A stretch of DNA of 62,784 bases, counting the filler, from Rhabdomonas costata (lineage: Eukaryota): NCBI GenBank assembly GCA_019059605.1. It is 35 parts of 35 records of this genome, joined end to end, with 100 filler letters (N's around TTAATTAATTAA, not from the genome) between each part and the next. Parts side by side here need not be neighbours in the genome. Positions count along the whole stretch, not along the records: positions 57,497 to 59,192 come from JAHMHO010010518.1; 34 more parts are not named here. One strand, 5' to 3'. The position numbers and the translations under genes were made by a program. The notes beneath the pieces were generated by a model that was not told the DNA's origin, ran no database searches, and saw nothing but the letters and a program-made list of their open reading frames with translations. The first letter of the stretch is position 1. Each line of letters begins with the position of its first letter. Of this stretch, positions 1 to 62,784 are shown piece after piece.

Positions 1-348
1 GGGTGTGTGGGGGATGAAGAACTCTGTTCTGCTTCTTCAAAGTCATGCGGCTGAAGAACTGCAGCAACAGCGTCCTGCAAATCAGCCCGTAAATCGTGGG
101 CAGACCAACATAATGAGCCATGGAGAATCAAGTGATTCTCCGGTTTTGATGAAACTAATTCCCCGTTAAGGGGAGAGCCCTACCCTGCAGAGCATTGCCC
201 CAATTCAGCGGCTGGTCATACTTCACTTTGGCTCTCGTCAAAGACAACCGCTGAAAGACTTTCAGAAATAAGACCCAAAAATACAGAGATGTCTTGCCAT
301 CACCAAGTAACAGTTCGGAGAGCACAATAAGGCCGACACAGACCTACA

Positions 349-1441
349 TCACTGGAAACCGCCGAAGTGTTCACCTGCCCCAAGGCCTCCGCCCAGAGAG
401 ACCAGCACCCCGCTCAGCAGCCGCTGCTCCTGCTCCACGGCGGCCAGCCGGTGCAGCACCACCTGGAGAAGCTCGGGAATCCTCTGGGAATTCCCCGCGG
501 CGACCCACTGCAACACTGAGGAAGGGTCCAGGACTTGCGGGAGCTCACTGAAGAAACTCTGCTTTGCCGGGCCGGAGCTTTCAGGCACCCGCGAGAATTC
601 TTCAGGAGTTCCGGTGGACGTGCGAAATTCCTGAAAAAAATGGAGCACCAAGAGGTGAAAGTGAAATAGAGATCATGGAGGATTGCCCGCCTCCTGGTTT
701 ACCACTTTTCGTAATTTCATTCTCAGAAAGGGAGTGAGGGAGGGGAAGACACCTTTTCCGACAATTTTTTCATGCAATATCCGTGGGAACGACCCATCGG
801 AGGATGCTCGGAACTGGAGCGTCCAATTCATCAAATGACCCCACTTTCACCCCCAAACTCCACAGCACACCTTTTCCTCTTCGAAAAAACCGCTGCCCAG
901 CAAAGCCTCGACATCCGTCGATGTAGGGTCCAGCCCCACCTCACCTTTCAGCACATGTTCTACAGTGGCTTGGCCAGGGAAGGCGGACTGGGGCTGGAAC
1001 TGCTGCCGCTGCTGCGGCCGCGGAGGAGGCGGGAAGGCCCCGGGTGCGGGAAAGGGAAACACATGTGCCACCGGGGTGGCATTGCTGCGGGGCCGGAGCT
1101 TCAGCTTGTCCCCCAGCGCGTGCTGGAAAAGTGCTGTGGTCTGAGCGGCGGTGAGAAGGCGCCCCTGGAAGGCTGGCGGAGGCGGGGTCGAGGGAGAGGA
1201 TGGTCGGCCTGGGGGACTTTGCGCGGGATTGGCGGCAGAGGGGTGGAGGTGAGATGTTTGGGGAGCATGTGCATGGCAAAGAGGTAAGGAGCAGTTGCCG
1301 TTGCGCAGGTTGGATCCGGCATTGGCCTTCTCGGGAACGGACATCGTAAAAGGACGAATTGGCGAGTCACTGCGTAAGGTCAAAAATAGTCAAAAATACT
1401 TCCTGAAGTTCCTGAAGGTCCCTGCGACGAGACGTCTGGAA
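349..1441 (-). CDS. 3' exons of a multi-exon gene of unknown function
   Basis: Exon ending ...GFFEEEK at 871 followed by gtgtgc. Acceptor ttttttcag before 630 gives in-phase EFRTSTG...FGGFQ-stop at 349. Upstream boundary uncertain; no family recognised. Confidence 0.4.
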
Positions 1442-1698
1442 ATCTGAGCAACCAGACAAATTCTTGCGACTAGCAAATGCCTGCAGCTTTTACCACGGCG
1501 CTGGATCAGAACGAAAAAAGACATTCTCTTTTGCTCTGATGTTCACAGTAGAGGTTGCCTTCCTCGACACCTTTCCAACGACTCAGCTCAGCTTGCGACT
1601 TCGTCTACGCCACTGGGAGGCTTCAGAGGCTAAAAAAGTCCAATCCCCACTGGTCCAAGCAGAAAAGGTCAGAAAACATGTTCATAGACCCAAAAACC

Positions 1699-1798
1699 NN
1701 NNNNNNNNNNNNNNNNNNNNNNNNNNNNNNNNNNNNNNNNNNTTAATTAATTAANNNNNNNNNNNNNNNNNNNNNNNNNNNNNNNNNNNNNNNNNNNN
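1699..1798. other. Artificial contig-joining spacer (N44-TTAATTAATTAA-N44); recurs 34 times, roughly every 1.8 kb
   Basis: Identical palindromic 12-mer with stops in all six frames, flanked by N runs, at 1743, 3543, 5341, 7138 ... 61033. Intervening contigs are all about 1.69-1.70 kb, consistent with a length-sorted concatenation. Confidence 0.98.
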
Positions 1799-1918
1799 TT
1801 TGTTGGTTAGAATGGTACACGCCGTGAAACATCTTGTTGGTCATTGAAAGCCAGTGCGTGCGGCCTATAGGAAGGCACAGCGGCCCTCTTGTTGTTTCGT
1901 AGGGTTCAGGGTTTACGG

Positions 1919-1971
1919 TTTAGGGTTAGGATTAGGGTTAGGGTTAGGGTTAGGGTTAGGGTTAGGGTTAG
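1919..1971 (+). repeat. Interstitial telomere-like (TTAGGG)n tract
   Basis: Six perfect TTAGGG units at 1932-1967, with degenerate units (ttcaggg, tttacgg, tttaggg, ttagga) upstream. Confidence 0.9.
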
Positions 1972-3650
1972 AGGAGGAGAGACTCTGATTGATCTGGTCT
2001 GGTTATCACCCCCTTGTACCCCCCGAACATGCCAAAAAATGCATCGAATCCCTCAGATGGACGGTAGGGGGGAGGGAGTGAAAGGCACCACTGCCCAGTT
2101 TGGGCTGATGGTGCAGACATGGAGGAGCACTGGCTACACCGCTGCCCAAAGCTCATTGGGCTGGTGGTGCACGTTCGAAATCGAGCCGCTTCCCTCGCGC
2201 TGGGTTTTTTGTCGCTGCCTTCGGTGTAGTTGTGTTGGAGTTGGGAACTTGTCTGTTTCGGGAATGGAGTCCTTCACACGAAGTGCAAGGTCCCTGCCCC
2301 TACTCGCCCCCACCACATTGTACAGCCATTCCACGTCCCTCGCTCTTCCGCTTTTGTGCGCACCCTTTTGCACAATCCCTGACACGGCGTGTCAGGTTGT
2401 GGTGGAGGGGTAAGGACTGGGCCAGTGCCAGACCTAATTCCCACCCCTTCACACTCGGGGTCAGCTTTTCCAATTGCCCTTCTCGGGTTTTTTCTGTATA
2501 TACTTCCTGAATGTTTCCCAAAATGGTGGCACATGTCACCGATGCCTCAACCTTGCTGTTCTCTGGGTTGCTTGGCTTTCGAAAGTTCTCCCAGCTGCCG
2601 CTCCTCCGGCGGCCTATCGGCCGGCCCCAGACACGAACATTCATTTGCGGACTTCCGGACTTCCCCAAAATTACGACTTTGTTGCTGCTTGCAATGAGGC
2701 AAACATTTCTTGTGCGTTGCTTGGGCGAGCCTGTAGTGCGTGTGTGCTTCTAACATTGATCTTGATCAACTTTTTCTGTGTGCCATATGTGATGTGCCCA
2801 GTGTGCCCAAGGTTGTCAGACGATGGCTCTCGCAGCCCTTTCCGCTCCGATGGAACGATTATTTTCGTGCTTGGCTCTTCTTCAACTGCACTCTCCCGTG
2901 GATGACCATCGGTTTGTGTCAACGTGTGTACATTATGGCCCGCTGCCAGGGAATCCAGGGCATAAAATGGGCTACCTTTTCTGCGTTTTTTTTACTACGT
3001 TTGTGCGCATCAACGTTACTATTTTGTGTACCTGCGTTCCAGCTGGCTGTGTGATTGAGCAACAGTTTCACTTCTTTGAGGCATGCTTTCTTGTGGAGAT
3101 TCGGCCAGCCTTTTTGAAGTCCCTCACATCGATAGGTTGACTGAGGCCAACCAAATTCCCTCCGCTTCTTGCAATGGAGGGTTGTGAAGTTCTTCTGATA
3201 CTGTTAATGAGATGGTCGGTGGGTGGGCCTTTCTAAACCTCACGAATGGTGGAAATCTGAATTGCTCTGGCTGGCTTTTCAGCGCCGGAGGTCTCTTGGC
3301 CTGCTTTCGCTTTGGCTTTAAGGCTGAAGCAATTTTTGGTCTACAGGAGAACTTAAGCCGTCCGCGTCAGCATCCCCAGGGCTATGACCCCAAACACACT
3401 GACCAAGTTCGTTTGTAATGGACATTCCGGACATTCCTCACTAGTGGTCCGGTGGTTTGTTCTCAAGGAATTTTCTGCGCCTCCACCCCCCCCCACCCNN
3501 NNNNNNNNNNNNNNNNNNNNNNNNNNNNNNNNNNNNNNNNNNTTAATTAATTAANNNNNNNNNNNNNNNNNNNNNNNNNNNNNNNNNNNNNNNNNNNNCG
3601 CGTTGGAGAAGGGACTCTCTGAGATTGACTCTTGAGATTGAGACTTGCAC

Positions 3651-5128
3651 CTGAAGGTGGAGGCTGGCGCAGGGATGGGAAACGCCCAATGATGGGCTTC
3701 CGGGAGGCTGTAAATCGGGCGCCCCCGAAGCTCTTGATGTGGTAGGTGGAGTTAGGCGCGACCTCCCACACCACCCCAGCGTGGTGCAGGGCGATGTTCA
3801 GCGAGTCCTGGTCCGTCGCGTGCCGTGGCACTAAGGGGTTGGCCAAGAGGTGCTCCAACGTGGCCTGCAGGAACCACTCGCAGAAGGCACCCGCCCTAGA
3901 AAAAGGATTAAAAAGCAATAACGCACTTCACAGAACAGAAGTCCTTGAGATTGCTGGCCACTAATAAGGAAAGCTTGCATCTTCTCAAGAAGACCCATTG
4001 CGGCTGTGCAGAAGGTGACGAGCGGGCGAAGCAGCAGACGAGGAATGCACCGTGAACACGAAACCCACGAACCACGAAAACTCACGTTAACCATAGAAGT
4101 TCAGCTGTGCATCAAATTCACTCACAGAGAGTAATTGCTTATCCGCTTGTGGAAAACACAGGCGCCGATTCAGTTCAGCAAGCGGCTTCAAGAAGATGCA
4201 CATACCACACCGGCAGTAGAAGAAGCCTCCGCACACCACGAAGCCCCACAGGTTAAAGAGCTGAGCTGGGGCCACCGTGCCCGAAGAGAACTCCGCCGCG
4301 GCGTTGGGGTGGACGAACAGCAAGGGAAGCGGGTTGCGCACCCACACCGCGTCCACGTCGCTGTGCGTTCAAAGTGAATGAAAGAGATGCAAACATACTC
4401 TCGCACGATGACAAATCCTGATTTACACGCCGACACACTCCAACACACTGAAAACGACAGTCCCCCGGAACGATCAATAAGCGGCGAGCACAAAGTGAGC
4501 AACAACTTTGAAGGGCTGACGTACCCAAGCTTTTCGGCACGCAAATGGCAATCTCTGGTAATTCGGATGAGAGATGACCAGTGGGCGGGGATGAGACCAG
4601 CAATATGAAGGAGCAACCCGAATGAATCCATGCGAACAGCAGTATGGGAAGTAGACGGACCGCGCGGACAAAGAAGCACACCTGTGAATAAAGGAGACCC
4701 TGGCCCAGGCCAGAGCGCGGAAGATGATCATCCGCACGTACCACAGGGCACTGAAGTTCTTCATATTGATCCCAAAAGTGGGAATGTGGTGATCCAGGAA
4801 CCAATCCTGGGGATAGCATTGACAGAAAGGTGGCAGAATCATGAAACGAAGCCGTCAGTAACCATTTCATTGTCCCCATTTCCGCAGGTTTTTGTGTTTA
4901 TTTTCAGACCCAAAAACCCAGTGTTGCGCCCTGCCTCCGCACACCTTGGATACGGGGTCTATCGCAACCACGAAGAAGCGAGAGATCGCAAGATGCTCCA
5001 AAGCAGCCAGCCAGTTTAGGATGACATCAGCGTACTTGAGGTTGCCAAAGGTTACCACAAGCACAGGCTCACCCTCCGCCTCACTGTAGTTGCTCAGCAC
5101 AGGCAAGACGGCAGCGCGAAGCGCAGCT
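3651..5128 (-). CDS. Nucleotide-diphospho-sugar transferase (GT77-like), internal exons
   Basis: In-phase GT-AG exons 5128-4945, 4806-4682, 4360-4211, 3895-3651 give VVTFGNLKYADVILNWLAALEHL..FFVVAID..VSFIHSDVDAVWVRNP..CGGFFYCR..DQDSLN. These are the DxD, GFFY and DQ motifs typical of the family. Confidence 0.85.
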
Positions 5129-5203
5129 CTGGAGGAAAACAAGAGACAACTGCGGTATAGTGGAGCAAAACCGGTCAACTAGACCAGCCAACTGAGATGC
5201 GCG

Positions 5204-5290
5204 ACAAGCACAAGCACAAGCACAAGCACAAGCACAAGCACAAGCACAAGCACAAGCACAAGCACAAGCAAAAGCACAAGCACAAACACA
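5204..5290 (+). repeat. (CACAAG)n hexamer microsatellite
   Basis: About 14 tandem units running to the contig end. Confidence 0.95.
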
Positions 5291-8124
5291 AACACANNNN
5301 NNNNNNNNNNNNNNNNNNNNNNNNNNNNNNNNNNNNNNNNTTAATTAATTAANNNNNNNNNNNNNNNNNNNNNNNNNNNNNNNNNNNNNNNNNNNNATAG
5401 AGAAAGATAGAGAGGGAAAGAGATGACGTCCAGCCCATTCCCAACGTCGCACCGTACAGGGCTTTCGAGAAGAGTCTGCGCGGGAGGTGGTGCTGAGGAC
5501 GGAGGTGGGGGGCACGCAACCCCTTTCGCCCGTCAAACTGCCCGCAGAGACCACCCCCACAAGAGCCTTCCATCCACCCATCCATGCATTTTTCTGTTTT
5601 CCGTTTCTCTTTTTGCTTAAGCGGCGGGTGGTGGGGTGGCGGCCGCATCCGCGGGCGGGGTCGCCGACGGGGTGCGCACACGGGAGATGCAGTACCGTGG
5701 TCCACCGCTGGGCTCGGGGTTCTTGGAGTAGTGGGTGTGACCTTTGTTGGTTTTGCAGAAGTCATACAGCGTCAAGCAGAAAGCAAATGAAAAGAATTCG
5801 AAAGGTTAATCAACAGGGGCAGCAGAACAAGAGCAAGCAAGCGAGAGGGGGTGGGGACGACACCATCAACCCAAACCCGTAACCATTTGAGGCACGCGGC
5901 ACAACCGACAAGGACCGGGACACCAAGTTTGAGGAGAGGGGCAAGGGATTAAGAGGGAAGGGGGTGCAGGGATTAAGGAAGCGCTGTTTCCAACGTCGAG
6001 TTTCCATCCCCCCACCCCACTCCGTGTTTTGTGGTTGAACCCTCTGACGGGGGCTCAGAGCAATCAACAAGACCACAGGATGCAGCACAGAGTGCACTGC
6101 ACAGGGAGGTTTTGACGGACACCGCGCGGGCATCCAAACATGCACACAGACCGGTGTGCTCCGAGGGTCCCTTGTACGGGAGCTCCAGCACGGGGCACCG
6201 GGGCACGGCCTTCGGGGTGTACTCGTCGCGGTGCTCCGTGGGAAGCTTCCTAGGGGGCAGAACAGTCGGGGGCACAAAGCGCATCGGATCTGCGTGTCCT
6301 GGGGGGGGGTTGGCTCAACAACATGCACTGGCTGTGCGCATGAGCACCCGACATCAAAATGCCTCCTGCGATAAACTGGTGCGATGAAAGGGCCGATATG
6401 GGTGCAGACAACCTTGGGGAAGGGCAACCATTGCTGATGGAAACGGTTATTAGGCCGACCAAACAATACGTCGCATCAGGGCAATCTGGTGACATCCCCA
6501 TCGCACGACTGCCGGGTTCCAGCCGCGGGAGTCAGCCCCCCCCCTACTAAGTCTGTGCCACTCGAAACCAAAACCCGGCAGCGTGTACGTTAACCGGAAA
6601 CTCAATCAAAACCACTAAAACAGCACATCTTGGGTGCAGCGGCACAGTAATATCAGAATATGGTTTGCACCAGCTAGGGCAGGCGGATACAGGCCAATAA
6701 CGGGCGACCTTCCGCGCGTGTGTATCAAAAACGTTTAGCAGCACCAAAGAATCCAGGCAAGCTTGCACGTTACAGTAATTGACAAATTGGATTGGCAAGG
6801 AAGGACGATGTCAATCGAAACAAGGCTCGAAACAAGCCTCAATTGACGGGAAAATCACCGCAAGTGGTGGGGGGCAGAACCACTTTCTTCCACCTGAAAC
6901 TTCGTCCAGTTTAGGGTCAAACACAGCTCAGCTGGTCGGTTGGTGCGTAAGGCGAAAATGTGTGCGTTTTGCAAACCAACGTGACAAGACCCCAATGTTT
7001 TTGAAACAATCCACTCAGCTGAGCACTGAGGGCATTAATGGAATGGCTCTCGTGGTTGGAAAGAGGTTCTCATCACCCACAGAAACAACAAACNNNNNNN
7101 NNNNNNNNNNNNNNNNNNNNNNNNNNNNNNNNNNNNNTTAATTAATTAANNNNNNNNNNNNNNNNNNNNNNNNNNNNNNNNNNNNNNNNNNNNGCCATCG
7201 GTTTTGTGTGTGCGCGGTTCTGTGTGTACTCGTTTCGGGTGTTTTTATTGGGAATTCAGTGCTGTTTTGTTTCCAATCAGAAAATGAAAGGTCTGGTGGT
7301 GTCGGACGCCGCTGTCGTTCCGTTGCAGTTCATTCCTTCCGCTCGTCTTGCGACCTTCCCTGAAGTCCCGATTTTGGGCGTGGGTTTGGATTGAGCAAGT
7401 TACAGTTTCGCAGAGTGTGTGCAGCGCGGTTGATGATGAGTCAAGCGCGTACGCACCTTAGCAGGACGGCTTTATTCTCTGCTTGCTTGACAGGGAGCGC
7501 CCGAGTTCTGCCCTGCACGGACCAGGTCTGCGATGTTGCGAACGCCGCGGATTTGCAGCGGTTCTGCTTCGATGCCTTGGCACTGCACCAGCTGGTAGAC
7601 TCTTCCCGAGTAGTGATGGGAAAGGCAACGGCAAGTTATGGGACACCCGTGCGGAAAGTGCGGGGTCATGAGCTCAGCTGTGCTTTCAGCGAAATTTGTA
7701 TCGCTGGTTAATGCAAGGCAGAGACATGGTATCCGTCTTAAATTGCACCTCGTATCAGTGCACAGGAGCGAGACTTTAATGAACGATGGCAAAGCATACC
7801 TACCTCAAAAGGTGGTGAAGGTGTTCGTGGGTCTGTATTTTTCATGGTTTTGGTCTTTGTACGTTTTCGAGCAGGTGAGCTAAAAATCCATGCGTCCAGT
7901 AGCTCCCTTGTGTATATGTCTGAGGTTTCCCAGGAACATCTCCCCAACAACCGAGAGGTGACCCCCACCTCGAGAAGCGTCCGGGCAGCGAGAGAAGATT
8001 GGAAAACCCGATGGAAGGGAACGGTCCTCCCCAAAAGCAATACCTTGTGCGTGTAGTGTGTAGTGTGAATGTGTGTGTGACTCCTTTGGATGCACCCACA
8101 CACACAGACCTCCTTTTTCAACAG

Positions 8125-8440
8125 CCCAAACTGGAGCCCTCCACTCTCTCCTTCGTCACTCGGCCTCGCGAGCCCACCCGGACTGAGCCTCGGCTGTCCC
8201 GCCGCCCGCGCTCCATGATTCTCGCCCGAGTGCCCCCCTCCCTCACCGGGCACGTGGTGGTGGTGGGGCTTCCCTCAGTCGCTCTGGTTTGGTTTGCCCT
8301 GGCGCTGCGGGCGCGGGCGCTGCAGAGGCGGCCCGTAGTGGTGTTTGCTGTGGCACACCGGCCTGAGCCAGAGCACCTGCAGCTGCTGTGGGCCCTAGGG
8401 GAGGTCCACGTGGTGCTGGGCACGGAGCTCAGAACCCTGG
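8125..8440 (+). CDS. Exon encoding the start of an RCK domain, BK/Slo-type K+ channel-like
   Basis: cag|PKLEP...LTGHVVVVGLPSVALVWFALALRARALQRRPVVVF...VHVVLGTELRTL|gtacg resembles the Slo RCK2 pattern (GHVVV..PLR..IV..GSPL..DL). Confidence 0.55.
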
Positions 8441-8719
8441 GTACGAGGGGCGTCGCGAACCCTGCCTCTCTTTTCTCCTCTCTTTACCGGCATGAGGGAG
8501 AGTCATTTGGTATTGTTACCGGCAGTGAGCTGAGCGAAGCTACCGGCAGCATAGCCACAACCACGGAAATACCCACGTCGGCCACCGCGCCGCGCGCTGA
8601 CGTCGGACCTGACACAGCGCCGTGGGGCTCTCCGCCTCGTCTCTTTGCTTCTTTTCATTCACAAAAACCTTTTTGTTCCTCGTTTGGATGAACACCGGAC
8701 ATTGCTTTATGGATTGTGA

Positions 8720-8878
8720 AACGTTTGCAGAAGTGCAAAATGTGCAAGCACCTAGAAATCCTACTGACCCCTTCCCCTTCAAGAAAAAGTTGGAATTCTT
8801 CTTTTGAGTCGTTGCGTTTTCGGGAAGGGGTCAGTAGGATTTCTAGGTGCTTGCACATTTTGCACTTCTGCAAACGTT
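8720..8878. repeat. 57-bp perfect inverted repeat at contig end (probable amplification fold-back)
   Basis: 8720-8776 is the reverse complement of 8822-8878. Confidence 0.9.
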
Positions 8879-11800
8879 CCACAACCCACCNNNNNNNNNN
8901 NNNNNNNNNNNNNNNNNNNNNNNNNNNNNNNNNNTTAATTAATTAANNNNNNNNNNNNNNNNNNNNNNNNNNNNNNNNNNNNNNNNNNNNGTGTGGGTGT
9001 GTTTGGGGTTGTGGTTGCCTGCCGATTGATATTCTTTTCTTGCCCGCTCGCTCTGAAAGCGAATGTCTGAAACTCAGCTTTCATATGAATGCTTGTAGTG
9101 TAGGAGGAAAGGGTGGGACACCAACCTCGGGAAAGTACTCCACTGCGGCCATCGAGATGGAAGGTCAAGAAAAGGTGCCTTCCAAGCGAGAGCACAAATA
9201 TGGCCTTAAACAGAGTTCTTCCTAACAAGCAGACGGTGTGCTCGGCCCCATTTTAGCCAGGGAAAGAGAAAGAAAAGAAAACAGTCTGTGGAGAAAAGCA
9301 CAATATGCAATGCGCCTGCTGATTGTGCAGTAGGTACAGGACGGCAATGTCAGCTTCGCGCAAAGGGGGTCTTGCAAAAATTCGACTTTTGCTGTTTAAC
9401 GGTGTTAAACGTTTAGCAGCGTTAGCTGCTATGGCCGCGTGATGTTATTTTAGTGAAAGGGGTTTATGCTTACCGTTCTACTGCGCCATAGATGCGATTT
9501 TTAAGTAAAGCATGTTTTGCATGTTTAACAGTGTTGAACGTTTAACACCCCCCCCCCCCATACAACCCTTCTCTTTTAGGGGAAGGCCAAGATACCCACA
9601 AGGCGCATCTGGTGCAAAGATTACAAAGAAAGCACCGCTTACAACAGGCTTTCCCATGCGAAAAGGTGCAGTTCCGTCCTCACTGTACACAAACATGTGT
9701 ATCTATTGGAGGAAAGTTTCTGGATTTGCATTTGTTGGACGCGATTGTTGGGCACAATTGCTCGTCGGCTAACAGGTAAGTTCAAGTGGACGCCCTCTGT
9801 GAAGTTAAAATGAAGGGAAGACACCCCCTCCCTTCATTTTTCATTTTCGTGGAATTACAGGAGAGGGAGTGAGGGACCAATTCCGTGCCAGAACCGAACT
9901 GACCGCAAACTTCGTTGACGAAATCAACTGTACGGTTTCGGTCTCACCAAACAATGCTTGCCAAGTATCCAAACGAGAAGCAGATGTTCACAAACACTGC
10001 TCTGTATGTGTGTAAGGGGGTTTGTGCATCTATGGAGTGTGTGGGGTATGCGAGGGTATCCCACAATACAAACCAAACTACTCGTGTGAGCAAAAGCGGA
10101 AGAACAGAAGCATTAATTCTTCTTCTTTTCAGCCAGAGCCTTGGCCTCCCCCTTTTTCTGGCTGAACCACGTCGCGATGAGAAAGATCCCGAAGAGAGCA
10201 AGGCAGAGGGCCATCGTCAGGTAGATCACCCTCGGACCCGGGGTCAGCTTGGCGAGAAAAGGAAAGTAACCGTGTAGGAGGACCCCTCAGTTCGCTTCTG
10301 TACAGGGCACGCGCACGCCTCCTCGTCCCGTACAGAGCGAGAAGCCGCATTTCGGTCTCAGTTTTGGAGGCAGAGCCCCTCTCCCTGCCAATTCAGAGCC
10401 GTATTCCAACGCCAATGAATGTCCAGCATCACAAGGAACCGCCCCAAAAACAAAAATGAAGCAGGCAGAACAAAGGAGGGGCATTGTGGAAGTACGTTTC
10501 ATTGGAAAATAGGAGAATTCTACAATAATTTACATGAGACGGAAACTTTGGAAGCCATGGGCGTGGTATGTCACTTTGGATTTCCGCTTTACCAGCAACA
10601 TCGATTTTGGGTTTCAAAGATCCACTCCCCCGACCCCGCCCAACCCCACCCCGCCACCATAAGTATCCCTCACGCGCGGCATACATNNNNNNNNNNNNNN
10701 NNNNNNNNNNNNNNNNNNNNNNNNNNNNNNTTAATTAATTAANNNNNNNNNNNNNNNNNNNNNNNNNNNNNNNNNNNNNNNNNNNNGGGGGTTGGTAAAA
10801 AAAGACTGGGCCGCAATGGTATTGCACCGAAATTGTCGAGTTGAGTGGCAAAAGCATGACATGCTAGCGACCAGGCTCTTTGCGACAGGCGACTGGCTAC
10901 CTTTGAGCGGGACTGGTGGCTGGGTTAGGCTGCTTCTGGTGATCTCCATCATACTCTGCCAAGCTGGACAGTTGGACATCCCGCCATCCCACCCGCCATC
11001 ATACTCCTGGCGATCTGGAGTGGCAGCAATGACTGCCTGGTGCTATGTTAAAGCAAAGCACATTGCACCGTAAGCTCAGAACTTCGTCACCCTGTGTTCA
11101 TTTCGAATCGCAAGAGCTAGCTTCTGACCAGCGCAAGCCAAAGATCGGCATAAAATGAGCAGTGTCATGCAATACGACGGGAACGTTCATAAATAATCTC
11201 ACGCCTGCAACGCAAAAGTGCTGCTGGTTGAGGGTTGCGCCGATGCTGCATTGGAGGGGACCAAGAACCGGACATTGCAATCACTGTGCTGAAGGTGATG
11301 GAAATAGGATTGATTCTGACCCCGCTGCAACAAAAGCCACCCCGCGACTCATCTGAGCTTTGGAGTGTAACTTTCCTTATGAAGGTACAGACTCGGGAGC
11401 TTTTCTCTTGCACGCGCTCAAAATGGCCTTTCAAAAAGTTTAAAAATGCTTCATTCCTTCTCTGGATCTCTGACACTCGATGGACATTCATCCACAAGAA
11501 AACTTCGATTATTGTGGACTGCATTGCCGGCACACATCGATAGGTGTTTCACGACACTTGATTTTCTCTGAGGTATTTCTCCGCACTCCTCGGGCATAAT
11601 CCGAGTTATGGGCCCTTCTTGCTTGGCTGACACTGCCACTGTCACCCCGGGTTTCTGCGTTTCCAACCGTTGATTTTCAAAAAACGGGTCAAAGAATGCT
11701 ACAAGGAACGCGCACAACACAACTCGCAAAGATATGTTATAAACGTCTGAGAAAAATACGCGGCAGTAAACAAAGACATCAAAGCAAGCCCCGAAATGCA

Positions 11801-14800
11801 TCTTCCAGTTGCGATGGCGCTAGGACCAATTCCGGCTTGCATCTAGCAGGCATGCCGTTTCCGAATAAGAAGGCCACTTGCGAATTACAAAGAGTATGGT
11901 GAACGTATTGCCCTCGAAGGTGCAGCACCTCCGCTCGGGGGTGAAAGCAAGGGAGCAGATCAATACACAATACACAAAAAAAGGTGAGGACGGTACCCCA
12001 GCGTAGCACAACCACGACAACAAGGCGTGTGGCCGCGGGCAAAAGTAGCCAGAAAGCACGGGTGCCGGCCCAAGGCAGGCAGGCAAACACAGTGTAGGGT
12101 ACAGCATAAGGGCAGGGGTTCATAGTGAATGCACACTGCCCAGACAGAAAAAAACGACCCGTCACGGGGGCTGCTCTTGCAGCCTTTGGAAAGGAAGCTG
12201 GACAAAGCCAAAACCCAACCCTCCTGCGTTCTTGCATGAGCAGCAGACACGCGTGTGTACACACGCAGACAACTCTCCTTGAGAAGGAACCGCCTCCTTA
12301 AGACACACCACAAGATAACAGTCCTGAACTTTGTCAGGTGACGTAAACCTGTATACTTCGCGGGACACCAATGAACAGGCGAGGGCAAGGAGGGGAATGA
12401 TTACCCCAACTTGCACTTCGAGCTTATCTTGGCCGAGGAGCTCCACTTGCTCTTGCTGTAGGTCTGCCAACCCACCCCCCCCCNNNNNNNNNNNNNNNNN
12501 NNNNNNNNNNNNNNNNNNNNNNNNNNNTTAATTAATTAANNNNNNNNNNNNNNNNNNNNNNNNNNNNNNNNNNNNNNNNNNNNAGTGAGATGAGATGAGA
12601 TGAGAAGCGGGGCGGGGTTACAGAAGATACAGAAGCTGAAGAGTTGGGATTGGGGTGGGTGTGCGGACAGGAGTGGGGAAGAGGGCTCTTCGAGTGGGGG
12701 CCGGAGGAGTAGGCACACTAGAGCGGTGGCGTGCACTGGGAAACGGAAGAAAATAACAGATGTGTCCATGACGGCGAACGTCGATAAGGGATAGGGAGCC
12801 TCGGACCGAACCAGATGTGAATTTATACAAAAAACGAAATTTTCGATTTTTTTTCTCTTGAAATATCTTGAGACTATTCCATTTGGTAAGAAGTTTGGAC
12901 GACGCAGGACTCAATCCCCCCCCCCCCCTGTTCTGCTCAGCCCCCCTGAGGTTTAGCTAATTCTTGGGGCGATTTCTGCAAGAGACGGTCATGTTGCTCA
13001 AGAGACGATGATAATGCTAATGCTATTCTTATCACGGTGCAAACAAGTGAAATGGATTGCGGAAGACACACAAATTGATAAATCCACCTTGGGGGATGGG
13101 CGGCACGGATCCCAACTCAGCATCGCATTGCGGACGAGGTTCAACCAACTTATCATCGGTTCGGACACCGTCATTTTGGTTCTCTTCAGCTGGCAGAGAA
13201 CTGCCTATCGAAATAACAGGGGGGTGGGAAATAAAAGGGACGGGGGAAGACGATGAGCACAAAAAACGAACTCGCCACAACCTGGGCCCACGCATGTCCA
13301 GAGGCACAGGTTTCAAAACAGTCGAAGCGGCTTGGCTACCTCTGGGCTTGTGTCACCAATGCCTATACCAACGCAACATTCTTGCATTTTCTATCGTTCT
13401 CCTCCACTAATTCCGCGCAAGTCCTCTCCGTTTGATTCGATGGGAATTGTTGCGATCCCTTGGCAGTTCACAACGACTGGCAAAACGAGAGCGGCAGATC
13501 AACCAGTCAACTAGTTAACCAGGAACATCACATTTTCATCCATCTGCACATGACCTTGCCTATGCCCGGGACGCCCATGCGCGACATCGCGCCTGTTGCG
13601 CAGCCCCTCAGCAGTGTTCAGGCCCTTTGCCTCGCCTTCGCTAGCATTGTCCCCTAAGAACGAAAGGAACAGGGAGTCCGGCACGCACCAAAACGCACCG
13701 CTTCACACTTGGGGTGGACCTAATCCTGTCGGCGCGATACGGCAGAGTTAACAATCGATTCGAAGTAAAAACCTCTTCATCTGATACAATCTGTTGATCA
13801 GAGGATAGATCCTTTTCGCAGCTTCGGGGGCAGTCCATGGGTGGAGCTGGAATTAGGTTCGAAACCCCGCAAAAATTAAAAAGTATTCATTTGGAACATG
13901 GCTCTAGCTTCAGCAGCTTCAGATGCTTCACTTTAATCCTGCATGCCGGAACACACCGGACGAAACAAAACAAAAATAAAATGTAGAGAAATTGACGCGC
14001 AAACAAAAAACAAAATGTAACATTAAATCGTTGGATGACGAGTGGTGCGCATCCTGAGCAAAACGAAACAAAGTTGTGAAACCTCCAACGAAGACAGACC
14101 TGAAGATAAGGGCATTTTTTTGGCTCAGCACATTGAGGGAACAAAAACTGACCGCAACCAGAACGGGGATGATAGAAAAAAGCCTTTCGAAAGGGAAAGC
14201 ACGCATCGATGCTGAGTTCAGCACACATGCGAAAACGTGTTCAACGCCAACACAACCCACACCACCCACACCCAACACANNNNNNNNNNNNNNNNNNNNN
14301 NNNNNNNNNNNNNNNNNNNNNNNTTAATTAATTAANNNNNNNNNNNNNNNNNNNNNNNNNNNNNNNNNNNNNNNNNNNNGGTGTGGTTGAGAAGAAATGG
14401 TAGTAATAAGGAAAGTAATGAGGAGAGGTCCTAAGGTGGGTGTCGTTCTTTGGTTAATGGGAATAATTACGTGCGACCGGAGGAACCACTTTCCCAGTCC
14501 CTTGAAAAGGAATCTTTCGGCATGATTCGCTTGCTTATAGTGAAGAGGCAACGAATGATGAATCTATTCAGATGCTCCTGTACGACTCAGGTCAGGCTCA
14601 TATCATGCCCATTCGGTCGGATACCCTCCGTGCCACTCGCAGAGACAGAATGTGCAGGAGAATCGAAAAAGCCAGCTCGCAGTGCAAAACAAGGCGTGGA
14701 TCCACGACATCATCATGACAGGTTGTCCCAAGGCAGTGCAGCCCATTAGAACGATGAAGAAAATGCCAGAGAGGTTTTTCATATCAGAGTGAGGTGCTTC

Positions 14801-15075
14801 AGGCCACACATCAAAACAAAGAAGTTAATAAGTCAAGGGGAGACGGAGGAAGTGGCGGGAGAAAAGTGGGAAAGGGAAGGAAGGAAAGGGGGCAGAAGAT
14901 CGTCCCACGGGCAGCAACGCCATCAGCACCCTCCTGATTACCCCCATTTGCTATTGAAGCGAACTGTTCGTGGCTCTCTCACACAAATCATCTTGGCTTA
15001 CATAAATCGTCATATCTCGTATTTTAATTGCCATGCAATGTGGGTTGGCCTTGACACTGACTCCCTTTGTTGTAG

Positions 15076-15795
15076 AGCTGAGACTGGAGGAGGGTCACTC
15101 CATGCACCCTGTGATGCACGTCATTGGTGCCACGGGGCAGCTGCTGTTTGTGCTACACCGCAACTTCGCCAACAAGGAAGTCCGGGTCTTCACCACCCGC
15201 GGGCACTGGTACAGGTCTGTACCCCTCAAGGGATGGGGATCTATAGGAAGGGAACAGAGGGCCATGGGGGGTACAGATGTGCGGGAGTTTTGCCAACGTG
15301 CTCATCAGTTGCCATCGACGCAACGGTGACAGCGGGAAAAAAGATGTGACAAAAAGGTGAGAGGCGGTGCGCATCATTTCGGTTTCGAGCAAAACGGTGC
15401 TCTATCGCTTGGCATATCTAGGATCTTTCCCCTTTCCCATTGGTGGTTATTGTGATCCATTTGAGCGGCATGTGTATGCATTCGCAGATATTTGAACACT
15501 TCGATCGCCTCAGAGGATGCGCTGCATCACCTCCGAACCGTCAAATGAGTGGCTAATTGACCTTTACCTATGGTTTCGTGCGCTGCAGGGGTGCGCTCTG
15601 AAGCTGATCTTCCGAGTGCGGCCCCCTTACCCCTCGCCACGTATTCATGTCGTGAAGACAGCCGCCGCCAACACCTTCAACCTGTTCAGCCCCAACAAGG
15701 CGCCCTCCAAGGAGGCCCTGAATGAGGGAGAAGCAGACTGGGCGGCGTTCAGCGAGCAGACCAAGGCGGTGGTGATCCGGAAGAGGGGCAGCGAG
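15076..15795 (+). CDS. Two probable exons of an unknown protein
   Basis: tgtag|ELRLEEG...TRGHWY(R)|gtctgt (15076-15213) joins in phase to MRCITSEP...RKRGSE|gtctct (about 15516-15795). GC3-rich codon usage. Confidence 0.4.
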
Positions 15796-16246
15796 GTCTC
15801 TCTCTCTCTCTGTTTTCGATCGCCCTGCCATCTTTACCTCTTGACAGACATCACTCTGCGGTTCCTTGCAATTCGTGCGCCTCTCCGCGGGCATCTTTTC
15901 TTCCGACAAGAACTCGACCCGGCGCGAAGCTCCATCGTCCTGTACACCCATTTCAAAGCTGTGAACTAGTTTCTTTAAGAAAATATCAAGACTCCTTTCA
16001 AGAAGCAGAGAACGGTGTTCCAGCTTGCGGCATGTGGCCTGCGGCGGAATCATTTAATTACCTTACCCACCACCCCNNNNNNNNNNNNNNNNNNNNNNNN
16101 NNNNNNNNNNNNNNNNNNNNTTAATTAATTAANNNNNNNNNNNNNNNNNNNNNNNNNNNNNNNNNNNNNNNNNNNNGTTGGGTTGTGCAGCTTGTTGGCG
16201 CGTGTCTTATTTGTCCTTGTGTTCTTTACCACCCACTGCGGCGCAG

Positions 16247-17116
16247 GAGATGAGGGTTCGCGCCGGCTCTACACGCTGTGCCCTGCCACGTGGAAGCGCA
16301 AGACTTGTGGCGCGGCAGCATGTGCCGCGGTGACCCAGCAGTCCTCAGGGCGGTGCAAGGATCTCGGGACGGCGGCTGCGGAAATCGTGATGAACTTTGA
16401 GGAGGGAGCGGAGGACGCCGCTGAGGACGGCGGTCCTCCGCTTCCTGGCAACTCTGCGGAAGCCGCTGCCAGCTCTGGCAGCGCGGGGACCTGGGGGAAA
16501 GCCGGTGTGTGCGACGTCTTTCTGCTCATTTTCCCATTTCCCCTGTTCTTTTGGGGTTGATTTTATTTCATGCGTTTGTGCGTTAGCTCTCTTGCTTCCC
16601 GAAGCTTCAGTGGCCTCCGTTTGTTGCCCTTTCTCTTCGCTCCTGTTGTGGCCTTCGTGCAACTTTGCTTTTGGGGTTGCATACCTTGCCCCACCCAACC
16701 TCAGCTGCCTTGATCCTCGTTTTCTTGATGGTCTTCTGTTGATTAACCTTGCCTATCAAAAGAAAAGAAAAAGACGAATGAAGAAACATCTCTCTGTGGG
16801 TGGCGCCTGCAACTGGGGAGATTTTGTGATCCCTCCAGGGAAGGGCACCCTCCGGTTCCGTCGGCGTTATTTGGTGGACGCGATGGACTGCCTGGGAGGG
16901 GTGGCTTCTCTGCTGCCCCTGTTCATGATGCTGGTGGACACTACAGGGGACCGCGCCCCGGCCCTACTGGGGGTCCCTGCGGCGTCGTCGCCCTCCTCAC
17001 CCTCGGGCCCGCATGCCCCTGTGGTTGTGATCCACTCTGCTGTGGTCCCCGAGCTGCTGGACTCCCTGCTCTCCCTGTTTGGGGACCTCGTGGTGGGGCG
17101 CCAGAGCCAGGCACAG
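16247..17116 (+). CDS. BEACH-domain family protein (neurobeachin/LRBA-like), N-terminal-region exons
   Basis: In-phase exons 16247-16504 and 16839-17116. LVDAMDCLGGVASLLPLF matches the conserved D-x(3-4)-[IL]GG-x3-L[LF]PLF motif that follows the ConA-like domain in this family. Confidence 0.65.
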
Positions 17117-17726
17117 GTCCAGCGTGGGCTTCTCACGGGTTATCACACGCTTTCCCTTCCGGGGTTTTTGTGTGCAAGGGCAAGCACTCAAGGGAAAGTT
17201 TTTGCCGTTGGTTTCGCTGTGCGTTGTTTTTTTTGTTTAGGATGGAGCCCAGTAAGACGATCCGGGGCAACTGCATTTGAAAGGCTACGTTTTACGTGTA
17301 CCGTGCTACCACAGAAGATTGTTTAGAAGGACTGTTGGGATAATGACCTCCACACACATGTAACGGAAAATACGCACACTATTGGAGTCCAAGGATAAAG
17401 AACGAAAGGAAATATGGCCTTTTATTTAGATACTCGCTTCCACTAACAGGGGTCCGTTACCATTGCTGGATTTTACACTGTTTGCAGCTCCGCCAATTGT
17501 AACGTGCACCCGATATCTTTGGGAAGAAATGAACACCGCCCCAGACGTCTTAAAGCCAGGAGTTGAATCGTCCTGTTGCTAAAATCATTCATTCTCATCT
17601 CAAGTTGATACAGATGGATCTTCATCACCATCTGACCACCTCCCCGGAATCCCGTCGTTGAGCACGGCTGCATTGGTCATCAAAGGTGGGTATACAATGC
17701 ATGGACGCGTTGGAGAAGTTTCTTGA

Positions 17727-17865
17727 GGCAGAAAGACGACGCATCTCCAGGCCGACGTAGCCCTCTTAACACATAGTAGATGCTGCCTCCACTCGCGTGT
17801 TTGAGACAAGATCTACTATGTGTTAAGAGGGCTACGTCGGCCTGGAGATGCGTCGTCTTTCTGCC
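17727..17865. repeat. 55-bp perfect inverted repeat at contig end
   Basis: 17727-17781 is the reverse complement of 17811-17865. Confidence 0.9.
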
Positions 17866-18563
17866 CCAACACCNNNNNNNNNNNNNNNNNNNNNNNNNNN
17901 NNNNNNNNNNNNNNNNNTTAATTAATTAANNNNNNNNNNNNNNNNNNNNNNNNNNNNNNNNNNNNNNNNNNNNCTCGTGGTACCGGATGATGAGCATTTT
18001 CCACTCCGTTGTTTGACGCTCTATGAACACACCAAGGATATGACTCTGTTTCAGCCTGGTTTTTGGTTTTTGTTGTTTGGGTGCGGTGTTGCGTCTGGAG
18101 CGTGGTGAGCGACCGCACGCGGAGCTGAACGCAGTTTCAGGTCGTGAAGCTCCCGGCTTGTGACCTTAGGGAAGCCATTTTAGCATTCGTTTTTGTGTTG
18201 GGGAGGCCAGGGAAAAGGCATGCGGTCAGACAACCTGCAAGGTGTTGCGTCTGGAGGTGCGAGAGACTTTTTTGCACGTCTTGTATGGAAAAGACAGGAA
18301 TGAAGGAAGGAATCTGCTAGACAAAGAAGAGCTTAACACCCCACAGCACAGCATGTTGTTTTCAGGGACCCGGTAAAAGTAAAATGTTGGAAATTAGAAT
18401 TCTGTGTTGAAGCTTTTCTAGCCGTGGTCATCGCGGTGGATTTGGTGATGAAATGTAGCCAACGCATTTACCTGTGTTCTAAACCTCTATCTCTCATTAT
18501 AGGTTTCCTTCCCTCCCTCTGCGAATCTGGTTGTTGTTATTTGTTGTCTTTATCTCGCTTCAG

Positions 18564-19635
18564 CCCACAAGTCGTGATGGCCAGGGCCCAGGTGCTGTTT
18601 CATCGCTTCTATTTCCGTAAGTCGCTCAAGCGAGCACCTGTCCGGGTTTGCCATTTTTCCGTTTGATGTTCTATATTTACATTTTCAGTATACTGCTGGA
18701 ATCTTCCCGCACATGCTTTTCAGGACACCGCCATGGGGTGTCTCTTCTTGGCCTGCAAGCTTGAGGAAAATTACAAGAAGCTTAGAGTAATGCTCTTGGT
18801 CTTTCACCGGGTTTTTCAGCGGCGGGATGGAATCTCACCACCACAGAGTCTAAATGTGGGTTCCTCGGTATGTTTCTATTTTTCTCGTGTGTGGTTTGTC
18901 ACTCAGTCTTGTAGAAAGAGTTTTGTTTCAGACTAGTTTCCTGCTCATTCTGCAGTCGTCTTCACGACTGCTTCTGCTCACCCCAGTTTTTGACTTTGGG
19001 CAAGTGAAAGTGGGAGTCACCCACAAAATTGCCCCGCCTTGTCGGGGTTGCGTCACTTCCAGGAATATTTCAGCATGAAGAAGAAGATCATTTCCTCCGA
19101 AAACCGCATCCTTCGCGAACTTGGGTTTGTTCTGCACGTGGAGCACCCCCATAAGTTTATCCTCTTTTTCTGCCGAATGCTCGCTGCCGACGGCGACCGA
19201 GAAGGCAACCGCAAGTTTGCCCAGACGGCTTGGAATATTTTGAATGACAGGTGTGCCACTTGCCGCTTTCCTGAGAACCTTGGAACCTCCAACGGAAGGT
19301 AGTTCTTAAGCAATCCCTAAGATCAGCTCTTTTTTTGATTAAGTTCTTCTTGTTCTTTCACCTTTCCATGTTATCCTTCAGTTTCTCGACGCAAGCGCCT
19401 TGAGACAAATCGCCTTTTGGTGAATACTCAAAGAAGCCATCATTGTGTCGTCCTTGAGTTTTTCTGGCTTGTTTCCACCTTTCCTCCTCCCTCAGCTTGC
19501 GGACCACACTCTGCGTGCGGTACCAACCCGAAGTGATTGCCTGTGGAGCAATTTACCTCGCTGGTAGGGTTCTGCAAAGGGCTCTGCCAGAAGACCCGCC
19601 GTGGTGGACGCTATTCGATACGAAGACGGAAGGAA
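18564..19635 (+). CDS. CCNL1: Cyclin L (transcription/splicing cyclin), four internal exons
   Basis: Exons 18564-18645, 18724-18867, 19063-19250, 19496-~19635: [76 protein letters not shown]..PPWW. Confidence 0.92.
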
Positions 19636-20788
19636 AGTGTCTCCCTTCTTCTCCTTTGCAGAACCCCAACANNNNNNNNNNNNNNNNNNNNNNNNNNNNN
19701 NNNNNNNNNNNNNNNTTAATTAATTAANNNNNNNNNNNNNNNNNNNNNNNNNNNNNNNNNNNNNNNNNNNNGGGTGGTGGGTGTGACAGCTGCAGAAGCA
19801 ACGCAGCCATTTCAGCCGCAAGGCCATTTCCACTCGCAGTGGTCCGTGGAGTCCGGATCGGAGGTTCGAGGGGAGAGATGAGTTGCTCCCTGTACGTAAA
19901 GTGCTACCAAACGGAAGGAGAGGAAGAGGAGTGGATAGCAATTGCAAAAAGAGCAGTAGAAACTTTTGCGGAAAAAGAGAAAAAAATGGCTGCATCTAAC
20001 TGGCACCGTTTAGGTTCACGTGGTAGCAAGCTGCATTTTTAGTTCGACCCGAGCAGCAGCCAGATGCAAAAGCAAAACTTCAAAGCTCCAGCAAATTCTG
20101 CTAGCGAATCCTCTGCCCGGTCCTGTCCCTCGTGTGTTGGGCGGGGGCCCCGGAGCAAGCGAACCACTTTGGAAATATATTTCGTCTGCACCAGAACAGG
20201 TTCGAAGAGGGAAGTCTGCATCCCAAAGATTGTGGAGCTATTACATGCCACTGTTCCTCACAGAAGCACAAAAACCTGATCGCCCTTGGCATTCGAAAAT
20301 CTGGCCACTAAAGATACTGCACTCAGTGCCTCATGTATGTCTTTCTTTTTGGGTAAGCCCAATGCAGCAAAATCCATCACAAAACAGCCTCTTCACCAAA
20401 ACCGTAAAGTCCGTACCTAAAATTGGACCCGAACACAAATGGGATTGGACGCGTTTTGAAGGGGAAACAAACCAATCCCTGGTTACGCATGTCTTCATGT
20501 CCTAGTGATTTTATCGAAAATGTCATCCAAAAAGGCGAAGCAAAACCAGAAAAAAGAAGAGCAACTCAAAAAGTATATCAAATTTAGAAGTTGAAATTGA
20601 TTTTACATCCAGGATTTTCACTTGTTAATGTGGATCACGAAAGCTATTGGTTAAATCAAATTGCCCTGTTGTTCTGATCATTTCCCCCCACAAATAATTT
20701 TCAAATTAGAACTGTACAGTTCCTTTGGTTTTTCCGTAAATATTGATCAATTCAGTTTTTGTGTTCAACATTTTGCATTTGTTTTCAG

Positions 20789-21395
20789 AGAGGCAGAGGC
20801 GAAAGCTGCACAACGGGTTGAATTTCTGGAGCAAGAAAACAAAAGGAGGTGTGTTATCTTGCTGGTTTACTCTGGTGGGAAGTCCCTCATGTACTGTCTT
20901 GGGTTCCCCAAATGGGCCAACGTCTTTTCTGCTGTTTCGTTTCATTTTTTGTCAGGGCCGATGTCTTCTTGGCAGAAAAAGTGGAAAGGACTGAGATCAA
21001 GCTGGCGCGAAATGACGCCTATCTTCTCATGATGGTGAGCAGAAAAGTTTACCATCAGACTCAGAGCAAGGTGTTTAGAAACGAAAATTAAATAATGAAT
21101 GGCAAACCTCATTTCTTTTATGGGTTACCGCTTGACTGCAGTTGTCGGAGTTGAACAAAACCAGTGCACTTGAAAAAGCCCAGCTTGAGAAGCAGCTCTC
21201 CCAGGTTACTCGAGCAAAGGATACCCTTGAGAAAGAGGTGTGCTTTAATTTGACCCTTCATGTTACTCTGTGTTTTTTTTTGCTCCAGGCGCTCACCGAA
21301 CCATTCATTTTTTGCAGCTGAACGATTTAAAAGCTGCCCACAAGGCGGACGCTGCGGAGCTCGCCCTAATCCGAAAAAAGTTGGAAGGAGAGATG
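20789..21395 (+). CDS. Coiled-coil protein, short exons
   Basis: GT-AG-bounded E/K/A/L-rich exons (EAEAKAAQRVEFLEQENK; LSELNKTSALEKAQLEKQL; LNDLKAAHKADAAELALIRKKLE). Confidence 0.5.
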
Positions 21396-24300
21396 GTACT
21401 TGGGGTTTCTTTTTTTGTGGTCTTTTTGTGTTTGCTTTGATTTTCACGCTGGGTACCCCCACACCNNNNNNNNNNNNNNNNNNNNNNNNNNNNNNNNNNN
21501 NNNNNNNNNTTAATTAATTAANNNNNNNNNNNNNNNNNNNNNNNNNNNNNNNNNNNNNNNNNNNNATTTTTGAGACACGCGGCTTAAAAACAGGGTGAAA
21601 AGACTTCTGTTCGGAATGGTACAGACTAATCTCTCAGTTTCCGGGTGGAGCTAGCCTTAGATTATTGAATCAATCGTTTTGTGAAAAGCGCGCACCTTCA
21701 CCCAGCTACCCTAGAGACTCGCACCACAATGTCCATGTGTTGGTGATCCGTCTCCCCCCACGGATATCCAAAGGAAAGATGTTTTGAGCAGTTCCGATGC
21801 ATTATCTCACATTTTCTAATTAAAATGGACACTATAAGTCCGATGGGAGCAACTGGTACACGGTACAAAGGGGGGGAAAACTTCTAACCGCTCACTAACA
21901 TGCCTTCAAAACAGTTGACAGTGACCCACACCGAATCGACACCAGCCGCTTCACGCTACACATTCCAACCATAAAAATGGATGTCTGCGTGCCTGTCGAA
22001 TCTGGAGAAACACGAGAGAAACCATTCTGACTCAGGGTTTGTGTATAGCTCGTCGCCCTCAATCACCTGCAGTCATAGAACGGGTCTGGAACCATCCAGG
22101 CTTTTATGAAGACGGATGCGAGTTAGCAGGCACACCTGTCAGGGTGGTGATGGGCAGCTGCCGGCTCGGCTGGTAGGGCACACATGCAAAAAAGGTGCGG
22201 CTCAGGCGGAGCAGCGCCTTCTCCACCTCCGCGCTGCCGCCTGGTGCGGCATCCACTGTGCGCCAAAACCAAATGGCGGCGTCGGGGCACGAGCAAAAAA
22301 AAATGGAGAGCAGCACTATTTCTTCGGCTTCACATACACCGGCGCAGAATACAAAAAATAGACGGTCAGAGGGAAGAAAAAAGTTGACGAAAATAGTGCA
22401 AGCAGTTTGCTCGGAGGTCAGCGGACAAGAGGGGTTGGGCGAAAGGTGGGCCGGTTTGCACAGGCTGGCTCCGTGGTACCGCATTTGAGGTTGCATATGC
22501 ACACCGACCGACACGGGACCCGAATTGTCTTGGTAGGGTTCCTGCTTTCCACAGCTACAGCAAAAGAAACAGTCCAATCGCAACCCTTCAGCTCCTCAGA
22601 GGTCCCGGGAGACGTAAAGGGGAGGGGACCCCAGTCCACCGCAGGGGGGGCCAAGGGGGCCCAGCACTCCCGGGAAGGAAGAGACGCCGGCTCATCCCCA
22701 AGGCACACTCCATCAGGCCCAGGGGCCAGCTCTGCAGCACATACGCACAGGCACACAGTGGGGAGCTGGAGTATAATGGATGTGCTGCCCATGAGGCTAA
22801 TTCTCCGCAGTGTTCGCCGACGAGGGCAAAGAACAAAAATATATTAACGCGCATTTACGGACACCAAACAGAAGGTGTGGAAGTAGACTAGAAGACATAA
22901 GGCCCCAAGGTTATGATTATTGAATGACCAAAGGCAGGGGAACGCGCCCAAGGTACAGCGAAACCCCAAAGAATAAAAGGTGAGAAAGAGGACTTTTCTG
23001 GTTTTGGTAGAAAAAACTATACCCGTTAAACGATGCCAAACGTCAGTCAAAGAACTAAATTCTATCCTCACATGGGTTACGTTTAGCTACCGTTTCCCGC
23101 ATTTCAGGCGCAAGAAGAAAGAAAAAGAGTAACAAGCAGCACCAGTAGTAGGTACGGTAGAAGGAGGACAGAGATGACGAGATATGAGCTGTGTAGGTGG
23201 GCGGATGTGCACCCCCCCCCACACCCACACACACTGGTTTCAAAGAATGGGTACCCACACAANNNNNNNNNNNNNNNNNNNNNNNNNNNNNNNNNNNNNN
23301 NNNNNNTTAATTAATTAANNNNNNNNNNNNNNNNNNNNNNNNNNNNNNNNNNNNNNNNNNNNGTGTTGTTTTTGACGTGTGGTGTGTGTGTAGGGGGGGG
23401 GGCGCCTGACGCCCACACGGCATGCTCTGAGCAGAAAAGATCCTCTCGAAATTTCATCGCTGGCATCAAGTGAGAGGAAATCACGCTGCATTGCGCACGG
23501 TTGGTCACGGGTGTGACAGGCAGGAATTCCAATCCACGTGCACAAGGCGCCATGACGCCACAACTCTGCTCGCAAACTTATGGGAAGCGCGGGATGCGCA
23601 CACAGACACAAGATATTCATAGACCAAAGCAAATTCCTTGGATTCACACCCCTGCGGAGGCCAGGCTGTCAGAGGGCGCCCTCCGCGTGTTGATGACCTC
23701 GGCGAACGGGCTGCACCCAAGCACAGAAAAGAGGGTGAGCAAGCACAGAAAAGAGAGTAAGAGGGAAAGGACTGTGGCTGCGAAAGCCCTCAGCAGTGCA
23801 ACGAACATCTCTCCACAGCAGAGACCAAAAGGACAGGCGGCTGCACCGTCACCCTGGCAATCTCTAAATTGAACCCCGAGGGATTGCAAAGACCAGAGGA
23901 GAAGGAAGGAAAGGAAACGAAAGGCCACTGGAAGGCACTTTTGGCACGACAAGGTCCAACAAAAACGCATACTGCAATGCCCACACACTTCCTGTTTGTC
24001 CAACTCTCAACAAAAAAGCTCACCCTCTTCCCATCTCACAAACCCACACCTTCGGAGCTGGGACAACCCGGAGCAGCTCCTGCGATGCGCACACAAACGG
24101 AACAGAGGTACAGCCCAAACCGAAACCCATATTTCGGTGGATGAGTCGCGTGCAAATTTCGATGCGTTACAAAAAAAATAAACCAGCACACGAATCAACC
24201 ACCGCAATTCCCAATTGCGCCGAGAGCCTTACTGTAAATTCCTGTGAGCTGAAGGGGTGATTTATCTTTTCCATGCGCGGGCTTCAGCATATACGTCACG

Positions 24301-26963
24301 ATTGTCCAGCATCTACACCTGTTGTCAGGAATTCAACAATGAGCCTGTTCGTGACCATTTGTGGTCGGGGAAGCAGGTGTCATGACATCCTTCATCAGGG
24401 GAATGGTAAAGGAGCCCTTCCACGTGAGCATACCCTCCAGACAACCACAAGTGACACAAAGAGTCGCTCGTACGTGGATTTGGCAGCGAAGGCCCGTGAG
24501 GCAGGCGAGGGCATTGGCGAAGGAGAGCATGCTACCGGCAGGTCTCCAAACACGCTGCGCAGAGAACCCAACCATCCACCCACATAGAATTCCATACCGG
24601 TGGAGCACACAACAAGTCGAGGGACCCGGGACATTGCCCAGAACTGCATACCCGCCAGCTCATCCCCTGCGGCCAATTTGAAGCAAACTCCGAAGGACGC
24701 TTCCCATGCTCCACAGAGGCGTGCCGCGGAGGCCAGTTCGCGGCGCTGCCGGAGCGGGCGGCAAAACGGGGAACGTGAGCTGGGGGCCTTACCCACTTTG
24801 TAATAAGCCCCAAAACACCTCGAAACTGAGGATTTAGTACATGACATTTCAAACAGGCATGTGATATTTCGAATATTTCGAAGCCTTTTTCCCCTTATGC
24901 CAGTGGTCCTTCGGGGCATTCTATGTTGTGCCGTGGTTAAAAACTCTCCGTTTTGACACATGTTTCCATAGTACTACACGTGTGACCATACTGCATCCAA
25001 AACCAGGCCAAAACCACCCCACACACATCCAAAACCAGGCCAAAACCACTTAACCACGGNNNNNNNNNNNNNNNNNNNNNNNNNNNNNNNNNNNNNNNNN
25101 NNNTTAATTAATTAANNNNNNNNNNNNNNNNNNNNNNNNNNNNNNNNNNNNNNNNNNNNGGGGGGGAAAAATAAGCAGCAACGATGCTGGCCTAAGTTTC
25201 TTGGTGTACATCGGTTAGTATTTCACTTTGAGTCCGCCCAACTATCGTTGCTGCTTATTTTTCCCCCCGCTTCTGGTTCCTGGTCGACCCTTCAGCACTC
25301 TGTCAGTTTCTCGATAGCTATCTCCTTGGTTTCCAAAGAATGTCTCTCCCGTGTGTTTGTTTTTTGCTTGTTGGCACCCGGTTTTGAGTAGGCATGCCCT
25401 TTTGATTTCGTAAACCCTCAATGAATGAGAGGATGAAGATTTGTTTGTCTCCATTTCCATCTTCTCCTGCTAATTTCCTGTGTCTATATCCGGCTTCCCT
25501 TCCCCCAGCTGCGATGAGACTGTGCCGGACACCGCGAAGCGCACGGTGCGGTCCAGCTCCACGTGTGCGGTCGGTCTGAGCTCCAGCGGCTCAGTGAACA
25601 ACGCCTCGCGATCCGCCAAGCCCCCCTCGGCCGCTGCGGCGTACCACCACACCCATGCTTCGCCCCTGGTGGTTCCCCCGGTGCGCTCAGTTACCTCCTC
25701 GGCGGTGGGGGTGGCCCTTCGAGCGGCTTTCTCGGGCTCCCCCTCCGCGGCGACAGCAGTGGATACGGTGCGTGTGTGTGGAGTGGATTGGCATCTCCGG
25801 CGCCATTTCCTCTGGAGATCGTGCTTTTAACCGCATTCCCCAACGAGTCGAACCCGTCCCCCCTCCCTTCCATTACACGCTCGCTTCCTCGCAGGCTGCA
25901 ACGGTGTCGGTGTCCCGGCCGGGCGGTGCCTGGGAGGGTGCTTCCCCCGGCGCCCTGCCCCTGCACCGCACTGCATCCGCCTCCGCCCGGCCGATCTCCT
26001 GTGGGTCCACCCCAACTTCGGCTTCGGGATCCTCCGGGATCTTCTCCACGGCTTCCGCCCCGCTTCGTCCCACTCGGGGAACCACCAACCTTCCCTCGGG
26101 TACCTCCCCTCCAACTTCAGGTCCTTGCGCAGTAGGGGCTCTTAACCTTAAACCCTTGTGACTGTCACCACTTCCCCCTGACAAACGTCAATTGCATCGA
26201 ATTCCTGCTTGTGGGCGATACTGGGATTTGCTGGGTGATGAGATCGATAAGTGGCTGACTGGCGGAGGTTTTGATCGGGAATCTTTCTGCTACTTTCAGG
26301 CGGACTGCTTTTACGCCTTCGTACATGAAGGAAGATGAACAAGAGTACATAAATGCCGCTGATTTCAGATGTGGTCTGGTTGACTGAGGACAGGGTCCTT
26401 CGCTCTTTCTGACTTATACTCCCAAAACGCGCGAAATGGGACACCTTACCCCCCCTGCAAGAAGCGGCCTAGTGCTGGAGAACCGTGCACCGTCGGCACA
26501 AAAGATACGAAAGAGACACCACTACCGGCCGAGGGAGGATGATCAGGAAACTCTGACCCCGAGGGCCGACCGCACAGCGTTTCGGGAGGCGTGCTGTTTC
26601 TGCAAAAACCCTCCCCTGCGTCGGCTGGGTCCTTGACGACTACCTGACTTTCCCGTCTGGCTCTGGTCTCGCTCGCCTTCACTGAGTGACGCGGACGACC
26701 ATTCCTGACACCCAATAACGGCTCTCTTGTCACCGTTTCTGTCACCACTAGCACCATAAACGGATCCACAACCTGCGCAAAAGTCTTCTGCAGGAAACCG
26801 TTAACAGAAAAGAGTGTGCAATTTATGGTTCGAAACCAAACCCCACACACCCNNNNNNNNNNNNNNNNNNNNNNNNNNNNNNNNNNNNNNNNNNNNTTAA
26901 TTAATTAANNNNNNNNNNNNNNNNNNNNNNNNNNNNNNNNNNNNNNNNNNNNGGGTTGTGGTC

Positions 26964-28505
26964 TTACGAGTAAACTTCTTCGGGGGTGGCCTTGAGGTTT
27001 AAACGCCAGCCCCCGTCCGTACAGCTGCTGTCATCAAAACACAAAGAATAGGAAGAAAAAGACAACAGACCAAGAATGCGAGGCTTAAATTGGAAGAAGA
27101 TGTCGTTGATGGTCTTCTCCAAGGACATATCCTGTGCAAAGAGCCATTGGTTTAGCCTCTGAAACTCCACGTCCACTTGGCGGGCCATTCTCTCACTCCT
27201 TCAAAAACGCAGCGGATGGGTACCGCTGGAGAAAACAGCACAATAAAACAGCAACAGGGGCTGCAGGAGCCCCAGCGCTGGCGGTGAATAGAGCAACGAG
27301 AGAGAGTTGAGATTCACCCGCACAGTGCTCGGGGAAGGGAGAACGATAAAAATACTGTGGTAAGATGAGACATCAGGTGCGAATGTGCGTTGCGAACGTT
27401 GGAGGGAGAGATTTTCGGGATTCACCGCTGGAAGCACAGTGCAGGACTATCTACAAGATTGTCGGAGAGGTTGAAGAAGAGTCACAACTGGGTTGACAAT
27501 AACCTCGCATCTACCATGCATTCACCCCCAGAAAGTCTGCGTGTCACGTAAGCACCGAAAAGTATCCCCCAGTGCCGACAAGAAAATACTTACAAGTAGA
27601 GAGAAGCGGGGAGGAAGATGAGGCACCGGTTCGAGCATTTGTGTGGGAAGACGAAAAAAAGGGAGGAGCACAGAGGAACTCAGCGAGGGAGTCGCTCGTT
27701 GCTACACACGCTTTTGGCTCGTCAAACACCACATCCGGTGCGCTGAAAGGATCTCAGGACTGCTGCATTCTGCACGCTGCCCAGGCGGGATAGAGGAAAT
27801 CGGGGGGGAGGCATCAACTTGGCTGTAACTCACCAAGCTCGTCCCTACATAACTCCCAGGCTCCCTGAACCCTTCCCAGCACAGACACTCCACAAATTCC
27901 TCCGAAGTTCCGACCCGCTCACTCCGCACAATCATCCGTTTCCCATCCGTATAGCCGAAACACCGACGCATACCTTACTCAACGGCAGCAGAGGGAACAC
28001 GGGGGGACACTGCAGCGGCTTGAGTGGGCGGGCATCCACTTGCCAGCCCACCGCACCCGAGAGGAAGACGTCAGAGAAGAGAGAACAGCAACGCAAGCAA
28101 GAGGATGAGCCCTCTCACACCAAAAGTATTGGTAGGTGGTGGAGTCGAACCTTCAAGGGCACCTTTCCTCAGGATTGCAAAGAGCGACAAGGTCTGGTGA
28201 CAGGGAACAGGGAGGGAGGGAGGAAGGGAAGCCGTCACCTCATCTCATTGCGCACTCGCTCACCCGCTCGCTCACTCCTCGCGAGTGGAGGGGGCCAGGC
28301 CGATGGTCTTCTGGGCCAGAGCAAGAGTTTGGGCGGTGCGGCGGCGGAGGGTCTCCGCGGCAATGTGCGGGCTGGCAGCCTTCGCGAGATTGCCCGTGGA
28401 GAGGTTGCGCAGCTTCTCCATCGTCTCCCGGGTCTTTTTCGGCAGCTCTTTGAGGTCCTGCCGCCACTGCCTGAACATTGCGACCCCCCACCCCACGATC
28501 TCCCC
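26964..28505 (-). CDS. Probable exons of an unidentified protein
   Basis: Coding-like segments (RQWRQDLKELPKKTRETMEKLRNL; RQVDVEFQRLNQWLFAQDMSLEKTINDIFFQF) with plausible splice sites. Exon chain not fully resolved. Confidence 0.3.
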
Positions 28506-28886
28506 TAAATACGCAGCTCAGCTGAAAGCGGGGAGGACCAACCAACGGATCTCCAAAGAGAATGGGAAAACCAATGTTGCCGATCAGCTGTGACACAATC
28601 GGTGAGTCTTCATTTCTTCCTAACAATTCAAAGATTCATACAAAAAACCNNNNNNNNNNNNNNNNNNNNNNNNNNNNNNNNNNNNNNNNNNNNTTAATTA
28701 ATTAANNNNNNNNNNNNNNNNNNNNNNNNNNNNNNNNNNNNNNNNNNNNGTGTTGGGTGTGGTTGGGTGTGTGTGGGAGAAGGGAGGTCGGGCAGTGGGG
28801 ATGAACAGATAGATGAGGGGGTGTGGATGGAACGTGACTTGGGGGCGAAGAGGTGGTAGACAAACTGTTTGTGGTGGGAGCAATGT

Positions 28887-29508
28887 TCACTGGGGAGCGT
28901 AGGGAGGACGCCACCCAGTTTGCCAGTTTGGTGTCTGGGGGGCGGGGTTAGGGAACTGGACGAAGTTCCAGTGGAGGTAGTGGCAGATGCGGCAGTGGTA
29001 TGGCTGAGGTTGTGCGGTGTACCAAAGATTGCCTTGAGCGAACTTGTAGTATGTTCTTCTGTTGATGAACACAAAATGATCGGGATGATGGGAGTGCAAA
29101 CGTGCCGTGCGTGTAGCGTAAGGTGTCGGTGGTGGTTCAGTAGGTGGCTCTGTGGTGGCGGGGGGCGACGGGAGCGGCTTGTTAATGAGCCAAAAGACAA
29201 GTGAGGCATACACGGCTTTAATTAGTGGAGCTGCGAGTTCGTCAGTCAGTGTGATGTTGTAGACCAGCAGAGGGAGCAGGGGCTTGAGGAAATCAAGCAG
29301 GCGGTGGTCGTGCTCCAACAATGTCAGGTCTTCGATCGACGGCTGGGCATAATACGCGGTGGCGTTTGGTGAAGTGAAGGGGACCAGGCGGAGCGCGGCG
29401 ACCTGATTTCGGAGCTCCACAATGCTCTGTAACAGCTCTTGTGCCCATTTCGGAGCCGGCTGCCGAGACCACCAGGGTCTTTTGAGCCTGGTAAGAGGCT
29501 TCAGTCAT
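28887..29508 (-). mobile_element. Degenerate intronless ORF with P-x-P-Y-x-C-x2-C-x3-H-W motif, possible gag-like ORF of a retroelement
   Basis: 177-aa ORF 29420-28887 ending in PQPYHCRICHYLHWNF; the nearest ATG (29508) is out of frame. No introns, unlike host genes. Confidence 0.35.
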
Positions 29509-30597
29509 AGGTGTAGTTTAGTGTTGGAAGGCAGAGTGTGGTGCACCACAAAGCTCGAGAATGAAAGTGTGACTGTGAGCCGAGATGGAAGAGGGGCGTG
29601 GGACATGTGTAACCCAGATGCCCCTTCCAGACACTAAATTCAAATACTTTTTGGCCCTCGCTCAAAGGCTGCACAGCTCGACTGGAACCCTATTGTGGCG
29701 CTGCTAGCTCTGGGGGCCAAACTCTCCAAAATTTCCGTTTAAGGAGAAACGTTAGAGCTGTAGAGATGGTGCGGATGTTCGTCGTCCTTGACAACCACCC
29801 TCTTATCATCCCGCGCCACACCGGACGCTGTGACACGAAGCAACACCAGCCAACACCCCACCATACACACCTCCCAACAACTCAAACGCATACAACCCCA
29901 CCACCATCAACGCCACATGCACCATCGTACTCAGAGCCACCTCCCGCTTTGAATCCATGAACCACACCACCAACTGTCCCGCAAGCAACATCTGGAACAT
30001 CACTACGACCATCACCCATACCACTACCTACGACGAACCACACACACATGCACCATTCTACGCACACACACCTCCCATCCCACACCCAACCTCTACACCA
30101 TCTGGACAAGCAACCACACCCATGTGTAAGTTCACACACGCCGAAAGCCCCGCATTGCACACCCCAGGACACTCACCACCAGCCACCACAACCACATCCA
30201 ACTACAGCTCCAGAACCACAACCCTGCACACACAAACTTAGCCGAATGCAACAATGCCAAAACCGGTGCTGGCCATTCCATAGCATCAAACAACCACGAA
30301 TGAAAACCCAAGAATTCGGACTTCGAAAGTAACGACACCAAGATCCACGACACCATCAACGGAACCAACACTTCCACAACGACACATCCGAAGCAACTGC
30401 ACAATCCGCACACATATAACTCGAAAGACAAATCCCAAACCCCACCNNNNNNNNNNNNNNNNNNNNNNNNNNNNNNNNNNNNNNNNNNNNTTAATTAATT
30501 AANNNNNNNNNNNNNNNNNNNNNNNNNNNNNNNNNNNNNNNNNNNNTGTGTTGTTTTTTGGAATTTTTCTGCATCTGAGCGTTCCCTCTTGTTTCAG

Positions 30598-32241
30598 GCA
30601 TTTTGGCCGCCCAGTTGATCAACTTCGGCACGGAGAGAATAGAGGAGTGGGGCTGGCGGCTCTCGCTAGCGCTGGCGGGGGTACCCGCGATTGTGCTGAC
30701 GGTGGGCTCGATCTGCCTCAGCGACACCCCAAACAGCCTGTTGAGCCGCGGGAAGGTCGAAGAGGCGCGGGCTGTGCTGCAGAAGATCCGTGGGGTCGAA
30801 GGTTTGTGAGTAGGGAGGAGACAATAGACCTTGAGGTTGTGATTAAGAACCTGTGTGATGTCGCCGCCGATGTGAACTGTAGTGAAAACGAAGGGGATGG
30901 TGTTGGGTCTCAAGCTGACGAAATAAAAATTTCTCTGTTGATGTGTCTGCTGTCATAGACGTGAATGTGGAGTTTGAGGACATTTGCCTCGCTGCGAGGG
31001 CCGCGGCCTCGGTAGGAAACCCCTGGCTCACCATTCTGAAGCCCCGGTACCGCCCCCAACTGGTTCTTGCCATACTCATCCCGATCTTCCAGCAGCTCAC
31101 GGGCATCAACTCCATCATGTTCTACGCCCCTCAGCTATTTAGGTCCCTAATCTATCTGAGATCCTCTGTTTACTGTATTTTCTGATGGAAACGAGTTTTT
31201 CGCCGCGCCCGGACAAGATCGAATTGCCGAGCCACGCCTTGCACGGAGAATTCCGTATGCTTTTGCGCGGTGTTCTGGTTGCCTGCTCAGCTCTCTGGGA
31301 AGCGGCGCGGAGGGCTCCCTGCTCAGCACGCTCATCACTGGGGTGGTCAACGTTGTCTCGACCGTGGTGGCTCTGGTTCTTGTCGACCGGCTAGGCCGGA
31401 GGATGCTATTCCTGCAAGGTGGGGTGCAGATGCTGATCTGCGAGATCCTTGTGGGGGCGCTGCTGGGGGCAGGCTTTGCCAAGCATGGCGACCAACTGCC
31501 CCCGGGCATGGCCAAGGCGGTGCTGGCATTGATCTGCCTGTTTGTGGCTAGCTTCGCGTGGAGCTGGTGTGATTGCGGTTTGGTTTTTTAACATGCTTCC
31601 CCTTGCGCCCTTTAGTCGTTCGAAAATGTTTTGCTTTGTATTAGTGCGTTCATTTATGGCAAATGCAGCAATCCTTCGAATGGGAGGAATCGGGAGGCCC
31701 TAATTAGGGACGTGCAGTGTAGCGGCCTTGACATAGATGCATACACTCGTGTCTCACTGCTCAGGTTTGTGGTGGTGCTCCTGCAGCACAGTGTAAGGAA
31801 TAGATGGAGGCGAAATATTCAAACCTCTTTCTTCGTGATATAACATCGTACCAAAACCACCTGTCATCGATGAAAAGAAATCACATCCTAATTACAGTTG
31901 TGGGCGTCACACGTCAATCATCACAGAATGATGGGAAGAAGCGAACCAATGAATGAAACACCTCCCAAAAATGGGCCTCCTCAAGAGGTGGTGCAAGGAC
32001 GGCCTGCTACTTTTTTTTTTTGCCATTTTTGTGCTATCACGCTTCGTTTATCGCCCCGAATGAGACACAGTGCTCCTCTGCGCATGGCGGGTGCATACCA
32101 ATCCTCTTCATTGGTAGGGGTCCGCTGGCCTGGCTGGTGCCCTCGGAGATCCAGCCCCTCGAGACCCGCTCCGCGGCCTTCAGCATCACCGTGCTGGTGA
32201 ACTTCCTGGCCACCTTTGCGATTGGCCAGAGCTTCCTCTCC
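30598..32241 (+). CDS. MFS hexose/H+ symporter of the plant STP / Chlorella HUP type, four exons
   Basis: Exons 30598-30801, 30959-31142, 31291-31566, 32118-32241: [69 protein letters not shown]. Confidence 0.93.
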
Positions 32242-32402
32242 ANNNNNNNNNNNNNNNNNNNNNNNNNNNNNNNNNNNNNNNNNNNNTTAATTAATTAANN
32301 NNNNNNNNNNNNNNNNNNNNNNNNNNNNNNNNNNNNNNNNNNTAGGGGTTTTCGACCTCTCTGGAAACCTCTGAAAGTGGATGGCGGCTCACAACCGCTA
32401 AC

Positions 32403-34015
32403 TCAGCAATATTTTTTTCGTTGTCCGCACAACATTTCCCGCAATTCTAGTCTGCTCTGGACAGATTCAGGATCTTCCTTATTACTCCTCTGAGATTTCT
32501 GAACCCGTCCGGCACCGCTCCGCTCTGCATCAGACTTCAACACCATTAATGAGCCCGCTCGTGCACTTTCTGGTTTATGGAAACTGGTCTGAGGCTCTGC
32601 CCCATTCGTCACCCCCTTCTTCTCAACTTGTTTCACGCTTGCCTCTGGAGTGGCACTCTGAATCTCCTCTGGGGCTGCCTCCGGTGTCACTCTGCGTGAG
32701 CTGGGGTTTCGGGGCTGCTCCACCTGATGAAATCTGGTTGATCTGAGCACAGGCTCTGGTGGTCTCTGCAAAATTCTTAGCGGGAATGTGCCTGGAGCTC
32801 TCTGCACAACACTTGCACTGGCTGGAGTCCTGACTGTGGACGAAGTGGGCCTCTTTGGTGGGGCGGGAGTGGCCCTGTCTCCTGCCCCCACTAGTTTGAC
32901 TGATCTACACTCTTCTGAAATTCTCCAACTGAACCCTTCGGCACACTTCTCTGAACCAACTCCGTTTTAGCCAATTCACAATCCCTATAAAAGTGGCTCG
33001 TACTTCCACAATACATACACACTCTTGAAGGGACCTGCGGCTTCGCGTTCTCCAAACTTGAACTCGGAAAATGTGACTGCTGCCTGCTCCCTGTGGAAGT
33101 CGGGCTTGGGGGTCGAGGCGTGGAGACATCTCCCCTCATGGGAAACGAGGGAATTCTGGGTCTACCGCTTCTAGACGGTGAAGGTGATCTGTAACCTCGT
33201 CCTCCTCTTCCCACGTATCCTCGACCTCTGAACGCCAACATTCCTCTGGATGGAGTCACCATCCTCTCTGGAGAAGGCGTACGCGTCGCATTAAATTGTG
33301 GCTGTGGAGTGGCGGAAAACATTACAGAACTCGCCGGAACTGTGGCTGCTAACGTTGGCGGTGTCGCCATTTCGAACAAATTTGCAATTCTCTGCACCGC
33401 AATTACGTTAACCATATCTCTGGAAACTGTGGAAGGGGCACCGCTGACATTTCTATCTGTAGAGGTTAGAAATGCCGTACTCCCCGAGAAAGAAGTGTAC
33501 CCATAACGTATAGCATCTAAATCCATCGCCGCACCCCCAGCCGCGATTGCCCTCTGGACAGTGCTGTCTGGAACCGCCACAATCACCTGTGGAGGTGGTC
33601 TCGGCTTTTTGAAATACTTCCAGGACTTATCCATTGCCTCTGCAAGGGTCCGAGGATTGTTCGCCATCACTTTGGCCTGGATGTCCCATTCCAAACTTCT
33701 GACAAACAGATACTGCAAAAGAGTTTCGTTGTCAAACTTCGTCCCCTTCAACAGATTCATCCCTGTCACAAACTGCTGATGGTAGAATTGGAAATTCCCC
33801 TCCGACATCTTCAATTGCTCCAACCTCCACACTACGTAGTAGTCCCACGTCTGTGCACACAGCCGCCTCTTCAACGTCTATACAAACTTTTTCCAGTCTG
33901 TAAAGACTTGACCTGGCGCAACAATTCCTCTGGAATTTGCACCCAAGGCGCTTGTGGCATAAATAATTGCAACTTGATCTTGAATCATGCGAAAGTCCTT
34001 CAGCTCTTCAACCGA
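32403..34015 (-). mobile_element. Ty3/gypsy-like LTR retrotransposon fragment: gag with CCHC zinc knuckle plus downstream -1 frame ORF
   Basis: Intronless ORF with a retrotransposon-gag-like helical region (LEQLK..Y..F..LFVRSL..I...V....PRTLAEAM) and CMYCGSTSHFYRDC. The frame is open back to about 34015 except for one TAG at 33878-33880. A second ORF (32891-32403) overlaps the gag stop. Confidence 0.75.
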
Positions 34016-35308
34016 CACAAACCACCAAACACACCCACCACNNNNNNNNNNNNNNNNNNNNNNNNNNNNNNNNNNNNNNNNNNNNTTAATTAATTAANNN
34101 NNNNNNNNNNNNNNNNNNNNNNNNNNNNNNNNNNNNNNNNNTTGAGTTTTGGAAGAACTTTACTGTACACGTTATAGCAAATGGCCATATATTATACGCA
34201 CAATGAGGCCTGAATTAAGTTGTGATGCTTTATATTACTAGAGTGCTCTTGTAGTGCGCTGAATCAAGTCATGAAGCGATCATTGCTGGCAATATTTTGA
34301 TAGTCTCTATGTAGTTATCTTCAAAAATCTGATTTTTCATTGCTTAAACTAAAACTTGCTACTGTTGATTCTCAATAGATCAGTGCTGTACAATGCAACT
34401 TTAGTTCCGTTGTATTAATAAGATTTTTTAATTGGCCAGTTGTATTGGCATGCTTTGCTTGGAGTCCTTTTTTAATCATCAGTCATGACAAAGCGGATGA
34501 TTTGCAACACTTAATCAATTGTACAGATCCAAAATATCCACAAGATAGTAGAGTCACATTGCGTTGCAATGAGTTAATTCATCTCCACTTCGCTTTAAAG
34601 TGTTTCGATTGTCTATCATGTCCTCTTTGAATCAACCCAGTATCTAATTCTGCAGCATATTTTTAAACAGGATGGTTTGATAATTTTATGTTATAGCTGC
34701 TTTTAGATTCAACCTGCAATGTTCTCGTCATCAGATAGAACCAGTTTAAATTCAATTATCGTCGTTTTGCATAAAACATTCAAGCGTTGTTTGAAATAAA
34801 TGCAAAAGCAAACGCATTCTAGGACTACGCGCACAGATGTAGCCGAATATATTTGCGCTTGATCTTAACAGCACGTTTGTCTCCACCGCTTACAAGTTAT
34901 AATCTATGTTTCCCCAGTTGTGTAGCATTTTCATTGCATTGCCCTCTTATTCAAAGACGCTGTTATTTCGAGACATTGCTGACATATTTTGTGTGTATAT
35001 CATCTTACAAAATACGCTAATAAAATGCTGGCACATTTAATCTTGAATGAAGTTGTGCCCATTTATATGTTTTATGTGACTCCAAATCAATTTTGGTCTC
35101 TTAACCTGGTGTTACTGTTTTCAAGTTATCTATCTTTCAACTCGTGCTTCATCTAGTGTAAAATAAGCAAAATATTGTGCTTTTATGCGCTCTAAATTTT
35201 CACAATCGTACCCAAAGAGCTATTCTGACAACAAATTACCTCGGCAACATTGTTAATTCGGCACAAAACCTCGCCCTATTTTCTGAATGAAATCCACCAT
35301 GGTCACTC

Positions 35309-35396
35309 CCGGACCGTACCGGACCGTAACGGAGCGGACCAAAGCGGACCGGACCGGACCGGAACGGAGTGGACAGTACCGTACAAAACTGGACCG
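35309..35396 (+). repeat. Degenerate pentamer array (GGACC/GTACC/GGAAC/GGAGC)
   Basis: ccggaccgtaccggaccgtaacggagcggaccaaagcggaccggaccggaccggaacggagtggacagtaccgtac. Confidence 0.8.
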
Positions 35397-36397
35397 AAGA
35401 ACTAACATTGACCTCAGAACTCGAGCTATAGTTACGGGTTGGGGCTCATATTCTGTGAGATGATAGTACTACTGAAATGAGTTGGTTAGCCGCTTCCCGG
35501 CACCGGAGTCCTTCTCTACGCCGAGATGTGGCCCATCAGGGTCCTCTTTGGGACCTGTTTAAGAGCCCGCGGTGCACGTTTTGGACATTTGCATGCCCTT
35601 ATACTGATCCCAAGGAATGCTTCTGTTAAGAGCCACGCTAGAGGCCATTTTATGGCATTGTGTGGTATTTTTGAGCCCTTTTTTGCATTACGAATGCTTG
35701 CAAGGGCCCTTTTAGGCCCTTAGAAGACCTGCATGCTGAGAGTAAGCTTTCGACTGGGCTTCCTTAGCATAAATAAGTGTAGAGCCCAGGAGTGCGTTAG
35801 TGTGTATAGCCACCCCAGAGGCCATTTCAGTGCCGTTTNNNNNNNNNNNNNNNNNNNNNNNNNNNNNNNNNNNNNNNNNNNNTTAATTAATTAANNNNNN
35901 NNNNNNNNNNNNNNNNNNNNNNNNNNNNNNNNNNNNNNGGTGGGGGTACTTTTGGAATTCATCCCATCGACTAGCTGGCCTTTGAGCTGGCTGTGGTGGT
36001 TTTTATATGTGTCGTTATTTCGGCAGCTTTGAAATTCGGGGTTTGGTTTCTGGTTTCGGGTCTCGTGTTATGTATCCAACGGGTTAGGGGCTCGCATAGG
36101 GAAGTTGTTGGCTGGTGGGGCAAAAACTTGGGACTTGTGCGATGCGCTTCGGGATGTGGCGGGATGCTTCGTTTTCAGTGGGTTCGATGACTGTTCGCGG
36201 AATTGGGGCCTTGTTTCATACGGTTTTATTGCCATGTCAGGATGTGTTGCCCCTTGCAAAAGTGCCGTAATATGTGAAAATTCGCAGCTGCTGCAGCTTG
36301 GCTTTTGCTATTGTGCCGCGCGTAGAGAAACATTTTTGCTTAACATAGGGACAGTTTGCGTCTTCGGTTTGCGTGCATGCTTCTGTGCTTCTTGCAG

Positions 36398-37039
36398 TGT
36401 TGGTGTCAAGCCTCACCGTCACGTGAAGCAGTGGCAGATGCCCGAGACTGCGTTTCTGAAAGAGGTACGCTGTTATGTTAGTTGTTCTTATTACCATGCC
36501 CCTCTCATGTGACGACTGGGGAAGCTTGGCTTGTTGATTTGTTCTCAGGTGTTTTCTGAGCCGATTTTTGCAGAACAGAAGATCAACGACCGCTTTACTT
36601 CCGCGAACGTGTGGATATTTTTCTGCTCATCGTTGTGGTTCTTCTTACCAAAGTGCTTCTTGCTTCTTGCCCGTCGCTGGAACACCTGTTTCCTACTTAG
36701 ATGGGTCCCACCAAAATCGACATCCGCCGGGCTGTTCCTCCCATCGTCGTGCCCAAGCGTTTCAAATACGCTTGGTGCGATGGAAACTGTACGCTCACTG
36801 CCATTTCATTTGATTTTTCGGGAACTCTTCTCCTGACTTGATATGAACATAACTCGATGTCATGCACAGGGGCTGATTCTCCCACTCACGGCCACCCACG
36901 GATGACCATCAGAATGCGCGCCGGAATGGTTGCGCAGTGCAAATACTGTGAGAACAAGTTCGTGCGCGAGGACTTCGACCTGTTCACAGCAAAGCGGGAG
37001 GCTGAGGATGCTGAGGAGAAGTATCATGCCGAGGACTAA
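36398..37039 (+). CDS. NDUFS6: Mitochondrial complex I zinc-finger subunit (zf-CHCC), 3' exons
   Basis: Exons 36398-36464, 36549-36608, 36701-36788, 36870-37039 splice to ...VPPIVVPKRFKYAWCDGNWADSPTHGHPRMTIRMRAGMVAQCKYCENKF...stop. This is the C-DG..GHP..CxxC motif. Confidence 0.8.
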
Positions 37040-38237
37040 TTTTCCGTCCGTTAGGTTTTGATTCTGAGCAGTGCTGCTTCTCTTTTTCCCTTTCGAATCC
37101 GCGTTCACTAAGCGCCGCGCAGGAGCTGAGCCTCCTGCACACTGGACGCTTGTCTATGCATCTCTTGTACTCAGTGCCACGTGTGACGGTTGTTGCTCTT
37201 CACCACTCTGCCCGGAGAACAGAGGGGTGTGAAAAATATAAGAAGCTTCTTTTACATGCGGTTTGCGTGTATTTGATACCGATTTCTATGTGCCCAGGTT
37301 CAAGAAAAATATTTGCATCTTTGATATCTCAATGTTCGAGCCGTCCCCGTGCATTTGCCCATTCCGGAGGTGATTTCTGGGTTCTCATGGGGTAATGCTC
37401 GCTGGTAGACGGAAATGCAGACGTAAATCCTTCGCTTGCCCTTTTAATACGGGTTTGTATTGCAGTCAAAATGGACGGGGGCGAAAATTAGTTTGAAATG
37501 CACCTTTTTCTTGCATATTTTAGCGTTTTTTTTTTTGCACTTTTTTGCATCGCATTTTTGGTCTCGCCAAATTGCATTTTTCCCAGCCTCACCCAGATAA
37601 CTAGATAAGCTGATTTAGATGACACTGAAAAGAGNNNNNNNNNNNNNNNNNNNNNNNNNNNNNNNNNNNNNNNNNNNNTTAATTAATTAANNNNNNNNNN
37701 NNNNNNNNNNNNNNNNNNNNNNNNNNNNNNNNNNCATTGAAAATTCAAATGAAAATTGTATTTTTGTATACAACTACTATTCGAGTATTTTTTTTGTAAA
37801 AATTCAATTCGCACACTGAGGGATGAGAGGTGAGAGACCAGGAATCCGTAGGAAATTGGAAACGGTGCATTTGGTTGTTTGCAAAAATTCTCCGCATTGC
37901 TCGTGCTTTGTTCTCAAGGGGAAGATTCATGCAGGTTTAACACTTTCTAATTAGTTCTAATTTAACCCATTCTAATTCATTTCCACATATACTTCCAGTG
38001 TTTTGAACTGAGGTTGTTTCCCGCCTGTTTTTACATTTATAGTGGTATCCATTCCATCCTCCCTGAGTCCGTTTTGGGTAGTTAATCACACCCAGTTTTC
38101 CTTTGCTACTTTTGGGGGGTTCACGCCATGCAGAAACGAAGGATAGCAGCATGTCATGTAGATAATCTCCCAGGTCCCGTGGTGCGCCCATACGGCATCG
38201 GATGCCCGCGAAGGATGGCAGATATTTTTTCTCGCAG

Positions 38238-38841
38238 ATTCCTTTGGAAGTACCAGATACCGTGTCCTTCCCGCTTGAAGAAGAAAAAGTACTTCAGTTT
38301 TGGACAGAGAACCAGTGCTTCAAAAAGTCTCTTGAGCAAAGCGAAGGAAGGCCCGTTTACACTTTTTATGGTTTGTTTGCTTTTGTTTCTGTTTTATTTG
38401 GTTCAGTAACAACTCAATAGTCGATCGCGTGGCACTTTTTTGCGGTGGCACACAGACGGGCCTCCTTTTGCCACTGGACTTCCTCACTATGGGCACATTC
38501 TCGCCGGCACAATCAAGGACATTGTAACCCGCTGGGCTCACCAAACTGGGCATCACGTGGAACGTCGGTTCGGTTGGGACTGTCACGGGCTTCCTATTGA
38601 ATTTGAAATCGAAAAGGTATCCTGTTTCACTGAGACGCTTCCTGCAATTTTGGTCTTCGTTTTTTTTTCGTTCTGTTTGTTTTTGTTTGTATTGACCCAG
38701 GTGCTGGGCATCAAAACCAAGGAGGAAGTGGTCAAGTACGGCATCGCGAACTACAATGCTGCTTGCAGAGGAATTGTGACTCGGTTTTGCAAGGAGTGGG
38801 AAACCATTGTGGGAAGAACCGGTCGTTGGATTGACTTCCAG
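38238..38841 (+). CDS. IARS1: Cytosolic-type isoleucyl-tRNA synthetase, 5' exons
   Basis: Exons 38238-38370, 38456-38616, 38701-38841: [60 protein letters not shown] (HIGH-like motif HYGH). Confidence 0.96.
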
Positions 38842-40967
38842 GTTTTGTGTGCCTTGCTGTCCAAAACTGTCTGAATCGTCGTTCTCCTCCCCAGAACATG
38901 GGTTTGAACAACAAGCCTGACAGTCTAACACCGTTTTTCCTGGAGGGCATCAATTTCGCACAAAAACCTGATGATCTTTGACTTAGGGACAGCTGTGTCT
39001 GTTTGTTAGTGTTTGTGTATGTTTGTGCGATGTAAAGACAAAAGAAACACACCCGTGAAGCAGAGCGATGATGGAAAGAAAAGAAAAGCTGCCCCTAAGA
39101 CGCGCGCAGCCTGGGTGCTCGCACGGAGGGTCCTATAGCTCTGTTGTCAGACGTGGGGTGCCCGCTCACCAGACAACAGGCCAAGACCCTCCGCCTGCCC
39201 CACGTGTCCCAGGCTTTTGTACACAAACGCGCGAAAGAAACTCTGAGTCCTCCCCAACCGGCGCCCAACACTGGTGCGAGAAACCCTTGTCGGGGTGTGG
39301 AGCCTGCTTTTGGCACGCCCACTCCACTCCACACCATGCAGGGAAGAAGTGCAAAGAACCACCCATCCTGCGGCGACACACGCACAATGCACCCCCGTGC
39401 ACCACTCGGGCGGCCACGAGAACCACCCACCNNNNNNNNNNNNNNNNNNNNNNNNNNNNNNNNNNNNNNNNNNNNTTAATTAATTAANNNNNNNNNNNNN
39501 NNNNNNNNNNNNNNNNNNNNNNNNNNNNNNNGTGTTTCCTGCCTATGTTCCACTTTTGGAGTTGTGCCCTATACTCAAAGCCTGGTTCTTCCAATCCCCC
39601 AATCTAAGCCAGACCCGGTTCAGCCCGTGAACGAGAAAGTGGTTGAGCATTCTCTTGTGGCGGTTTCCTGTCACCATTTGGACCATTCCCCCGAACCGGA
39701 AGTAGTGGGGGCAAATGACCGTAAGACCGCTCCACTCTGTGACATGGAGTAACTGTTTGCCCCCTCACCCGGTTCTTCTGTTGAAGCCACCATTTAAATA
39801 AAATGGCCCCTCATCGCTGCAAGCAAGAACCGCCGAAAACGTGGGTTTCCGGATTTATCCGACAACTATGGACAGACTCGCAGCCCCTTGGTGTTGGCGA
39901 TGCAATCGGTGTCTCAGTTGCCACTGGTATTGGAAGGTCCGCGACGCGGTCAGAGCGGCGGCTAGGGTGGGCACGTGACGTGGGGGGACTTTTATCGACT
40001 TAAGTATGCTCCCATAGAAAAGATTGTCACCAGGTAACCTATTTCCGGGGTACCAATCACAAGTGGAAGCAGTTACCACTTCCCGTCCCCCTCCTAACCT
40101 CCACAGCATCAAGCCCTTGCTTTTGGTTTTTCGGCTTCGTTTTGGTGCACGAGCCTTAATTGCGAGGGTAACCTGGAGAACGTCTGAGGACACAGCGTCC
40201 GAAGCAAACGCTAATGAAATATTAACACGCGAATGAAGATGGATTTGTTTTGTTTGCTTCGTGCCAACCAGGAAAGAGACAGGAAAGAGGAAAGGGAGAG
40301 AGGGTTGAGTTCAGTTCCTTGCAGGTCACTGGTCGACGTGAGGGAAGAGATAGCGGAGGTAACCGGAACAGGCGAGAGAAAGCGTTGTTGCCAGGGTGAG
40401 ACTTGGGCTTGAGACGTGTGCCGACCGGTGGCAGGAACGCGGTTTCACCAATTGCATGGGAAAGAATACCCCCCCACCCCGCTACACCCCTCGCAATTCA
40501 CAATCAGATTGACTGACTGCCGCGCGTGTTCCTGTCCTTCCCATTCGGTTTGCAGCCCTTTCTCAAACAGTACTTCAAGCAAAATGACCTTCCTAGGGAT
40601 GCGCGTGCTGAGCCTGGGGCTTGTGGCGTTACTGCTGGGGACCACGGCGGAGGCTCATCTCCTTCAAGGTTCCTTTCACTGCTGCCCCCCCCCCTCCTCT
40701 TCCCGTCACCATCAGATTTTAATCTTTCTTCTGAAGTGAATGAGACCGCCCGGATTCCGAATTGCGGGTATGGCCTCCAACCCCTGCTCCCACGCGAAAT
40801 AGGGCGGTATACGCTATAACAGTGTTATACGGTATAACGCCGGTATATGGTAAAAAAAGGTTATACAACAAAGGACGAAACTCAACCACGGGGTCCCGGC
40901 CCATCTAGGCACCAGTTTAGGTGCTTGGTTTGACGTGTATCCCAGGTAGTGTTGAAATCTATCTTGA

Positions 40968-41222
40968 GGCAACGTCTCCGCCTGGGCCGCGCGCTCCGGT
41001 CGCGCCCCGGGCTCGCTTCCGCTCCTAAACGAATCCTGCCATTTTTGTTTGCTATAGCCCAGCAAGGAATGAGTTCCTCTCACCAACGGACAAACATGAA
41101 AGACAAGGGAATGGCAACGTCTCCACCTGGGCCGCGCGCTCCGGTCGCGCCCCGGGCTCGCTTCCGCTCCTAAACGAATCCTGCCATTTTTGTTTGCTAT
41201 AGCCCAGCAAGGAATGAGTTCC
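40968..41222 (+). repeat. Tandem repeat, 145-bp period (110-bp match with one mismatch)
   Basis: 40968-41077 versus 41113-41222, truncated by the contig end. Confidence 0.9.
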
Positions 41223-42381
41223 CCACANNNNNNNNNNNNNNNNNNNNNNNNNNNNNNNNNNNNNNNNNNNNTTAATTAATTAANNNNNNNNNNNNNNNNN
41301 NNNNNNNNNNNNNNNNNNNNNNNNNNNGTGGGTGTTGGGTGGAGTTGTGAGGGACATAAGACTTTGATGTCTCATGTCCCGTTCTCATTCGTTTGGTACC
41401 TTTTAGATCCTTTCACCCTCACCGGCTCCCCAGAAGCCAGGTCTGGGACACATTGGCTACATCTTGACCTATAGTTTGGAATTGCAGATTCAGGTTTCAG
41501 TATTTCTCCTTTTCATGCTGTGGTAATTGCTGCCAAACCTCACTCAAATACGCAAAGAAGATTTGCTTTACATTTTTTTGCAGTCCGGTGCTGCCGTTTT
41601 CGTTTCCTTCAACGGTTTTAAATCTCCCAGGTACGTCCTCTTTTCGTTCGGATTTCATTGCACGTACCTACTTTCCAAGTGTCTGGGTTTCTTCGCCTTC
41701 CTCTGCGAGGTGGGGCTTGAGAAAGCAAAGCCATGTCGAAGGCGACGGTCCTTGCCCTGCGCTGCACGGGCATTGCCGGACTTGGCGCCATCGGCTTTGT
41801 CGGTGTGTTTGTGCTTCTCCACCCAGGGTTGAATCCGTCCCGCCAAAATACGGTTGAGTAGCTCACTGGACGCGGTCTGTCCGCTCGTTGTTTACCTTCA
41901 CTGCTGTTTCGTTATTCCTCGTTTCAGGTTGGATGGATACACTTCATTCGCAGGAGCAGAACAAAAAAAGAGTTGATGCAACTGGAAATGGCTAGGGGTG
42001 TATATTTTTCTGTCAGCCACATTTAGATCGCTGCTTCCCCTCTGGGGTTTAAACCGAAGCACAGGAAACGGCTGCGTGCTGATCCATGCACCCCATGCCA
42101 GGCTATGTTTACAGAGTTCGAGAGAGCTGAGCTTGGAACCCGTTAAGCCGATTTCCGATTTGAGGATTCATTGAGAAATCGTCGAGTTGAAGCCCTTCTC
42201 ATAAAAAGTTTGGATGGGTCGTGGGCTGGCGCAAAGGAATGCGCTGCCTGAGGGAGCCGCACACAGAACATGGCCCAGCCTTATTTCAGCCACAACCGCG
42301 CGTATGCCTTGCCCGCATCCACACCCCAGACACCAGTCCATGTGTGTATGTGTGTGTTTTGGTGGGTTGTTTGGTTCTCAG

Positions 42382-42737
42382 GGGTGTACTGCCTGATCAA
42401 GTGCGGGGAAAACGACATGAAGACGGTGATGATGCTGGTTTGGCTGCCCGTCTTTGCTGTGATCGGCATGCTTACCGAGCTGGGGTGGTCCGGGGCCCTG
42501 GCGAAGTTTGGGTTCATGCGGTCGTGGGTGGTAAAGGGGATCCTGTACATCTTCCTGGGCACCATCGCGATCGGAAACCAGGTTTACGGGTGGGTTGTCG
42601 GGGTCTTCATGATCGCCTTTGGGGTGGTACTGCTGCTGCTGAATTTCAAGTTCCCGCACTTCCTGGATGACGGGGAGGGCGACACAGCGGGCACCCCCAC
42701 TCCGGCGGCGGCCGCCACGGCTGCCAGCGGCAGGACG
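42382..42737 (+). CDS. COPI-associated / TVP15-like small multi-pass Golgi membrane protein, exon
   Basis: Hydrophobic helices with E...FGFMRSWVVKGILYIFLG, matching the family FGF-x2-W-x-G[RK]G-x2-YIF-x-G pattern. Confidence 0.65.
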
Positions 42738-43520
42738 GTACTGCTTTTTATTGGCCCCTCCTGCCTGTCGTGAACTGTGCTGAACGTACTGTTTAGACGA
42801 CCTATGAAATATTCTGACCCACCAACCTGATGCAGGGGGGGAGGGGTTCGTTCAATCGCAAACTCCTGCCGTCCTCGTCATGTCCAGTCATTGCACCAGG
42901 TTTAAATGCGCTTCTTATATGCAACATGACAAACTCAAAATAGAAGTATTTTTTCGATCTCACCACGGTTCAGCGAAAGGACCAGGTAAAACAGCAAACA
43001 ACATGCACGGAACAAAAAACCCAANNNNNNNNNNNNNNNNNNNNNNNNNNNNNNNNNNNNNNNNNNNNTTAATTAATTAANNNNNNNNNNNNNNNNNNNN
43101 NNNNNNNNNNNNNNNNNNNNNNNNGTTGTTGTTTCGCCTGTTGTCATATGCTTAGAACTCGGCCGTGCTGCGCTTCTTTGCTCCAAATTTCTTTGCGTCA
43201 CTAATGGAAGAAGGACTTGCGACAAAAAAGCGCAGCACGGCCGAGTTCTAAGCATATGACAACAGGCGAAATTACAATCTGAACTCAACCAAATTCTAAG
43301 CTACAGATAGAAGATAAAGGACAGGTGAAATGAATAAAAAGAAATCAACCAACACATTGTATGGGGCGGTTTGGCGATAAGAGTATGATACAGCATCGAT
43401 ACGGCTTTCACGGAAACAACGCGCCTACACGACTGTGTGCTGGTTGACGTTCTCTTGAAACAATGGTTCACGTGCGCTGAAAAATCTATCTTTGACGAGG
43501 ACTCTGCCACGCAAACACAC

Positions 43521-44613
43521 TTCACGACATCGGGTTCACTCGTGAACGCCAGCACGACGTAATCCCTCAGCAGCACAATGACGCCCATCACTGCCGCAGC
43601 CATCGCCGTGCCGATCTGCGTACCCGGAACCCACAACAAGCATCCATATGCAGGGGGGTGGGGGTTAAGGGATTTGGAGGATTTCACACCCAATAAATCG
43701 TCAAACCATTCCTCTTTTTTCGTTTGGCAATATGAATATAGGCCAGCATGCAGAAAGCAACTGTCGCTGCTTCGATACAAACCATCTTGATATCATTCCT
43801 GCAACCCGATGTGAAAGACAAAAGCTTTTACATGAGTTGTTTTGTTACGTGAGTTTTTTTCAAAGGACCCCTCTTCCAACCCTCCTCAAACGACGACTAC
43901 AGAGGGGTTGTACGTCTGCCAAAAATACCCGCTAGGCCGGTTTTGGTCACAACACCGCCATGGCCACCGTCAAACCGTCAAACCCAAATGCACTGGAATA
44001 CCCCTCTCACCCCCTTCTCCATTCTAGTGTCCCTCCAAGCGCGCAAACGGTCAAACCGCGAACGCGTACAGCCCGGTTTGCTTGGCCTCCACTGGACGGC
44101 CCTCGCCCAGCTGTTGCCCCACAAGCACATTGGTGGCAATGCTGAACCCCCAGAAGAAGTTGTACACCGTGACGTCCAGCAGAATTAGCACCCCATGCGT
44201 CGCCAGCGCCATCGTGCCCATGGTGCCCACCACGAGGCTTATCACCTTGGCAAAGGGGCGGGGGAGGACTCGTCATGGAGGGGCGGTAAAGAGTCAGCTC
44301 GCGCTCCTCCTCCACAGTCCAAAGGTCAAAGGTTTTCTTTCACAAGCGAACTCAAAGATCCGGGTGCGCAGAGAATCTCTTCCCCACGCCTGGCGAGGTC
44401 ATCCGCGGTCCAAGGTCCAAGGGGAGCACAAGTGCGGTGGATAACTCTCAAGTGCGGGGGCACACTTATCATCCGAGGATGACAATAAACGCGCAAAGGA
44501 AATGCGAGAAAAAGAACACAAGACACACAGTACGCGGTTCAAAGGAAACCGACCTCCATGGAAACCCAGTCCATGCTCGTCATGAAGACCCCGGGGATGC
44601 CATAGGAGAGGTA
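43521..44613 (-). CDS. MATE family efflux transporter, internal exons
   Basis: Exons 44613-44554, 44245-44057, 43615-43521: YGIPGVFMTSMDWVSMEVISLVVG..ALATH..GFSIATNVLVGQQLGEGRP..AFTSEPDVV. Confidence 0.88.
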
Positions 44614-45159
44614 CTGCGAAACCGCACACAAGCACGTTCACAACCGAAACGATTTAGTCCGTGTTCACTTCCCGAGATGATGTGTACTGCAATTTGCTCG
44701 TTTCAATGTTCTTTGCATAAACTGTTGTCTTCTCTTTCCATCAAAACTGCAAACACTGCTGTGACTGTCAGTTTTGGAAACAAAATAATCAACACAGACA
44801 CATCCGGTGTGCCAACAAACANNNNNNNNNNNNNNNNNNNNNNNNNNNNNNNNNNNNNNNNNNNNTTAATTAATTAANNNNNNNNNNNNNNNNNNNNNNN
44901 NNNNNNNNNNNNNNNNNNNNNGTGGGTGTGGAAAGATATATTTTTGTGTTAACGTCTGGATATGGCCCAACAGCTGCGCAGGTCCAACCTAACCCGCTGA
45001 AGAAATGTGCTGGGCTGGAAGTGACACGTTGGGTAGGAAGCATACATGATACTTGAACAACGGGCACACATACATACACAGGCTTTGTTTCGAACAGTGG
45101 CTGAACCCCATTTTTCAGCGAATTCAGTGTGTGTGGGGTAGGAGAAGGAAAAACACCAC

Positions 45160-46471
45160 CCCTCTTGGGCCACGACGCAGCGGCGAGAGTTCAGCAGGCG
45201 CCGGTAAATGGGCTTTTCCATCAAAGACTCCGCCCTGAGGTGTAGAAAGGGCACACTTGCAATGCCAACCCTTCAAAAAGATAACTGCACTCGCGCGGAA
45301 ACACATCAAAATTTTAATCTTCAACGTATGCTCTCGGAGTCGCCGCAAAAATTCATAACCATTCCAAGATAACCCCCACAGCTGCCGTCGCCACACGCAC
45401 GCACCTGGCGTTATTCAGGGAAGCCTTCACAGGGCCAAAGGAAGGCACCAGCCCCCACTGCATCATCTGCACCACCGCATCTGTCCACGCAAACGCAGGC
45501 AGGAGCAGGGTTAGAGTGTAACAACCCTTGCACGAGCCAGCAGGGGCCCACTCTATTTGCAGTACCGATCTGCTTCCGATTTGCTTCCGTAATGTTTTTC
45601 TCTGCCGGAATTTTGCTGCTTTCCTAAAATTTTTAAAAGCGAAGAAAGGCGTTTGAAGAGCATATCCTGCATACGGAACATATCACCTTTGTTCATTTTG
45701 TGAATAGTCCAAGAGCGAGTCAAAGCGAGTAAAAATTCGAGGATGTCACACAGGCGCGCACATCTATCTTTGGGGGGGACAGGGAGAAAACCTCCGGTGG
45801 CGCGATCACCCTGGCAGTCGTAGGAAAGCACAGGCAGAAAACTGCCAGGAGGAGTCTAAAGCAAGCAGCAAACCCTCGAACCGGAACCCTACAACTACAG
45901 AACAGCACATGTATATATAATACAAAATACACTCCGAGCAAAAAAACGAAGCATGCACATGACCCTTTGCACGATTGCTGTCGTGTGCAGGTTTTTGCGC
46001 TTCGCGTGCGCGGTTCAGTGGAACGAAAGCAACCACCACAGAAAAAAGGATGAACGAGAATACCGCAAAAATGAGGAACAAATTAAATCGAAGGAAAGTG
46101 GTGCATTCACACGTTGTACGAAGGCTGATAGCGATCCTTGTCGTTCCATTCACAGTTTCGGCCCGCGATCCCAGAGATAGTCTTGAAGTAGGTGTCCGCA
46201 CACAGAGAGCATGCCGTTCGGCCTGAGCGTCACCAATCCCAATCTCGAGGTGAGTGTGTGTGCGTGTGTGTTGAGTGCATACGACGGTTGCTGATGCGGC
46301 TTTGTCGACGAGAGAGAGAGTACGTGCGTGTGGCAGTGCTTCAGTTGGCAACTAGAACCCCATTCCATCCCTTTGATCATCGATTGCGGTATAAGCGGCA
46401 TGTCATTCGGGATTTCCGAAAAGCTCCAACAAACCAGAGTGACTGAACGTGCATACACACATACCGCACAT
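45160..46471 (-). CDS. HMCES: SRAP-domain abasic-site processing protein (HMCES/YedK), 5' exons
   Basis: 7-nt first coding exon ATGTGCG (46471-46465) plus exon 46222-~46113 gives MCGRTACSL...WNDKDRYQPSYN. Exons 45480-45405 (MQWGLVPSF..NNAR) and 45234-45160 (AESLMEKPIYRRLLNSRRCVVAQEG) follow. One linking exon is unresolved. Confidence 0.9.
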
Positions 46472-47519
46472 CTCAAGGGTAATTATCTCGAAGTCATTGT
46501 ACAAAGATGCTGAATCACAGCGAAAACAATAAAAAGAAGCAGAGCGCTATATCACCACGGCACTTCGCAAAAACGACCGCAGAGTGCTCGCACATCACAA
46601 ATCCACCAACCCACCCCNNNNNNNNNNNNNNNNNNNNNNNNNNNNNNNNNNNNNNNNNNNNTTAATTAATTAANNNNNNNNNNNNNNNNNNNNNNNNNNN
46701 NNNNNNNNNNNNNNNNNGGGGTTGTTTATCATTGTCTCTAAACTTTTTCCCTTAGCCCCTGCCTGGCTTCTGCTTCTGCGCAGCGTGTTGCCGGCTCTTC
46801 AAAGCGAGCCGTCTTCGTCTTTATCTTTCTCGCTCACTCGATCCGTTGTTGCCGCTCTGGAATACGAGCCTTCGCAGGGTTCATTGGGTGAACCTTGCAG
46901 GGTTGTTGTGATGGTTGTGGGGCCCTGCGCCCCATTCACCGCGTCCCTTCCCCGCCTCCTCCCTTGGGCTGTGTGTACACGTGTGCTAAGTGATTGTTCA
47001 TGTGTGGTGCTGCCTGTCTGTCTGCCTCTTCTGTTTTGTCAGCCTGTGAGCTGATGGCAGTGGTCGCTGGTGGGTACCTGGGGCCCTACCTGCCCAACTG
47101 TGATGAACCGCACCGTGTTTTGCATTGGCTACTGCTTTTGCCGAGCACGGATTTCCAGAACGAATGGTTATGCCGTGAAATCCAGAGGGGGGGGTCCTGG
47201 GTCCTTCCTACGCAGCCATTTCGTTTTCTCCACTCAAAGGGAAGCCACACCCCCATTTTTTCGAAGAAAACGTGAAGCAGAGCTGCATATTTCGGTTGCT
47301 TTTGACAGACTTCTGACTCGAAATCGAAATCTAATTACTCCGCGCATCTAGCCCATCCACCTTTGCGGATGCCCTCGCCCAAATCAGCCGCCTTTATCAC
47401 AGGCCTATCTGCTCACACCGATGGCCTCAGTTCACAGGCTTTCATAGCTTTGCTTCGCTGTTCGGGCGTCCTCTTGGCGCGTTTCCTTGTTCCCAGTCAT
47501 TCTTCTTTGCGGTTTTCGA

Positions 47520-47910
47520 GGTGCCTCCGGCTCTGCTCCAGAGCACCTTCCTTCCGAGGCCTCCCAGCCGCAGAAGCCGGAGCAGAAGGGCAGGGAGGAA
47601 GGCGGGGGAGCTGAGTGTGCGTGGATGGGCCCCGAGACAACCCTAATGATCGTTCCAGCTGCAATGAACGCCGCTGCCAGCCAAAGCAGCCGGCGGCCCA
47701 TCGGCCCTTCACTGGGCCTACTTCCCAGTGTTTCCTTTTTGGGGATGCTTCTGGTGCAGAAACTGTGCTGGCGGATGCCCGCAGGGTTTCCGTTTCCGGT
47801 GGCGATGCTGGCTCTTCAACTTCTGGTCGTGCTTTTGATTGCCGCAGTGTGGAGCAGCCGGCGCGGCGGGAGCAAGAGCTGCGGTGGTCGAGGGCAGCTG
47901 CAGGCTACTG
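47520..47910 (+). CDS. Possible nucleotide-sugar/triose-phosphate transporter (SLC35-like) N-terminal exon
   Basis: Two hydrophobic segments around K....GFPFPVAMLALQ; motif match only. Confidence 0.3.
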
Positions 47911-48612
47911 CAGGGCATTTCCGGAGGGTCGGTGCTACCCCGGCAGACGCAAAAGATAGACAGAGTCCTGCTCCACCGGGGGCCGGTGAAAATTAATGGG
48001 TAAAGATGTATAAGGGCAGTTTTTGGGTGAAGCGGACTCGAAGGGTTGCTCTTTTCGCCTCAAAACTGTGAACTGTCAAGAAGCGGGGAGCATTTCGGCT
48101 AACATAAGGTGGAAAACACGCAGCCTATTTTTCCACCTGTTATTTTGCGGTGGTGCTGTGGTTTCGCTTTGGGTTACGCTGCCTTAGCAAAAGTCGCTTA
48201 AAATTGTGAATCCAGAGCTTCTGATTGGTGAAGTGATGGTGTTCAGTTGGAGTGGGGGAAGGGGGGCGGGTTACGTGCACCCCAAATCAAGCCTCTGCTC
48301 ACCCGCTTCTCACCCACATCCATTTTAGAATTTCACCAACTGTGTCCCCTTGGATATTGAAGAAGTGGTGCAAACAAACACTCACACTTGGTTCAGTTCC
48401 AGCCCCACCCAACANNNNNNNNNNNNNNNNNNNNNNNNNNNNNNNNNNNNNNNNNNNNTTAATTAATTAANNNNNNNNNNNNNNNNNNNNNNNNNNNNNN
48501 NNNNNNNNNNNNNNGGGCGTTTGTTCTGGACTCCTGTTCTTTCATTTTCCTTTGGCTACGGGAAAAGGGTGGGAGGCGCTCCGCGCCCGCCACCTCAGAG
48601 GGTTTGACATAG

Positions 48613-49980
48613 TGGTGTGGCTGAGGAGCGGCGCAGCTGGGACAAGGCGGAGTTCGCCGCTAAAGCGAAGACTCGTCTGAAGGACGCCTACGATGAGCTC
48701 CGCAAGCCCACCAAGTCCGGGGGCTTCCGAGGTCTGATATGAGGACGGAGCTTTATTAATGAAAACGACAGGAAAGCGAACTAAGAGGGTGGACAAGTCT
48801 AATGTGTGTAGAACCCAAACCACACTGCATCCTCAGGGGTCGGCACCCTCCCACGCCAAATTGGACCGAGGGGGCCTGTTTCGAACACCCGGCACTTTTG
48901 AGGGCACGACGACCAAAGTATTTTGTCACCACGCCCCTGGAATTGCCCATGTGTTTGTGTTTAAATGACTGTCACTGGCTCTACATGAGCTGACGGACAG
49001 TGTGACGTTGGGGACCATAATTCAGGTTCTTGCATATCTACCTCGTGTCTCTCGGTAGCATTTGATGTGGAGTGTCACAGATATCATCATTTTCATGCAT
49101 TTTCATAAGTTTCATGACCCCTGAAATGGATTTTAACTTTTGCGTTGTTTTTGAAAGCAGCCGTTAGTCTTGTGCCCTCCTCAAAAGGCGGCAGTCATCA
49201 GCTGCTACCTGTTATATGTCGCCATTATCCGTTATCCTGAGGCTGTTTTCTGGGTCGTTAGCCGCCCGGCAACGTCCATGCCTTCTTGGGGTCGCACAGA
49301 CCGCCAGCCCCGGGAGCCCCTTCCTCCTTCCCGGGCCTTCTTGAAGGGCCGCGACTACACCTTGAACATGGAGGAGAAGTACGGCAAGACCCAGGTCGTC
49401 ACGGCCAACCTCCCTGCCGCTCAACAGGCCGGGTATTGTCATTGCACGGCTTCCCGTGGTCGTCGTTTTTCGACTTTTCAAAGTGGTCAGGCAACTATTT
49501 GCTTCCCTGCATTCCTTTCTGGCCAAAAATGTTTTAGTTCATGTCCCTGCACGAACCTGAGCAGCATTTTTGTAGATGCGAAGGCCAGCGCCCCGGCGGT
49601 CGGGGCGCAGGGGCGCTGGGGGGGCGCTGTGGCGGGAACATGAGGCCTTGACTTTTACCTTTTAAAACATGGGCCAGAGCAAAAAAAAATTGTTTCCGCT
49701 TGAAACTATTCTGTATCCCCCTCTCCCAACCTCCCAACCCTGTTACGTGCTGACCAAATAATCGCTTCCTGATTTGCTTACTCAAAATCGTTATGGACAT
49801 ACCGCCAAATTCCAGCTCACACGTACTCACTCAACGCACACTCATGCGCGCGCACACACGGTCGATATTGTGCTCGACGTGTTCACCCCGCCCCATCCAC
49901 TGAAAGGTTTTACTGCAAGGTCTGCGACTGCGTCGTGAAGGACTCCGCGAACTACCTGGACCACATCAACGGGAAGAAAC
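48613..49980 (+). CDS. ZMAT2: Spliceosomal matrin-type zinc finger protein (Snu23/ZMAT2)
   Basis: Exons 48613-48731, 49300-49432, 49907-49980: [57 protein letters not shown]. Confidence 0.93.
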
Positions 49981-52133
49981 GTACGCACCCTGAGGCCCTG
50001 CGTGCCATCTCCCTTAACCCGCAAACGACTGATGATTTTCAGACTTGAAGTCCTGAAGTAAGGGCCGAAAATGCTCTCATCCCCATAGTAATCAAGCTGT
50101 CGTAGGGTAACAGGGTCCAACAAGACATGGGGTGGGGGAAGAAAGACCAGCGTCCTGCTGACTACGGACTACGGACCTGTTGCTGAGAGCTGGCGGAGAG
50201 TTGAGGAGGTNNNNNNNNNNNNNNNNNNNNNNNNNNNNNNNNNNNNNNNNNNNNTTAATTAATTAANNNNNNNNNNNNNNNNNNNNNNNNNNNNNNNNNN
50301 NNNNNNNNNNGTGGGTGTGTTTGTGTGTGTGTGTCCTATCTCTTTGCTGTGTGCTTCTGTCATCCTTGCATCGTTTTCCTCGTGCTTCTCCGCAGTTTTG
50401 CTTTTTTCCGGGCCGCGGCCGAAGTGAAAGGCAACAAAGGAATAACAGAAACAAAGACTCGGCACAGCGGTGAACCGTAGCTTATGATTTGCTTGAACCC
50501 ATACAAAAGCGGAGGTTTCCATTCCCAAACAACAAGGACCAAACACCATATTTCTGTCTATGCACCCTCTTCAGAATGGAATCCCGAAAGGGGGACAATA
50601 GCAGCGGCTACTTCTTCTTCTGTCTCCTCCAGCTCTCCAGAAGGGATGCCAGTTTGGGATCAGCACCCACCTCTGCCGCAGCTTGGGCTGCTGCGGAGGG
50701 CCTCCGGCGTGCAGTTCCAGCAGAGGGTATCTCACGGGAACCCCAAAAAGGCCGAATAATACTGGAGGACTGTCTGAACTCGTCTGGCGAAGGGAACGTC
50801 TAGGACGCACATCTCAAAAGGCGGTCGAAGGGGTTCACTGAAAGCGAGGCATCCATCCTCCGGTCACCCTTCCACAAGCACAGGTGCAACATACGGCAGG
50901 GAGGCCTGGAGCTTCAGCGGTGTCTTGGGGAACACGCGTGGTGTCCTCCACAGCCTGGCCTGCCTCGGTGAGCTGAAGCACACCACTGCCACTGCGGCGC
51001 AGAAGGAACAGAGGAGAAGGCGTTATATCCCCGATACAGTTTAAGCGCAGCATCTGCGGCTGGTGTGTGTGTTTGGGGGTGGGGGACCACAAGTTGCACT
51101 CAGTAAAAGGTGAAAGGTGCACTTCCATAAGAGAGAGACAATACACGTTCAAATGTACTGCCCAATCCACGAGACAAATCCCGTGATCTCCGCACATTCA
51201 GTACCGAACAACTGGGGCACACGTCGTCTGGGCGTCAAAACCACTCTACACCAGATACAACTTCCCCGTCCCCCAAGTCTTTTTGAGTGGATCTCGAATT
51301 AACACGTGACCAAAAATATTATAGATGTGCATTGGGGGGAGGGCCAAACGCTCGAAGGGAGACCACATAATGCCGACCAACATTCTGTATCCTTCGTTGA
51401 AAAGATTTAAAGTCAATGCCACCACCACCCATATATCGCCATGGACATTCTTCAGTGATATTTGTTTTTTTCAGATAGGATCCAAATGACCGGCAGGGCG
51501 GTGGCCCCCTGCGCCTCCAGCTGCGGACAACCCCCCCCCCGAAGAAACTATTAGGCGCGCAGGTAGACCCACAAACCCTTTCAGGGTTCATGATTATTGG
51601 TGTCTGTGTATGCGCGTTTATGTGCGGGGTGGCCAGCAACGGCACAACCGAAATATGGAAACGCTAACTGCACCCGTACGCGCTTATGCGGCAGCGGCGG
51701 GCGTGTGGTAGGAGGAAGGGCTCCCTTCCCCACAACACACTACAAAACGCCAGGTGGACCACCCGAGCAGTGGCTCTCGAACGACAACGACCTTTCGAAA
51801 CCCAAACGCGCTTCTCCAGAAAACCACACTTGACCTCATCCTCCCGACTGCAGAAAAATCGTTTAAATACCCTGTGCCCTCAGACACGTACTCCGGGGGT
51901 TCTAGCCCCGCATCTTCCGTGCCAGCTCAAGCTTCTACATGAGGAAAGCAAATCAAACTGCAGCATGTTCCCCCAGCATCGCCGGAAGGTAGGTTAACCC
52001 ACCCCCNNNNNNNNNNNNNNNNNNNNNNNNNNNNNNNNNNNNNNNNNNNNTTAATTAATTAANNNNNNNNNNNNNNNNNNNNNNNNNNNNNNNNNNNNNN
52101 NNNNNNGGGGGGCTCAATTCTGAAGGAGCATAC

Positions 52134-53612
52134 CAATGCCCAAAGAGTCGGGCTGAACGTAGAGGTCCGGGGCGTGGACGTTCATCACCCACGCAGACGT
52201 CAGCTGGTTGACGAACAGGCAGTGGTCGTGGGCCAGCACTTGGGTGCAGTACACCGCACTCCGCGAATCCCGCACAAAAGGACCTCGAGCCTGACCCCCC
52301 CAAAAAAACACAAAAAAACACAACAACACACAAACTTCGTGCACTTGGTGAACGTAATATTTCCGGAGCACTCGATGGCTATGGTTATGGTCATCCCATG
52401 CGACTATTGGCTTACAGTGTTTACTTGACGTTGACTTGGTCTTGATCTCAACCGTACAACACACATACACACAAATGAACAAATAAACTTGTGACTGGTG
52501 AAAAAAAAAGAAGAGATGAACGTGGCAAGAACGGGCAAAAAGAGCGGGCATCCATCAGCTAATCTGTGCGATGGTTCCGTGGATGAATCACGCCACGCAC
52601 TCTTGCACGTCTTTTTCAACTCCTAAATGAAGGGTTTCACCGGCTGGGAAATGGTCCAGTGCGCTATATCACCATAGCTCTCAATGCTGAACCGTTGGGA
52701 TTGTTGTATCCAATGCAACTATACTTCGTCGCTGCTCTCATATGCCGACCACTTTTGTGTATCCCGGGTCGCGACGAGTATGGATAATACACTTCCATCG
52801 AGAGAAAGAGACTGCGCGCGCGCGCTTCTTGAGAGAGGAGGAATGAAGGGTGGTGAAAGATGCAGACCCACTTCCCGTAATACTTCACGATGCCCGCCTT
52901 TCTCCACCGTGCGAGTGCGGCCGCGAAGCCGGTCTCGGCGAGCTCGTAGATGTCCAATTGGTCGAACCCGACAGCACGGTGATAAGCGACCTGTGTCACA
53001 TGCAAAAAACCATCGTTATCTATGTGCGCTGCGCGAGTTTGCGCACAAGCGCAGTCTTGTCTCCCAGAAACATCTTGGGGCTTGTCTTGGATCTTCTACA
53101 AAAACGCCCGTCCAGCACATTGAACCTTTTTCGTATGGCATCTTCGGCGGGTCGGGCGATCCACTTTGGATGTTTGACGTTCACGCGAGAAGAAAACTCA
53201 ACAGCCCCTTCCCACAAATTTGAAATCCCATGGAAAGGTGTATATCCCTTGTGTGTGGTGTATACCCTTCGAACTGGAGCCTCCGAAACCTTCAATTGAA
53301 AGTTACGCGAGGATCGCCAAGCAGAGGAGAGTAACTTTCGGGTGAATGGGAGGGGGGGGGGGAAGCAGCATCTGATGTAGGAAAGCTGGGTTTACCTTCC
53401 CCACTTCGAAAAACACAAATGAAGAAAGGTGCACAACTCGCTAAATAAAGCCCCACAACCCTACCCCCCTCCACTCCTTCAAGCGAATGCAGACCCAGTC
53501 GTGCACGATGCCGGGGTAGCGGGCTTGCAGCCGAGGGTATCCCCACAACGGCTCGGTGCAGCCCGTCAATTTCACGAAGGGCCGCTCTACCCGTTTCAAG
53601 ACGAACCGCACG
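52134..53612 (-). CDS. Glycosyltransferase family 92 / DUF23-like protein, internal exons
   Basis: Exons 53612-53495, 52990-52868, 52290-52134: LTGCTEPLWGY..IVHDWVAYHRAVGFDQLDIYE..QVLAHDHCL..AWVMNVHAPD. Confidence 0.65.
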
Positions 53613-54518
53613 CTGCAGGGAGTCAGTAACAAAAAACCGTGAACCGGCTACAAATCATACTCACAAAGGCCATTGCGCCACTCCATGGGGCTTACGGCGT
53701 TAAAGCAGAAGGAAAATTCGCCCCCACCCCCCTATCCAACGTGATATCACCACCTCATCGTCACGCTGGGTTGCCATTTCGTCGTTCCCATTACCCAACC
53801 CCNNNNNNNNNNNNNNNNNNNNNNNNNNNNNNNNNNNNNNNNNNNNTTAATTAATTAANNNNNNNNNNNNNNNNNNNNNNNNNNNNNNNNNNNNNNNNNN
53901 NNGGTGGGTTGGTCCACGAGATAATAATGGTGTTCGCCCGAGGTTTCGGGGTTCAGGTTTTGGCCACTAGCTATCTTCTTTTTGGCACTGGTGTACGCTA
54001 AGTTTGGCGAAACGAAGCATTTGCTGCCAACTCGTGGCCCTTTGTGCACCTTGTTCGCATACTTTCTCACCTCTGACCTCTGGGTAGCTTCAAAAAACTG
54101 GCGGAGAAACACAAGGCCACGAACCAGATCGTCTTCTTCTGTGAAATGCGTGAGTGGACGAGGAGCGAGTGATGGGCGCCATGAGAGATTTGGCCAAATT
54201 AGCTACTCTGTGGCGTCAAAAAATGGACGGTCCTATTCACCAAATTCACAAAGTTTTTTATACTAATTTCTCTCTTTAAGTTCGCCAACTGCATGGTTGG
54301 CCGGCTTTAACATGAGCCAGGATGAAGCCGCCGCCACGTCTGAGAGACTTCTCTGAGCTTCTGTGGGCATTACTCGTTGAGCAGTATGATGAAGGCTAAC
54401 CCTCTCAGTAAACACTGTGACCAGGTAACACCACATAACTCTACTCTGGTTACATTTCAAGAATACTTTTCAGACATTCCATTTCTAGTCATCACTCTGG
54501 AGCTCTTTGTGGTTGCAG

Positions 54519-55126
54519 GGCCTTGACACCGTGGACAAAAAGAAGTTTTATGGCGCCTCTGTTCCGGTGGAGAAAGCTTGGAGCGACGAGGGGGATGTCC
54601 TTCTGGCGTGGGAAATGAATGGCAAGCCACTCACCCCGGACCACGGATTTCCTTTGCGGGTGCAAGCCTGACGTTTTTGATAGCAGCTTAATTCGTTGGA
54701 GGCTTTTGAATGCGACACGATGGGTGCGGATAAAAACTCGTTGAAGCCCATCTGGCTTTCTGAAGGGTCCAAACTTTTCAGCTTTCAAAGTTTGAAGTGC
54801 CCTGCTCTTCTAGTAGTGTGAGTTACCCCTTATGTCATTCTTTTAGTTCCATGGCCTCATATTTGAGGTGGCGTTTTTGTGCTGGGATGTCTGTGCGATG
54901 TGAGAATCTGGTTCTCTGCTCTTGAGGTGGTGGTGCCGGGGACCTGCGCTGTGCGCTCTGTGAAGTGGTTGAAGAAGATCGTCTCCTCCAGCGAAGAACA
55001 CCCCAGCTTCTGGCAGAGGGTGGACTACCGCCTGCCTGCTCCCTACACCACCGCAGAGACAGTAGACTACCCCAACTTGCCCTCGATACAGGAGCTGCCG
55101 GTGACCTCTGCAATTACAGAGCCAAA
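54519..55126 (+). CDS. SUOX: Sulfite oxidase, molybdopterin domain exons
   Basis: Exons 54519-54659 and 54927-55126: [68 protein letters not shown]. Confidence 0.88.
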
Positions 55127-56329
55127 GTCTGTCAACCGCCATAGCGCAGTTTGTGATTTTTTTCTGCACGTTCGATCCCCGGCAAGAAATTTTTTGACTT
55201 GCTCTGGATTCTTTCTGTTCATTTTTGCATTTTTCCCTTTTTGGGTCAAGAATGCAAGAAGAACCAATAAATTGAGACGAACGTTGCAAAGTGGCAACAA
55301 GCGAGGCAAGTGATAGAATCACAGAGGACATCATTATCATCATGGGAGAATGGAGCTTTGACCCGGATGTCTCGCGGAGCGCAGCGTCCCTGATCCTGTT
55401 TTTTTTCCGGGGTCCCAAAAAAGTCTCCCGAAGACGGGAGATGCCTTTGGTGTACAAAAATCTTTCCTCCGCGGCACCAGCTTGAGCAATCGAGTGCATG
55501 ACGTACAATGGCGCCGCTATTTATTTTATTTGGCATACCTTCGGAATCCCTAAGGGAGCCTGACCAAGGTACCACCACAGGAACACTTGTCCTTGTCANN
55601 NNNNNNNNNNNNNNNNNNNNNNNNNNNNNNNNNNNNNNNNNNTTAATTAATTAANNNNNNNNNNNNNNNNNNNNNNNNNNNNNNNNNNNNNNNNNNNNTG
55701 TGGGGTGTGGGGTGGTGGTCCCCGGGGCTGTGGCGGAGCCCTTGTCGCAGCGGACGTGGGTGCAGCTCGCGTTTGGGCTTCCCCGGACCTGCTCCGCGCT
55801 TGCCGCGGCGGGCGAGGACCCCTCTCTGCCCGTGAGCGAACCCTCGTCCCACTCTCACCTCACTTGAGTTTACACGCAAGATTTTTCTCCCTTGCAGATA
55901 CTCTTTCATCGGGCAAGCACACGGGTTTCGTTTACGCACAGACAGGCTCATGCCCATTCCCACGGTGGTCAATATCGGCCCTTCGCTCTCCGCGAAGCTT
56001 GTTGGGAGCGGGGGGGGGGGGGCGAACTGTTTACAGCGCTGAGCGTCGGGGAAGCTTAGGCCGTGTGTTTGGCAACAGCGATGTCCTTTTCCAGTTTTAC
56101 TGTTTCATGTTTCCGAAGCAGTGCCAAACAACCATCCTTTATAAAAAAGCTTGCCCAAATTGATTCGCACCCATCGCGCCTACATGAGCGCGTAACCACA
56201 CACACACACCTATGGTGCGTGGCTGTGGAACCGTTGTAGCTCGAAGATTTGGTTGGTGGGTCTCCACCACCAGGCCCTCATTGGGCCCTCACTTTGGGCA
56301 CGGATGTAACCTCTCTTTTCTTGTTTCAG

Positions 56330-56896
56330 GTTCCGCGGTCTTGGGGTCAGCAGCTGAGGTTCGCGGAGGGCCCCGAGGCCTTCCCCGTGGAGTTCGACAT
56401 TGCCGACCCTGAGACACGCCGCGAGATGGTCTACCGCCGCAACGACGGCTCCACCCTCAGCACCCGCCTGAACGCCCTGCTGTGCCTGGGCCAGCCTGGC
56501 ACCACCACAGTTTGCTTCGAGGTCCTCAACAACAGCGTTTCTGGTCTTACCTTTGGGGTGGCTCCCGTGAGCACCTGCGGGGACCTGCGAAAATTCACGG
56601 GGAACAGCCCTGGTGAGGGGTCCTGGTCTTCCGGGCTGTGCCTCTCATTCTCACGCGGTAAGACCTTCCAAAACGGCACTCGCACAGATATGGCCACAAA
56701 GGTGAAGTCCGGGGATCGGGTGGAGGTTCGAGTGGACCGCAGTGACCCTAGTGACCCCACAGGGGGCACTGTGGCCTTCGCGGTGAACGGGGCGGTGGTG
56801 TGGGGCGTGGAGCCCGTGGTGCGCCTGGGCTTCACAGAGGACGCCTTTGTGATCGTGTCGATGTATCGCAGGGACAACGCCGTGCGTATTGTTTGA
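56330..56896 (+). CDS. Terminal exon encoding a SPRY/B30.2-like beta-sandwich domain
   Basis: ttcag acceptor to TGA. Contains FEV..LTFGVA..KSGDRVEVRVD..GTVAFAVNG..VSMY..VRIV, a SPRY-like strand pattern. Confidence 0.6.
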   Translation, partial: VPRSWGQQLRFAEGPEAFPVEFDIADPETRREMVYRRNDGSTLSTRLNALLCLGQPGTTTVCFEVLNNSVSGLTFGVAPVSTCGDLRKFTGNSPGEGSWSSGLCLSFSRGKTFQNGTRTDMATKVKSGDRVEVRVDRSDPSDPTGGTVAFAVNGAVVWGVEPVVRLGFTEDAFVIVSMYRRDNAVRIV

Positions 56897-57206
56897 GGGG
56901 CGCATAGACCATGCACCCGGTTAGGTGGACCGAGTGCGCCTGTTCTATCCCCTCTGACCCCAGAGAGAGCACTAGATCGGCCCCTCGCCCGTCTGACATA
57001 TCATCCCTATTTTCCCCTCCAATGTCGCGTTCTGTCTGCTTTCCACCCACCGCAAACCACTTCTGTGCTCTTTCTTCACTGCCCTTCATCTGTTTTAGGC
57101 CATACCACATCACATACTCCTTGTCTCGCTGATTCCCCGCTTACCTCTCTGCTCGCCTATGTTCCCCCACTGCCCTGGGCGACTGCACCCACTATGGGTC
57201 GCTGGA

Positions 57207-57387
57207 GGCCTTTGCTTTCCTCCTGTTTCCAGTCCCTGCCCCTCCCACACACACATACACATTCCTCCAACCTCCACCATTTCCCTGTACCTGTTGCTTG
57301 CGGGTACAGGGAAATGGTGGAGGTTGGAGGAATGTGTATGTGTGTGTGGGAGGGGCAGGGACTGGAAACAGGAGGAAAGCAAAGGCC
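57207..57387. repeat. 85-bp perfect inverted repeat, 11-nt loop, at contig end
   Basis: 57207-57291 is the reverse complement of 57303-57387. Confidence 0.92.
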
Positions 57388-57505
57388 ACCAACAACNNNN
57401 NNNNNNNNNNNNNNNNNNNNNNNNNNNNNNNNNNNNNNNNTTAATTAATTAANNNNNNNNNNNNNNNNNNNNNNNNNNNNNNNNNNNNNNNNNNNNTCCT
57501 TGTAG

Positions 57506-59110
57506 AAGCTCTACGGTGACAACAACTTTGTGGTGTGGCCGGCCTTCTCGTCGACCACACTGGACCGTGAGGTAGCGCAGAACTTCTTCAGGAGTGCGAC
57601 CGGGGATACCGAGGGCACGATGTTTATGATCATCCCTTTGCCCGAGGGCCAGAGCCGAGGCCACGAAATCGCCCCGCTGTCCGCTCTACCCAAAGAACGA
57701 GTATCACTCAATACCTCACACGCATACACGCACGCTCACTTTGATCCCAAATGGGGTGGCTCGCGCATGTCGAACAAAATCAAGCGTGCCTTCAAGCCTG
57801 ATTCGCGGATTGGTTGTATTTATGACTTCTAACACCTCTGCAGAGCATTTTGCATTCACTCATTTCACTTTGTGCGGATTTTGTGTTGACGCCATCTTAT
57901 GGATTTCGGGTTCACTTGCCCAAAAGCCGCTGTACTTTTCTTTCGGGTGGAGAGCAGAGGTGTTGTCAAAATGGAAGAGTACCCCATATAACATTGATGC
58001 AGAACAACGGCTCCCTTCTCAATGGTCCCAAGCGTATGTATCGATGTATGTGTATGTATTGATTCTTTACATTGTACAGGAACCCAACCGCAGTTTGGTT
58101 TTATGTACGGTGGTCCAGCTTAATGTTGGCCGAATCCCCCTGATTCGCTTATTAGTCGAATAGAAGGACTGGGTTTCATGGACCCCTCCACACACACACA
58201 TCCTCGCTCCACTCTGCACGCCGTTTCCGTTTGCAGGAAGTTTTGTACGAGATCAATACCTATTTTAAGGTCAACCGCAGGCTTGGTCCGGCGACGAAGA
58301 AGTTCTTTGAGCAGGAGCTGGGGTACTGCCTGGACCGCGTCGAGGTACTGCGGTGCTAGTTTAGGGAGCTGCTGCTGCTGCTGCTGCTGCCTGGGTATGG
58401 TTGGTCGGATAATTCTTGTCCTTTTATTCACTCACTGACTGGTTGCTTATTGACCCAACTGGGCAAACAGGTGCCCGATCTTCTGTGTCTTTGCTGACTT
58501 CCCTGTGACACAGTGCCTCGAGATGTGCGTTTCCTCTGGTTCTTATTGATGTGTTTGGTGAGGGGAATCCCGCGAGAGCCCCCACGTGGCGTTTTATCGG
58601 CTTCGGGTCAAATGAAATGAACCAAATGTACCTCACCACTGTGTAGCATTATTTTTGTAGCGCTTGCCGTTCTGCATGCGGTACGAAGTCTTTGCTTTTT
58701 TGGGTTGATTGCTTTGGGATTTCCGTGAGCTGTTGGAAAAGAGCACAAGAAGAGCTGTTTGGAGTATGTCGGGATTGCACCTGTGTTTGTTATCCATCGG
58801 GTAGGTCTACGAGCTTGCCGAGGTGCCGGAGGCTGTGGCGCTGAAGGAGACAGCGAAGCTGCAAGAGAACAATGGGGTGGCCCTTCTGGGGCACATCAAG
58901 AAGGGCGCCGTGGAGGAGGTGGAGAAGCTGCTGGGCGAGCCCGTAGACCTGAACACCCGCGACGGAGTTGATGGCAAGACCCCTTTGATCTGCGCCATTG
59001 AGAAGGGGCTGCCCGATGTCGCTGTGAAGCTGATTCAGAGCAAGGCCGACGTAAACGCCGCGGACAAGGACAAGAAGACTCCCTTGATGTACGCTGCGGA
59101 GCGCAGCGAG
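57506..59110 (+). CDS. Mono-ADP-ribosyltransferase (R-S-E/ARTC clade) domain followed by ankyrin repeats, three internal exons
   Basis: Phase-0 exons 57506-57700, 58237-58344, 58805-59110: VVWPAFSSTTLDREVAQNF..GTMFMI..IAPLSALPKER|EVLYEINTYFKV..LDRVE|VYELAEV..DGKTPLICA..ADVNAADKDKKTPLMYAA. Confidence 0.82.
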
Positions 59111-60004
59111 GTGTGCTATGATGTGGGATTGGCGACGGTTCTGGCGATAATTGCCGTTTTCCTTGGGCGTCAGAACCGTCGCCCACCCACACNNNNNNNN
59201 NNNNNNNNNNNNNNNNNNNNNNNNNNNNNNNNNNNNTTAATTAATTAANNNNNNNNNNNNNNNNNNNNNNNNNNNNNNNNNNNNNNNNNNNNGGGGTGGG
59301 GTGTTTTCGGGGTTATGCGCACCTGCAGCGACACCCGAAGGGGTTTGGGGCCCAGCAGCCTAACCAGCCTAACCAGCCTGCCAGCACAGATTCCTGTCTT
59401 ATTGTTTAATTTGTTAAACAGTTTGAAACCTCCGTTGTTAAGTTGGGAAAACACAGCCATTCACCTGCAACACGGTGCCCATGGTGCTCGTCTTCTCTGT
59501 GAACCCAAGGTCATTCCATTCCACTCCGGTACATTCCAAAGCGCTTCTCCCATATGGAGTCTCTTCAACCCTCACAAAAACCACCGGACCCCGCATGCAC
59601 ACTGAGCTGGGTGTAAACACTGGTGCGGATACTGTCAGACACCGAAATCGGCTCCAATCCACAGTCACCGTTAACCACACTAGTCTCGATAAGGCATTAG
59701 ATTGAAGGTAACTCTGGCCGCACCCCAACCAGATCTTGCCCTGTGGAACATGGGAGCCAGCAGGTGCCTGGTTGGGGAGATATGTTGCCTTCCTTCTTTG
59801 ACTTCTTTGAAGTGTTCTGTGGTTTTTTTTCGCGTTTGTGTGTGTTTGACATTCATTGCCTGAAGATGACCGGAGTCTCGAGCAGTCGAGAGAGTCGAGA
59901 GATGATGGCTGAGAAATAACTAACTCTCTCCCACAAACACGGAACATTCTTCTGTCGCTCCGTGGCTCCTTGGCCCCAAATGCACACGTACAAAAAAAAG
60001 CAAC

Positions 60005-60235
60005 CTGCGTGGGGCAATCCACGGTGCAGAGTCTCCACGCCCCGCGGCTTCCAAGACTTGCTGCCGCACCGTGGGCAGCGCCGCCTCCACGGCGCGGCAC
60101 ACCTGGGCCTCGCGGAAGCCCTGGAAAAGCCCAGACAACCTCCGGGCCTCTGCGAGGGCAGCGCCCAAGGAAACCCTCTCCCCGCACTCCTCTGCCAGCG
60201 TGGTCAGCCCAAACTTCTCCGCTAGCTCGCGGACC
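60005..60235 (-). CDS. Probable exon of an unknown helical protein (possibly the end of a BTB domain)
   Basis: VRELAEKFGLTTLAEEC resembles the BTB C-terminal LA-x-K[YF]-x-L-x2-L-x3-C pattern; weak. Confidence 0.3.
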
Positions 60236-61506
60236 TTCAGCGTGCGCGGATGGCGGTCAAAGCAAAGCTCTGTATGGAGCTGAATGAAGCGAAGCGGAGC
60301 CCAGATTGCGCGTTCACGGGCGGACTTCGACACATTCAAGATAAGACGTAATATTTTTGGGAGAAAAAATGTGTGCGGCACGGTGTCACCCTGTTCAGTC
60401 AATAATCACAATAAATCATCTACGGACTACGGACGAAAAGACTTTTTGGTGTGGTGGTAGCGGTTTACTTGGGGAGCAAACGGCATTGGCACTCCAATAA
60501 CATAAACACCGTGGTTATGCCAAATGCCAGAAAAAAAGGATCTCAAGACTAGCTCACGGGTTTGTTTCGCTCATAAGCAGTGAAAACGAGTTTTCCAACA
60601 CTCCGAGAGGGTTAAAATCCGCAGCCCCCTGAGAATCAGCCAGGCAGCGGAAGAAAATTGGAGATTGAGATCTCCACTACATCAATCTCTTGAGCACGAA
60701 TGTATATTGGGCGGGGGGATGTTATTGCTGAATCTTGTACGAACACGAAGCATATTGCGAGCCAGGTATCTGATCTGCGGGATAATCGTCAATCTGGTTT
60801 CCCACAAAAGCCAAAGAAAAGCATTCCCAACCACGTGCTTGTGCGTTCCTGGTTTCCTTCCATTCCACGTGCGTGCGTGTCCGTCCAGGTGTATCCATGC
60901 GCATCCTTGCGCGTCCTGCTGCGGAATGCAAATTTTCAGCGTTAAGGTTTCCTGGCTCGCAATATGCTTCGTGTTCGTACAAAACACANNNNNNNNNNNN
61001 NNNNNNNNNNNNNNNNNNNNNNNNNNNNNNNNTTAATTAATTAANNNNNNNNNNNNNNNNNNNNNNNNNNNNNNNNNNNNNNNNNNNNCCCTAAAAAATA
61101 AGTGATCGAACGTTGAAACAAATCCTAGGATCTTGAACCATCCTGAAATCATCGACTTACATCACTTACCGCTTTATAAAAACGGGTGAACCGAGGTTCC
61201 GGCGGTACCCCGGTACCACTGGTTCTGGGTACCCTCCCTCCACACTAACTTCTTTACAAGAGCCCGGTGGGATTGCTTGGATGGATTTCTCTCCCATCAC
61301 TGCCATCCATGTCTTTCTTTGCCTGATGTACTTTTTAGGAGGATTCTTTGGGGCTTGGGGCACCTACCCCGTCGTTCCAGAAAAACGTGTGAATTTGATA
61401 GTCTAGTACTCGTTTCCCCTCCATAGACTTCCTCTTATTGTTCCCAAAAAAACGTATAGGTCAGCGGTTTGGGGTTGAAAGGGTGCGGCTTTCTGGCGCC
61501 TCTCAG

Positions 61507-62021
61507 ATTGGCCAGCAGCTGTTCGAGTTTGTGAGCTTGCTTCGCGTGTCTCCGGAGCAGTGCCGCTCGAGCTGGGAGCAGATGGTCGCGCTGGACAACC
61601 TGACGTTCACGTTCCAGTCCACACCGGTACAGGCTGTTCGTGTGAATTGGTCTGTTGGCGTAAAGTCCCAGAACCATGAGGAAACATGGTCCATTATTCA
61701 GAGTCAGCTTGGAATCACTGATGCCTTTTGCCGCGGGGGTACAAATTGTTGGTTCCTGTTCCTGTGTCTATGTATGTGTATCTTGGCCTTTTCGCATTGT
61801 GGTACGCAACGACTTAAGCTTGGGTTGCTTTCCTCCACTCCTGGATTCCCCAGGCCGCAGATAAATTCGTCAAGAAAACTGCCCGCACGATGCTGGTAAC
61901 GACTGACATGGAGGATTTGCTGGGCAACCCGAAGAACTTCGCCTACAACGCAACCCTTCTGGCGGAGGTTCTGGAGCAGATTAACCCTCGAAACATGCTG
62001 CTGTACGTGCTCACCCAGAAG
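61507..62021 (+). CDS. Insulinase-like M16 peptidase, middle-domain exons
   Basis: In-phase exons 61507-61626 and 61854-62021: LFEFVSLLR..WEQMVALDNLTFTF..EDLL..F..L..INPRNM..LTQK, resembling the IDE/pitrilysin middle region. The catalytic motif is not in the window. Confidence 0.5.

Positions 62022-62784: not shown

Follow-up and report, generated by a model that had tools for sequence, protein, structure and literature searches.

To our knowledge, the characterised eukaryotic ADP-ribosyltransferases of the R-S-E type are the vertebrate ecto-enzymes, and the intracellular writers of arginine ADP-ribosylation in eukaryotes are still poorly understood. The E-x-E sequence is the arginine-type motif of R-S-E enzymes. 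A layout of YRG, S-T-S and E-x-E motifs is also found in arginine-specific ADP-ribosyltransferase (ART) toxins and effectors of bacteria (Vis, HopU1, Tre1, ExoS/T, SpvB, and iota Ia / C2-I / VIP2), which are secreted or injected; in the binary toxins (C2, iota, VIP2) the ART fold is duplicated and binding is left to a separate component. Tankyrase (PARP5a/b) combines ankyrin repeats with an ADP-ribosyltransferase in one polypeptide, and its H-Y-E PARP domain, which follows the repeats, synthesizes poly-ADP-ribose. The vertebrate ARTC enzymes (ART1, ART2.2, ART5) are PF01129 proteins with an R-S-E triad and E-x-E, and have no repeat domains. Excerpts of a published account describe ARTCs as GPI-anchored or secreted ecto-enzymes and list human ART5 with an 'ERE' motif (PMC7955679).

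The window that we analyzed is a 62,784-nucleotide stretch from the Rhabdomonas costata assembly, consisting of 35 contigs joined by N spacers, and the locus described here lies on one of these contigs (Table 1). We consider it probable that this contig is a fragment of a euglenid gene that runs from a zinc-finger-like motif through an R-S-E ART domain (PF01129) to ankyrin repeats, and that would encode an arginine-directed, intracellular mono-ADP-ribosyltransferase with repeats that aim the enzyme. Of the ART domain, the fragment retains everything from the S-T-S strand onwards, and it includes the first ankyrin repeats. Its closest relatives share PF01129, the R-S-E triad and E-x-E with the ARTCs, and the contig carries the same E-R-E sequence as ART5; in contrast to the ARTCs, these relatives have a zinc-finger-like motif before the ART domain, ankyrin repeats after it, and an N-terminus that is not hydrophobic. 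The motif layout is like that of the bacterial enzymes, but the gene is eukaryotic, with spliceosomal introns and an ankyrin fusion, and each of the relatives P0005, P0156 and P0007 (introduced below) has a single ART stretch, unlike the binary toxins. Tankyrase differs in the type and the position of its catalytic domain, as the original prediction had stated: here an R-S-E domain stands ahead of the repeats, and no PARP family was matched by Pfam in P0005, P0156 or the exons on the contig.

A three-exon gene fragment

Analysis of the sequence confirmed that the contig carries a genuine three-exon piece of a nuclear gene with spliceosomal introns, probably from a euglenid. The exons measure 195, 108 and 306 nt, so that all junctions are in phase 0, and when joined at their GT-AG borders they give the single frame that had been predicted, open over 203 codons. 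Exon GC3 is 0.75-0.82, compared with an intron GC of 0.47-0.49. Using the 661-aa EukProt protein RCo016120 (hereafter P0005) as a tblastn query, we found that the three exons are matched collinearly at residues 414-480, 477-514 and 514-614 (E values of 1e-24, 4e-14 and 8e-36, respectively), and that P0005 passes over both splice junctions on the contig without a gap. The similarity to P0005 ends at position 59107, and the terminal stretch of the contig resembles no relatives, though its frame is open to the end. An imperfect 21-nt inverted repeat can also be seen in this stretch.

Table 1. Features of the ART-ankyrin locus, in positions of the whole window.
Feature	Position	Strand	Description
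Contig	57497..59192		1696 bp
Upstream intron, terminal 9 bases	57497..57505	+	acceptor TTGTAG ends at 57505; in-frame TAG immediately 5' of exon 1
Exon 1	57506..57700	+	65 codons; ART strands; FSSTT and first two E-x-E residues; 72% identical to P0005
FSSTT	57545..57559	+	S-T-S motif, strand 2
E-R-E, Glu	57695..57697	+	first Glu of E-x-E
E-R-E, Arg	57698..57700	+	last codon of exon 1
Intron 1	57701..58236	+	GT..AG, 536 nt, phase 0; interrupts E-x-E; 5, 1 and 6 stops in the three frames
Exon 2	58237..58344	+	36 codons; catalytic second Glu, subsequent strands, helix, first half of last ART strand; 79% identical to P0005 477-514
E-R-E, second Glu	58237..58239	+	first codon of exon 2
Intron 2	58345..58804	+	GT..AG, 460 nt, phase 0; within last ART beta-strand; short (CTG)n run; stops in three frames
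Exon 3	58805..59110	+	102 codons; second half of last ART strand, linker helix, two ankyrin repeats and start of third; 69% identical to P0005 514-614
Pfam Ank_2	58895..59104	+	exon 3 residues 31-100; 43.5 bits (cut-off 27.3)
Pfam Ank	58970..59068	+	exon 3 residues 56-88; 38.5 bits (cut-off 21.1)
Contig end	59111..59192	+	GT at 59111 is the start of intron 3, or coding continues; frame open to contig end
Inverted repeat, 21-nt, imperfect	59126..59146 / 59168..59188		

Splicing was also evaluated with an ART-family profile (A1), which was built from a 52-row alignment of ART relatives. Against this profile, exons 1 and 2 together scored 98.9 bits, compared with 60.8 bits for exon 1 alone, 59.1 bits when exon 1 was read through into the intron, and 58.5 bits when exon 2 was skipped. 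Adding exon 3 raised the score to 115.2 bits. Among 20 shuffled controls, the 18 that were listed by hmmsearch all scored at or below -0.5 bits, and the remaining two were unlisted.

The contig begins within an intron, and the upstream exons, with the zinc-finger-like part and the N-terminal half of the ART domain that bears the YRG arginine, are therefore absent from it. The R. costata spliced-leader motif, taken from excerpts of the genome paper (PMC8219788), had 0 matches in the window, which is uninformative at 62 kb.

The transferase domain and the ankyrin repeats

The catalytic E-x-E is interrupted by intron 1 as originally predicted, and the predicted STT motif stands ahead of it, within FSSTT. 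In the relatives, the S columns of this motif are invariant or at least 90% conserved, and in the 52-row alignment the R, both S and both E are each at least 90% conserved. Both Glu columns are invariant in all 10 full-length relatives and are kept on the contig. The YRG arginine of strand 1 (R404 in P0005), also invariant in 10/10 full-length relatives, lies 9-10 residues ahead of the point where coding starts on the contig, so the catalytic Arg most likely sits upstream, off the contig, where it had been expected.

P0005 passes the Pfam cut-off for the ART family PF01129 (33.9 bits, cut-off 22.3, residues 320-491) and also matches Ank_2 (67.5 bits, residues 546-633). Exons 1 and 2, searched singly as pieces of 65 and 36 residues, matched no Pfam family at E <= 10, and the assignment of the fragment to PF01129 thus rests on its relatives, together with a profile in which they are included. 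With the S-T-S and E-x-E motifs present, and with the closest full-length relative passing PF01129, the contig probably holds the C-terminal half of an R-S-E type ART domain.

The fold was examined in P0005, a relative that is identical to the contig's translation at 149 of 203 residues (73%). P0005 residues 296-520 were modelled with AlphaFold at a pLDDT of 91.6 and a pTM of 0.86, and a Foldseek search of the PDB with this model returned 135 matches at E <= 0.001, the best being Vis (1.2e-12). In VIA-align comparisons with the model, the Z score was 18.4 for HopU1 (rmsd 3.1, 198 aligned), 18.3 for Tre1 and 17.2 for rat ART2.2 (rmsd 2.9, 182 aligned), followed by XopAI (16.8), ExoS (16.6), Vis (15.1), SpvB (14.7) and C3 (13.9); iota Ia (13.4) and VIP2 (13.2) fell below the single-domain enzymes. 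By sequence, the top PDB match was Vis, an arginine-specific toxin (4xzj; E 1.4e-5), with YRG, S-T-S and E-x-E aligned. Structure prediction had been proposed as a check of the original reading, and the model of the relative indeed shows an ART fold.

Exon 3 contains two complete ankyrin repeats and the beginning of a third, in keeping with the minimum of two that had been predicted after the ART domain, and on its own it passes the cut-offs of four Pfam ankyrin families: Ank_2 and Ank (Table 1), Ank_5 (34.5 bits, cut-off 27) and Ank_4 (31.1 bits, cut-off 22.7). The last ART strand (model residues 217-224) straddles the junction between exons 2 and 3, and the top solved ARTs all align through model residue 225. 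Since the end of this strand and the ankyrin repeats are both encoded in exon 3, the two domains belong to a single gene.

Relatives and competing explanations

Three named proteins resemble the gene on the contig in having a PF01129 ART domain followed by ankyrin repeats: P0005, RCo017662 (P0156; 842 aa, 47% identical over the residues encoded on the contig) and the Diplonema papillatum 'hypothetical protein DIPPA_26634' (P0160; 1392 aa, far longer and just 28% identical to the query domain). All three are uncharacterised, and all differ from the copy on the contig. P0005 and P0156 have an N-terminal zinc-finger-like motif in common. Judging from its prefix, the RCo set would be the transcriptome-derived (Transdecoder) R. 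costata proteome that is described in excerpts of PMC8219788. We found no paper on R-S-E ARTs fused to ankyrin repeats in protists, and the review by Aravind et al. (2015) may well catalogue such architectures. Neither of the strings 'ADP-ribos' and 'ankyrin' appears in the main text that accompanies the R. costata genome (PMC8219788).

By analogy, we infer activity, arginine specificity, recruitment of the substrate by the repeats, and localization for the product of this gene. The upstream Arg and the S-T-S motif would let the ART domain bind NAD+. Of the two glutamates in E-R-E, the second would catalyze the transfer of a single ADP-ribose, and the first would steer this transfer onto arginine side chains of a substrate protein that the C-terminal ankyrin repeats may select or tether. 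The enzyme would act within the cell, given that neither a signal peptide nor a membrane segment is present in full-length relatives. This location, which had been part of the original proposal, receives crude support from hydropathy in the two closest full-length homologues: the N-termini of P0005 and P0156 are hydrophilic and without a membrane-like segment, and the maximum 19-residue Kyte-Doolittle means are 1.31 and 1.25, with none reaching 1.6. By the same crude measure, the signal peptide with a GPI anchor or secretion that marks an ARTC ecto-enzyme was not seen in these two relatives.

An expanded family with ankyrin and LRR partners had also been anticipated, and this is supported at the database level. 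The ART domain was matched by 1040 library proteins (E <= 0.001), PF01129 was present in 48/50 and 37/39 of the relatives that were scanned, and 19 of the 89 scanned relatives carry ankyrin repeats and five carry LRRs, which indicates that the protein type is common. Other partner domains in the scanned relatives include SPRY, Kelch, RCC1, Sel1, WW, SAM, PAS, EF-hand, kinase and DEAD helicase. ART-ankyrin proteins, as recognized from sequence, are an uncharacterised but widespread protist protein type, with most of the library matches (P0007-P0155) having no taxon label. As a separate observation, we considered whether the terminal ORF of the neighbouring contig (56240-56896) could supply the SPRY end of an ART-ANK-SPRY gene of the P0027 or P0032 kind, and rejected this for want of a significant blastp match to them; its best blastp match was to P0140 (E 0.15), and it had no Pfam match at E <= 0.001. 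The order of contigs in the window implies no linkage.

This variety of binding and sensor modules joined to the same ART domain, together with the several paralogues under one species label (RCo016120 and RCo017662), could alternatively indicate that the protein is mainly an NAD+-consuming effector, either an NAD+ glycohydrolase or a cell-damaging ART, restrained by its repeats and serving as the output arm of an ANK/LRR sensor protein in defence or conflict rather than as a routine signalling enzyme. NAD+ hydrolysis is a further activity of some R-S-E ARTs, for example ART2.2. However, the sequence does not separate a hydrolase from a transferase, and the closest relatives showed neither an NTPase nor a death-type domain. 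We regard this explanation as unlikely, though it is the strongest of the competing ones.

Somewhat less likely still is that the copy on the contig is a silent or decaying paralogue, an incipient pseudogene, of an expressed ART-ankyrin gene. Among database proteins of 115-2000 aa, none corresponded to this copy itself. The sole close one reaches an identity of just 72-73%, and the copy could therefore be missing from the transcriptome-derived set, or else belong to a different species. An Asn also replaces a Gly that is otherwise invariant (P0005 G418), and the 5' and 3' portions of the gene lie outside the contig. Against decay, the 203 codons are open, the GT-AG borders are intact and GC3 is high. 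In comparison with the 10 full-length relatives, the copy keeps 10 of the 11 invariant columns that it covers and all eight near-invariant ones, with the S-T-S motif and both Glu among them.

A nucleic acid rather than a protein could be the target of the enzyme, guided by the conserved N-terminal zinc-finger-like motif, but we consider this improbable. Some R-S-E relatives, such as pierisin/scabin-type enzymes and RhsP2, modify nucleic acid. Excerpts of a further report provide the precedent of an RNA-targeting ART (PMC12340436). The zinc-finger-like motif before the ART domain (C-x2-4-C ... H-x3-5-H) is kept in 9/9 aligned relatives that have the region, and it is modelled as a beta-hairpin and a helix with a pLDDT of 80-88 over residues 121-160. 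On the other hand, no Pfam zinc-finger family was matched in P0005 at E <= 0.1, the motif is off this contig, the best sequence and fold matches are to protein-arginine enzymes (Vis, HopU1, Tre1, ART2.2 and ExoS), and E-x-E is of the arginine type. Finally, although the assembly is highly fragmented and a neighbouring contig terminates in a 94-nt fold-back that resembles an amplification or assembly artefact, it is very improbable that the ART and ankyrin parts come from different genes or that the contig is chimeric or a bacterial contaminant, because exon 3 carries the end of the ART fold together with the ankyrin repeats, the independent proteins P0005, P0156 and P0007 show the same gapless ART-to-ankyrin order, and spliceosomal GT-AG introns exclude a bacterial origin.

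Implications for a possible euglenozoan ADP-ribosylation system

Our preferred reading, an intracellular arginine ADP-ribosyltransferase aimed by ankyrin repeats, allows a wider and clearly speculative proposal. An endogenous, cytosolic system of arginine ADP-ribosylation may operate in euglenozoans and in the many other protists that are represented among the 1040 library matches, with toxin-type R-S-E writers that combine a zinc-finger-like module with exchangeable binding domains such as ANK, LRR, SPRY and Kelch, and some of these proteins could be sensor-coupled, NAD+-using immune effectors with a TIR/NLR-like logic. We hold this broader scheme to be doubtful at present.

For annotation, the locus illustrates that multidomain genes with intron-split catalytic motifs are missed when fragmented euglenid assemblies of this kind are read ORF by ORF. 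Judged from their sequences, euglenids and diplonemids appear to encode cytosolic R-S-E ARTs that are joined to ankyrin repeats, and the catalytic module is also joined to many further binding domains in public proteomes. RCo016120, RCo017662 and DIPPA_26634 are concrete proteins on which work on activity and substrates could be based.

Exon structure and contig context

The locus lies entirely within a single contig (57497-59192). Its three exons share one frame, as judged by sequence reading and translation, and all junctions are in phase 0, an arrangement that the original prediction had proposed and that is borne out by GT-AG borders and a gap-free match to P0005 (eukprot RCo016120, 661 aa), the nearest full-length relative. 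P0005 was the sole match when exon 1 was searched against longer proteins (72% identity). When P0005 was in turn searched against the window by tblastn, the matches were exactly the three exons, collinear, at P0005 residues 414-480 (E = 1e-24), 477-514 (4e-14) and 514-614 (8e-36), with no residue gained or lost at either junction. The E-x-E motif (E-R-E) straddles intron 1, E-R standing before it and the second E after it, just as had been claimed. An in-frame TAG directly 5' of exon 1 doubles as the acceptor (...TTGTAG). GC3 of the exons is 0.75-0.82 versus an intron GC of 0.47-0.49, and stop codons occur in every frame of both introns. The genome report states that all completely detected introns of R. 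costata have GT/AG borders and that the protein set was predicted with Transdecoder from a transcriptome (PMC8219788); the prefix "RCo" suggests that P0005 belongs to this set.

Splice alternatives were scored with a profile of the 52 ADP-ribosyltransferase (ART)-domain relatives. Exons 1 and 2 joined gave 98.9 bits and all three exons 115.2 bits, compared with 60.8 for exon 1 alone, 59.1 for intron read-through and 58.5 for exon 1 joined to exon 3; part of the score reflects near-identity, since the profile includes the close relatives P0005 and P0007. Among shuffled controls, 18 of 20 reached the list, each at -0.5 bits or less.

The last ART beta-strand (residues 217-224 of the predicted P0005 domain model) is formed by the final two residues of exon 2 and the first residues of exon 3, and the top solved ARTs are all alignable through model residue 225. 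Because this strand crosses the exon 2/3 junction, the catalytic fold is completed by exon 3, which also encodes the ankyrin repeats. In P0005, P0156 (RCo017662) and P0007 the ART likewise runs into ankyrin repeats without interruption. The case for separate ART and ankyrin genes is thereby removed, exon 3 holding both in the order of the relatives; the initial observation is real and was correctly read.

Coordinates of the locus and of features in its surroundings
Feature	Position	Strand	Description
Exon 1	57506-57700	+	65 codons; carries FSSTT
Intron 1			536 nt; GT start, AG end
Exon 2	58237-58344	+	36 codons
Intron 2			460 nt; GT start, AG end
Microsatellite	58369-58390		Short (CTG)n, in intron 2
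Exon 3	58805-59110	+	102 codons
Inverted repeat	59126-59188		Imperfect; 21 nt, 86% complementary, arms 21 nt apart
Open frame	56240-56896	+	218 codons; stop at end, then C/T-rich stretch
Inverted repeat	57198-57396		94 nt, 97% complementary, 11 nt between arms

The imperfect 21-nt repeat lies past the putative donor at 59111, near the contig end, and may reflect chance, artefactual fold-back or a stem within an intron. The window itself is not one locus: it joins 35 unrelated contigs of 1693-1700 bp each, apparently listed by length in the assembly, so that adjacency carries no linkage information. The spacers read N...TTAATTAATTAA...N, TTAATTAATTAA being a stop cassette within N runs. GC of the window is near 0.5, and the spliced-leader motif of R. 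costata was absent from its 62,784 bases. The published R. costata assembly comprises 143,763 contigs (N50 1194 bp, longest 8093 bp, GC 51.6%) and its reads came from an amplified sample, according to the genome report (PMC8219788); the window, with its 1.7-kb contigs, its GC and its fold-back contig ends, is consistent with these figures. In the neighbouring contig (55699-57396), the 94-nt repeat ends exactly at the contig end and looks like a fold-back chimera of genome amplification or assembly. The open frame in that contig probably represents the 3'-terminal exon of a different gene; a Pfam scan found no family at E <= 0.001, and its candidacy as the SPRY tail of ART-ankyrin-SPRY relatives was rejected for want of a significant match to those tails.

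The catalytic domain and its upstream module

P0005 carries the Pfam ART domain PF01129 (residues 320-491, 33.9 bits, cut-off 22.3), and its ankyrin repeats come after that (546-633). In the window, exon 3 exceeded the cut-offs of four Pfam ankyrin models, and exons 1 and 2 gave no Pfam match when scanned singly, as may be expected of pieces of 65 and 36 residues. The ART domain of P0005 (296-520) matched the arginine-specific Vis toxin (4xzj; E = 1.4e-5) in an alignment that pairs the YRG, S-T-S and E-x-E motifs of both proteins. Its model, predicted from the 52-row alignment of ART-domain relatives, was confident (pLDDT 91.6, pTM 0.86). Foldseek returned 135 PDB matches at E <= 0.001, and among the matches listed all were R-S-E ADP-ribosyltransferases. 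VIA-align Z scores were 18.4 for HopU1, 18.3 for Tre1, 17.2 for rat ART2.2, 16.8 for XopAI, 16.6 for ExoS and 15.1 for Vis, with SpvB, C3, iota Ia, VIP2 and C2-I at 13-15.

In the 52-row alignment, conservation is 90% or higher at the Arg, the two Ser and the two Glu. Added to the 10-row alignment of full-length relatives, the spliced window fragment shared 149 of its 203 residues with P0005 and retained 10 of the 11 covered invariant columns (the one lost being Gly to Asn) and all eight near-invariant ones. The YRG arginine, invariant among the relatives, is R404 of P0005, 9 residues ahead of the first window-aligned residue; the codon for the catalytic Arg therefore most likely lies upstream, off the contig, where it had been placed originally.

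P0005 and P0156 (842 aa) can be aligned end to end (E = 4e-108). A C-x2-4-C ... H-x3-5-H motif occurs in all nine rows of the 10-row alignment that reach upstream of the ART domain, with conservation of 90% or more at P0005 positions C148 and H161. With an "ITSD" core, it lies at about residues 140-165 of P0005 and recurs in P0156, P0008, P0006, P0010, P0011, P0027, P0032 and P0043, relatives only 24-49% identical. The full-length P0005 model (mean pLDDT 71.6) was confident in the ART and ankyrin parts, mostly of low confidence over residues 1-110, with one long helix, and formed a beta-hairpin and short helix at the motif (pLDDT 80-88 over residues 121-160). Pfam zinc-finger families gave no match on P0005 at E <= 0.1, so "zinc-finger-like" is a reading of motif and model only. 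The motif may be an undescribed module travelling with this ART subfamily. A simple hydropathy scan found neither a hydrophobic N-terminus nor a membrane-like segment in P0005 or P0156.

Relatives and partner domains

A library search with the P0005 ART domain yielded 1040 representatives with E <= 0.001, of which 135 passed 1e-10 and five passed 1e-30. We scanned two batches with Pfam. The first, 50 of the 54 matches ranked right after the query protein (P0007-P0060, omitting P0024, P0047, P0055 and P0058), held PF01129 in 48 and ankyrin repeats in nine, besides LRR (4), tandem ART (6), SPRY (2), SAM (2), WW, PAS and UEV (1 each). The second, all 39 matches of 400-1310 aa in P0061-P0155, is biased to long proteins by omission of shorter ones and six above 1500 aa; it held PF01129 in 37 and ankyrin repeats in 10, together with RCC1, Kelch, EF-hand, WW, LRR, protein kinase, Sel1, DEAD-helicase and a bacterial repeat. 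In the 19 ankyrin-bearing proteins, two of which (P0018 and P0102) had their ART detected by phmmer only, the ART preceded the repeats in 15, as in the window, followed them in three and was flanked by them in one. ART-then-ankyrin order was likewise found in P0006 (encoded on a 1.29-Mb ENA contig) and, by a profile search of longer proteins, in P0156 and Diplonema papillatum DIPPA_26634.

Two or three tandem ARTs were seen in relatives, among them P0009, P0012, P0013, P0025, P0029, P0035 and P0091; elsewhere the ART is joined to a protein kinase (P0100, P0152), DEAD-box helicase (P0138), RCC1 (P0066, P0115) or Kelch (P0077). In the ESM Atlas the domain adjoins eukaryote PF01129 clusters, most commonly labelled Haptophyta and Rotifera. 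The same domain accompanies PF06381 in P0157 (1254 aa, JGI "phage-related protein (TIGR01555 family)") and adjoins Listeria-Bacteroides repeats in P0117 (957 aa), and the subfamily is thus not confined to eukaryotes.

Predicted activity

In R-S-E enzymes such as iota toxin, C3 and ART2.2, NAD+ is bound by the Arg together with the S-T-S motif, and the ARTT loop supplies the catalyst of ADP-ribose transfer, its second Glu. A Glu instead of a Gln two residues before this catalytic Glu is associated with arginine as acceptor. Vis is arginine-specific by its PDB name (4xzj), and we take the matched HopU1, Tre1, ART2.2 and ExoS/T to be arginine-directed enzymes. Human ART5 has an identical E-R-E motif, as tabulated in one article (PMC7955679). 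From this chemistry, these matches and the ART5 motif, the protein is expected to be an intracellular arginine mono-ADP-ribosyltransferase with substrate-directing ankyrin repeats. Its Arg and S-T-S motif would hold NAD+, the second Glu of E-R-E would catalyse transfer, the preceding Glu would set arginine as acceptor, and the repeats could bind or position substrates. Rival readings are an NAD+-consuming sensor-effector, a nucleic-acid-directed enzyme and a silent paralogue.

A literature search, which did not extend to the main evolutionary review of ARTs, found no paper on protist proteins that combine an R-S-E ART with ankyrin repeats. Public protein sets plainly contain this architecture, though under no name; given this and the scope of the search, it should not surprise a specialist. 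If the species assignment is right, the locus encoding this expected arginine mono-ADP-ribosyltransferase adds a third paralogue to RCo016120 and RCo017662, as a candidate expressed gene.
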